From: Eledone cirrhosa
Lineage: Eukaryota
Assembly (NCBI GenBank): GCA_964016885.1
Contig: OZ024741.1
Location: forward strand, 390,972,001-391,036,000
DNA length: 64,000 bases
Direction: 5' to 3'
In this document: in pieces, positions 1-64,000 of the stretch
Layout of the letters: each line of letters begins with the position of its first letter
How positions within the stretch are numbered: the stretch's first letter is position 1
Made by a program: the position numbers and the translations under genes
Notes under the pieces: generated by a model
Told to the model about the DNA's origin: nothing
The model's database searches: none
What the model saw: the letters and a program-made list of their open reading frames with translations, nothing else

Positions 1-151
1 AACCTCCGAGGGTTACTCGTGGTGAAAACCACACAAAAGACCACGGTCACCCTGACCACTAGGGCAAGCGCCCTCTCTTAGTTCTCCAACTCTTCCGTCT
101 ACAGGCCCATACTCAGAACGGGCCCGTTTACTCGGACCAGATTCGCCACTT

Positions 152-3100
152 TCACCCACTATTCAACAAACTTCTAGAAGACAGCACTTGCCTCTCCACC
201 CTGATTTCCCTCTTCAACTGAAACTTGAAAAACTTAATCAGGGATTCGCCGAAGAGGAAATTGTCCGTCTTCAATCCTTTCAACCTTGTACACCAATCTC
301 TTTCGCCATGGCCTCCAGGCAGATGAAAACTTCCTGCCATTCCCTTAAAGGAGGACGGCGGGGCTATCTGCACAATGGACTCAGTCGATAACCGGATCCG
401 TCATACACGTGACACCAACTGTTCGACATAGCTTAAAAAGTCAGCAATGCTCGGGCACTGAAGGAGTGCGTGCACGACGGTTTCGTCGCCCTGCGCGCAT
501 ATCGGACAGGTTCGGCTGTAGAGCTTATCTCAAACCAGCAACGCTCTCCGGTAGCACTGCTAGGCCAGGGATTTCTGGAAATTGTCCATAGGCCACGGGC
601 TGAAAATTCTCTTGAAGAGAGCGAACAGCTGATCGTCTTTGATGCCCAGGGTTCCCCGAGAACGACGTTGCTCTTCCCCTCCACTAGTCCTCTATAGAAC
701 GCCGAGGTGGATGTTCCACCGATACTAGTGCCCAGCTGGTGGAAGGGTGTGGGCGCTTGGAGACATTCCAGCTTCCAAGCGCTATCCCTCAGTCTTTTCC
801 TGATCCAGGACTGCAGCTCCATTAATGAGACGAGCTGGAAGAAAACACGTTTGCAAACGGTGACCACACTTGTTCACCGTCAAGGAAGCACCAGAGATGT
901 CGCAGCCTCAGTGTGTGTTTGTGCATCATCAGCCACGGCATGCCCAGTCCTCCACGCAACGAGTACCGGCGGAAAATGGATCGTCTGACCATAGGAGCAC
1001 GTCCCTTCCATAAAAATGCGGAAGAGGAGGCGCTCCATTTTTGTCAGAGTTGAGCCAGAGCAAGGCACAACGGTTAGGCGGTAGCAGGTGACGGATGCGA
1101 TGAACGCATTCGCAACTTCTGGCCGACCTTTCAGGGACAGCTTCCTCTCGGCCCATTTCTGGGTGAGAGAGGCCACCCTGTTCATCACCCCGCTCCAGTG
1201 TTTCTCCATCTGGAGGTCCGGACCGAACCAGACCCCGAACAATTTAACCGGCCATTCCGTCCAGCGCCCCACGACGCTGTCGGGTGGCATGGACTTGCTT
1301 CTCCAGGTGCCGAGCTGCAAGCCCACCGACTTTTCCTGGTTTAACTTTGCTCCTGTCACTGCTTCATATTCCTTGAGAACGGTGCCGAGCATCTGGACAT
1401 GTTTGGTGCTTGACACCACCACGGTGACGTCGTCGGTGTAAGCCGATACGGATCTCCCACATCCCAGTTTGCGTGGGATGTCTCTCATCGCCTACAATTT
1501 GTGCAGTAACGGCTCTAGGGCCAATACGTACAAGAGTGACGAGAGGGGACAACCCTGACGGACCGAGCGCATGATGCTGAACGGCTGTGACAGATGACCG
1601 TTCACCTTCACAACTGAGCAGATGTCACTGCATCGTAGCGATCCAACCCCTGAAAATGGGCCCGAAACCATCCGCCTAAAGGACTGCCGCCACGTACTGA
1701 TGGTTGACCCTATCAGATGCCTTAGATTGATCAAAGTTGATCAGGGTCCCACCCGTGCCAAGTTCCTTAACCACCCTCTCTATGATGTATCGCATGAGGT
1801 GGAGGTTGTCGTGGATGGATCTGTCTGGAATGGCGCTGGTCTGAGCCTCTCCTACCAGATTACCGACGACAAGCGCCAATCTCTTTGCTAACATCTTGGC
1901 CAAAATCTTGAAATCTGTGTTTAACTGAGTTATGGGCCTGAAGTTGTCTATAGCGTCCCCTTTGTTCGGGTCTTTTCTCAACAGCGTCACCACTCCCCGG
2001 CTCACAAAACTGGGAATGCTCCCGTTCTGCTGCCAGTTGCAGTAGACATCTGCCAAGAGATCGCCGAACAAGTCTGGCATGTACGCATAAAACTCGTAGG
2101 GCAGACCATCCAAACCTGGCGATTTACCCCTCGGGCAGTCAGATCACTACCCGTATTTCACCTGCTGTTATCGGCTTTTCGCAATACTGCACTGTGGTCG
2201 TCGAGAGCTGCGGCAGTCCCTCGAGGTATGCACTGAAGTTCATACTCCAATATGGCCCGCCGTCGCTCCCAAACAGTTGAGCAAAGTGCTGCTGAAAAGC
2301 CTCACACATCTGCTCGGGTTCGAGTAACATGCGCCCGGTTTGATCAGGCAAAGACCGAATTGTGGACTTGTTGCCACGTCGTGCCTGCACCACCCGGGTC
2401 CATTTAATGGTTTTCGTCCCCTCGTGTCTTAGAGTATGCGCTCTAGCTCTGACAATGCAGCCTTTATGCTTTGCATTGAAGAATTGGTCAAGTGCCAATC
2501 TTGCCGCAAGCACGTCGTTTGCGATGCCTGTCCTAAACGCCTCTTCTAGCTTTCTAACTAACTCTCCCACTACTATATTTTCCTCTGCTAAACCTTATCG
2601 ATTCTACTCTAATAGCCATTTTCAGGGTAAACTACCACCTGTTGTTGACAATCGCACCCGTCAACGCACGCTTAACTAATTCGCTAATCCGGTCTCTGTA
2701 AGCTTTGCGCGCCGGGAACAACGCGTTCAGCTTCCAGTAGCCGGGCCCTTGCCTATGGAGTCTATCTAAGTCAACTTCACAGATCAGAAATTTGTGGTCC
2801 ATGTAGTCGACTACCTTAAATTGTGGACAACCTACATTAGCCTTATCTGTTACCCTACAGAATACCCTATCTAAATACGATCTGGATGACCTAATGCGGT
2901 TTTCCCATGTCCACATTGGCACATTCGGATAATCCAGTCTATACCTGTCAGACAGTTCAACACGTCTGAGCAGGTTGTTGAGGCTTTTACACCCTCCATC
3001 CTGTCTACTAACCCCACATAATCACAGCGTGCATCTAAGATACCGTTCCAGTCGCCCACTAACACTAAAGAGCGGGATGTTCCAAGAAAAGTCTCTAGAC

Positions 3101-3446
3101 GTCTGAAGAAATCTGACTGTCCTGCCCCAGTTGGAGCGTAGACGGCTACTAGCTTGAAAGCATTGCCTTCGCTACCGGTCATGTCCAGAACCACCGACTT
3201 ACCTTCTGGGTCCAAGCCTCTCCGAAAAAGCACAGCAACTCCTCTCCCCGATCCTGGACGGCTGGGAGATGCGTATACATCGTAGCCGCCGAAGATCGGT
3301 GCGAAGGCTCGTGCTTCGGAAATTCTGGTCTCGCTGATGGACACCACATCTATGTTTAGTAACCTGAGGTCGTTGAGCAGGTAACCCTGCTTCCAAGGTG
3401 ACCCCAGGCCACGTACATTTATACTGCCTATTCTAAGTACGACCAT
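152..3446 (-). pseudogene. Tx1-type ORF2 (APE endonuclease + RT), many frameshifts
   Basis: Consecutive ORF fragments colinear with the better-preserved copy at 8249-11363. Confidence 0.9.
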
Positions 3447-3479
3447 GTTGGATGAGAAACGGGGTAAGTGAGAGAGGAT

Positions 3480-5400
3480 CACTTACCTTGATCGTGTGGG
3501 GGAGGGACAGTAGAACCGTCCCTTTGGCTGGTCATGGGTGTCTCCAAGATGATGTCGGTGTATATCCTCTTGGTAACCGACCCTCTGAAGTCACCAGCTG
3601 CGTTGGGGAATTTTTCTTTTAAAAGTTTATAATATTCTATTTTAATTTCAATGATGTTTATATTTTTCGGGAGAGTTCTTGGTATTTGTGGGTGTAGTAA
3701 TTTTTGTCTGTAATGTCTGTGTGCTGCTTTATATGTTCTAAGAGTTCTTTATTTGCCATGTTTATGGCTGTGTACTCTTTGGAGGGAGGGATGGTTTTGT
3801 TGCTGTTGGGTGTGCGTGCTTTGTTGTGTTTGCGATGTTGCTGTTTGTGGTGATGCTGGTGGTGGTGTGGTTGTTGTTGGTGGTGATGCTTGTGGTGTTG
3901 ATGGTGGTGGCGTTGCTGCAAGTCGCCTTGCAGCCTTTACCCTTCTTTGTTTGTCCTCGCTTTTGGAGGGCGAAGCTAAGTGGTTCTTTCGTTTTTGTTT
4001 TTTTGTGGAAGACCTTTTGCCACTTCACTCCCGCCTCAGACTCCATGTCGGGTTCTGTGGCGTCTGGGAGGGGTATGTGCTCAATGGCTGTTGGTGGTGG
4101 TAGTATAGCACTCTCCGGCGATTTTGTTGCTGGCGCAGCAACTGCAAATGTAGCTACTGGTGTTGCCGCTACTGCTGCTGCTGTTTTAGTTGTCCGTGGC
4201 CTTGGTATGGGTGCCACGGACGTTGTCCTCCTACTCACAGTGGAAGGGTCTTCTGTCTCTGTTGCTTGCCCTGCTCTTGGTAGCAGCGGATCAGGCGTCA
4301 GAAGGTGGGGAACCTTCTTCTTGACTGACTTCTACGAGCAAAAGGCCAGAGGTGACCCTTTTGCCCACAGAGATAGCACTTTGGGTGCCTTCCTTCCACG
4401 CTTATAAGGAGTTGGAGTCCTTCCCCGAGGTCTATGATATATGGGATGGCCTCGATACACTCCTGGTCAGTTTGTATTAGCATTTGCATGCCTATACCTG
4501 ACCAGTTCTGTCTTCCCATTCTCTGTATTTGCAGTATAGTGGTCCTGTCCCCGATTCCAGCAAGGACAGACGCGGCCAGCCAAGGTATGAGCACGTCGGG
4601 TGGGACCTGGGTCACTTTGACCCTCACAATTTTCTGCCCGCAGTAGGAGGGCACCAAGACTATCTCCTCACTCTTTAGGGTTTCCAAAGAGTGAGGCTTC
4701 GCCTCTTGAGGGGTGGCGAAAAGTATGTCTACTGTGGCATAAGTTTTGCCTCGAGTGATGTGAGTTTTGCGCGCCTAGACGCATCCCAAGGCCTTTTGGA
4801 TTGAGCCTCCGTGGCTCTCTCCACCCGATGTGACATTTTGCTTACGGTGCGGTAAGTCACCGTCCGTAGCTGCTGGTCCTTGAAAAAATCGGGTGGAGGT
4901 TTCAGGGAAACTCTATTGTCATTTCTTGTCACCATGGCCCTTGCGACCGTCATCTCCTCCTCCGTGATTAGCACTGTTTCTATATTTCGGGCCACACCTG
5001 CGAAAGAAGTGGCCCCTTTTTCAGCGGCACCATTATTGCTGCCGCTACTGCTGCTACTGGTCTTGTTGTTGGTGCTGTTGCTGTTGCTACTGCTACAAAC
5101 GGTGTTGTTGCTGTTATAACTGTTGTAGTTGGTTGTGTTTTTGATGCCACCGTTGTTGTTGTTCTCGGTGCAATTTGTATTGTTGCTGGTGGTGTTGTCG
5201 TTGTTTATTTTCTTGTTAGTGGTGTTAATATCGTTGTTGCATTTGTTGTCATTTTTTTCTGTTGTCTGTATTTTGGTTGTCGCTGTTACTGTTGTAGTTG
5301 GTATGGTACTTTTTTTAAAATTAGTGTTCTCAGTGTTGTTGTCATTGCTGTCTTTGTTCACGTTGTTTGTGGAGGTGATTTTTGTGACAATTTCTGTGTT
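3480..5400 (-). pseudogene. Tx1-type ORF1 (gag-like), disrupted
   Basis: ORF pieces 4729-5361, 4298-4687, 3762-4238; CYLCGQKGH knuckle broken by a frameshift; Asn/Thr-rich low-complexity arms; lies upstream of ORF2. Confidence 0.75.
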
Positions 5401-5655
5401 CGCCGTAACCCTCCTCTCAACTTTTACGCCGTTGACACACGACAGCAGACATATCGCTGGGGGCGTGGCTCAGCCATCTTTTTGATAATTTTTGAAAGTA
5501 AAATGTTCAAATATTTGGGCCAAAAGGCTCAAATATTATACTTTCTCCTTCACAGGGCAAAGTCCAAGGGCTTATGTCCCTTACACAATAACAAAAATTT
5601 AACAATAAATAATTTGTGACAGGTAAATAAAGCGACTTACTGGGAGCGAGAAAAA

Positions 5656-6250
5656 GACCCCGTAAGGATGAAGGCAAAGTTAACCTCGGCTGGATTTGAA
5701 CTCAGTCCATAAAGGGCCGTAACTCTTTGTTGCAAAGCATGGCATTCGGCCCTCTACCGATACTGCCAATCCACCAATAATAATAATAATAATAATGATT
5801 TCTAGTATAGGCACAAGGCCAGTAATTTAGGGGAGGGGAGGTCGATTAAATCGACCTCAGTACATTACTGGTACTTTATTTTAACGACCCCGTAAGGATG
5901 AAAGGCAAAGTTAACCTCGGCGGGATTTGAACTCAGACCGTAAAGGGGCGTAACTCTATGTGTCAAAGCATGGTGACCGACTCTACCGATACTGCCAATC
6001 CACCGCCCATAATAATAATAAAAGAAGGTATATACTCATTCTATTACTCATTTGGGTAAACCAACATAATTATTTCTACGTTAGGCACAAGGCCAGCAAT
6101 TACCCAGTGCATTACTGGTACTTTATTTTATCGACCCCGTAAGGATGAAAGGCAAAGTTAACCTCGGCGGGATTTGAACTCAGAATGGCAAGGGCCGTAA
6201 CTCTATGCGTCAAAGCATGGTGTCCGACCCTCTACCAATACTGCCAATCT
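5656..6250 (-). mobile_element. Three tandem copies of a tRNA-derived SINE (5656-5774 partial, ~5797-6008, ~6068-6250)
   Basis: Minus strand has box A-like TGGCAGTATCGG, box B GAGTTCAAATCC, and core GCCTTTCATCCTTACGGGGTCG resembling the MetaSINE-type domain; (AAT)n spacers. Confidence 0.85.
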
Positions 6251-6254
6251 AACA

Positions 6255-7974
6255 TAATGAAGACACAATAAATTCTTTCAGGGTATGGAAGGAAAGAAAT
6301 CCAGGAAGGAGATTAAACCTGAGCGAAAATAAACTTTCAAAGGTAAGAAGAGATATTCTAAGAAACCAGAGACTAACAGATGCAGAGTTAAATGTAATTA
6401 AGATGAACGTTGAAAAACATTCGAGACTACCAATATTAGAAAGGGGTAGGAATAAATATGTAACAGAAGAGACACCAAAAAAATGTATTGACTATATTGT
6501 CACCAGGAGAGATTTCACAGAGCATTGAATATATCAGAAACACAACAGAGCAGGAACGGCAGGTTGACAATAGGGATGAGGGTACTTCTACTTATGAATA
6601 CAAAGATCAGATAAAACAAACAAAACAATAAATTATCAACGAAATTGGAAAAGTCAAAAGCATTAGTATGGGTGAAAGAGAGTCCTTACAAAAATTAACA
6701 AGCAACAACTAGAACAAAAGTCACAAGAACTGGAAATCTGGCTGTTAAAGCAATAATTGAAGAGGTGGAGTCTGATATATCAGAACTGAATGAGGTTATT
6801 TATGCAGCAGCAACAGTATTAGAGATGAAATGTTGGCTAAGAAAAAAGCGAAAGGACACAACACTTACAAAAATACCACCCTCGAAGATACAAATTGAGA
6901 AAGAAATTAAATCTGTGCTGGAAAATCTGTCAAGTCAAGAAAAGGAAAGAAAATGATTAAGAAATACAAAGTAACTTCAAAACTGATACTCCATCAATCA
7001 AAGAAACCCTGAAACAGAAAGTACAGCTGAAGGCTCAAAGAATCAGATTTGAAAAGCGAAATAGGTTTTGCAGGCAAAATTAGCTGTTTATGTCATGCAA
7101 AAAGGTTTTAGAAATTGGGACACAGACAATTCAAGTTAACGAACCTCCATCAATTCATGAAATTGAAGAATTCTGGAAAACAATATGGCGTACAGAAAAA
7201 TTTCATAATGCGAATGCAGAATGAATAAAGAAGATGGAAGAAACATACAATAGTTTAGACATGCAGACTTGGCAAGACTGAGGCTATGGAAGAACTGGAG
7301 TTGACACTAAAGAAAGCCAACAAATGCAAATTCTTTGGCATTGATAAAATGTCAAACTTCTGGTTATCTTCTCTAACTTCTAACCCATGATATGTTGGTA
7401 AAATTTTATAATGAAATTATGCACAACTCCGAGAAAACTCCTAACTGGTTTTCACAAAGTATAACAGATTCCTTGCTAAAATCAACAGAAACAAATATTC
7501 CAAAAAATTATCGTCTTATAATTCTCACCTCAATCTTGACTGAGACAACCTACAAATTTATGGATGAAAATCATCTATTCTCTATTGAGCAGAAAAGTTG
7601 TCGCATTGGGTCTTACAGGTGCAAAGACCAACTTCTCATTAACCGTATGATTTTGGAAAACTGCCATAAAAAGTATAGAAATCTGAGTGCTGTTTGAATT
7701 GACTATAAGAAAGCATTTGGCAGTGTTCCTCACTCATGGACTTTGGATATTCTATAATTTCCCCAGTATCATCAAACTTCCTGAAATACAACATGTTTAT
7801 ATGGATTACAAATCTATCACTGTCACTCAGTGATGGATCTATACATTCCAGCAACATAAGTATTAACTGTGGTATTTTTCAAGGTAATTCCTTTTCTCCT
7901 CTGATATTTTGCATTGCACTCACACCGCTGTCTTTAGCACTCAAGAAAACAAAATATGGCTACAAAATAGACAG

Positions 7975-7975
<1 letters not shown>
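6255..7975 (+). mobile_element. R4/Dong-clade LINE, degraded, truncated within RT
   Basis: Fragments PKNYR, EQKSCRIGSYRCKDQLLINRMILENC, DYKKAF, GIFQGNSFSPLIFCIAL; many stops. Confidence 0.85.
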
Positions 7976-8015
<40 letters not shown>

Positions 8016-8018
<3 letters not shown>

Positions 8019-11000
8019 CTTTATTAGCCACAAAGGCGCACAAGAAAAGGGGACAATACAAAGACATGCCGGGGATTTTACATACAGTCGTGTAAAAAAT
8101 ATAAAAACAAACAATTACAACAATCGAAATCCCCAATAGGGGAGAGGCGCCACAAATGGGTTGTTTAATACCCCGTCGATAGAACAACCCTCAACTCCAG
8201 GAGCATGTTGTGCAGGTGCTCTTTCTTCCCTTTGCTCTCTTCCTCAACCTACAGGCTTATAAACAGAGAAGGCCCAATCACTCGGGCCATTTTCGCTTCA
8301 TTCAAACACCTTTCAGTAAATTTACTGGAGTACAGTGCCTCTCTCTCCACCCTGATTCTCCTTCTAAAGTGATACTTAAAGAAGGGAACCAATTGTTGTC
8401 CGGAGAGAAAGGCATCTGTCCTCAGTCCTCTCAACCTCGTCCACCATATAACTTCTTTCACCATAGCCACCGTACAGAGGAAAACCGCCTCTCTTTCGTT
8501 TTTGAAAGAGGCTGGCGGTTTGATCCTTACTATGGACTCGGCAGTCAACTGGATTTGTCCCATACGCGACAGCAGTTGTTCTGCATAGTTCCACAGGTCG
8601 GTTAAGACTGGGCAGTGTACAATTGCGTGCAGGACTGTTTCAATGTCCTGCGCGCATCTTGGACACGTCCTCTTGGAAGGATCCCTGCCGGGGCGTCCGT
8701 GCCTGTAGATCTTGTCACGAACCGGTAGAGCTCCTCGGTAGCACTGCCCGGCCAGGGACCTCTGGAAGTTGTCCATAGGTCCCGGGCGGAAAGTCCTACC
8801 AAACAGACTGGTGAGCTCATCGTCTTCGACGCCCAGAGTCTCTCCGAGTACGTCGTCGCCCTTGTAACGTACAATCCCTCTATAGAATGTCGAAGTGGAG
8901 TCTCCACTGATTGCTGCGCCCGCTTGCCAGAGGACTGTGAGCGTCTGAGCGCATTCAATGTGCCAGGCGCCCATCGTTTTCGGTCTTTTCTTCACCCAGG
9001 ACTGCAGCTCCGTCAGCGAGACGAGCTGTGGGAAAGCCTGTCTCACAAACGGTTCCCACACCGGTTGGGGGTCGGTGAGGAATACCTGGAGATGCCGCAG
9101 CCTCAGCGCATGTTTGCGCATCATCAGCCACGGCATTCCCAGCCCTCCATTGGAAGGGTGCTGACAGCAGACGGATCTCCTCACCAGCGGAGCCTGCTTT
9201 TTCCACAGAAACTGGAAGAGCATGCGTTCCATCTTGGCGAGGTGTTCACGGGGACAAGGCACGACAGTCAAGCGGTAGTAGATGACGGACGCTATGAAAG
9301 TGTTCGCCACCTCCGCTCGACCTTTCAAGGACAGTTTGCACTCTGCCCACTTCTGGGTGAGTGCAAACACCTTGGCCGTGACCTCGTTCCAGTTTTTCTC
9401 CACCTGGAGGTCTGGACCGAACCAGACCCCGAGCAATTTCACCGGTCCGTCCGTCCAGCGTCCAACGACGCTGTCGGACGTCATCGGTTTGCCTCTCCCC
9501 GTACCGAGTTGCAAACCGACAGACTTGTCCGGGTTTAGTTTTTCTTCCGTCAGCGTTTCGTATTCTTTCAGTAAGTTGCCGATCACCCCGATTTCCGAGG
9601 TGCTCGACACCATTACTGTCACGTCGTCGGCATAAGCCGACGCCGCTTTACGCAGTCCCGGTTCTAGAAGGATGCCCTGCAACAGCTCCAATTTCCGCAG
9701 TAGTGGCTCTAGAGTCAATACATACAGAATGGAGGAGGGAGGGAACCCCTGTCGAATGGAACGCGTGATTGCGAACGGCTCCGATAGGTAACCGTTCACC
9801 TTGACCCTCGAGCAGATGCTGGTGTGCATCGCCTCGATCCATCCTCTGAACACGGGACCGAAACCGGGCGCCTTGAGAACCGCTTCCAAGTATCGATGGT
9901 CGACCCTATCGAATGCCTTAGACTGATCCAAGTTGATCAGAGCCCCACCGAAGCCGGGTTTACTACCCACCCTCTCTATGATGTATCGCATGAGGTGGAG
10001 GTTGTCGTGTATGGACCTGGTCGGGATTGCACACGTTTGCGCTTTCCCTACCAGGTTCTCGACGACAAGCGCCAACCTCGTCGCTAGCACCTTGGCCAAA
10101 ATCTTTAACTCTGTGTTGAGCAGAGTTATGGGCCTGAAGTTGTTAATTTCGTCCCCCTTGTTCTCGTCTTTCCTGATCAGCGTTACTACGCCCTTGTCTG
10201 CAGAACTGGGAATTCTCCCGTTCTGCTGCCAATTGCAGTAGACGGCTTCGAGGACGCCAGAGAACAAGTCCGGCATGCCTATGTAAAATTCGTAGGGTAG
10301 ACCATCTAGACCAGGTGACTTGCGTTTCCCGCAGCGGCCCAGAGCGTCCCGTATCTCAGTGTCCGTGATCGGTCTTTCGCAGAACTCGGCGTCCGTGTTC
10401 GAGAGACGCGACAGGCCGTCGAGGTATGAACTAAAGTCCATTGCCCCGTTCGACTCACCGTCGTTCTGCTCAAACAGTCGCGCAAAGTGCCGCTGAAAGG
10501 CCGCGCACATTTGCTTGTGGTCAAGTAGCACGCGTCCGTTTTGGTCTTTCAAAGACCGAATCGTTGCCACTTTTTGCCTCCGCCACTCGGGCCCAGCTGA
10601 CAGCTTTCGCTCCTTCGTTTCCTAGAGCACGTGTTTTTCTTCTGACCACGCAGCCTTCGTGTTTCGCATCGAAGAACTGGTCCAGTGCCGTTCTCGACGC
10701 TAACACTCTAGCCGCGTTGCCACTTCTAAGTGCCTCCTCTACCTTGGCTACTAGTTCTCTTTCTATTCTGTTTTTCTCTAAGACTAACTCCCTGCTATAC
10801 CCTATCGATTCTATTCTAATTGCTTTCTTGAGAGAGTACCACCATCTATTGTTGACGATGGCTCCCGTTAACTGTGGCTTGACTAGTCTACTTATCCGTT
10901 CACTGTAAGCTTTACGTGCCGGCAACGACACGTTCAGCTTCCAGTATCCGGGACCCTGTCTATGTATTCTATCACGGTTGACTAAGCAGACGACTAACTT

Positions 11001-11386
11001 GTGATCTAAATAGGCAACCATGTGCATTCGTGGACAGCTTAACATCTCCTTGTCCCTTTCTCTAATGAAGAACCTATCTAAATACGATCTAGATGTCTCA
11101 CTGCGGTTTTCCCACGTCCACTGTGGTGCAGTCAGGAAATTCAGTCGATACCTATCGGCCAGTTGGAATTGGCCGATTAAAGTTTTGAGGCTGTTGCACC
11201 CCGCTCTACTGGGACATGCTCCCACATAGTCCCATCGTGCATCTAGGATACCATTCCAGTCCCCCACTAAAAGTAAGGAGCGAGACGTTCCCAGAAAAGA
11301 CTCTAGACACTTAAAGAAGTCTGGCCGTGATTGCGATTGCCCGGTCGGGGCATAAACGGCCACCAGTCAGAAGGCTCCACCTCTGA
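8016..11386 (-). mobile_element. Second Tx1/L1-clade LINE, 5'-truncated within APE; 3' end runs into (TA)n
   Basis: Minus strand ends CTAATAAAGAAA(TA)n; ORF2 is well preserved. Confidence 0.93.
8249..11363 (-). pseudogene. Tx1 ORF2: partial APE, RT, C-terminal Cys/His finger; one frameshift near 10565
   Basis: 280-aa + 773-aa ORFs with KSPGLDGLPYEFY, LDQSKAFDRV, AYADD, CPRC..ETVLHAIVHC. Confidence 0.92.
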
Positions 11387-11633
11387 TAGATATTCATACA
11401 CAAAGCGTTAGCATCAACAGTTTTCCAAGAGGTGGCAACATGATTGGACCTGTTATTTTTCTCTAAAAAATATTCATGGTATGGAGTTATCTCTTGAATG
11501 TAATTCTCTTGAAACTTCTAACAACATCTAAATTCATGAAGATATGTAGAGCAAAGAACAGATGCGTCATATGAATCGTGCCATTGCGAGTTAAAATTAT
11601 GTTTTGAGTATAACTTGGTTACCCCCCCCCCCC

Positions 11634-11734
<101 letters not shown>

Positions 11735-11777
11735 ATGGAAAACGAAAAATCAGTGATGCATCGGAACTCAATTTATT

Positions 11778-11870
11778 ACGTATTACAATTGTTTCTTCGG
11801 CGAACAGCTCGAGGTGCGATCTGAGTGTGGATCGAACCTGACTCTGGATTCGCATGTTCGTCAGACACGT
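11778..11870 (-). ncRNA. Type I hammerhead ribozyme in a ~175-bp segment between two (TA)n runs
   Basis: acgtgt-CTGACGA-long stem II-GAAAC-aatt-GTA-atacgt, then AATAAA; stem I pairs, and stem III ACAATTGT is palindromic. Confidence 0.8.
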
Positions 11871-11905
11871 CTATTGATTTCGGAGCAAATCCTCTTTCAG
11901 CTTCC

Positions 11906-11997
<92 letters not shown>

Positions 11998-12001
<4 letters not shown>

Positions 12002-15000
12002 TATTGAAGTTTCCGTTGAAAATTGAAAAAGTCATAGGAGTGAAGAGTGCTCTATGTAAGTACCAGACCAAAATTTAATGTTTAATAAACAATACAATAT
12101 AATTACCTCATTACCAGAGGTTTCCCGAATAAGACGAATACTAAAAACGTCCTCATTCGTTCGTCGGACAAGGCAATTTAAAACATAGTGAAATATTTGG
12201 AAAGTCTCCTCAAGAAATGCAAAAGATATATAAATAAAAGTAATGAAAGAGATATATAAAAAAATATAAGGAAATATAGTTAGGGTATGTGTATATGTAT
12301 GTATATACACTCACAAATGTACATATGTGTGTATATACAAATGCATGTGTATGGTGAAAATGTGTGCGTAAGTACATATATGAGGGCAAGTATATTTGTG
12401 TATATGTGACCACAAATACGAATATAATATGAGTTGAAAAAGAAATTGTATGAACATATAGTTGACACGCATCCAGATACAGGTATTAAATACACATACG
12501 AGTATGAAAGCACGCGTATAAACACACACAACACGCGCGGTGACTTATATGCGGAAGATAAAGAGGGAAGGGAGTGTAATAGTAAAAAGAAGTGTCATTC
12601 TCGATATATGTATAAAAATGAAACAATATATGAGAATGAAAACATTTTTAAATTAAAGAGAAAGTAATCAATTAACACTAGAGAAAAGAAAACATAGGTA
12701 CGCACGTACATACACATATATATATAAAAAAATATTTATACACACAAATACGTACAGAGAAAAACGCATGCATGCGTACATACACACGAAGCACGTATAT
12801 ATATATATATATATATATCGCCCCATGTATATCTAATCACACGTACGTACGCAACTATATATATATATACATATACATACACACCCATACATACATATAC
12901 ACATATACATACACATACACATACATTCACCCGCATACACACACACGTAAAAATAAGAATGTAAAAAACATAAATATAAGAAAACATAGATATAAAAACA
13001 CACATACACATATATATACGTACGCACGCACACATACGGAGGCGTTCGTATACATATACAGAACGTATACACACATAAGCACACTCAGACATATAGATAC
13101 AGATTATAAATCAGCCATATGAATAAATGAGTACAAATATAAAATCGGCTGCGAAACAACAGAATATATCTGGTGTGGAAAACACAAGTGACAAGTGATA
13201 TCAGGTAGGAAAGAAAATGGGGAAGTAAAATGTGGAATGTCGAGATATTAAGTAAGTAAATCGAAAAGTAGGGGGGGGGGGGTTACTGGTGGATGTGAAG
13301 TAAAAATAAAAATAAAAATAAAAATAAAAATAAAAATAAAATTAAAAATAAAGTTAAAAATGAAAGTAAATCAGAAAGAGAAGTCTGTGAAGAGGATAAT
13401 TTAAGGAAAGTGAAGAATAAGAGTTTATGGAAAATGAGTTAAGTTTATATGAGCTGGAAAGCAAGTGTGATTTCATGTGTGGGCAACTGGTGAAAATTTC
13501 TGTTTTTGTATTTAGGCAGGTTTTTGGTGATTTAAGGTTCTGCAAAATCCAATATTTTTCACTTATGCAGAGTGTGCATCTTCTTGTTCCTCTTGCATAT
13601 TCTTTAGATTGGTTCAAAATTGACCAATCCAATTTATATTGGATACCTTGGTCTTTTAAATCCCATATTCTGCTAACCAGAGCTGTTGTGAATCTTTTTT
13701 CTGGATGTCGGAAAGATGCGACATGTGAGTAATAACGCGTTTCGAATTTGTCTTGTGTCATACCCACATATCGTTCGCTGGTGGCTGGTTGGTTGTTGCT
13801 GATGGTTGTCACTTTAGCCGCATATACAATGGCTTTGGTGTTGCATTTACCTTGTAATGGGCATTCACTTTTGACTCTACAGGAGCAATTTTGATGTTCT
13901 CTGGGTGATTTCTTATTGATGATATAAGATTTAATAGGGGGACCGCAGGAGTAGCTAATTTTGACACAGTTTCTATTGAAGATCGTATAGTATCTATGTG
14001 TTCTAGGGAAATGTTTATCTAAGAGCTCTAGGAATTTTTTGCCTACATTAGTTTAATTGCTAGAGAGTAGGGGGTGTGAACCAGATTATTTTTCTTTTCC
14101 TATTATTATGTTTAAAAGAGTTAGTATTGTTGGGTATGTACTTAATCGGTTGGCTAAATCCGCTATTTTGAAGGGCTTTATTATAGTAGGGGGATGCCTT
14201 ATTGAAAATAGCTTCTGAGGAAGAGAGGGTGGAGATCCTACGGCTAATATTAGGGATAAGGTTTTGAAAAACTATAGGAGGATGGCAAGAGCCTTTGTTT
14301 ATATATTTAAAATTTTCATTAGGTTTATGGTATGGTTTATAAGAAGCAGTAGGCAAATCTAGGTTTATATCTAGAAAATTAACATTGGAAAGGTTAGTGT
14401 CAATAGTAATTTTAAGATTAAAACTAGCGAAGGTTTTTATTAAGTCTTTCCTTAATCTATCTAAGTTATGGCCTATGGTGGTATGGGAAAGTATTAGACC
14501 ATCGTCGCGATAAAGCCCAAAAATATGGTTAGGGAATTTTTCTTTAAGTGTGTGTAGGAGGAATAGGCCGACTAAATCTTAAACATCAGCACTATCAAAA
14601 GAGCCCATTGAGACATCGAATGGGTTCTCTGGGTTAGATATTTTTACCCAAGTGTCATTATCAGTAAAGAGTAGGGTGTTTCTAGCATGCAAGATGACAT
14701 TCTCTTCAATATCAGAAATATTGGTAAACTTTCTAGCGAAATTTAAGGCTTTCGCAAAAAGAGTCTGAGTGATAGACGGGTAGAAATCTACAATGTCAAA
14801 TTGGGTGAATCTAGAACTATTTTTATCTTTAATATTATTAAACCAATGTACTACGGAAGAGCTATTTATCCATTGGAGTAATTCAGAACTACTTCTAATC
14901 TGTGTGTTTATATTATTTAAAATTTTTTTGCTGGCAAGACCGATATCAGTCTTAGCAGGGTTGATTAATCTACAACTAGGACGATTAATAAAGTCAGGTT

Positions 15001-16734
15001 TGTGATCTTTAAGGGTGATATATGCATTACGTTTAGCAAGTTTTCTGTCCTATTATCTATTTTTAAAGAACTAGCCAATTCTTTAGCTTCCTTATTTATA
15101 TTATTGCTAAATGTAATGCATGTATCACCCTTAAAGATAAAAAACCAGCCACCAGCGAACGATATGTGGGTATGACACAAGACAAATTCGAAACGCGTTA
15201 TTACTCACATGTCGCATCTTTCCGACATCCAGAAAAAAGATTCACAACAGCTCTGGTTAGCAGAATATGGGATTTAAAAGACCAAGGTATCCAATATAAA
15301 TTGGATTGGTCAATTTTGAACCAATCTAAAGAATATGCAAGAGGAACAAGAAGATGCACACTCTGCATAAGTGAAAAATATTGGATTTTGCAGAACCTTA
15401 AATCACCAAAAACCTGCCTAAATACAAAAACAGAAATTTTCACCAGTTGCCCACACATGAAATCACACTTGCTTTCCAGCTCATATAAACTTAACTCATT
15501 TTCCATAAACTCTTATTCTTCACTTTCCTTAAATTATCCTCTTCACAGACTTCTCTTTCTGATTTACTTTCATTTTTAACTTTATTTTTAATTTTATTTT
15601 TATTTTTATTTTTACTTCACATCCACCAGTAACCCCCCCCTACTTTTCGATTCACTTACTTAATATCTCGACATTCCACATTTTACTTCCCCATTTTCTT
15701 TCCTACCTGATATCACTTGTCACTTGTGTTTTCCACACCAGATATATTCTGTTGTTTCGCAGCCGATTTTATATTTGTACTCATTTATTCATATGGCTGA
15801 TTTATAATCTGTATCTATATGTCTGAGTGTGCTTATGTGTATAGGTTCTGTATATGTATACGAACGCCTCCGTATGTGTGCGTGCGTACGTATATATATA
15901 TGTGTGTGTATGTGTGTTTTTATATCTATGTTTTCTTATATTTATGTTTTTTACATTCTTATTTACGTGTGTGTGTATGCGGGTGAATGTATGTGTATGT
16001 GTATGTATATGTGTATATATGTATATGTATGTATGGGTGTGTATGTATATGTGTATATATATATATATAGTCGCGTACGTACGTGTGAATAGATATACAT
16101 AGGGCGATATATATATATATATATATATATATACGTGCTTCGTGTATATGTATGTACGCATGCATGCGCTTTTGTCTGTACGTATTTGTGTGTATAAATA
16201 TTTTTTATATATATATGTGTATGTACGTGCGTACCTATGTTTTCTTTTCTCTAGTGTTAATTGATTACTTTCTCTTTGATTTAAAAATTTTTTCATTCTC
16301 ATATATTGTTTCATTTTTATACATATATCGAGAATGACACTTCTTTTTACTATTACACTCCCTTCCCTCTTTATCTTCCGCATATAAGTCACCGCGCGTG
16401 TTGTGTGTGTTTATACGCGTGCTTTCATACTCGTATGTGTATTTAATACCTGTATCTGGATGCGTGTCAACTATATTTTCATACAATTTCTTTTTCAACT
16501 CATATTATATACGTATTATATACACATACCCTAACTATATTTGCTTATATTTTTTTATATATCTCTTTCATTACTTTTATTTATATATGTTTTTCATTTC
16601 TTGAGGAGACTTTCCAAATATTTCACTATGTTTTAAATTGCCTTGTCCGACGAACGAATGAGGACGTTTTTCGTATTCGTCTTACTCGGGAAACCTCTGG
16701 TAATGAGGTAATTATATTGTATTGTTTATTATAC

Positions 16735-16738
<4 letters not shown>
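11998..16738 (-). mobile_element. Penelope-like element (RT + GIY-YIG) with a ~1.6-1.7-kb inverted copy of its 3' part
   Basis: Minus-strand FDIVDFYPSI, FDVSMGSFD, GLYRDDGL, CPLQGKC..IVYAAKV..YVGMT..FETRYYSH; arms ~12078-13792 and ~15143-16738 are reverse complements; (TA)n on both sides. Confidence 0.92.
16641..16708 (+). ncRNA. Hammerhead variant in the PLE terminal repeat (mirror copy 12106-12173, minus)
   Basis: ccttgt-CCGACGA-stem II-GAAAC-ctctg-GTA-atgagg; core differs from CUGANGA at one position. Confidence 0.6.
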
Positions 16739-16819
<81 letters not shown>

Positions 16820-16822
<3 letters not shown>

Positions 16823-16905
16823 CTAGTTGGTGCTTGTTAATTTTTTTAAGGACTCTCTTTCACCCATACTAATGTTTTTTTTATTTTTCCAATTTGCTGG
16901 ATTGT
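16820..16905 (-). mobile_element. Fragment of the same R4/Dong family as 6255-7975
   Basis: Reverse complement closely matches ~6650-6715 (cattagtatgggtgaaagagagtcctta..aaattaacaagca..aactagaac). Confidence 0.75.
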
Positions 16906-17076
16906 TGTTCACCATTTTGGGGATTTTCAGGCAATTTAAAAAAAAAAATGTTATATATTTATTCAGTTTTTTTTTTCTCTTTGACTTTTAGTTAGGACTG
17001 TGTTGCAGCTAAATGCAGAAGACAGATACAGCTGCAACAAAAGCAATGAACGTCAATACAGAAATGTTTCCTCCTA

Positions 17077-17194
<118 letters not shown>

Positions 17195-17686
17195 GGGTGA
17201 GAGAGAGAGAGTGAGAGAGTGAGAGGGAGAGAGAAACACAGAGATGGAGAGAGAGACAGAGATAGAGTCTTCGGTGCTGAGATTGGGGAGACTACTAATC
17301 ATGGGAGTACTCAATGCATAGGGAGATGCAGAGTGGGTATAGAGATATGTAAAACCCCGACTGCGGCGCCAAGTGGTTTCTGCTTTTATGTTCAGTAAGC
17401 CTTTTCAATGTGTATAGTAATATTTGTAGCGTATGTAAAATAGCCATCTACTACCCACATTGTACCATCAAATACTCACTACTCACTTCGTAAGTTTCCT
17501 TTTACATATTATACTTTCCATGCAGACAGCTTTACCACCTCCTCTCCCCATATGGACATGCATGGGTCTGTGTGTATGTATGGACGTGCTTGAGCATGTG
17601 TGTGTATATATATGTATATGTATAGATATATACATATCCTCTTAGCTTCGTACGGAGGTTTAGTAGCTCACATGCACACACACACG

Positions 17687-17803
<117 letters not shown>

Positions 17804-18041
17804 ATATGCACACGCACACGTACAGCTCTATATACAAAACGGTTTTTCCCTTCCAAATAGATGTGCACCATCATCAACTTCTCAAAAAAAGTATATCATA
17901 CACAAAACGCCAGCATCAACAGTTTTCCAAGAGATGGCAACATGAATGGACCTGTTATTTTACTCTAAAAGAATATTTTCCCCCGTCCGCCCTGCCCGTC
18001 TCCTCAATCTCTATTTCTTCTTTAATTTCTCATTCTTTCTT

Positions 18042-18066
18042 CTGATGAAGGACTAGCGTCCGAAAC
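18042..18066 (+). ncRNA. Hammerhead core, probably incomplete
   Basis: CTGATGA-a-ggac-tagc-gtcc-GAAAC; no clear NUH or stem I partner follows. Confidence 0.5.
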
Positions 18067-18144
18067 CCCTTTCCTGCTATTTCAAGCGTTAAACTAATAT
18101 ATTCCTTCCGTGTACTGTGCCATTTGTTTTGTTATTGTGCATAT

Positions 18145-18216
<72 letters not shown>

Positions 18217-18764
18217 TATGTGTATTTGTGTGGTATGTGTATGTGTGCACACAGGTATGTATGTGTGCCTGTATGAATGTGCCTGTGTGTACATACTTTA
18301 CCCACTCTTTCCATTTACTCATTTATTTCTATATAACCTACTTTTAATTTCTTATTTTATTCTTTTCATGAAAATACTTCTTCAGCCTCTAAACCCTGTC
18401 TATACATAGCCTTATACCACAGCCCCTATTCCTATGACCCTGATACCATTTCTCATCCTACGTCACTCCTCGCACTAACCACCCCTACCCTCGCCCACAC
18501 TACTTCCGCCTCCTGACCCCTTGCCTGCCCAGATACACTTACTATTCTCTGCCCCCTCCCATTTTCCCCATCAGACCAGTTTATTGCTATGATAAATTCG
18601 ACAAAAGCACTACCAAGACCAGTGACCTAATTTTACATACCCTACAAATATTACTAAAAACCCTTGGAAAGATTTGCTAAACACACATAAAATAATTTGC
18701 TGTCCCTGGTATAATACTATGGGAAGAAACAATTGTCAGCGATTAAATGCTTTAAATTTTGGTT

Positions 18765-18795
<31 letters not shown>

Positions 18796-18806
18796 TATAT
18801 ATATAT

Positions 18807-18924
18807 ATAGGAACGAGTAGGACCCCGACGGCTGAGCTCAAGCCGTTTCGACGGCTAATTCTAGACTAAATGTTAGCCGTCGAAACGGCTTGAGCTCAGC
18901 CGTCGGGGTCCTACTCGTTCCTAT
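18807..18924. repeat. Perfect palindrome, 52-bp arms and 14-nt loop, containing the 3' half of a hammerhead
   Basis: 18807-18858 is the reverse complement of 18873-18924; the right arm reads GAAACggct..agccGTCgggg. Confidence 0.9.
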
Positions 18925-19055
18925 TACCCACTCTACTACCCTAAGTATTGAGTACTTTGGTGCGTTATGGTCCACCTGGTTCCTTACCACATTTCCTTCG
19001 TTATATATATATATATATATATATGATATATATATATATATGATATATATAGGTA

Positions 19056-19112
<57 letters not shown>

Positions 19113-19116
19113 GGTA

Positions 19117-21680
<2,564 letters not shown>

Positions 21681-22589
21681 GCCATTTGAGGATTTTTTAT
21701 TTTTATTTTTGTGGACTCCAACTAACTAAAAGACATGAAGATAGCCTTAAAGGAACACTAATCTTGAACATAAAAAAGAAAATCTACATAGAACTAAGCC
21801 AACAAGAAAAATGGAAATGTAACCTAATACAAGAAATAAGTAAGATCACTACACCAAGAGAAAAAAACAGAATACATGAACATTATACAGCTAGAAGAAA
21901 AATACATAATTCAGAAATGCAAAACAATTTTAGCAAGAAATTAGCGTGGCACAAACAGACAAAACTAAAACAAGAAACTTCAGAGAATAGTAAGAAATAC
22001 GGTTGAATGAATAAACATGGCGGATGTCCCACTGACCGACAGGTTCAACAATAACAACACAACCATATACGACAGGACTACAGTAAATCCTGATGAATTG
22101 TCCGTACTACAGTTGCCACCAAAATATGCCACATTATAGTAAGGTAAATATGATAGAATGTCTATCTGAGATAGATAAAACATTTACATAAATTAGATGG
22201 AAACTAAAAAACAAAAATAGCATCAGCAACACAAACAATGATAACAACAGACACAACAACAACACACACACGCACGCAACAACACGCACACGCACACGCA
22301 CAACACATACCATGCTTCCCACCATAACGTACATGAAAACACAACCATCAACGATAGGCACACAAAACAGGGTAGAAAACAACAGTGACACAGATGGAAG
22401 GAACGGTAATAACAATGAGAGAGATAGAGAAACTAGAACCAATAATAATGACAGGGGAAATAACTAAGGCGAACACACAGACACAAAACATTTTCGAAAA
22501 TAACAATGACACAGAGGTAAGGGACAGTAAAACAATTAGGGATATAGAAACAACAATGAAGCTGTTGTTGGAAGTAGGGACAATACAAT

Positions 22590-24245
22590 TAATACTAACA
22601 ACATAGTAGGCGATACACCCTCGAGTTCTACTTTCTATTACCCATCTAATAAGTTTTTCGACACAAACGCATTTATCCGACAACGTTATCGTTTAACAAA
22701 CGTATATACCTCCCATCACAAGCCGATAACCAAACAGAGGCTCAATTCGCCGCCCATGACTTAGACAGACAGTTCATTACATACTGCAGAAAAATACTCC
22801 TCTTCAGTAATGGTGTAGCATTGACCAAAAAATCAACTACCTCAGAAATATTCGATGTCTCAATGGGATCATTCGATAGTTCCTGATGTATGCGATTTGG
22901 TTGGATTATACATATGAGATACGTTGTGAGTCAGATTCCCGGACTTCCACACGGGTTTATAGCGCGACGACGGCCTGAACCTATAGAGCCATAAAAGCGG
23001 CCACGACCATGACCGTTTTAGAAAAGAACTAATAGCAACGTTCAACGAGTCAGGACTTAAGATCACCGTAGACACAACTCTGTTTAGCGTAGATTATAGT
23101 GACTTCCATTTAGACCTTCGCACACACACATTTAAACCTTCCACATACTTAATGAAAAGTTAGCTTATATACACAAGGACTCATGTCACCTACCTACGGT
23201 TTTTAAAAGCTTCGTCAAAAACATTAGTACTAGGATTTCTAATCTTTCTACTAACAAGGCCATTTTTTACAGAGCGACACCTTACTTATAACACTGCGTT
23301 AGTAAACAGCGGCTTCTCCGATAAATATTTATTACTCCCCTCCTAATCACACTACCAGTAGAAATAGAAATAAAGATAATCATTTGGTTCTGCCTACCCT
23401 TCTCGCTCAGTGTTACAACCAATATAGGTAGGAAATTCTTGGCACTCCTTGACAATACTTCCCCATAGGACATAAATACAGACCTATCTTCAATGAACAC
23501 AGGTTGAAACTCGGATATACCTGTGCTAAAAATATGAAAGCCCACATCACCACCAACACCGAAAGCTCTCCCTCAGCCGGATACTTTTGCAAAAGGCCAG
23601 AAGCATGCCCTCTCCAACAACAATGTAACATGCCTACAATAGTCTATGAAACTGAAGTTACATCCACTGGACCAAATCAACGGCAGGAGGTCGAAATATA
23701 TGTAGCATTATCGTAGGGCACTTTAAAGAAAGCTTTCTTAACCACCAGATGACCTTCAGACATCTGATAAGCGATTGTCCACGAAGCTGACAAGTCACAT
23801 AAGGTCACTCAAAGATGCAGACGTGAATTTCTCCCTTCAATGGAATGTTCTGGTTATATCCAGGCCATACGGAAATGGAGAAATATCCTGTATACTGTGT
23901 ATTGATGAAAGAGTGAATATCTTGCAGACGTTACGTAATAGTACTTGCCTTAACACAAGAGCCGATTTTTTTAATCGCTGATCCCCATGCAGTGAAGTAC
24001 TTGCTACGTAACTTGAAAGAACCGGGATAACCATAATTCTTGCCCGGAATGAACTAACTCAAACGAAAATTATCATCCCAGCATCTGTCTAATTTCAGTT
24101 ATCTCCCTTATCACCAAAATATTGCCGTCCATCACGCAGAATTCAGTCAGCTCTTATTCACTTCCGTTTTCATCGCAGCCATACACGGGTTGAAAACCCG
24201 CTCGATGAAACGCGCATCCATGAGTATGATATGCTAATCTTTTGT
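22590..24245 (+). mobile_element. Penelope-like element, 5'-truncated, degraded
   Basis: FDVSMGSFD, degenerate RDDGL, IIWFCLPFS, CPLQQQCNMPTIVYETEV..IYVALS, CILCIDE..LNTR. Confidence 0.85.
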
Positions 24246-24246
24246 G

Positions 24247-24343
<97 letters not shown>

Positions 24344-24510
24344 GCGTTTCAATTGTCCTAATAACTTATTTTAGTTATTGTCGCACCAACGTGAGGTATA
24401 TGATTTTTAATGCGATGAAATACCAATGATCGTTGGCAAATCACTGATGAGGGACTCATTTTATAAAATGTAATCAATGTGCAACCATGCAGTATTCTTC
24501 TCCCTATATT

Positions 24511-24603
<93 letters not shown>

Positions 24604-24661
24604 TATATATATATATACATACATACATACATTTATTGTTATCCTACACACACACACACAC

Positions 24662-24753
<92 letters not shown>

Positions 24754-24798
24754 GTATATATGTATATATATATATATGTATATATATATATGTATATA

Positions 24799-24844
<46 letters not shown>

Positions 24845-24845
<1 letters not shown>

Positions 24846-27680
24846 TAATAAAAGCAATGAAATAAAAACAAAGAACAAGTTCCTTATATTAAAAATTCAT
24901 CATTTTACGATCGTTTCTAGAATGTATATGTGTGTTGGTATGTATATCATATAGATCTAGGTAAAAATATTACAAATTATCAGAGGAAATATACATACCT
25001 TCACATATCACGCTGTCTTCAGAAATGATGAGATTTTTTTTATTGAAAAAAAAAACAAAAAAAAAAAACAACAAAGAGTTAATATAATATAAAAGGTCTG
25101 TTTGGGAACAGGTTTTGAATTGCCCAATAGAAAAGTAGTTAGAGGTCAAGTTGATAGAATAGTGGTAATAGAAATTTAATTTAGGGGTAGAGGAGTGCAG
25201 ACTTATGTTTTGAATGAAAAGAATACTTTGAATGAAAAGAATACTTTGGGGATGAAAAGAGGTCAAGCCAGTGAAGGGTACATGAAAATTTGATATGTTA
25301 TTAAAGAATAATGTTAAAAACGAAGGAAAATAAAATTTTAGGGTAAGTGTATTAGTGAGAAATACCAATTTTATTTAAACCACAAGGAATCTAAATCTAT
25401 AACAAGAAATTAAATTAATTGATAGGTATACTTATAGGGATAAATTTATATTAATTTATATGAATGTGATAAATAAGAATTAGATGTTATTAAAGAGTGT
25501 TGTTAAAAACGAAGGAAAGTAAAAATTTGGGATAAGGGTAGTAGTGAGAAATACCAATGTTATATAAACTACAAGGAATCTAGATTCATAACAGGAAATT
25601 AAATTAATTTATAGGTATACTTTAGGTATTAATTTTAGGAAAAGAGAGCTGTAAAAGGGAAATAAAATTATGAAGTTCTCTGTACTAATTATAGGTCAAC
25701 TGAACTAAAAAAACTAATTATAATAATATGTAAAATATAAGTGTAAGGTGTATATTAATTAGGTTTATAATATTTGAAGGTTCTTCTAATTCTATGATTG
25801 CAAGATATAATTAATTCCTGTCGCTTATTTAATAGGATATCCTTAGATTTCATGATTTCAAAAAGTTCCTGGGGGCATAACTGACACTCATATCTGTTAT
25901 TTTGATAAGGGGTGGCCCTTTTGAGCACCCTCCAGGTCAGGTTGTAATCGATATTCTTCTTTCTATAATTATTAATTGTTTCAGCCAAGGATGTTGTATT
26001 AGCTAATGCGGCATTTTAAAAAATATCCTTGTAGGTATTAAATCTTACTTTAAATTGGTTAGACGTATCTCCTATATATGAATAAGTGGAGTCCTTAGTG
26101 CCAATTTTACATTTATAGACTATTTTATTAATAAGACAATTTCCCTTTAATGGGCAATTTCTTTTGATTCTAGTTACAACCATTCGTGAATATTATATCA
26201 GGGGAGTTTGTCAAATTTGGTGTGGAATTTACTCCACTTGTTATAGCTGAAGGAGATGGTGGTTTGTTGCGGTTTATTTTAGTATTATGGCTGGTTTGAT
26301 GTGTCGGTGGTATATTTGTGGGTTTTTTTACCTTTATATGCGTTGTACGCACTTATATTTTGTTGTATATTTTTGGTAGTGGAGTAGGAAAATTTGACAG
26401 TTGATCTATTTAAAATTTGATGGTATTTATGGTTTGGCGGGAAGTTTTTCTCTAGGATAGTAACATTTTTTTTAGGGATATTATCTTTAATTTGTAGATT
26501 AAATGGAGCATTATACCAAGTAACCCGTCTATTACGGTTTCGATATCGTTTTTTATAATTATACGATGTATCAGGATGTTTACTAAGAAAGTTACTATTA
26601 GTGAATTTATTATATATAGGTTTAGTTAGATTAACTAATTTATGTGTTTTAGTCTGATTACCAGGAATTTTGTTAGTAATGTTGTTAACATATATTGGAA
26701 TATTAGGATGAATGGTTTTTTGAAAGTCATTATATTTTATGTGAGAAGAGGTAGAGAAATTAAGTTTTAGGTTGGTATTTTTGGGTGTAGTATAAGTGGC
26801 ATTTAGGTGTGGGTTTTTCATTTGGTATTTGTTGGTAATATTGGGTTGTATGTTTGAAGTATTATTGGTGCAAGGTATATAGACCAATTTGTTTTTGTGG
26901 CCGCTTCTAGCTAAAGCTTCGTTATAAAAGGGCGCGTTTTTATCGAATACATCCTGGTTAGATGAAAGGTTAGAGATTCTGAGTGAGATATTATATGCTA
27001 GGTTTTTAAGGATAGATCTAGGGTGGTTGGATTGTGAGTGTATGCAATGTAAGTTTTGGTTAGGTTTATGGTAAGGTTGGTAGATACCCGTAGATAGGTC
27101 TAAAGTTATATCTAGGAAATTGACTATTTTACTGGTGTTTTCAAATGTAATAGTGAAATTGTAATAGTCTTTGAGGAAAGTTCTAATAAGTTTTTTTTTT
27201 TTTCAATTTCTGATAGGCTAAGATTAGTGGAAAGAAGAAGACAGTCATCACGATATAAACCACCTTTAAGGTGGGGAAAAGATGAATTAATGTTAAATAG
27301 AAGAAAGAGGCCCACAAGATCGGTAATTTGGGCGGAATCACTAGAGCCCATAGTAATGTCGAAGAGATTACTATATGTATTTTTGGTCCAGTATTCCTTC
27401 TGAAATTCCAGTAGTGTTTGTCTAGCGTGCGTGATAATATTAATGTCATCCATAGCTAAGTTTGATCTATTTTTGGCAAATATCACAAATCTCATCATTT
27501 CTGAAGACAGCATGTATATGTGAAGGTATGTATATTTCCTCTGATAATTTGTAATATTTTTACCTAAATCTATATGATATACATACCAACACACATATAC
27601 ATCATAGAAACGATCGTAAAATGCTGAATTTTTTAATATAAGGAACTTGTTCTTTGTTTTTATTTCATTGCTTTTATTAA
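24845..27680 (-). mobile_element. Penelope-like element with an inverted terminal repeat at its 5' junction
   Basis: FDITMGSSD..DLVGL, GGLYRDD, VTWYNAPF, CPLKGNC..IVYKC..YIGDT, CQLC; 24845-25035 mirrors 27488-27680. Confidence 0.9.
27492..27627 (+). ncRNA. Type I hammerhead with ~100-nt extended stem II (mirror copy 24897-25031, minus)
   Basis: tcatcattt-CTGAAGA..GAAAC-gatc-GTA-aaatg(a/c)tga; 9-bp stem I; palindromic stem III ACGATCGT. Confidence 0.85.
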
Positions 27681-27728
27681 TTTATATCTATATCTATATA
27701 TATCTATATATATCTATATATATCTATA

Positions 27729-27831
<103 letters not shown>

Positions 27832-27895
27832 ATCTATCTATATATATATATATCTATATATCTATATATCTATATATCTCTATATATATATATAC

Positions 27896-28128
<233 letters not shown>

Positions 28129-28409
28129 GATAACAATAAATCGTTAAAGGTAATCCGATAAAAGTCTGTGAAAACTATTTATCATGGACAGTTTAAGCGT
28201 ACGGCACAGTGTGACTCAACAAGAGATTTACTTCGGTGATGATTTTATGACTTGTATTCCTATGTAAATATATCTTGGAGTAATAAAAGAGTGAAGAATA
28301 ACATGGTTGACAGTACAAAACAAGGATATTTATTTACAGTCTTACAATTGTTTCAATGATAGAAATGTCTATAAATTGCTAAATACTGGAGATAGTATAA
28401 CTCAATTTC

Positions 28410-28600
28410 AACACTTTTTTGCACAGAGATAATATCCATAGGCGAAACTAGAATTGTCACTGCTGGCGCAGCTCCTGCTTCCAGGTCTGCAATTCATTCA
28501 CCCAGTGCCTGGCAGACAAAAAAGTGCTGCCATAAAATGGGTGGTGCAACCTAACTTTGGTAACTTAATGACCCCGAGCAACGCCGGGCTTTAATGCTAG
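28410..28600 (+). mobile_element. Helitron 3'-end fragment
   Basis: cccgagcaacgccggg hairpin, then CTAG|T at 28597-28601; same motif as at 36217-36244. 5' boundary uncertain. Confidence 0.6.
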
Positions 28601-29791
28601 TTAATGATAAATAAATAAATAAATAAATAAAGGAAGGAAGAGGAACAGATGGAAATGAGAGAGAAAGAAAGAAAATGACGAAAGAAGGAACGAAGATATA
28701 GTTAATATATAACCGGAAAAATTTACGAAATCAAACTATCACATCAAAATAAATAAATATAATATTAATAATAATAAAGGTATATATAGAAGAGAAAAAG
28801 GGGGGTGGTATAGCATAGGCAGAGAGGAAGGATAAGTAAGGAAGATGAGAAAGAAATAGAAGAAAATTAAGAGGGATGAGGAAGCAGAGAGGGATAGAAA
28901 TTAATCAAGAATATGGGGATATGAAGAAGAGAGAAAAGAAAACAGACGGACGAATAAACATTACTACGTAAAATAGCTACTTTGAGATGTATTATACTAT
29001 AGGGTTAAATAATCGAGATGAAATATGTTTAAGTGGAGAAATACAACGACAAATGGTGAGAGGTGTATAAATATAAGATAATAAATGATGTAAATATAAA
29101 TAAAAAAATAATGATGTTAATACAAATGTTTTTAGGTTATTCTTACGTAAATATGAAGTTTGTAATAATTTGATATCGTAATAGGTGCTAAAAGTATAAA
29201 AAGGAATAAGGAATAGAAAATGGAGTTAAGTTGGTCTAAAGTTCAGGAATTTCGTTGCTGATTTATGCCGGCAAAAGATAGTTCGCTCAATTTTGCTGTT
29301 AAGAAGGGTTTTACTAAAATTAAGAATTTGGGAGAGCTCCATATTACAGAGCCTACAATGGGAAATACCAGTTTGATAGGCCTTCGCAGTTGACAGTATT
29401 TTCCAGCTGATCTCATATTCAGTGCCTGCATTCTTGAGTTGCCATATTTTACTGGCAAGAGTAGTTGTATTGATAGATTACTATTAATAATAGAATGTCT
29501 ATGCACGTACCACCGTTTTTTGAAAACACCAGCTGTGGAACCAATGTAGTACCATGCCAAGCTACCTGAGTTGATAGTACACAAGTATACTACATTTTTT
29601 TCAAGGCATCTGTTTAGTAGACAACAATCTTAAAAATCATATAGTAGAACCGGCGCATAGGATAACATTTCTATGTAATTGCCACTTACCTGTCAATTGC
29701 CCTCTACTAGCCCCTATTACGATATCAAATTATTACAAACTTCATATTTACGTAAGAATAACCTAAAAACATTTGTATTAACATCTTATTT

Positions 29792-29896
29792 GTCTCAGAT
29801 GAAATGATGGTACTTAGATGTATTGTAAATTGAGTTATACTATCTCCAGTATTTAGCAATTTATAGACATTTCTATCATTGAAACAATTGTAAGAC
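29792..29896 (+). ncRNA. Hammerhead variant in the PLE terminal repeat
   Basis: gtct-CAGATGA-aatgatgg..ctatcatt-GAAAC-aatt-GTA-agac. Confidence 0.65.
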
Positions 29897-29944
29897 TGTA
29901 AATAAATATCCTTGTTTTGTACAGTCAACCATGTTATTCTTCAC

Positions 29945-30003
<59 letters not shown>

Positions 30004-30206
30004 TATGAACTACATTTAAATTTACAAACAAAAAGAAGAATATATTCGATTAGAGTGTAATTATTTATTAAAGTGCTGAGATTAGTTATTATACTAAACC
30101 AAGTCTCGTATATCATGGCTGATCTCACTACCCTTTTGCATGATCCACAAGGAATCCTGACATTCGGAGAAGCAACAAAGAATAATCTCTTCGCCATAAT
30201 TCGCGC

Positions 30207-30249
<43 letters not shown>

Positions 30250-30919
30250 ATTGAAAACAACAGTGTTCTAATTTTATCTTATTTTTCAAGATTTGTCCAT
30301 ACTTGCAGGTTTTTCGAAACAGTAACGTTCTCAAATGCATCATTAACGTTTTCAGAAATTCATGCTTTTACCTTCTGGATGATGTGATTTTGGCATGTAT
30401 TTACTGCCACTTTATAGTAGGCAGGGTCATTGTGGAATTTGAATTTTTGACCGTTAGCTTCTAACATCATTAGTCACGTGTCCATTTTCGTTTATGACTT
30501 TCATCTGTGTATATTATTGAAGCATTGTGCTGTTATGAATATTGCTTCCATCATTAATAATTTATTTTCTGTGAGAAATTCTGTAGAGTATAAATATGTT
30601 TTCCACTAATGTTTCTTCATCCAGTTTTGTTTTGTGTTGTGTACACACACATATGCAAGCACCCCGACCCACACATTTAGTTAACATGTGGCAATAATTA
30701 AAACAACAACAATAAATATAAAGAATCACTTGAATAGTTTTCAAAATATCATTGCATCTTTCATTATACAAGTTATGAACTTGAAAAAGTCCGACCAGGC
30801 TTCTTCAGTTTCAATGGTCCATTTATCTTTCATGGTTGGCTTGATTGCAAGAATAAACTGAGGTCCAATTAACTACAAAAGAAAAAAGGTAAAAAAAAAA
30901 AAATATATATATATATACG

Positions 30920-31087
30920 TTATTCCGGGTTGAATCGGAGGTAACCACAGTAAGTAAGGTACTCAATACATTGCAGAGTATAAAAGTTTTAATATAGATG
31001 AGATTCTACAGGACTAGAACTGTTTCATTCTTTAGAAATCATGAGGAATCTGTTCTAGTCCTGTAGAATCTCATCTATATTAAAACT
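30920..31087 (-). mobile_element. Solo PLE terminal remnant with a 36-bp fold-back and degenerate hammerhead (31001-31051)
   Basis: 30985-31020 mirrors 31052-31087; minus strand agattc-CTCATGA-..-GAAACag..ctGTA-gaatct; (TA)n on both sides. Confidence 0.65.
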
Positions 31088-31096
31088 ATATATTAA

Positions 31097-31177
<81 letters not shown>

Positions 31178-31278
31178 CGTGTATATAACTTTGATAAGTT
31201 TTATAGGTTTCGGCCAGTATTGGTCAGGCCATGTCGAAATTAATAGCACTACCTGGTGAATAGTCTAACTGGTTTTTA

Positions 31279-31317
<39 letters not shown>

Positions 31318-32869
31318 ATGGAAGCGGTAAAAACCAGTTAGACCATTACTCACCAGCGTACTCGATACTTGGGGTAGTAGAGTGGGTAATATGAAAAATT
31401 GGCGACTGTTGAAACGGCAGGCGTTCAGCCGTCGGGGTCCCGAATTTTTCATATACATACATACATACATATATAAGTCAGTCAGTCAACGCGATCAGTT
31501 GCACATTTTGGTGTGGGAGACTATTCATTAAATTTAAGATGAATACTATCTCCGACAGTAATGCCACAACTACCAGTCATGTTGAATAACTGGATATTCT
31601 TCTAACTATCCCTTCTGAAGACACCTTTTATTCGAATTCGTAGAGATATCCGACTAAATACATAATTCATTTTACAAGGATTTGCTACAAACAGACTGGC
31701 TGAATACAACATCAACAACAACAACATCAGTGGAATACCGAAAAACGAGAAAGGTAAACAAAATTTATTCAGTTGTAGCTACAGAAGAAACCGAAATTAT
31801 AAATCGCATTTCTCTTGGAGTTGCGAACTTAATGATGATTTATTTAATTGTTATAAAATGGCAAAAAACAATCCCTCCATTGGCTATATGAACAGAATGA
31901 AGCTACACTGGGACGAAATACACCCAGAGTTAAATTATTTCACAGCGAAACAATTACGCCAACAAGCGACGTTTGTTGAACGTAAAAATAAGATAAATAT
32001 TATTAATTGTAAGTCCCTCACAACAAACATGGAATCAACAACACGTGCTACAGGTCGCCATGCTACTAGACTTCCTAGCAGCCAGGTCGAACAGTGCTTT
32101 GAAACAACTATGCCTGTAAGAAACTTGACACCACCTGTACCATCTAAGTATACCTCGAATGCTGGGGAAAACACAATCGATAATAATAATAATCGAATAA
32201 ATAATAATAATAATCGCAGAAATTTGACACCACGTGTACCATCCGAGTCTACCTCGACTGTTGTGGAAAATACTATCGATAATGATAATAATCAAAAGTA
32301 CAAACAATTGAAAATTTCCCTCAACGAAATCTTCCAGAGAGAAATTAACTCATGTATAAATATCTCTCTTGCTGAACGTGTTAAAATGACAATGGTGAAT
32401 AAAAAACCAAATAATGAAATAGGGGATTAATATTTACGACGGATAAAAACCCCAACATTTTGGCAAATCAACGCCTGTTTATATGCCCTAGCAAAGACAG
32501 TGAAGCATTATCTTGGTGATAGCAGAGATATTAACAAGAATAAAACACCACCAAAAATACCATCATCTCCTTATAATATATAACCAGCAATTTCTCTGTC
32601 TGTCTGTCCGACAGTGGAAACACGTGCGCGCGTGCGAATGTTTTTTGTGCACGCGTGGAGAGAATGAGAGTGAAAGAAAGAGACAGACTACGAGAGGGGG
32701 ATAGCGGGAGGGAGAGAGGGAGAAAGAGAGAGTGAATAGACGCTAAAATACGTGCGCGCGTGCGAATGTTTTTTGCGCACGCGTAAAGAGAGAGAGTGAG
32801 AGTGAAAGAAAGAGACAGACTACAAGAGGGGGATAGCGGGAGGGAGAGAGGGGGGAATTGAGGAGTGCT

Positions 32870-33018
32870 ACAGAAACATATATACATTTCTGTGTGTGTG
32901 TAATATATATATACACACACAGAAATATATATAGATACACACAGAAATATATATACATTTCTGTGTGTGTAATATATATATATATACACACAGAAATATA
33001 TATACATTTCTGTGTGTG

Positions 33019-33105
<87 letters not shown>

Positions 33106-33236
33106 GAAATATATATACATTTCTGTGTGTGTAATATATATATATATATACACACACAGAAATATATATACATTTCTGTGTGTGTAATATATATATATAT
33201 ATATATACACACACAGAAATATATATATATTTCCGC

Positions 33237-33268
<32 letters not shown>

Positions 33269-34163
33269 TACACACACAGAAATGTATATATATATACACA
33301 CAGAAATATATATACATCCCTTAGCTACTGTACTGTATCTGTTGCTATCTCTCTCTCTCTCCAGCTATCCCTCTTTTTTAGTTTGTCTGTTTCTCTCACT
33401 CTCACTCTTTCTCTTTGTAACGCACTAACATTCCTCCCCTCTATCGCTGTGACGAATGGGGAGATGGAGGAGGAGGAGGAGGAGGAGAGAGTCACTTAGT
33501 CACTTCACCTCTGCCTTTCTTTCTCTCCCCTCTCACTCCCTCATTACGTACATACATTAGGGCGGTGGATTGGCAGAATCTGTAGAGAGTCGGACACCAT
33601 GTTTCATAGCATGGAGTTACGTCACTTTACGGTCTGAGTTCAAATACCGCCGAGGTTAACTTTGCCTTTCATCCTCACGGGGTCGATAAAATAAAGTACC
33701 AGTAATGTACTAGGTAATTGCTGGCCTTGTGCCAAAAGTAGAAACAATTATTAGAAACATTGCTTCATTTTTACATATCTAAGCATTAGTAAAATAACTA
33801 ATAATTTCAAAAGTAATTTTTCAATTCCAATTGTTATGAACAGCAAAACATTAATAATAAATTTGTTCTAAGAAATATATATACATTTCTGTGTGTGTAA
33901 TATATACATATATACACACACAGAAATATATATATATACACACAGAAATATATATACATTTCTGTGTGTGTAATATATATATATATATACACACAGAAAT
34001 ATATATACATTTCTGTGTGTGTAATATATATATATACACACAGAAATATATATACATTTCTGTGTGTGTAATATATATATATATATACACATAGAAATAT
34101 ATATACATTTCTGTGTGTGTAATATATATATACATATATATATATAGACACACAGAAATATAT
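32870..34163. repeat. Two arrays (~32870-33315, ~33872-34163) of a self-complementary minisatellite
   Basis: Unit cacacagaaat-atatatac-atttctgtgtg plus a variable (TA)n spacer. Confidence 0.9.
33560..33752 (+). mobile_element. tRNA-derived SINE, full copy
   Basis: tggcagaatc box A, gagttcaaatacc box B; same core as the 5656-6250 copies. Confidence 0.88.
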
Positions 34164-35171
34164 GGGCATTTCTCTGTTTGTCTGTCTGTCTGTCTGTCCT
34201 TCCCTAAAGCTCAAATGTAGGTGCTACAGAAATATTACCTTCCCCTTCCTTTCTCCACTTTGGTACTACCAAGAGAAACACTGTCGCTATAGAAACATTA
34301 CCTTCCCCTCTCCACTGACTTTGGTCACTGAGGCCGAGGGAATCGCTGGTTGCTATAGAGACACCTTGCTCAAGCCAGAAGTAACCAGTTCGAGGCGGTT
34401 CTGACTTGACACCATGCCAAGGACCATTTGAAGATATATTTCCATCGTTATATCATAACGTTTATGTATCATAACGTTTATATTTCCGTCACTAATCTCT
34501 TTTTCTCCTTTTTCGTTTTTAACATATATTTATTTCAAAGATTTCACCGTATAGATAACATATATATTTATACATGCATAAAAGACACACCGAGAGACGG
34601 TGAACATGTGGTACCGAAAACATTTCTCATCCAAATCTCAACAATATCAGTATATACACTAGATTTGCTAGCAGAAAACCGCCCACTGGGTGGTTTTCTG
34701 CTAGTCTATATATCTAAAACAGAGAATGTCTGTCTGTCTGTGTGTCAGATCACTAAAACTCGAGAAGCACCCAATCGATTGTTTTCAAACTTTACACATG
34801 TAATACTTATGGTCCTGTGAGTGTTTGGAGAAAATAAAATTTCAAATTTTCAATGCCTCAGGGACCGCATTAGGCGATTTAGCGATCTCTCTCTATAATT
34901 CTTAGTCTTTCTCTTTTTAGATAGATACATAGATATAACGTTGCGCCCTTATAATATCTGTCTGTATGTCTGGCTGTCTGCATTACGACATTATGACGCG
35001 GTGTGTGTGTGTGTGTGTATATGTATATATATATATATATATATATAGTGTGTGTGTGTATATATATATATACAAAAATATGCAAAAGTTCTATTTAAAT
35101 TGTTGGGATACAACAAGCAAATATTTTTATAACTGATATAAAGCACTCGACAAGTATTTGGAGTAAATATA

Positions 35172-35590
35172 CGATATTAACAAATGGAAAGTATATTTAT
35201 AAAACCATATCTATTTTATTATACATATTTCAAGGATATCATGTTAAATTATGGTATGCTTTCATCAGACAAAATACAATATATACCAGTTTTATAAATA
35301 AATATTGACATACCCTTTCAAAATGCTACCGTTACTTTTGGAAGACATCAGGATAGTGGTTTTGTTTACTTATTAGTAACGACTTACTAATAAGTAAAAA
35401 AATCCACTATCCTGATGCCTTCCAAAAGTAACGGTAGCATTTTGAAAGGGTATGTCAATATTTATTTATAAAACTGGTATATATTGTATTTTGTCTGATG
35501 AAAGCATACCATAACTTAACATGGTATCCTTGAAATATGTATAATAAAATAGATATGGTTTTATAAATATACTTTCCATTTGTTAATATC

Positions 35591-35591
<1 letters not shown>
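35172..35591. repeat. 420-bp near-perfect palindrome (208-bp arms, 4-nt loop), each arm carrying a hammerhead
   Basis: About 5 mismatches between arms; TA on both flanks. Confidence 0.92.
35487..35551 (+). ncRNA. Type I hammerhead (mirror copy ~35212-35276, minus)
   Basis: tattttgt-CTGATGA-aagcataccat..atggtatcctt-GAAAt-atgt-ATA-ataaaata. Confidence 0.75.
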
Positions 35592-35648
<57 letters not shown>

Positions 35649-35869
35649 GTTTGTATATGTATAATAAAGCCAAAACAATGCAGGTATGGACATAGAATAA
35701 AGAATGCAAATGCAAAAGATATTGTTGACAATTAGTCTTTTACCTTAGATTTATTTAAAAGTCCTTAATTTTCAAGATAATATCTCTTCTTCGGAAGGAA
35801 GTAAAGCGGTTAAACCAGTATTCTAAATAGCTTGCCAATATATATATATATACGATATATATATATATA

Positions 35870-35962
<93 letters not shown>

Positions 35963-38900
35963 GTAACGTTTTTCGAAATATTTACTTCTGCGTTCACAGA
36001 TTGATTTTTTAAATTTTACTTTCAGAAGATCCCGTTAAGGGTGAAAGCAGCGATTCTTTGCTTAAACTTTAATCTGTTATTTTAATATATATATATATAT
36101 ATGACGAATTTTTTTATAAGCACAAAATGTAGACACCATCCCGAGGCCGAGGTATTGCGTACTTCTCTGTACTGTTTCAGAAAGGAGGGATAAACATGCC
36201 AATCTATGTTTAGAATCCCGAGCAACGCCGTGCCATTCTGCTAGTATATAACTAAAATAGAAAAAAGATTACTGACCTACGAAAAACCATAGGATATGTG
36301 ACAATGCTCCTTACATGAAAACAAACACAAAAAAACTTCACTCCTCACCAACAAAGAGTGAAAAATAACATAGGAGACGATGTTTGGTAACAGTAGAACC
36401 AGAACTCTTCAATATAAGCTGATCACCCTCAAACAAGAATTGAGAACTGTTAGTGAAAAACGCCGATACCCGAAAGAAGGTAGATGAAAGAAAAGTGCTT
36501 AATAAAAGATTCAGACGAAACCAAACATCAATCTATAGAGATATGAAGGGCAAAATAATAAGTGTCACCGAGGCCCCATCCCAGAAAGACATAGATTCCT
36601 TTTGGAGAAAAATATGGGATGAACAGAAGAATTTCAACCAAGATGCAGTGTGGCTAAAAGAAATCCAAAATAACTATTGCTCCTACACTACAACAAAAAC
36701 ATACGAAATAAGTGAGGGTACCCTTGAGACTGTGATAGGAAAACTCCAAGATAAGAAAACACCAGGAAGAGACATGATTGTCGGCTACTGGTACAAAAAA
36801 CTGATATTCTATCGGAGGTATCTTACTGACCTCTACCAACAAGTTCTTAAGGGAGATACACTTATACCAGAATGGTTGACATTAGCACAAACATTACTGG
36901 TCCCCAAGAACAAAGACACCCACTTGGCAAAAAACTACCGACCCATTGCACGCCAGAACCTGATGTATAAGATGTATATAGCCTGCCTGAACCTATTTCT
37001 CCAAGATCACTGTGAAAATAATAACATCATCACAGATGAACAAGCACCTGGAAAGAAAGGGGTTTGGGGATGTGCTGAACAACAAAACTGCGATGTCGGA
37101 GGTGCGACAACTTAGGAGGAATATGGCTAGTCTGACTGGACTACAGGAAAGATTTCGATTCTGTTCTCCACTCTTGGATGATAGAGGCCCTCCGACTTGC
37201 TAAAATCCCAGAAATTATTATCAGACCCATAGAGAAGATGTTTTCTTCTTGGGCTACTATCCTAAAATTAAAGACAGAGAAGGAGGACTCTATTTTCACT
37301 GATAAAATAAAATATCGCAGGGGTATATTTCAGGGAAACAGTCTCTCTGTGATATTATTCATCCGGTCATTAAACCCCTTGTCTTTTCTGCTCAAGAAAT
37401 GTGAAGGATACATCATTGGCTCACAGGAGGACAGAAATACGAACCTAACACATAATTTCTTTGTGGATGATCTGAAGCTCTATGCCCAGAACATGGATGG
37501 GTTGAAGAAAAATCTTGACCTGATTACAACATTCTCAAAGGATATAGAAATGGAGTTTGGTCAAGATAAATGCTTATATATGACTGTAAAGCGGGGAAAA
37601 ACAACAACCCAATCTAGCAACATTGTCATCAATGGCCTAACTGTTTCACCGATATCTGATGAGGACTGCTACAGATACCTGGGGATAGATGAGAACATAT
37701 CCTATATTGGTATCTGTAATAAGGAACGCGTAACCAGGGAATACTACACCCGATTAAGAAAGATATGGTCATCGGAACTCTCTGCGCAAAAAAAAAACAG
37801 TGGCTCACAATGTGTTTGCTGCGCCTGTCCTAACACCAACGTTTGGAATACTCAATTGGACGATAGACGAAATCCGAGCGATTGATGTTAGAACTTGAAA
37901 AATACTAAACAATACCGGAAACTTCCACATCAACAATGACATAGACCGCCTTTACTTGAAACGTAAGCAGGGAGGCAGAGGCCTAACATCAGTCCAGACA
38001 GCATTTGAATGTCGCATCATATCCTTCCGACAACAACTATGAACCTCAAAGCGTAGGAGCCCGTCTCTCGAGCAAGTCTATCTGCATGAAACAGATAAGA
38101 TCATGAGAGTTGGGAAGGAACTCCTCGAGAGATATTCCCTGTGTAATAATAAAAAACTCACACCCAGAGATGTTGCTCAGCAGTATAGCTGTGAATCCAT
38201 GGATGAAAACTGCATGCTTATCATAAAAAATCATGCATGGATATGTTGCCAGGAAGCTCCAGAGTGAGAGTAATATAGATAAAGAAAGTAGTCTATCTTG
38301 GACCAACAACCGCTATATTGGCTCCCACTTTGAAGGATACGCTTTTGCAGTCCAAGAACAGGAAATCAACACGAAATACCTGATTCACAAAAGAGATAGG
38401 GATGCAGGTAAAACACCTAGACGTGACAAGTGCAGACTCTGCAGAATTAACATCGAAGATGTCACCCATGTCATAAGCAGCTGTCCAAAGATGTCATCGC
38501 GGTACTATCTACATATGAGGCATGATGTAGTGGCTAAAACACTGTACAATGCAATCCGTAGAAAAGATAGCCCCGATAACAAACATTAAAAGCAATGTGG
38601 AAGACATACATATACATAATATGAAAGAGTACTTTGTGGAATGTTCCAGTAAAAACCCCAATAAAATGCAGGCTTAACAGACCAGATATTATGATATGGA
38701 ACAGGGAAAAGAAGGCACGCACAGTAGTGGAAGTTAGCTGCCCAGCAGATGCCAATATAATATCAAAGATTAGTAAAAAGGAGAATATTTATGCAGAACT
38801 AATGAGAAATCTGCAGATACTCCACCCTGATTATACCTTCAGATTTATGCCTGTGATTATTGGGGCACTGGGATATGTTAGTAACTGCCTCAATACAAAT

Positions 38901-39262
38901 CTTGAGAAGCTAGGCTTCACAGGAACAGAAAGAACAAAACTAGTTAGGAAATTACAAGTACAATCTATTAATGGAACAGTAAAATTATGTAAAACATTCC
39001 AAAGATTCTGCATCTAATAACTGCATATGCACATATACAGATACAAAGCATATACACATGCACACATACAACTCAAAACATACACATCCACACATACAAT
39101 AACATCCATATCTACACATGCATGCATGCAGACATGCATACATATCTACCTAGTTGATGTTGTGTAAATTCCAATGAGAGAGTCTTGTAACTATGTTAGA
39201 AACCGACTCTCTCTCTATTGGCAAAAATTTGTGAAATTATAAAACCAGAAGAACATACATAC

Positions 39263-39540
39263 ATGGTGGCTGCCAACTCGTTTTCGAGTACGGCCACTAC
39301 CTTATATCCATGTAGGAGAACCTCTACCGATGCGCTGAACGAGTGTGACTTTTTAGTCCAGCCAGCGACTTGAAAACTCTGGTACAAACACTACACTTGT
39401 GACAATTATTGACACATAGTGCTGGGCCCATGGTACCATGTGACGACAAGTGCAGAGATATCTCCAGATATAAAGCAATGCCTGTGCCGTGAAGCTTATG
39501 GTGAGCAAAGGCACTGCACAAAGCCAGTCCCACTCTATTA
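39263..39540 (-). mobile_element. 3' fragment of an RTE-like LINE with (ATGT)n tail
   Basis: Terminal finger CSVCTRVFKSLAGLKSH, stop, short UTR, then tail. Confidence 0.6.
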
Positions 39541-40099
39541 ATCATACATACATATATACATACATACATAATGGCTGCAACTTGATTTCGAGTAATGCCA
39601 TCGCTTGATACTTAAGCATAAGCATCACGGATTTGGTGTTTTAGGGACTTGCATATGATTACCAACACCATGCATTACAAAAAATGTCACACATGATGCG
39701 ATGCTTGTGCTTGAAGCTTTTTAAATGCATTTACCCAAAAAGAAGAACTGATTTACATCATGGTATGCAAATGAAGTCGTAGGTTTTATATCAGAGTGAC
39801 CTTCTTCTAGAGAGATGTTTTAATGAAGACTAGGGGTCTCTCGCTCCACAAGAAACAACAACAGAAAAAAAGCTTTATTAGATGGCCGTTGATTTCTCCT
39901 GAGTTTCTTCGCCCTTCGGTGGGTTTTGCTTTTTAATCCCGCAGGGTCTCCAAAATCACCCTCCTCAACAAACAAACTTGGTGGGGTTGCCGGTTTAGTC
40001 GCCGATTACTCGACCATTCACAGGTTGTACTGGGTTACATGTTACCAGTAGCGCTGAAGAGCGACCTGACATACATACATACATACATATATACATACA

Positions 40100-40761
40100 A
40101 AAGAGGAGGGCCATCAGTCGACAATAAATGTAGGCTATGTAAAACAAAGATCGAAGATGTAAACCATATGTTGCCAACTGCGAGAGAATATCGTCTCGCT
40201 ACTACCGCCCTATGAGACACGGTGTGATAGATAGAACGATCTGGAACGCACTTAGGAAAACAAAATTAAAAACAAACGCGGAGGAATATGTTGAGATAGA
40301 TGGCACTAAAGTATTCTTTAAAGTATTCTTCAGTGGAACCTGAAAATAAAAACTGCAACCAAATTAAAGCACAACGCCTGATATTGTTGTTTGGGACCAC
40401 ACATTGAAAACGTGTTCTGTTGTAGAGATCAGCTGCCCACTTGATGTAAACGAAGGACATCTACGGACCATTGATGAGGTGTTTGCAGATCCAGTATCCA
40501 AGATACACCTTCAGCTTTATACCCATCATTATTGGAGCTACGGGTTATATACCAATCCGCTTGGACCAAAGTATAACTGAACTTGGATTGGTGGATAAAG
40601 AGCGCAGCTCCCTAATTCATAGACTACAGATGGCTGCGATAGCTGGCACCTTCAAAATTTGCAAAACATTCTTGCGATTCAAGGGATGACAATTTCTTTT
40701 CTTTTACAACCTTGCCACCAGGAAGGTGACTGGTCAAAAACGTACTCGAAATGAAGAAAAA
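40100..40761 (+). mobile_element. 3' fragment of an R4/Dong family ending in (CATA)n
   Basis: CRLCKTK, RH, IPIIIGATG, KICKTFL; same family as 59017-59889. Confidence 0.85.
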
Positions 40762-40989
40762 CATACATACATATGATGATGATGATGAATGCCCCCTCGT
40801 TATCGAGTATGGCCATTGCACGATATACCATTATTAATAATAATTAATTGATTCTATCGTGCAATGCCTGTGCGTGAAGATATTTTTTAAAATGACGAAA
40901 GACTGTGCACTGAGCCAATCCCACTCTCTGAGCGACAGTAGCTATAACCCGAAAAGAAGAAAAGATCAACATCATCGGTAACTACTGAG

Positions 40990-41335
40990 CCGTAGGTTTT
41001 ATATCGGAGTTATCCCAGTTTCCTAAGTTGCCTTCTCCTAGAAGAATGCCCTGAGAAAGGCTAGGGGTCCTTCACTCCCAGTGGTTTAACCGCGCAATCG
41101 GGTGTCCAGCCCGACTATTTCTATACATACACATGCACCCATGCATATAAACATATACACACACATGTACATGTGTATATACATATTTACACACTTTTGG
41201 ATGGCCGTTGACCCTTATGAGTTCTTCCGCCCTTTGTCAGGTTTTGTTTTTTGTCCTTTGGGGTGTCCAAAATCACCCTCCTCACCAAGTAAACTTGGTG
41301 GGGTTGTCGGTTTAGTCGCCGACGATCCGACCATG
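40990..41335 (-). mobile_element. Interspersed repeat, possibly an RTE-like 5' region; related copy at ~39780-40020
   Basis: Shared ccaaaatcaccctcctca..aaacttggtggggttg.cggtttagtcgccga; adjoins (CATA)n. Family assignment is inference. Confidence 0.5.
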
Positions 41336-41412
41336 CATACATACAAACATACATACACACATACATAATACATACATACATACATACATACATACATACA
41401 TACATACATACA

Positions 41413-41444
<32 letters not shown>

Positions 41445-42607
41445 AAGACATGTTTGGTGCTGAATATATACATATCTACGCATGTAATTGTGCTAAGCCA
41501 TCATCTCTGTATACACCAATATTAAAATCTAGAAACGTTTTAATTTGTCCAGATCACCTACGTCAATGTCAAATAGGGCTGGGGCTGCTGACCTTTGTTC
41601 CTCAAACCCTACCGTTACTCAAGTGTAAGGGTTTCGTGATCGTTAAATTATTTCTAAATTAATATCATATATGTCCACATATTGTCTGGAAAAATCAATA
41701 TCTTCATCTATTATGGATCTAAGTACAGAGGTATAAAATCCTCAACAACTGGGTGAATTTGATTCTATTCTAATTTTTAAAGTTCATAAACCAGTAATAT
41801 TAAAATTTTCAAAGTATAGTCTTGCTAACTTAATAGATTTGTGTTTTAGCTGCGATAATATGTCTATAGATATGGTTTTTAACCAACTGCTTTGGCTATT
41901 GTTGGATTTTGTAATGCTAAATAAATGAATAAATAAATAAATAGATAAGTAAAACCAGGAGGTGTTCCAGTGAAAACAACTTAGAGATCTGGATGTATAT
42001 ATGCGTGCATGTGAACTTGAATAACTTTAAAGTGACAGTAAAAAACATTACACAGCGTTATCTTAAGTTTAAAGGGTTACTATATGCGATAGCTTCAACA
42101 TGATCACTTTGAAAAGAATGAATGTTTGCGATACAATATGTTTATACATTACTGGTCCTGAATTCTATCAAGTGGCCAAAGTTTCTAATTCTGTGGAAGA
42201 CAGAAGAAAGTAGGGGGTTTAAACATTGTGAGTGTAAGTTACGGAGGAATGTGTATTTGCGTGATACAATTGCTCCAGCTTGGTTCCATGCGTTGTCGCT
42301 AGTGGAATGTGACAGTGGCGTTCTGGTCCACAACCAATCCTTTAAAATTTTCTTTTAAAGATCTGTTATTCCTCTGCCTGGATTGTAAATGGTAAAATCC
42401 GTTCGAATGTCCCTGTGAGTTAAGTGATCCAAAGAAATTGTAAAATGCACAATTCTATGAAAAAATACTTTCAAGATGCCCCAGACAAAGCACACGCCCA
42501 CGCGAAAAAAGGGAAAAATGAAAATTTTTACCTCGTTTGGTGTTGAATTGCTAGGTCCAAGAAATGTGCACACACTCACATACACATATATATACATATA
42601 CACTTAT

Positions 42608-42641
<34 letters not shown>

Positions 42642-42727
42642 TTATATATATATTTATATATACATGCATATGCATTAATGAATGTGTATTTTACTTGAAA
42701 CACAAAGAGACATCTGTAAATGATAAT

Positions 42728-42912
42728 AACTATTTCTACTTTAGGCACAAGGCCAGCAATTATCCAGTGCATTACTGGTACTTTATTTTATCGACCCCGT
42801 AAGAATGAAAGGCAAAGTCAACCTCGGCGGGATTTGAACTCAGATCGTAAAGAGACGTAACTATGCTGGAAAGCATGGCGTCCGCCCCTCTACCGATACT
42901 GCCAATCCACCG
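42728..42912 (-). mobile_element. tRNA-derived SINE, full copy
   Basis: Matches the copies at 6068-6250 and 33560-33752. Confidence 0.88.
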
Positions 42913-43202
42913 ATAATAACGATATTTAGACATAAATGTAGATATCTCAATTGGTCTCATCATTCCTTTTTTTCCTTACGTGATTGTGTATGCTGCTGCT
43001 TTATCACCAGACTTTATCTCGCTGTTTTTCTGTTTTACAGAAAGAGCGTCTAGTCTTCAAAATGTTCACAGCGAGGTGTATAATAATAAAATAACTAGTT
43101 ATATCTTTTTTTTAATTTATTATAAATTTTTACGTACATATCGCGTTGTATAGAAATATATATTAACAAATAATATACATACATACACTCATACATACAT
43201 TC

Positions 43203-43277
<75 letters not shown>

Positions 43278-43689
43278 TATGTATACGTACATACATATAT
43301 GTATACAGACGTACAGTAGTATGTATATATATACATACATGCACACACATATATATATATATGTATGTATGGGTTTATCGAACATTTATTATAATGCTCG
43401 GTTTGTTTGTAAACAAACAGCCCGAATTATTAACCGTACAGTGTTCGGCAACCATCGCTGCCATTTTGTTCAACACTGACAAAGGAACGATGAACTAGTT
43501 TCTAGCTTATTAGCTGTCATCAGCTCCGTATACCTTCCTGTCAGTCAATTGAACGTTTGAAATATATATATGTGTGCATGTATGTATGTATATACATACT
43601 ACTGTACGTCTGTATACATATATGTATGTATGTATACATACTTATATTTAAGTATCAGCCGTACTCTAAGAGTGAGAAATGAAATTTCA

Positions 43690-43785
<96 letters not shown>

Positions 43786-43889
43786 GTGTGTGCATACGTA
43801 CATGTATACATACATATATTTCTTTAGGCCCTCTTCGGTGAGGAATGACTAAGCCAGGGCAAGTTGTGTTTGTGGATGTCTCCCCTCTC

Positions 43890-44000
43890 CATTGATGTGC
43901 AACGTGAAATAAAGTGTCTTTCTTAAGGATACAACGCATCACCCAGTCCGAGAATAGAAATTACAACCTCTCAATTGCAAGCTCAATGCTCTAACCACGA
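43890..44000 (-). mobile_element. Degraded CORE-type SINE; related remnant near 61600-61790
   Basis: Minus strand gtggttagagc head, then gcgttgtatccttaagaaagacacttta, CORE-like. Confidence 0.55.
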
Positions 44001-45129
44001 AGACATGCGTCTCTATATATATGTACATGACCTTACCTATTAAGTTCGTTGAGATGCAACTGGCACCAGCAGTGAAACTCATGCTAGTCCTGACAACTTA
44101 TTATTTTCTCCCAACTAGCAGATTCAAAATGAGAGTAAGTTGAACAATTTTCCTCATTTTTATTGTGTTTTGTTTAATATACGCTCTAATACATGTTCAA
44201 TCTTCCTCTCTCACTCACCTATTGAATCGTACAAAATGTGACATTGATCGGTTTTACGCACGTGGTTGGTCGAAATATTCCGAATTCGAATTCTAACCAT
44301 CGCGCTAATTCTATATAGCTGTCTAATTGCCTGTTGGCATTTAATGTCCGGAAAGGTTGTAGGCACTGCCATTGTTACTGTCGCACTATTTCTCGCCATG
44401 GGACTTGGTGACTAGAGCCGAATGCTATCATTCTATTGTTTAGCGATTGGAGACTGATTTTCTCTAATAACCGACTTTTTCACTCACTTGTTAATTTATG
44501 TTTGACTTGAGATATGTTGGTAGAGTTCTTATGGAGGGGCTGAAGAACAGAATTTCGACTCCTACCATCATGTAAATTTCTGAACCAGTGGCCAATCGGT
44601 TGATGGTATTTTGGTGACGCGTAGGGATTTCAGTTGCTAATGTACTATTGTGTCGCCTGTCGCATTTACTGCCATAGGCGGCACGGACTGGAATCTAATT
44701 CTGTCGATCGATTGGTTATTGATTAGGTGAGACCCGCTAATGAAACCACATAGGCCAATTGTGCATTGTTGCATAATAAAGGCAGACAGTAGATGCTATA
44801 CGGTCTCTTGCTGCATTAAGTGTGGCCGAAACACGAGTACGGGTATAGATTTATTTTACCCATTACGTGTGTTGTATTGATGCAGATACTTTCGCGTCTA
44901 CTTTGGGATTTTTACATAACATTACCTATGGAGTATGCTGAGATGCAACCGGTACTAGTTGGGAATCAGTATGCTAGTCTCGTCAACTTCAAATATATAT
45001 ATATATATATATATATATGTGAAGAAATACCAACGATAATCAGCAGACTACTGATGAGGGACATTTAATCTCTTGATCTATTTTTATTCATATGTTCATG
45101 TTCGCACAACGCAGCACGCCATTTTCCAT

Positions 45130-45184
<55 letters not shown>

Positions 45185-45498
45185 TGTACATATATATATG
45201 TGTGTGTGTATGTGTACGTGTGTGTGTGCGTGTGTTTGTATGTGCGCATGTATATCTATATACATATATATTTCAAATTATGCTTGATTTAGATTATTTT
45301 ACTTGTTTGGGATTAATTATCAGTAGCACTAACATGGCGTGATTCATAAAGGGAGTGTGTATGAAGGCATATAAAATATGCTTCTGTATAATAAATATAC
45401 ATAAATTTCACTATAATAGTGGTACTGCTATACAATTACATATCGTATATACCTTAGTATATACCTCTACTATGAATCAAGCTATGTTAGTGCTCGTG

Positions 45499-45584
<86 letters not shown>

Positions 45585-45671
45585 TGTATGTATGTATGTA
45601 TGTATGTATGTATGTATAATAGCATTAATAAAGAAACTGATGTTACATAAATCGTTTATTCATTATAATTA

Positions 45672-45827
45672 CTAGCAGAAAAACCACCCTACGTGTGGTT
45701 TTCTGCTAGCATGTGTAGTGTGCATATTGATATTATACACAAGTGTATATACATGTAGATATGATACATCAAATAAAATCGTAATTGACAATCTACACAG
45801 AAATTGAAAGAAGACTGCGTTACACAG

Positions 45828-45916
<89 letters not shown>

Positions 45917-48185
45917 GCTACAGTACTTTTTTCCATTTCATCCAGTTAAATATATCTGGATACTATTCACTTTTCCTTCTTAAAACATTGAGACAAACAT
46001 TTATTTATGTGGCATCACGTCTTCTAAAGCTCTAAAAAAGTTCTTTTCCCGTTTAACTTCTAGCAGCCGACGACTTTGGTACTTCCAATTACAATGAATT
46101 AAAATATTGATCTCCTATGAATTCTATTTAATCTCCAATATCTCATTATCTAGTGGTACCGTCTGGAAATCGATAGTAGTTGCGGTGTGGAATGTTGAAG
46201 TTCAACGATCGTAACTTGCAACATCACTATCATAATTACAATGGAGAAATAATTATCACACACCTGTAGATAGTCCATAGCTTTACGGAAGGAATGCGTA
46301 ATAGCCCATAGCTTTACAGATGTCATTTGGAATGCATTATTGAACTTCTGGATATTTTGAAGAAAGTGTCTTGATTCAGTAGTTGAACCAATCAGCAACC
46401 CCATCAAGGGTTCTGGTGGTTCAGGTAATAGTCTAAACTTAATCCTTCCATTTAAACAACACAATCCAGTTGACCCACCATTCCTTTGTTCACATAGCTT
46501 TTGAGTTTTCTGAGTCTCAGTTTCTTCATGTCAGCTTTGAGCTGTTCTATTTTTCTCCATTTGCTGTCTTAATGGTTTTCGTGCATCTGATTCCTCTTGA
46601 TGAATAGTTGCTTCCATTGTCCTATCTTCAGCAAGCCCTTTTGACCTTTGATCCTCTGATTGATCCTGTCTATTCCGTACACTTCTTATTCTTTGTTGTT
46701 GAAGCCTTGATAATCTTTGTGCATCTGATTTATCCCGCAAAGTTACTTTCATTGTCCTATCATCAGCAAACCTTTTTGAACTTTGTTCTTCTGATTCATT
46801 TTGCCTTTGGGGGGTCTTTCTTGTCGCTGCTTTTCACTTTCATTCTCCCTTAGTAGCTGCTTTGCCATAGCTTGATGAGATTTTCTTCCAAATGAAGGGG
46901 CATTTTTTGCTTGCAGCTTCAAATGAGGCTATTATTTAATTTTATATTTTTCTTTTAATGCTGGATCTAAGTCGAGTCAAATATAACTCCATTAACTTTC
47001 AGCTATATTTCGAAAACAACAACTAAAAACTAATGGAAATGAATATGCAAAAAAATATTACAGGTTTCACATGTGTTATTTTTAGTTGTGTTTCTATAAA
47101 TCGAATAAAGAAACCCAAATTTAATGAGAGGCTGACATACACATATACACACGGAGCTATATAAGAAAATGTGGCATATATATACACACCGAGGAAAGAT
47201 ATGAAGAAGATAGTAGTAAGAAACTCTCAGGAGAGCTGAACAACAGAACGTCTTCAGAGAAGAAAACCCCTCACGCAAGTGTTTCAGTTTTTAACTTCTT
47301 ACAATCTACGGGGCCCATGCAGCATCCAGGTCAATTAAACCGTATGGAGATTTTTCATTGCCTCTGCTTTGAAACTTATATCTAGAAGCTTTCTTGAGTT
47401 TGGAAAAATAACATTGGTAGTCATGGTAACAGTGATATGTCACCGTCACCACCACCACCAACTACAAACGTGACTTACTCAGGGTTTCTTCCCTTAGTGT
47501 GTGTTAAAATACAAACACAATGCTGTCAAACTCTATAGAAGTCATTTTGTTCAGGGGCTAAATATTAAGTAGATATGACATATAGGCACATACACACATG
47601 GAAGAGATATAAAGAATGTATATCAAAATGTGCTGCAGCCAATAGAGGAGAGAGCATATTTTAATATTAATGCAGGCATGTGTTGTTGCTTTATGTTGAT
47701 TGAATGCGTGTTGCTCACTTATTTTAGTCGCATCTCCTTCCATGCAGGAGAGAGAGGCGGGACGTTTAGTACTGAAGCAAGCGTGAGTTTATTGCTTTAG
47801 TGTCGGCTACTAAGTTGAACGCGTGTCGTTCACTTTCTACGCTTTCGTTATCTCTGTTTCTTTGTCTTTTGGTTCATGCATTGTTAACCTACTTGCTTAG
47901 TTCCATCTTTGGCTTTCAGCACTTTAGCTAATTTCGCGCGTGCTTTCTCTCAAATTCTCATTTCTTCATTGTCTCTATTTTCCGTCATTTTCCATCGTAG
48001 TAAAGACGATAACTCACAACGATCAGAGATTGACAAAGAGACAAACAAAAATATAAACAAATGAAAGTGCAAGGAAAACCTATTCCTGAATCTAAAGAAT
48101 TCACATGCCAAGTTTGAGCATGATTGGTCTACTGGTTTCTATGTGCATCGGAGTCAAACAGACAAACAAGCTAATATATATATAT
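45672..48185 (-). mobile_element. Internally deleted canonical Helitron retaining the RepHel N-terminus
   Basis: CCLNGRIK..PEPPEPL..SRHFLQNIQKFNNAFQMTS plus upstream R/Q/E repeats; 3' hairpin + CTAG|T like Helitron A; Helitron-like 5' region near 48090-48185 (approximate). Confidence 0.85.
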
Positions 48186-48273
48186 TGTTATACTTTGGGA
48201 GGGCCATGCTGCCAATAAAAACACGCGTTTTCAGATAAGAAATGTTACAAAACAAATTCAAAAATCAAATATA

Positions 48274-48348
<75 letters not shown>

Positions 48349-48984
48349 GAAAGTATACAAATTGTTGTGAGCGTGAAGCCAACAGTATTTCATAATATAT
48401 ATAAGTGACTATAACGTTAAAATGGAAAAATAGTTAACGTAAGATGTGGGAAAATAATTCAAACTCAATTTTAAAAAAAATCAAGACAGATTTATCCATA
48501 GAATTTTGTAAAATCCAGGGAAAATCAATAGAGCCTTAACTCAGAATAAAATAAAGTTTAAATACTCATCCTTCAATTTGGAAAAGCTACAAATGCTCTG
48601 TATAGTCTTAAAAAGACTATTCTGAGAAATTTTCAGTGGGGATGGTCACGGTTGGAGTTGTTCATCAGCAGAGCTCAAACACGATAACCCAAAATCCACT
48701 GTAGAATATGCCAAAAGGGGAATTTAAAAATATTGTTGTGGTCGTGTTTTCGTTGGCAATCGTCTGTTTACGACAGTACAGCGCGGCTCTACTTTATTTA
48801 ACTGAGATAAAACTTATATGAGCATGAACAGTAGATCATTACGCATCTTTTGGCTTAAAAATCTAGAAATTTGGTCCAGCGGGAAAAAGTTTATAATCAA
48901 AGTTTGCTGATAAATCTTGTGTTCAAGTGAGTGAGTAGTAAGCGTGACGCTAGGGGAGGTAATCCAGAAATGACGACGTTTGGA

Positions 48985-49598
48985 ATATGTATATTTGTGT
49001 ACGTCGCCATATATGTATGTATGTATATGTGTATATGTATATTTGTGTATGTCGCAATATATGTATGTATGTGTGTATATGTATATTTGTGTACGTCGCC
49101 ATATATGTATGTATGTGTGTATATGTATATTTGTGTATGTCGCAATATATGTATGTGTGTATATGTATATTTGTGTACGTCGCCATATATGTATGTATGT
49201 GTGTATATGTATATTTGTGTACGTCGCCATATATGTATGTATGTATGTATGTATGTGTGTGTATGTATATTTGTGTACGTCGCCATATATGTATGTATGT
49301 GTATATGTATATTTGTGTACGTCGCCATATATGTTTGTATGTATATGTGTATATGTATATTTGTGTACGTCGCCATATATGTATGTATGTATGTATGTAT
49401 GTGTATATGTATATTTGTGTACGTCGCCATATATGCAGTATGTATGTGTGTATATGTATATTTGTTTATGTCGCGATATATGTATGTATGTATGTGTGTA
49501 TGTGTGTATATGTATATTTGTGTATATCGCCATATATGTGTGTATGTATGTGTATATGTATATTTGTGTACGTCGCCATATATGTATGTATGTGTGTA
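48985..49598. repeat. Minisatellite, about 13 units of ~40-56 bp
   Basis: Unit atatgtatatttgtgtacgtcgccatat followed by variable (ATGT)n/(GT)n. Confidence 0.92.
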
Positions 49599-50690
49599 TC
49601 GGGCTCACATACATTCTCTGTGCGTGATTTGGCTCAGCTCAGCCAATCAGCGCCAGTAGAAGAGGATGTATCCCTACGCGTTCGGAGGGAGAAATAGCCC
49701 GCAAAGATTTGAGGACGCTATCACTTCCAGGCTAGACCGTGTTAAGGTAAACAACACTTGTTCTTTTGCTCCGTAAGCACAAACAATATGTAACGACAAG
49801 ACATTACCTACGAGCCTGACCAAACGCATTCAGCCAGTCGCCCGTATTTTCTCTTGTAATCTTAATTGAATTATTTCATTATTCTTGGCATGCCAGCTTA
49901 ATTCACTTCTTAACCTTTATTAATAAATAATGTAAAAACAAGCTAAAATTCGTTGTCGATATTCCTATCGTATCTTTCTACCAAACCTGGTTCCTCGTGG
50001 CAACAACACAACAACTCTCTAAATATTCTTTTCCGCTAAATTCGAATTTATACCTAAACCAAATTGGTGACAATATATCTACACCAAATTTGTGACCCTC
50101 GACGATTAAGTATGAAAACGCAGCCTATTTGAATTCGCCAGTCGTTTTAACGGAAATGTGGAGTGGCTTAACATTTGGAATATTCGAATCGGGTTTCTAG
50201 ACTCGCTTAGCGTAAGTCCATAAAATTCATAATATTCCATTTGTTGAAGCACGCGACCTACACAATATTTCTGTTATAACTTTCATGGTAACACAAGTAA
50301 CTCACGCATACAGACGAACACAAAAATACTACACAAAAGAAAGAGTTTTTTCGACGTCTAACAAAAAATTTCTCTTTTGGATTGAAAATTATTATTGCGA
50401 GCATAGTTTGATAAAAACAAAAAAAAAAAAAGAATTAAAAAAAAAAAAAATTTCTCTGGATATAGAATTTTGCTCGGCTTATTCAGTTTTTCCATGGCAC
50501 AGAAATGGAGTATTTCCATTTCGAATCAATACCTTTCACTAAAATCGGGCAATTGGACTGATCAAATTCACATTCATGCCAGTTTTTACAAATCGGAGGT
50601 GAGCAAAGTGAGACAGGTGCACAAAAAGAGGGGTGTGAGCAAAGTGACCAGGAAGATTTTGATGGCAGAAAATGTACAGAACTTCTGACT

Positions 50691-53600
50691 TTGGCTAGAT
50701 TATGCAAATTTGGTCCCCCATCAAATTGCCCAGATCCCACTGCACGTCTAAAGCTAGCTAAACGAATGCACAAGGCCATACATGAACTTTCACCTGATTT
50801 GACTGTGTCCCAAATTCGGAAAAAAATGGAAATCTTTGAGCAGTGTAAAAGATTCCATAGGGACAACATCTATTGCATAGGACAGTCTGACTGCACAAAT
50901 GGACTTGAACTGATTCGAAGTATGGCTCCTCACTCTCCTCGCATCAGTACAATTCTGAGATGTGTGTACAAAGTGAGATCAGTCTGTGTCTGGCTAGACT
51001 CCTATGACATTTCAATCTTGGAAGGAAATTGGTCAATGTTTGATGATCTAGTAAATCCCCAAAACATGTCCAACAATCTGCTAAGCCGTTTGAATGAGAT
51101 AGTGGAAAATGAAAATGAGAGCTTGCATTCAGAATCCTCAACCATGGCCAATTTTGCATCCATTATCAAACATTTTAATAAAGAGATTCAAAAAATGAAA
51201 ATCAACTCCTGTGACATTTGCAAACAACGAGAATTAGATGCTAAACTCAAAGTCTGGGAGGATTGGAGCCCTTTGACAAATCCCTATCTCCTGGAAACCA
51301 TTCAACAAAACTACTCTCTACCATGTACGATTTGCTCTACATGTAGAAATAGTCTTGTCAAAAAGTCGATACCATCATTGGCTTCAATCAATGGCCTAGA
51401 AGTGGTCAAAATTCCAAATGCGTTGTCAAAGTTGAACATGTATGAGCAGATTTTGATCCAAATGGCCAATTGCTTCATCAATGTCATTAAATTGTCACCC
51501 TATCGTTTCAAAGGTGCACCATCACATCTAGTAGCTGCTATTAAAGGAATAGCAACTCACATGCCACTACCAGTAGAAAACACAATCAATCATGTAATGA
51601 AAAAACTTCCATCGAATCAAAATGATGCATTTGAAATAATTGTTGATAGTCTTCCAACTAAAAAGGGCACAATTTGGCGATCGCTAGTGAATATGCAAAA
51701 TGTCTTTGATGCCTTGGAGTGGCTGAAAAACAACAATGACATTTACAATGACATTTTGATAGACAGAACCACAAATTTAGAGGACATTGTTACATGCACT
51801 GGTGAAAATGTTTCCATCAATTTTCCACACATTCTCACACAAACTGGTGCTGAAACAGTCTATGAACACCATACTGTACAGCAAATCAAGCCTGCACTCC
51901 CAAATCAAAAGGACCTTGAACTGTTTCGCATGAAACGAGTTGAAGGTACTCTTCTTCCGGACAATGATCCAAACCTGGATCTAATGTGCTTCCCCCACTT
52001 ATTCCCTAAAGGAAAATTTGGAATGATGCACATGAACAGACCCCATGGTAGAATAAAGCCCTACATGTTCATCAGAAACAGACTCAGACATGAGGACCCC
52101 GGTTTCGTAGAGACATTCAGTACATTCTCTACAACTTGGACAAGGCTGACAAAAGAACACTAGATTCTGGCATTTATGCCGTAATGAAATCACTCAAAAG
52201 TCCAAAATTGACACTTGCTCAATTTTATAAAAGATTGGAAGACAATGATGAACAATTGGAAAGTGGTTTGTCAATGATGATGGCGAATGTTCGTGGAACA
52301 AAGCCATTTTGGGAACGCAAGTGCTCCGACTTGAATGCCATAGATGAGAAATTCGGTCCTGCCCATTTGTTTATCACTCTTTCATGTGCTGAATACTTTT
52401 GGCCAGGCTTGAGGGAATTTTTGGAAAAACTCAATAAAGACATTGCAAATGTTGAAACAAGGCCGATAGGGAATCTCTGTGCAAATGATGTTGTGGCTGT
52501 CAGTGAGTACTTTCACCATCGTTTTAGTGCTGTTTTTCATGATGTAATTTTAAATAAAAAAGGCCCATTTGGGAAAATTATTCATTACTTTTGGCGACTC
52601 GTGTATCAACAACGTGGTGCCCCTCACATTCACCTTAAAGCCTGGGTTCGGGACAGTGTAATTTTTAACAAAGATCCTAAAGAAAAAATCAAGCAATTTA
52701 TTGAACGCTGCATTACTTGCCGGCTACCATCCCCTGTGGCCAGCCCAAACTTGGCAAATCTCGTTAGACGGTTCCTAGTCCATACTTGTGGCAAAGCATG
52801 CTGGAGAATAGTGAGGAGAGGGAAACATTTTCGTAAAAAATGCCGTTTTGGTTTTGCACGTGCAGTGGGGCCATTTCGGTTTTTCTCAGTTTCTGAAAGT
52901 ATCAAATCACGAAAAAATGGTAATGGAACAAAAAAACTGTACCAAACCAATTGGAAAGAAAAGAATCAGAAAAGTACATAAATGACTACAATCCCTGTTT
53001 ACTTCTAGCCTGGCAAGCAAATATAGATGTGCAATACATTGGTGAGAATAGTATGATTTTGAATAGATATGTCACCTGCTATCAGACTAAGGCTGAAAAA
53101 AATGAGGCTGAGGGAGTGTGGGCGAATCTGGATCATTCCAAAACAAAATATGGGAAATACAAAAGTGCTGGACTGCAATTGCTTGGGAAAAAGGACACAG
53201 GAGGATATGAAGCTGCTGACAAACTTTTGGGGCATCATTTTTACGGGTCATCAGATCATGTTATTTGGGTAGGTGCAGACATTCCCAGTAGGCGCGGCCG
53301 CAGATTGAAATCTCAAAATGATCTCGATGAACTGAGTGAACACTCAATGGACTTGTTCTACGAGAACATGGTGGAAACTTTTTACAAAAACCGGCCAAAA
53401 TTCCTGGAAGATTCCTCCTTATATGAAGTTGCCAGCAAATATGAGAGGACACAAAAAAAACCTGTTGACAAAGATGTGGCTACAAAAATGAAATTGCTCA
53501 ATGACAAGGGGTATTTTCATAGTGTAAAAGAGCGGGTAGTTAAAGCACCGAATATACAGCTCAAAAATGACACAAAAGAACGTTATTACCACAATATTCT

Positions 53601-55852
53601 AATGCTGTTCAAACCCTGGCGCGATGAGGACAAAGATTTATTGGGGGGCTGCAAAACATTTGAAGAGTCCTTTCATCTGTGTGCAAACAATTTGCCTGAT
53701 ATGGTGAATTTTCAAAATGTGAGGAAAAAAATCACTGATGCAGTTGAGATGGGGAAGAGGTTGGAGAAGGAGGGTGAAAAGGAGGGAGAGGTCGGAGAAG
53801 GACGGAGAGAAGAGGGGGAGAAGGAGGCAAGAGGTGAGGCTGGTATTGATGTTCCCCAAATTCAAGATGTAGATGAAACTGCTCTACAGACAAAAGAAAC
53901 ACAGCTTAATACAGATCAAGTATCCATATACAATCTAATTGTATCAGCAATTGAAAAACAGGAATTGCATTGGAATTCGGAAAAGCCACTACCAAGGTGC
54001 AGATGTGATGATTGCCCACAATTTCTCAAATTTGTCTCTGGTGTAGGAGGTACAGGGAAAAGTTTTCTCATTGATATAATTTCTGACAAAGTTACTCAAA
54101 TTTGTTGCAAGAGAAATGGGGCCCCAGTAATCATTTGTGCACCAACTGGTATGGCTGCTTTCCAAATCAAGGGGACTACTTTGCACAGGCTCTTCAAACG
54201 CCCAGTCCAACATGGAAAGTCACCATCATATAGGGAATTAGAAAGTGATGAACTCAAAATTTTGCGATCCACTCTAGAGGGTGTCCGTCTGATAATTATC
54301 GATGAAATAAGTATGGTCAGTCATCTGATGTTGGCATTTATCCATAGGCGTCTAGATGAGATTTTTGGGGACCAGAGTCAAATGACCAGCCCTTTTGGAA
54401 AAATAAATATTCTGGTTTTTGGCGATCTACTTCAACTTCCACCAGTAAATGAAAAAACACTCTTTTCCAGTATTTCTGCATATGATGCTAAAAGGACTGG
54501 TCTGGGAATAAGTGGTCAGTCACTGTGGAAATTTTTCGACTATGATGAGCTCACTATAAACATGCGGCAAAAAAATGACAGTGAAAACTATTCTGAAATG
54601 TTGGGTCGAATAAGAATAGGATCACCTACAGACATGGACATCAAGACTTTGAGTGAACATTGCCTATTCCCAGATCGCAGGGCAACAATGAGAGAGGCAA
54701 CTGAGAAACTAATGCAACTTTGCACATTACCTAGTCAAAAATTTGTCTGTATTTTGCCTGTCAATGAATCTGTAGATGAATTCAACAAGGAAATGCTTAA
54801 GCATGCCAACATCAGTACAGTTGTAGTTATTGCTGAGGACTCAGGAATGCGCCAGAAAGGTCGTAAAAAAAAGTCAAAGTCAAACAAATTTTCCAAACCA
54901 AAAAAGGCATCAGACACTGCTGGACTTGAGACTGAATTGCAAGTTGGAGTTGGGGCCAGAGTAATGCTGAGACGAAACATTAATTTGGTGAAGGGGCTAT
55001 GTAATGGTGTCATGGGAACAGTGCAAAGCATGGTCAATGGAAAAGATGGGAAAATGGGACAAATCATTGTGGAATTTGATCACATGATAGGCAATGACAT
55101 TTCAATAGAAAAGGTGACTGCAGACTATGAAATCTCTCCTGGTGTGTATGTGACACGAAAACAGTTCCCCCTAAGCCTTGCCTATGCCATCACCATCCAT
55201 AAATCACGGGGAATAAGTGTTGATGGGGTCATTGCTGATCTTGGTTCTCTGTTGTTCGCAGATGGAATGGCCTATGTTGCACTTTCACGAGCTAGGAAAC
55301 TCTGCAATGTCTATTTGATAGATTTTGACCCACGAACCCTGATCATGTGTGACAAATCTGCTTGGGAAGAGTACAACAAATTGCGTTCTACAACAAAATT
55401 GCCTCCACTTGGACCATGTAGAAATAAACCACCATGCATGGCTTCTGAATCTTGCATGCCAAAAAAACAATCATGGCGAATGTTGAATGTGGACAACCCT
55501 TCTGAATATGCTCCTCCTACCAAAAAACCTAAATTAGCTACAATTTCCATGCTCACTCCCATGATTAGACTACAAAATAAGGAAAATGCCTGTTTTGCCA
55601 ATTCCACACTTCAAGCTATTGCCCAATTGCCCAAACTTTGGGAAACTTTGTTGTCTACCAAATTACTCAGTCCAGTTGTTCAGGAAATAGCAAATATTGT
55701 CAATGATTCAAAAATTGAACTTTCCCAATCTTCACAACATTGAAAATTGGTCAAAATTTGACAAATCTGACTTCAAACCAGATATGATTCATTTGAACAA
55801 TGTTGGAAATCTTAAATTGACACAAATTTTTGCCAATGTTTTTGCCACCTGA
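50691..55852 (+). pseudogene. Helentron/Helitron2-type RepHel polyprotein (DUF6570-like, HUH Rep, PIF1 helicase) with USP-like and SGNH-like tail; frameshifts near 52110, 52950, 55700
   Basis: CFPHLFPKG, VRGTKPFW, FITLSCAE, YQQRGAPHIH, YVTCYQTK; GVGGTGKS, APTG, IIDEISMV, GDLLQLPPV, QFPLSLAYAITIHKS, YVALSR. Confidence 0.92.
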
Positions 55853-56012
55853 GGTAATTACAAGGGGAGGTAATTACGAGTCTCTCTCTATTATCTAATA
55901 TATTTCAAATTGTATTTTTAACTAAATTCATTTATCATAGTCTAATATTTTAAAAATAGGTTAGTGCTCCACGATGATGACCCATGTCCCCGCCATGTGG
56001 AGGGGATGCTTA

Positions 56013-56078
56013 GGAGCCATCCAGATATCATGTGACCATTTTTGGTTCGCGGTGTCCACATGATATCTGGATGGCCCT
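56013..56078. mobile_element. 66-bp PIF/Harbinger-like miniature element
   Basis: 19-bp perfect inverted repeat (56016-56034 / 56057-56075); TTA on both flanks. Confidence 0.6.
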
Positions 56079-56563
56079 TTATACTAATTAGTCATTTATC
56101 TGCATAAAAATTATACCAGATCATTCTGATTATTGGCTTGAAATCTTTTACAAAATTAGTATGAGCAACTAAGAGGTCATCAATAGAAATAGAATTACTT
56201 TTTGAAGTTTTCATGCACAGCATTTTTTGGGATTTTAAATAAAAGTTAATATCATAATTCTTATTTTGTATACCCACATTGCAGATACAGAGAAACATGA
56301 CAATCCTATATAAAGGTCGTAGACAGCAGTATCAGTTTTTATCCGTAACACCACTGAAATGCACAAGTTTCACCAATTCCCTATTATGCACTAATCATCT
56401 CAAATGCATTCATGATTTACTAGCTTTGTCATTAAGCCAGTTGCCTCAACTAGATTGCAATTATACCCAAAAGAACTTTAAAATGTCAATCACTTGTCAG
56501 TAATTCACTATGATCATTTAATTATTAGATAGTTGTTGCTTGCATTGCCTTAAAAAATAGTAG

Positions 56564-57584
56564 ACCAGATAAAAAAATGCGTACAGCAAAAAAAAGTAAT
56601 ATTGTTGGAATATAAACCTTTAAAAATACAGGACAAGAAACTAAAATAAAACTTTAAAAGAATAGGACAAGAAACTAAGATAAAACTTTAAAGAATTGGA
56701 CAAGAAATAAAAAATTTTACAATAATATTAGTGGCAAAATTTTTTTATTCGTTTCCTGTGCCATGCCCCAGTATCTTCTTGATTAGTGAATAATAATTGT
56801 CATGCTCTCATTGTGCGTTGCCTCTGAGCTTGGTTCTGGTTGGGGTTGGTTGGCTGAGCAGTTCTGCTCCGTCAGAATGACCATTGCAAGAAGAATTGGC
56901 CGATGCAGCTGCAGGTCTCCTCCAAGAATGCACTTCTGGTCCCGCAACACCAGACGAAGATGGAGAAGACGACCGGGACAAGATGTCGACTCTGACCACC
57001 GACTACGGCACCTCCCTCAACCACCGGTCCTCCCTCTGTCCCGTCATCCCTCCAGTCCTCCTGCTCCCCCTTCCTGTACCAGAAAGCTGTGGCACGCATT
57101 CATGTGGACTGCCGGACTTGAACTCAAGGACAAGATGCAAGGAGAAGATGGACGGGTTGGTCAAGATCAAGGATGAGCGGGACGACAAGACCGTCCGCTG
57201 CTGCTCAAGATCTGTGCTCATGGGCCCATGGGTCCATTTACATTATGCATGACACATGAGGCGTGTCGCCGAATGATGAAATAGGGGTATGGTTATGGCC
57301 CAATTGGTGTTCAAACCAGGATCAAATGATCCCCCCGGTCTGACGACGACCTCTGAATATGGAACCCAGAGCCTATGAATGTGGAACTCGAGTTTTTACC
57401 AATAAATATTTTGCCACTAATATTATTGTAAATTTTTTTATTTCTTGTCCAATTCTTTAAAGTTTTATCTTAGTTTCTTGTCCTATTCTTTTAAAGTTTT
57501 ATTTTAGTTTCTTGTCCTGTATTTTTAAAGGTTTATATTCCAACAATATTACTTTTTTTTGCTGTACGCATTTTTCTATCTGGT
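56564..57584. mobile_element. Foldback element with ~185-bp TIRs and a GC-rich core
   Basis: 56564-56750 mirrors ~57400-57584; three ggacaagaaa subrepeats per arm. Confidence 0.85.
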
Positions 57585-58477
57585 ATATAAATGAAAGTAT
57601 AGAAATTGTTGTGAGCGTGAAGCCAACAGTATTTCATAATATATATAAGTGACTATAACGTTAAAATGGAAAAATAGTTAACGTAAGATGTGGGAAAATA
57701 ATTCAAACTCAATTAAAAAAAAAATCAAGACAGATTTATCCATAGAATTTTGTGAAATCCAGGGAAAATCAATAGAGCCTTAACTCAGAATAAAATAAAG
57801 TTTAAATATCATCCTTCAATTTGGAAAAACTACAAATGCTCTGTATAGTCTTAAAAAGACTATTCCGAGAAATTTTCAGTGGGGATGGTCACGGTTGGAG
57901 TTGTTCATCAGCAGAGCTCAAACATGATAACCCAAAATCCACTGTAGAATATGCCAAAAAGGGAATTTAAAGATAGGCTAGTTCGTACGTAATTATGAAA
58001 AATAAACGCGCATGAAGAGACATGGCTGGTGACGTCAGAATGAGACGAATGTCTGTTTACATGAAACAGCAGTCAAAAAATATTCCGAAAAAAACTCTAC
58101 AAGTGTAAGGAGTTCATAGCAATATTATCGCGTTTTTTCTTTTTAAAAAGACCCGGATTAGTCACAAATTATTTTAAGCACTCTAGGAAAATTCCGAGTA
58201 TAAATATAAATGAAAGTATAGAAATTGTTGTGAGAGTGAAGCCAACAGTATTTTATAATATATAAGTGACTATAACGTCAAAATGGAAAAATAGTTAACG
58301 TAAGATGTGGGAAAATAATTCAAACTCAATAAAAAAAAAATCAAGACAGATTTATCCATAGAATTTTGTGAAATCCAGGGAAAAATCAATAGAGCCTTAA
58401 CTCAGAATAAAATAAAGTTTAAATATCATCCTTCAATTTTGAAAAACTACAAATGCTCTGTATAGTCTTAAAAAGAC

Positions 58478-58551
<74 letters not shown>

Positions 58552-59016
58552 TTGGGGAGGGTCATATTTGTGTAATAATATTGCCAGAATTAATAACAGA
58601 ACACACTCACTGTTTGGTTGGTTTTCGCTTCTGTGTCTTTTATATCGGTTAATTTAATTTATTCGGTCCTCAATGTTACCATTGACTGACCAACGGTCAA
58701 ATATACAGATACAATATAGACACAAACACATATATATAGTCTAACAAAGTTCTTTCGTTGCACATCTGCAACATCGTCAGTGCTATTATGTTTCCTCCCG
58801 TTGCATTGTATGCCTACGCCATCTTTATTTAGTCTGTTTATTTATATATATAACTTTGATAACTTTGATCAGTTTCGGCCAGTAATGGCCCATACCATGT
58901 CTACTTTAATAGCATCACCTGCTGATTTTTGTATGTATGTATGTATGTATGTATGTATGTATGTATGTATGTATGTATGTATGTATGTATGTATGTATGT
59001 ATGTATGTATGTATGT

Positions 59017-59889
59017 TTTCTCTTTCTCTTAATTTCGAGTATATTTTTTTGACCGGCCACCTTCCTGGTGGCAAGGTTGTAAAAGAAAAGAAATTGTCAT
59101 CCCTTGAATCGCAAGAATGTTTTGCAAATTTTGAAGGAGCCAGCTATCGCAGCCATTTGTAGACTATGAATTAGGGAGCTGCGCTTTTTGTCCGCAAATC
59201 CAAGTTCAGTCATACTTTGGTCCAAGCGGGTTGGTATATAACCCTTAGCTCCAATAATGATGGGTATGAAGCTAAAGGTGTATCTTGGATACTGGATTTG
59301 TAAACTCCTCATCAATGGTCCGTAGATGTCCTCCTTCTCCTGTATTTTTCTGACAACGTTTACATCAAGTGGGCAGCTGATCTCCACAACAGAACACGTT
59401 TTCAATGTGTGGTCCCAAACAACAATATCAGGCCGGTTGTGCTTTAATTTGGTGGCAGTTTTTATTTTCAGGTTCCATCAGTATTCCTTAGTGCCATCTG
59501 TCTCAATATATTCTTTTTCGTTTGTTGTTAATTTTGTTTTCCGAAGTGCGTTCCAGATGGTTCTAGCTATCCCATCGTGTCTCATGGGGAGGTAGTAGCG
59601 AGATGACACTCTTTCGCAGCTGGCAACAATGTGGCTTACATCCTCGATCTTTGTTTTACATAGCCTACATTTATTGTCAGCTGCTGGCCCTCCTCTTTTA
59701 TGCAGCAGATATTTGGTAAAGAGTTCTTTTTCCTGTATTGCATAGAGATATCCCACAAGGTGTGATGTCATAAACTTGTCGGAACTCCATGCCAGGCTTT
59801 TTGAGTGGTTTATCCCCTCTATGGTCTGTGTTTTACGCCTCAAGTATCCATGCACAACTTTTTCTGTAAATTGGTCAATTTTTTTATCT
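59017..59889 (-). mobile_element. 5'-truncated R4/Dong LINE flanked by (CATA)n on both sides; extra 3'-end piece at ~60070-60170
   Basis: HGYL, AIQE, CRLCKTK..HIVASC, RHD, RPD..VEISCP..KEDIY. Confidence 0.9.
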
Positions 59890-60202
59890 TGTATGTATGT
59901 ATGTATGTATGTATGTATGTATGTATGTATGTATGTATGTATGTATGTATGTATGTATGCATGCATGTATGTATGTATGTATGTATGTATGTATGTATGT
60001 ACGTGCATACATAACCTTGCCACCAGGAAGGTGGCCATTCAGAAATGTACTCAAAATTACGTATGTTATTCTCTTTCTCTTAATTTCGAGTACATTTTTG
60101 ATCGGCCACCTTCCTGGTGGCGAGGTTGTAAAAGCAAAGAAATTGTCATCCCTTGAATCGCAAAAATGTTTTCCAGATATTGGTCATTTGTAGTCCCCCC
60201 TC

Positions 60203-60279
<77 letters not shown>

Positions 60280-60378
60280 ATAATAATAAATTTGAAGACT
60301 AAAATCCAAAGAGGGCTCGATAAGGATACATATATATCAAATATATAAGAGAACCGTAGAGCAAATATTTATTAAAAT

Positions 60379-60423
<45 letters not shown>

Positions 60424-61342
60424 TGTATATGTGGTTGACGTTAGGAAGAACACCCAGCTGTAGAAACCAACCAAAAATCAGTTCTGAATGAGCAAGGCAT
60501 GGCCATCGTAGCTGGCCTTTCTCACAACGGCACAACTCGTCTTACTCATGCTAGAAAGTCCGACGTGTCGGGCTTTGTCCCTTCTTCAGGAGTACAAAAA
60601 TAGAGACAGGATCATAAAGGATAAAGAAAATAAAAGGCAGTTCAAATAAATTAAAAAAAAAACGAAAATAAAGAGAGTAATTAAGACAAACCAATAGGTA
60701 GTCTTGGTAACGATTTTGAAACGCAGAGTAAAGTGTGTGTGTATTAGTGACGATATTATGTGTGAGTGTAAGTGTATGTTTAAACTTGTGTTATTCTTAA
60801 AGTTATATTGTGTAAAGTATCAAAGATAGTGTGTGTATGTATATATCCATGTGGTATTGGTAGTAGGCATGTATGTGTGAGTGAATGTAAGTTTGAATGT
60901 GTGTATTGTATATGTGCGTTGAAGTAATTTTGTGTGTGTGTAAAGATTTGGCAGTGTTAGCGTATGTCGGTGAAATGTATGGATTTGTGTGTGAGTGTAT
61001 GATTAAATTTTAACATGTGTATGTTGAAGTTTATATTGTGTACATGTAAAGTATCTAACTGTGATATGTATGTAAGCGTGTATGTATTAACGTGTATGTG
61101 TCATAGGATAGAGGAAGTATGTTAGAGAGTATATGACAGAACAGACTAAAGGAAGATGGGTGAGGGGGATGAAAGGTTTGTAAGGAAAAAATAAGTTGTT
61201 GTTCTCTACGCCAGCGCGAGTCAGGGGGTCTGGCACAATGTGCGAGCCCGAAGACACTGAGGTAGCATGTGGAGTGGCCGGTGGATAGAAAATATTCCGA
61301 AGGTTTTCAGTAAATCTATCGGCCAGACGACGGCCAGTTTGA

Positions 61343-61412
<70 letters not shown>

Positions 61413-61413
<1 letters not shown>

Positions 61414-61580
61414 GAGGGTAGGCTGGAAAGTTCATGGGCTGACTATGAAGCAATGATACTCGAGCTGTGCAATCTTGCATGCATTAATTTCAGTGAGGAA
61501 ACCTATTTCTGAGTCTCAGGAACTCACATGCCTAGTTTGAAAACGATTGGACCACTGGTGTTTCAGTGCAATGGAGACAA
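61413..61580 (+). mobile_element. Possible mariner-type remnant
   Basis: TA|CGAGGG..GAAAGTT start typical of mariner TIRs; no partner TIR seen. Confidence 0.4.
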
Positions 61581-62259
61581 ACGTTTGACAAAAGTTTGTC
61601 TTAAGTCAGAAGGCTTGTTAGGCCGGTCCTTGTCCCGGTTTCATGGCGTGAAGTGACTGAGAGTACATGACTTCCCCTGGGGTTAAACTCCCAACTATTG
61701 TTAGTACTCACTTTCAACTGAGTATACTGGAGCAACGTGAAATGTTGCTCCAGTATTTGGTCAAGAACACAACACGCAACCCAGCCCAGAAATTGATAAA
61801 TTAAGAGGGGAGAGAGAGACCGTGAGACAGAAAACAATACCGTTGACAGAGAACGTTGATTTCTGGTATGAACACTTTTTTTTAGTCATAAATTTGTGTT
61901 CCACAAATTCTAAATATAAATTTTCAAACATTTTGACAGACCTTAGTGTTCGTGTGACAGACGGACAAAAAGGTTGAACAGCTATTAAAATACTAGCGGA
62001 CCCATGCTGTCAATAATGTTAGCAATAACATTGAACATTTAATTTTTGGAGTCCAGGATTGGTATGCCATGTTATATACCAAGATTACCGGAACAATGAC
62101 ACAAACGGAAAAACTTGCATTTTCACAAATTAATGGTTTGCATAAGAGAAACCCTATAGTCTATGTTGGTTACCGACACATGGAAGCGATTAAAGATAAG
62201 GATGATATTTTAGTAATTTGTTTCTAGGATATAATTACATAAATGTTCAAAATGAGGAC

Positions 62260-62430
62260 TACTAGGCAGTGGAGTAGAATTAAAGGGTGGTCAAAGGCAA
62301 GATGGCGCGACGATTTGACCCGATACCTCGGCCCCACATAACCCAGTATGGCCAGAGATAGGAAGCATCAATTATGGAGGGTTCCTCCAACAGGAGTGAA
62401 AAGTCCTTGGATTTGGATTTGGATTTGGCT
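62260..62430 (+). mobile_element. RTE-like LINE 3' end
   Basis: KARWRDDL..ARDR fragment followed by a (GGATTT)n tail. Confidence 0.6.
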
Positions 62431-62789
62431 TCAGTCATTGAACATTTGCTCTTTCATATTAGTGTGCGAGAGGAAGAAATACCCTTTCAGCGACTGAAAC
62501 ACCATGTAGTCTCTAGATCTGCTAGAAATAGTAGATAAATCGTACACAATCAACACGTCTTACCACCTTTAATAAAAAAAAAATGGGATAAATTGGACAA
62601 TGTGGTAGTTCTTTGGTATGGTCCCGTAACACCTGATGGAGTCGTAGGGGCGCCGTAGGGGAATACGGCATTTCTTGAGCATTTTAAGCCTGGCGAAGCC
62701 CATACCTCTTCAGGTTTCAAGACAACAGATTTCTTCCATAGAAGGATAGAAAGTGAGAGAGAGAGGAAGCAAAAAAGAGATATAGAGGA

Positions 62790-62928
62790 AGAATCTACCC
62801 AGTACTTGACTGGTACTTATCAACCCAAAGTTGACCCCGACAGGATTTGAACTTAGGGAGCAGAGAGCCGGAACGATTACAACAAAGCACTCTATTCGAC
62901 GTTCTAACGACTCTGCCAATTCGTCGCC
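62790..62928 (-). mobile_element. Diverged copy of the tRNA-derived SINE
   Basis: ccagtac..ctggtacttat..ggatttgaact..tctgccaat. Confidence 0.65.
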
Positions 62929-63135
62929 TAGTAGTTCTATAAAAGAATTTTTAAAAAGCGTATTTCGTCATAAATTATCAGCAAATTCCTGGCGTTTCAT
63001 AGACATGTCCGAATTACGTTCGAATCTCGGTTGAAACAGCTTATGTTTTTTTGAGAAGGTACGATTGTATCAGCTTTCTATTTGTCTCTTCCCATCAAAC
63101 TCTTAAATTATAAGGGCTTTTGTGTTTAGTTGATA

Positions 63136-63280
63136 CTAGCAGAATGGCCCGGCGTTGTTCGGGATTTGCTCTAGGGTTCTTATATATTTGATGTTATTTA
63201 TCCTTATCGAGCCTCGTGAAATAAATACTTTTGTTTATATTTTGTTATTGTGCATGCAAAAATATCTGTACACGAATATA

Positions 63281-63352
<72 letters not shown>

Positions 63353-63925
63353 TAACAGATTAAAGTTTAAGCAAAGAATCGCTGCTTTCACCCTTAACGG
63401 GATCTTCTAAAACTAAAAAAAATCAATCTGTGAACGCAGAAGTAAATATTTCGAAAAACGTTACACACTATATAATATATATATATATACACACACTAAT
63501 ATATACATATATATACACACACACATATAGCGTTATAATGTCGTAATGCAGACAGCCAGACATTCTGAGTTCAAATCCCGCCGAGGTCAACTTTGCCTTT
63601 CATCCTTACGGGGTCGATAAAATAAAGTACCAGTAATGTACTGGGTAATTGCTGGCCTTGTGCCAAAAGTAGAAACAATTATAAGGGCGCAACGTTATAT
63701 CTATGTATCTATCTAAAAAGAAAGACTAAGAATTATAGAGAGAGATCGCTAAATCGCCTACTGCGGTCCCTAGGGCATTGAAAATTTGAAATTGTTTTTG
63801 CTCAAAACACTCACAGGACCATAGTATTATATGTATAAAGTTTAAAAACAATCGGTAGGGTGTTTCTCGAGTTTTAGTGATCTGACACACAGACAGACAG
63901 ACATTTTCTGTTTTAGATATATAGA
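63136..63925 (-). mobile_element. Second copy of Helitron B, with an internal SINE piece (~63565-63681)
   Basis: Both termini and internal blocks match 34705-36244; lacks the 420-bp palindrome. Confidence 0.88.
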
Positions 63926-64000
63926 CAAGACGCTTCATGTAATACTGAGTTTGCAACACTGAGTTATTGCAATACATAGGTTGCACCTCACGGTACTTAT

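Follow-up and report, generated by a model that had tools for sequence, protein, structure and literature searches.

In the 64,000-nucleotide stretch of DNA analysed here (the window), positions 48730-57583 are occupied by a dead rolling-circle element of HLE2 type (Helitron2-like) that has suffered internal deletions. The explanation that we consider probable, with some reserve, is that its parent combined a Rep-helicase transposase carrying a likely active USP (C19) domain with a cargo gene of its own, probably spliced, that encodes NADAR-SGNH. The USP part is already known for HLE2, and the new parts are the NADAR-SGNH cargo and the ends of the element.

The window copy and its internal deletion

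The truncated 5' end of the element (48730..48976, forward strand) lacks the terminal TC and the hairpin (~28 nt) present in other copies, and is followed, within the 5' non-coding region, by a microsatellite-like tandem repeat (48977..49600) also contained in copy L021. The transposase ORF, which like all coding features described here lies on the forward strand, likely starts at 50494..50594 and is interrupted by a deletion of ~1.3 kb at 50594/50595. Its domains follow in the order DUF6570 (51360..51770; Pfam E 7.5e-18), described as an HLE2 marker in PMC11417382, Rep of the HUH type (Helitron_like_N, 52214..53091; E 1e-24) and a PIF1 helicase with motifs I to VI (54031..55290; E 8.7e-25). 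The two-tyrosine motif of Rep can be read at 53068-53091. Rep motif 2 (52595-52633) has V in place of E, PIF1 motif V has R in place of Q, and comparison with copy L024 reveals frameshifts near 52100-52160 and 52930-52980 in the Rep region.

The helicase ORF of this copy (52924-55743, 939 codons) continues in frame from PIF1 into the first 47 codons of a USP (55561..55702), including the Cys-box, which reads MIRLQNKENACFANSTLQAI at 55561-55620. The remainder of the domain is deleted at 55702, where longer copies hold 1.39-1.40 kb more (~1.4 kb). Directly behind the junction, in a different (+1) frame and thus out of frame with the transposase, lie the last 49 codons and the stop of an SGNH hydrolase, including block V (55703..55852), which belong to the final exon of the cargo gene. 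A sequence-only reading had quoted both peptides, had assigned them to a USP Cys-box and an SGNH hydrolase in a rolling-circle element, and had proposed a deletion between the two domains; comparison with the longer copies bears out the deletion, the two assignments and the in-frame fusion of a real USP behind PIF1. Profile searches with the peptides themselves gave a divided answer, as the Cys-box matches Pfam UCH (E 4e-4, 20.4 bits; a fragment, below the 23.9 cut-off) and the SGNH tail alone has no Pfam match. The motif of the tail is weak by itself, and it is the longer copies, found by searching the genome and holding a complete USP and the upstream SGNH blocks, that decide for SGNH. A Cys-box pattern has a single match in the window and none in 100 crude shuffles; the DxxH pattern occurs twice, against a mean of 0.06 in the shuffles, the second match being unrelated.

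Further downstream, comparison with other copies identifies a stretch that has been moved out of the upstream portion of the cargo gene (55889..56344) and includes codons 1-20 of the first NADAR exon (56285-56344). The 3' end is marked by an inverted repeat with a 184-bp inner arm (56561..56744) and an outer arm (57404..57583), 97.8% identical to each other; the outer arm includes a 12-bp subterminal repeat (57541-57552) and finishes with the terminal CTGG (57580-57583), with a T directly after it. The window copy no longer has the body of its USP, nor the greater part of the cargo. Its deletion junction recurs identically in 7/7 of its full-length matches, and the deleted form has itself been copied in trans to at least six other places.

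The USP domain of the transposase

In longer copies the helicase frame continues through the USP, and a stop closes the ORF right after this domain. The domain is complete in copy L021 (Pfam UCH E 1.1e-13, 51.8 bits; cut-off 23.9), and in L031 the helicase C-terminus and the entire USP lie within one frame of 508 codons. The same arrangement is found in a sister family (family B), an intact and recently copied element in which all seven fetched copies are near-identical and contain a single ORF of 2230-2245 aa with the architecture DUF6570-Rep-PIF1-USP (UCH 39.6 bits; cut-off 23.9).

From the structural perspective, the AlphaFold model of the USP (pLDDT 90.9) is matched by Foldseek to USP14, USP21 and USP2 (E 2e-15, TM 0.7-0.77), which predicts a palm-thumb-fingers fold. 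In an alignment of 22 rows, the Cys, the His and the oxyanion Asn are present in at least 90%, and the Cys-box, the His-box, a third acidic or amide residue and a zinc ribbon can also be recognized. Compared with a sister family of 85% identity, the USP shows a dN/dS of 0.43-0.49, far above the 0.14-0.15 of Rep and PIF1; against family B its pS is 0.88 and its pN 0.37. Judging from the model and these residues, the USP of the intact parent is likely to have been active as a deubiquitinase.

Among the 120 listed database relatives, 27 contain UCH and none carries Pfam labels for both USP and OTU. A strict mutual exclusion of the two was dismissed, since a local profile shows a degenerate USP before OTU in 3/43 OTU proteins. 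Other searches with the USP were less productive: a word-indexed protein search for longer proteins with the USP sequence only, which is a weak test, returned no match; a PDB sequence search returned weak USP matches only, ranked under an artefactual repeat-protein match; and scanning metagenomes with the USP alignment detected two loci, of which L109, the one that was read, encodes a USP of the ordinary cellular kind. Behind the USP stop lie Cys-rich repeats that resemble the PHD pattern; they have no Pfam match.

The USP does not by itself define a little-described lineage, as the sequence-only reading had suggested, because the HELIANO survey of 2024 (PMC11417382) already names UCH (PF00443) among the domains of two HLE2 subgroups, c and d. 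Those elements share with the present one the order DUF6570-Rep-PIF1 without AP endonuclease, the UCH domain and 12-bp subterminal inverted repeats. As described there, UCH is one of 17 domains placed in separate ORFs and the target is T|T, whereas here the domain is C-terminal and in frame and the target is A|T; the in-frame fusion would correct or extend that survey. Deubiquitinases built into the transposase are likewise described for Helitron VTD and OTU (PMC9741609), where VTDs were shown to be active and a role against proteasomal degradation was proposed, although the class found here, USP/C19 with a predicted activity, is unrelated to them. With the seven intact family B copies, an enzyme and a substrate for transposition are readily available.

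The predicted NADAR-SGNH cargo gene

The least rearranged copies contain, downstream of the transposase, five exons and four GT-AG introns (54-57 and 213-217 nt) that by predicted splicing form one NADAR-SGNH frame. The four introns are found in 4/4 copies; the frame is stop-free in one of them (L033, 339 aa) and frameshifted in the other three, and none is perfect, as L033 has N in place of the D of block V. Three consecutive exons match Pfam NADAR at profile positions 4-67, 81-116 and 118-162 of 163, with 18.2, 15.7 and 12.9 bits, each below the cut-off of 35.1, and a genome-wide match that reads through one intron reaches 30.7 bits against the same cut-off. Judged by motif spacing, the E, the K (+7) and the last-strand E, which are catalytic in NADAR (PMC11543638), are present in L031 and L033; L028 has G in place of the last-strand E. 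The SGNH blocks I (GDS), II (G), III (GxND) and V (DxxH) follow in order along three exons and the junction exon under predicted splicing, as seen in L031, L033 and L028. The last exon alone scores 19.5-20.5 bits, a single-exon score, against the Pfam GDSL cut-off of 27.

From this exon structure, the cargo is likely a separate, spliced NADAR-SGNH gene, and it is predicted to encode an esterase joined to a hydrolase that removes ADP-ribose from nucleic-acid bases. Neither a start codon nor a promoter was found for it. The three read runs examined behave as DNA, with introns retained and no joints, and are uninformative on expression either way. Searches with parts of the gene returned little: the junction exon had no match in a word-indexed protein search (a weak test), a best score of 0.77 in the ESM Atlas (uninformative) and three matches of 16-18 residues among viral contigs, while a single NADAR exon, compared with the sequences in PDB, had no NADAR match.

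The sequence-only reading had instead derived the SGNH piece from a Rep-helicase-USP-SGNH parent. Such a polyprotein, translated from a single ORF or formed by splicing that joins the USP to the exons downstream, would account for the shared strand and order of the parts and for the SGNH exon lying ~490 bp beyond the USP stop in L021, L024, L027 and L032, the sub-lineage of the window. This short spacing is, however, a rearrangement, because L031, L033 and L028 hold ~2 kb, including the NADAR exons, between USP and SGNH exon. The stop behind the USP in the long copies read and in the 7/7 intact sister-family ORFs, the position of the USP at most 33 residues from the protein end in 32 of the 36 relatives in which it is C-terminal, and the absence of a GDSL or NADAR Pfam domain from all 120 listed relatives largely refute the polyprotein at the DNA level, and we consider it highly improbable. 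On predicted splicing, the SGNH piece belongs not to a tail of the transposase but to a downstream gene of its own, which contains introns and has this piece in its last exon. Even harder to sustain, and in our view scarcely credible, is that non-coding subterminal DNA happens to read as an SGNH-like peptide by chance. The window fragment has no Pfam match and the segment lies within a high-copy non-autonomous repeat (150/150 scored candidates), but the 119-aa frame matches Lipase_GDSL_3 (E 6e-4) and GDSL clusters of the ESM Atlas (0.90-0.92), and the presence of blocks I-III upstream on spliceable exons refutes a chance origin.

A rather unlikely alternative, though one of more weight, accepts the same anatomy and regards NADAR-SGNH as a passenger without a role in transposition, either captured from the host or derived from a different mobile element, that was carried along in one family. 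Families A' (87% identical), B and C have neither NADAR nor SGNH, and since A' and B are the two nearest families, the cargo is dispensable. The junction exon occurs at only 7 places in 3 Gb, all four full cargo copies are damaged, most derivative copies retain SGNH fragments alone, and gene capture by Helitrons is described as easy (PMC4021074). Against a passenger, the catalytic motifs of NADAR and SGNH and all splice borders are retained, and family A' keeps an upstream exon-like stretch and an intron start of the cargo gene, which fits loss in A' over recent gain in A. Nor was a donor found: the genome search for the NADAR family has matches in this element alone (2/4 candidates), and the single GDSL match elsewhere in the genome is unrelated (22% identity, E 0.85), although divergent or intron-split genes can escape both searches.

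A literature search found no report of NADAR within a Helitron. The domain list of PMC11417382, in the portion available, includes neither NADAR nor GDSL/SGNH, and its ORF method would overlook spliced genes; ORF-based surveys of Helitron cargo miss them. SGNH hydrolase genes are known in fish Helitrons as texim (PMC4021074), likewise a separate intron-containing gene that is dispensable in sister elements. It is located ahead of the coding region of the Helitron, with NADAR unmentioned in the passages on it, and the likeness drawn here is one of architecture. YbiA-family NADAR domains with the last-strand glutamate are also described on eukaryotic mobile elements, in the Pol of Gypsy from Ectocarpus and in ORF1 of a Tx1 LINE from oyster (PMC12477816). 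Those are retrotransposons with the domain inside Pol or ORF1, while here it belongs to a rolling-circle DNA element and to a separate, SGNH-fused gene with predicted splicing.

In the favoured parent, a transposase with USP and a separate cargo gene, the transposase would nick at the 5' TC end, unwind the element and copy it as far as the CTRR end. By analogy with the Helitron VTD enzymes (PMC9741609), the USP might strip ubiquitin off the transposase or its partners and slow their degradation. The NADAR could clear ADP-ribose from the transposition intermediate, single-stranded or circular, at its bases or ends; the SGNH substrate may be a membrane or acetyl ester, and the cargo would act as an optional helper rather than a core part. 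The more specific proposal that this animal HLE2 lineage with proto-Helentron-like ends deploys two counter-defence enzymes, a USP deubiquitinating the transposase and a spliced NADAR-SGNH stripping ADP-ribose from transposon single-stranded DNA, appears unlikely at present. If true, DNA ADP-ribosylation would be an anti-transposon defence in animals, and animal NADARs, the roles of which are stated to be unknown in PMC11125620, would gain a physiological setting. Because the element carrying this NADAR is mobilized as single-stranded DNA, its presence there suggests a target that can be put to the test.

Ends and class placement

The ends are unusual and proto-Helentron-like: the element runs from TC to CTRR, is inserted between A and T, and has a hairpin at its 5' end. 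The 5' flanks read A|TC in 49/49 distinct cases and the 3' flanks CTRR|T in 37/39, and removal of a family B insertion from a satellite is consistent with this, as it restores the repeat unit without duplication. Hairpins are strong at the 5' end and reach ~-1 kcal/mol at the 3' end, and family A copies have a 12-bp pair of subterminal inverted repeats.

Although the 5' TC, the 3' CTRR and the A|T target are those of HLE1, the element has neither the HLE1-type transposase nor the hairpin of 16-20 nt close to its 3' end; TC...CTRR ends are not exclusive to HLE1, which affects end-based annotation. The F/Y-x-R directly ahead of Rep motif 2, an HLE2 rule according to PMC4067079, is present as FWR, and the residue between G and P of this motif is A in families A and B, neither the S of HLE2 nor the L of HLE1. 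The canonical HLE2 layout, with a T|T target and a stem-loop after the right repeat, is absent, the target being A|T. No AP endonuclease of the Helentron kind follows the helicase (no Exo_endo_phos match), and the USP occupies that place. A helicase tree of 115 sequences, which includes no labelled references and no HLE1, places families A and B among DUF6570-bearing, endonuclease-less proteins.

In layout, with a 5' stem-loop upstream of the left repeat and no endonuclease, the element resembles proto-Helentron/HLE2-reverse as described in PMC11417382. It is not filed there because it starts with TC, instead of the TT or TGCCT reported for the proto-Helentron of Phytophthora (PMC4067079) and the HLE2-reverse FoHeli3-5 of Fusarium (PMC5148889, PMC11417382). 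It further differs from these, as they are described, in its animal host, in carrying USP and NADAR-SGNH rather than SET and TIR domains, and in having, at the 3' end, an additional inverted repeat ~200 bp long. A flip-flop of the spacer between these long 3' repeats was considered as a mechanism and rejected as too rare: at 51 loci, some of them overlapping, the spacer is flipped in 1 and in the same orientation in 41, the other 9 being without spacer or out of range.

The window copy and its internal deletion

The element at window 48730-57583 is an HLE2-type (Helitron2-like) rolling-circle transposon copy, with Pfam matches to DUF6570, Helitron_like_N and PIF1 on three consecutive frameshifted ORFs. 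The copy is dead: it carries two frameshifts, a 1.3-kb deletion close to its start and, compared with other copies, substitutions in motif 2 of Rep and motif V of the helicase, and it lacks its first ~28 bases. The nearest named protein, from Octopus bimaculoides, is 44% identical, and the Eledone assembly (3.0 Gb) is repeat-rich. Both peptides reported in the sequence-only reading were recovered at their places. The Cys-box at 55561-55620 shares the reading frame of the PIF1 ORF (52924-55743) and gives a weak, below-cut-off Pfam match to UCH (E 4e-4), and the SGNH block V peptide at 55703-55852 lies in a reading frame different from that of the PIF1 ORF; the SGNH tail of this copy has no Pfam match.

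That reading had also proposed a deletion between the two pieces, and longer copies bear this out. With 55200-55900 as query against the same genome (40 of 329 candidates scored), 7 matches span the full stretch, 12 end at 55702 and 21 begin there, and the halves are separated by a further 1.39-1.40 kb in four long copies (L021, L024, L027 and L032). The junction, with a one-base overlap, is identical in all 7 full-length matches (identity to the window 96.7-98.3%); therefore, the deleted form itself was mobilised.

A terminal USP domain in the transposase

The USP is real, fused to the transposase and terminal. Its remainder sits in the DNA missing from the window (UCH E 1.1e-13, profile 2-240 of 254), and in copy L031 a single frame holds the helicase C-terminus plus the entire USP. 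An AlphaFold model of the domain (pLDDT 90.9) matches solved USPs at E 2e-15 and TM 0.7-0.77. Searching the genome for it returned 117 matches among 128 candidates, including sister families A' (85% identical) and B (46%) of the window element's family A. All 7 fetched family B copies with full frames have a single ORF of 2230-2245 aa, ordered DUF6570-Rep-PIF1-UCH and followed by a stop. These intact, near-identical 12.9-kb elements, at L089+L090 (G000:C2:253.89-253.91 Mb) and six other loci, include two copies 99.8% identical across 12.9 kb, and family B is a candidate for an autonomous element with recent activity. Between A and A', dN/dS is 0.43-0.49 for the USP and 0.14-0.15 for Rep and PIF1; between A and B, synonymous sites of the USP are saturated (pN 0.37).

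Relatives of the transposase among public proteins numbered 190, of which 120 were listed. PF00443 is present in 27 of these 120, including proteins from Rhodnius, Bemisia, Nasonia, Linepithema and Diaphorina, and a local profile places a USP in 38, located after the helicase in 36. Among those 36, the USP ends at most 33 residues from the protein end in 32, and both Cys and His boxes are kept, by a simple pattern, in 21. In other HLE2s the C-terminal place of the USP is taken by OTU, and four public HLE2 transposases (P0079, P0080, P0082 and P0087) have a degenerate USP-like domain, with the catalytic Cys absent, followed by a C-terminal OTU-like domain. The USP-Helitron link is already known: in the accessible parts of PMC11417382, the 20 stable HLE domains include UCH, which is nearly confined to HLE2, enriched in subgroups c and d, and counted among the separate-ORF domains; the preprint is in agreement.

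A predicted NADAR-SGNH cargo gene

The proposal of one Rep-helicase-USP-SGNH protein stands for the USP, in frame after PIF1, and fails for the SGNH part, which lies on a separate gene beyond the stop of the USP frame; such a protein does not exist. In L021, the SGNH peptide forms the end of a 119-aa frame of its own, which lies ~490 bp beyond this stop, matches Lipase_GDSL_3 at E 6e-4 to 1e-3 and finds GDSL clusters in the ESM Atlas. No GDSL or NADAR family occurs in the 120 listed relatives, and tblastn with the cargo exons found no NADAR or SGNH in families A', B and C. The SGNH is part of another gene, not of the transposase.

The least rearranged copies (L031, L033 and L028) have ~2 kb between USP and SGNH, containing further exons. 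Three of these match Pfam NADAR in order (profile 4-67, 81-116 and 118-162 of 163), and the third continues directly into SGNH block I; the other SGNH blocks (II, III and V) come after it. All four copies tested have four GT-AG introns, one of 213-217 nt and the others of 54-57 nt, and predicted splicing of L033 yields a 339-aa NADAR-SGNH frame without a stop. The NADAR catalytic residues, as named in the accessible text of PMC11543638, are present as judged by spacing. L033 has N in place of the block V D, and the cargo gene is frameshifted in L031, L028 and L070; its start was not found in these searches. Two to four tandem Cys-rich repeats lie beyond the USP stop at L031:4650-4730 and L035:5700-6320; they have no Pfam match, look similar to a PHD finger over its first half and may represent additional exons on the 5' side of the cargo gene.

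A genome search for the NADAR family, of a kind that misses divergent or intron-split genes, gave matches in this element only (2 of 4 candidates). The junction exon occurs at 7 places, plus one weak match, carried by three long RepHel-USP copies, three derivatives with the element's 5' end and L116 (mapped to 3.2 kb). The SGNH exons have been spread widely by a 3.6-kb non-autonomous derivative (150/150 scored candidates; 301 seen). The window's sub-lineage is scrambled, with the SGNH tail leading and a first-NADAR-exon stub following at 56285-56344. A near-perfect ~70-bp palindrome at window 55999-56077, inside the displaced cargo segment, is absent from family A'.

An SGNH gene with introns is known in fish Helitrons (PMC4021074, in part) and NADAR in Gypsy and Tx1 retrotransposons (PMC12477816, in part). 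Table S11 of PMC11417382, as far as available, has no NADAR or GDSL entry, and the accessible portions of PMC13085455, PMC13282606, PMC12273014 and 10.64898/2026.07.01.735732 add nothing further on these domains. A search that covered few subscription papers found none placing NADAR in a Helitron. Judged from sequence, two features appear to be new: the predicted cargo gene, in which splicing would join NADAR to SGNH, and the occurrence in an animal of ends like those of proto-Helentron.

Element ends, proposed mechanism and neighbours

Across families A, A' and B, the 5' flanks read A|TC in 49/49 distinct cases and the 3' flanks CTRR|T in 37/39. One family B copy lies within a satellite whose repeat unit is restored without duplication, the TA context leaving slight doubt about phase. 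A hairpin follows the 5' TC (-10 kcal/mol in A', -21 kcal/mol in B), and in family A a 12-bp repeat beyond it has its partner 30-40 bp from the 3' end. A real 3' hairpin is absent, and the last 180-220 bp are repeated inverted 0.5-0.7 kb upstream in all three families. The extreme ends are HLE1-like, whereas the protein is HLE2-like, and the layout of the ends is nearest to proto-Helentron and HLE2-reverse as described in the accessible parts of PMC11417382, PMC4067079 and PMC5148889. The spacer inside the long 3' inverted repeat (window 56561-57587) is GC-rich and not the same in A as in A'; it is flipped in L028 and deleted in several derivatives, leaving a palindrome (spacer variants: L028, L044, L047, L049 and L056). 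A 390-bp direct repeat (97.5%) stands on both sides of the element (48340-48732 and 57584-57975), with a third, partial copy at 58199-58481; the element's 5' cut coincides with the end of the first.

In Helitrons, Rep nicks, the helicase unwinds, copying runs from 5' TC to 3' CTRR and deleted copies are mobilised in trans. By analogy, the USP would shield the transposase or its partners against ubiquitin-driven removal; such protection has been suggested for the Helitron VTD enzymes, which are active biochemically (PMC9741609, in part). NADAR might clear ADP-ribose off the single-stranded intermediate, a rather doubtful step and the weakest one, because NADAR targets beyond toxin systems are unknown in the accessible parts of PMC11125620 and PMC11543638, and the sister families move without it.

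On the minus strand, window 59097-60038 keeps the remains of the C-terminal part of a non-LTR retrotransposon (zf-RVT, E 2.7e-6), with an apparent restriction-like endonuclease motif. Elsewhere in the genome, locus L119 (G000:C18:42.43 Mb) has a 466-aa frame on a single exon that combines Cys-rich and coiled-coil stretches with an SGNH domain in which C replaces the block I D; the frame resembles a LINE ORF1 esterase. Transposase-like fragments at window 46150-46833 (minus strand), 2 kb from the HLE2 copy, have no Pfam match and look similar to a canonical HLE1 Helitron transposase over its N-terminal region.
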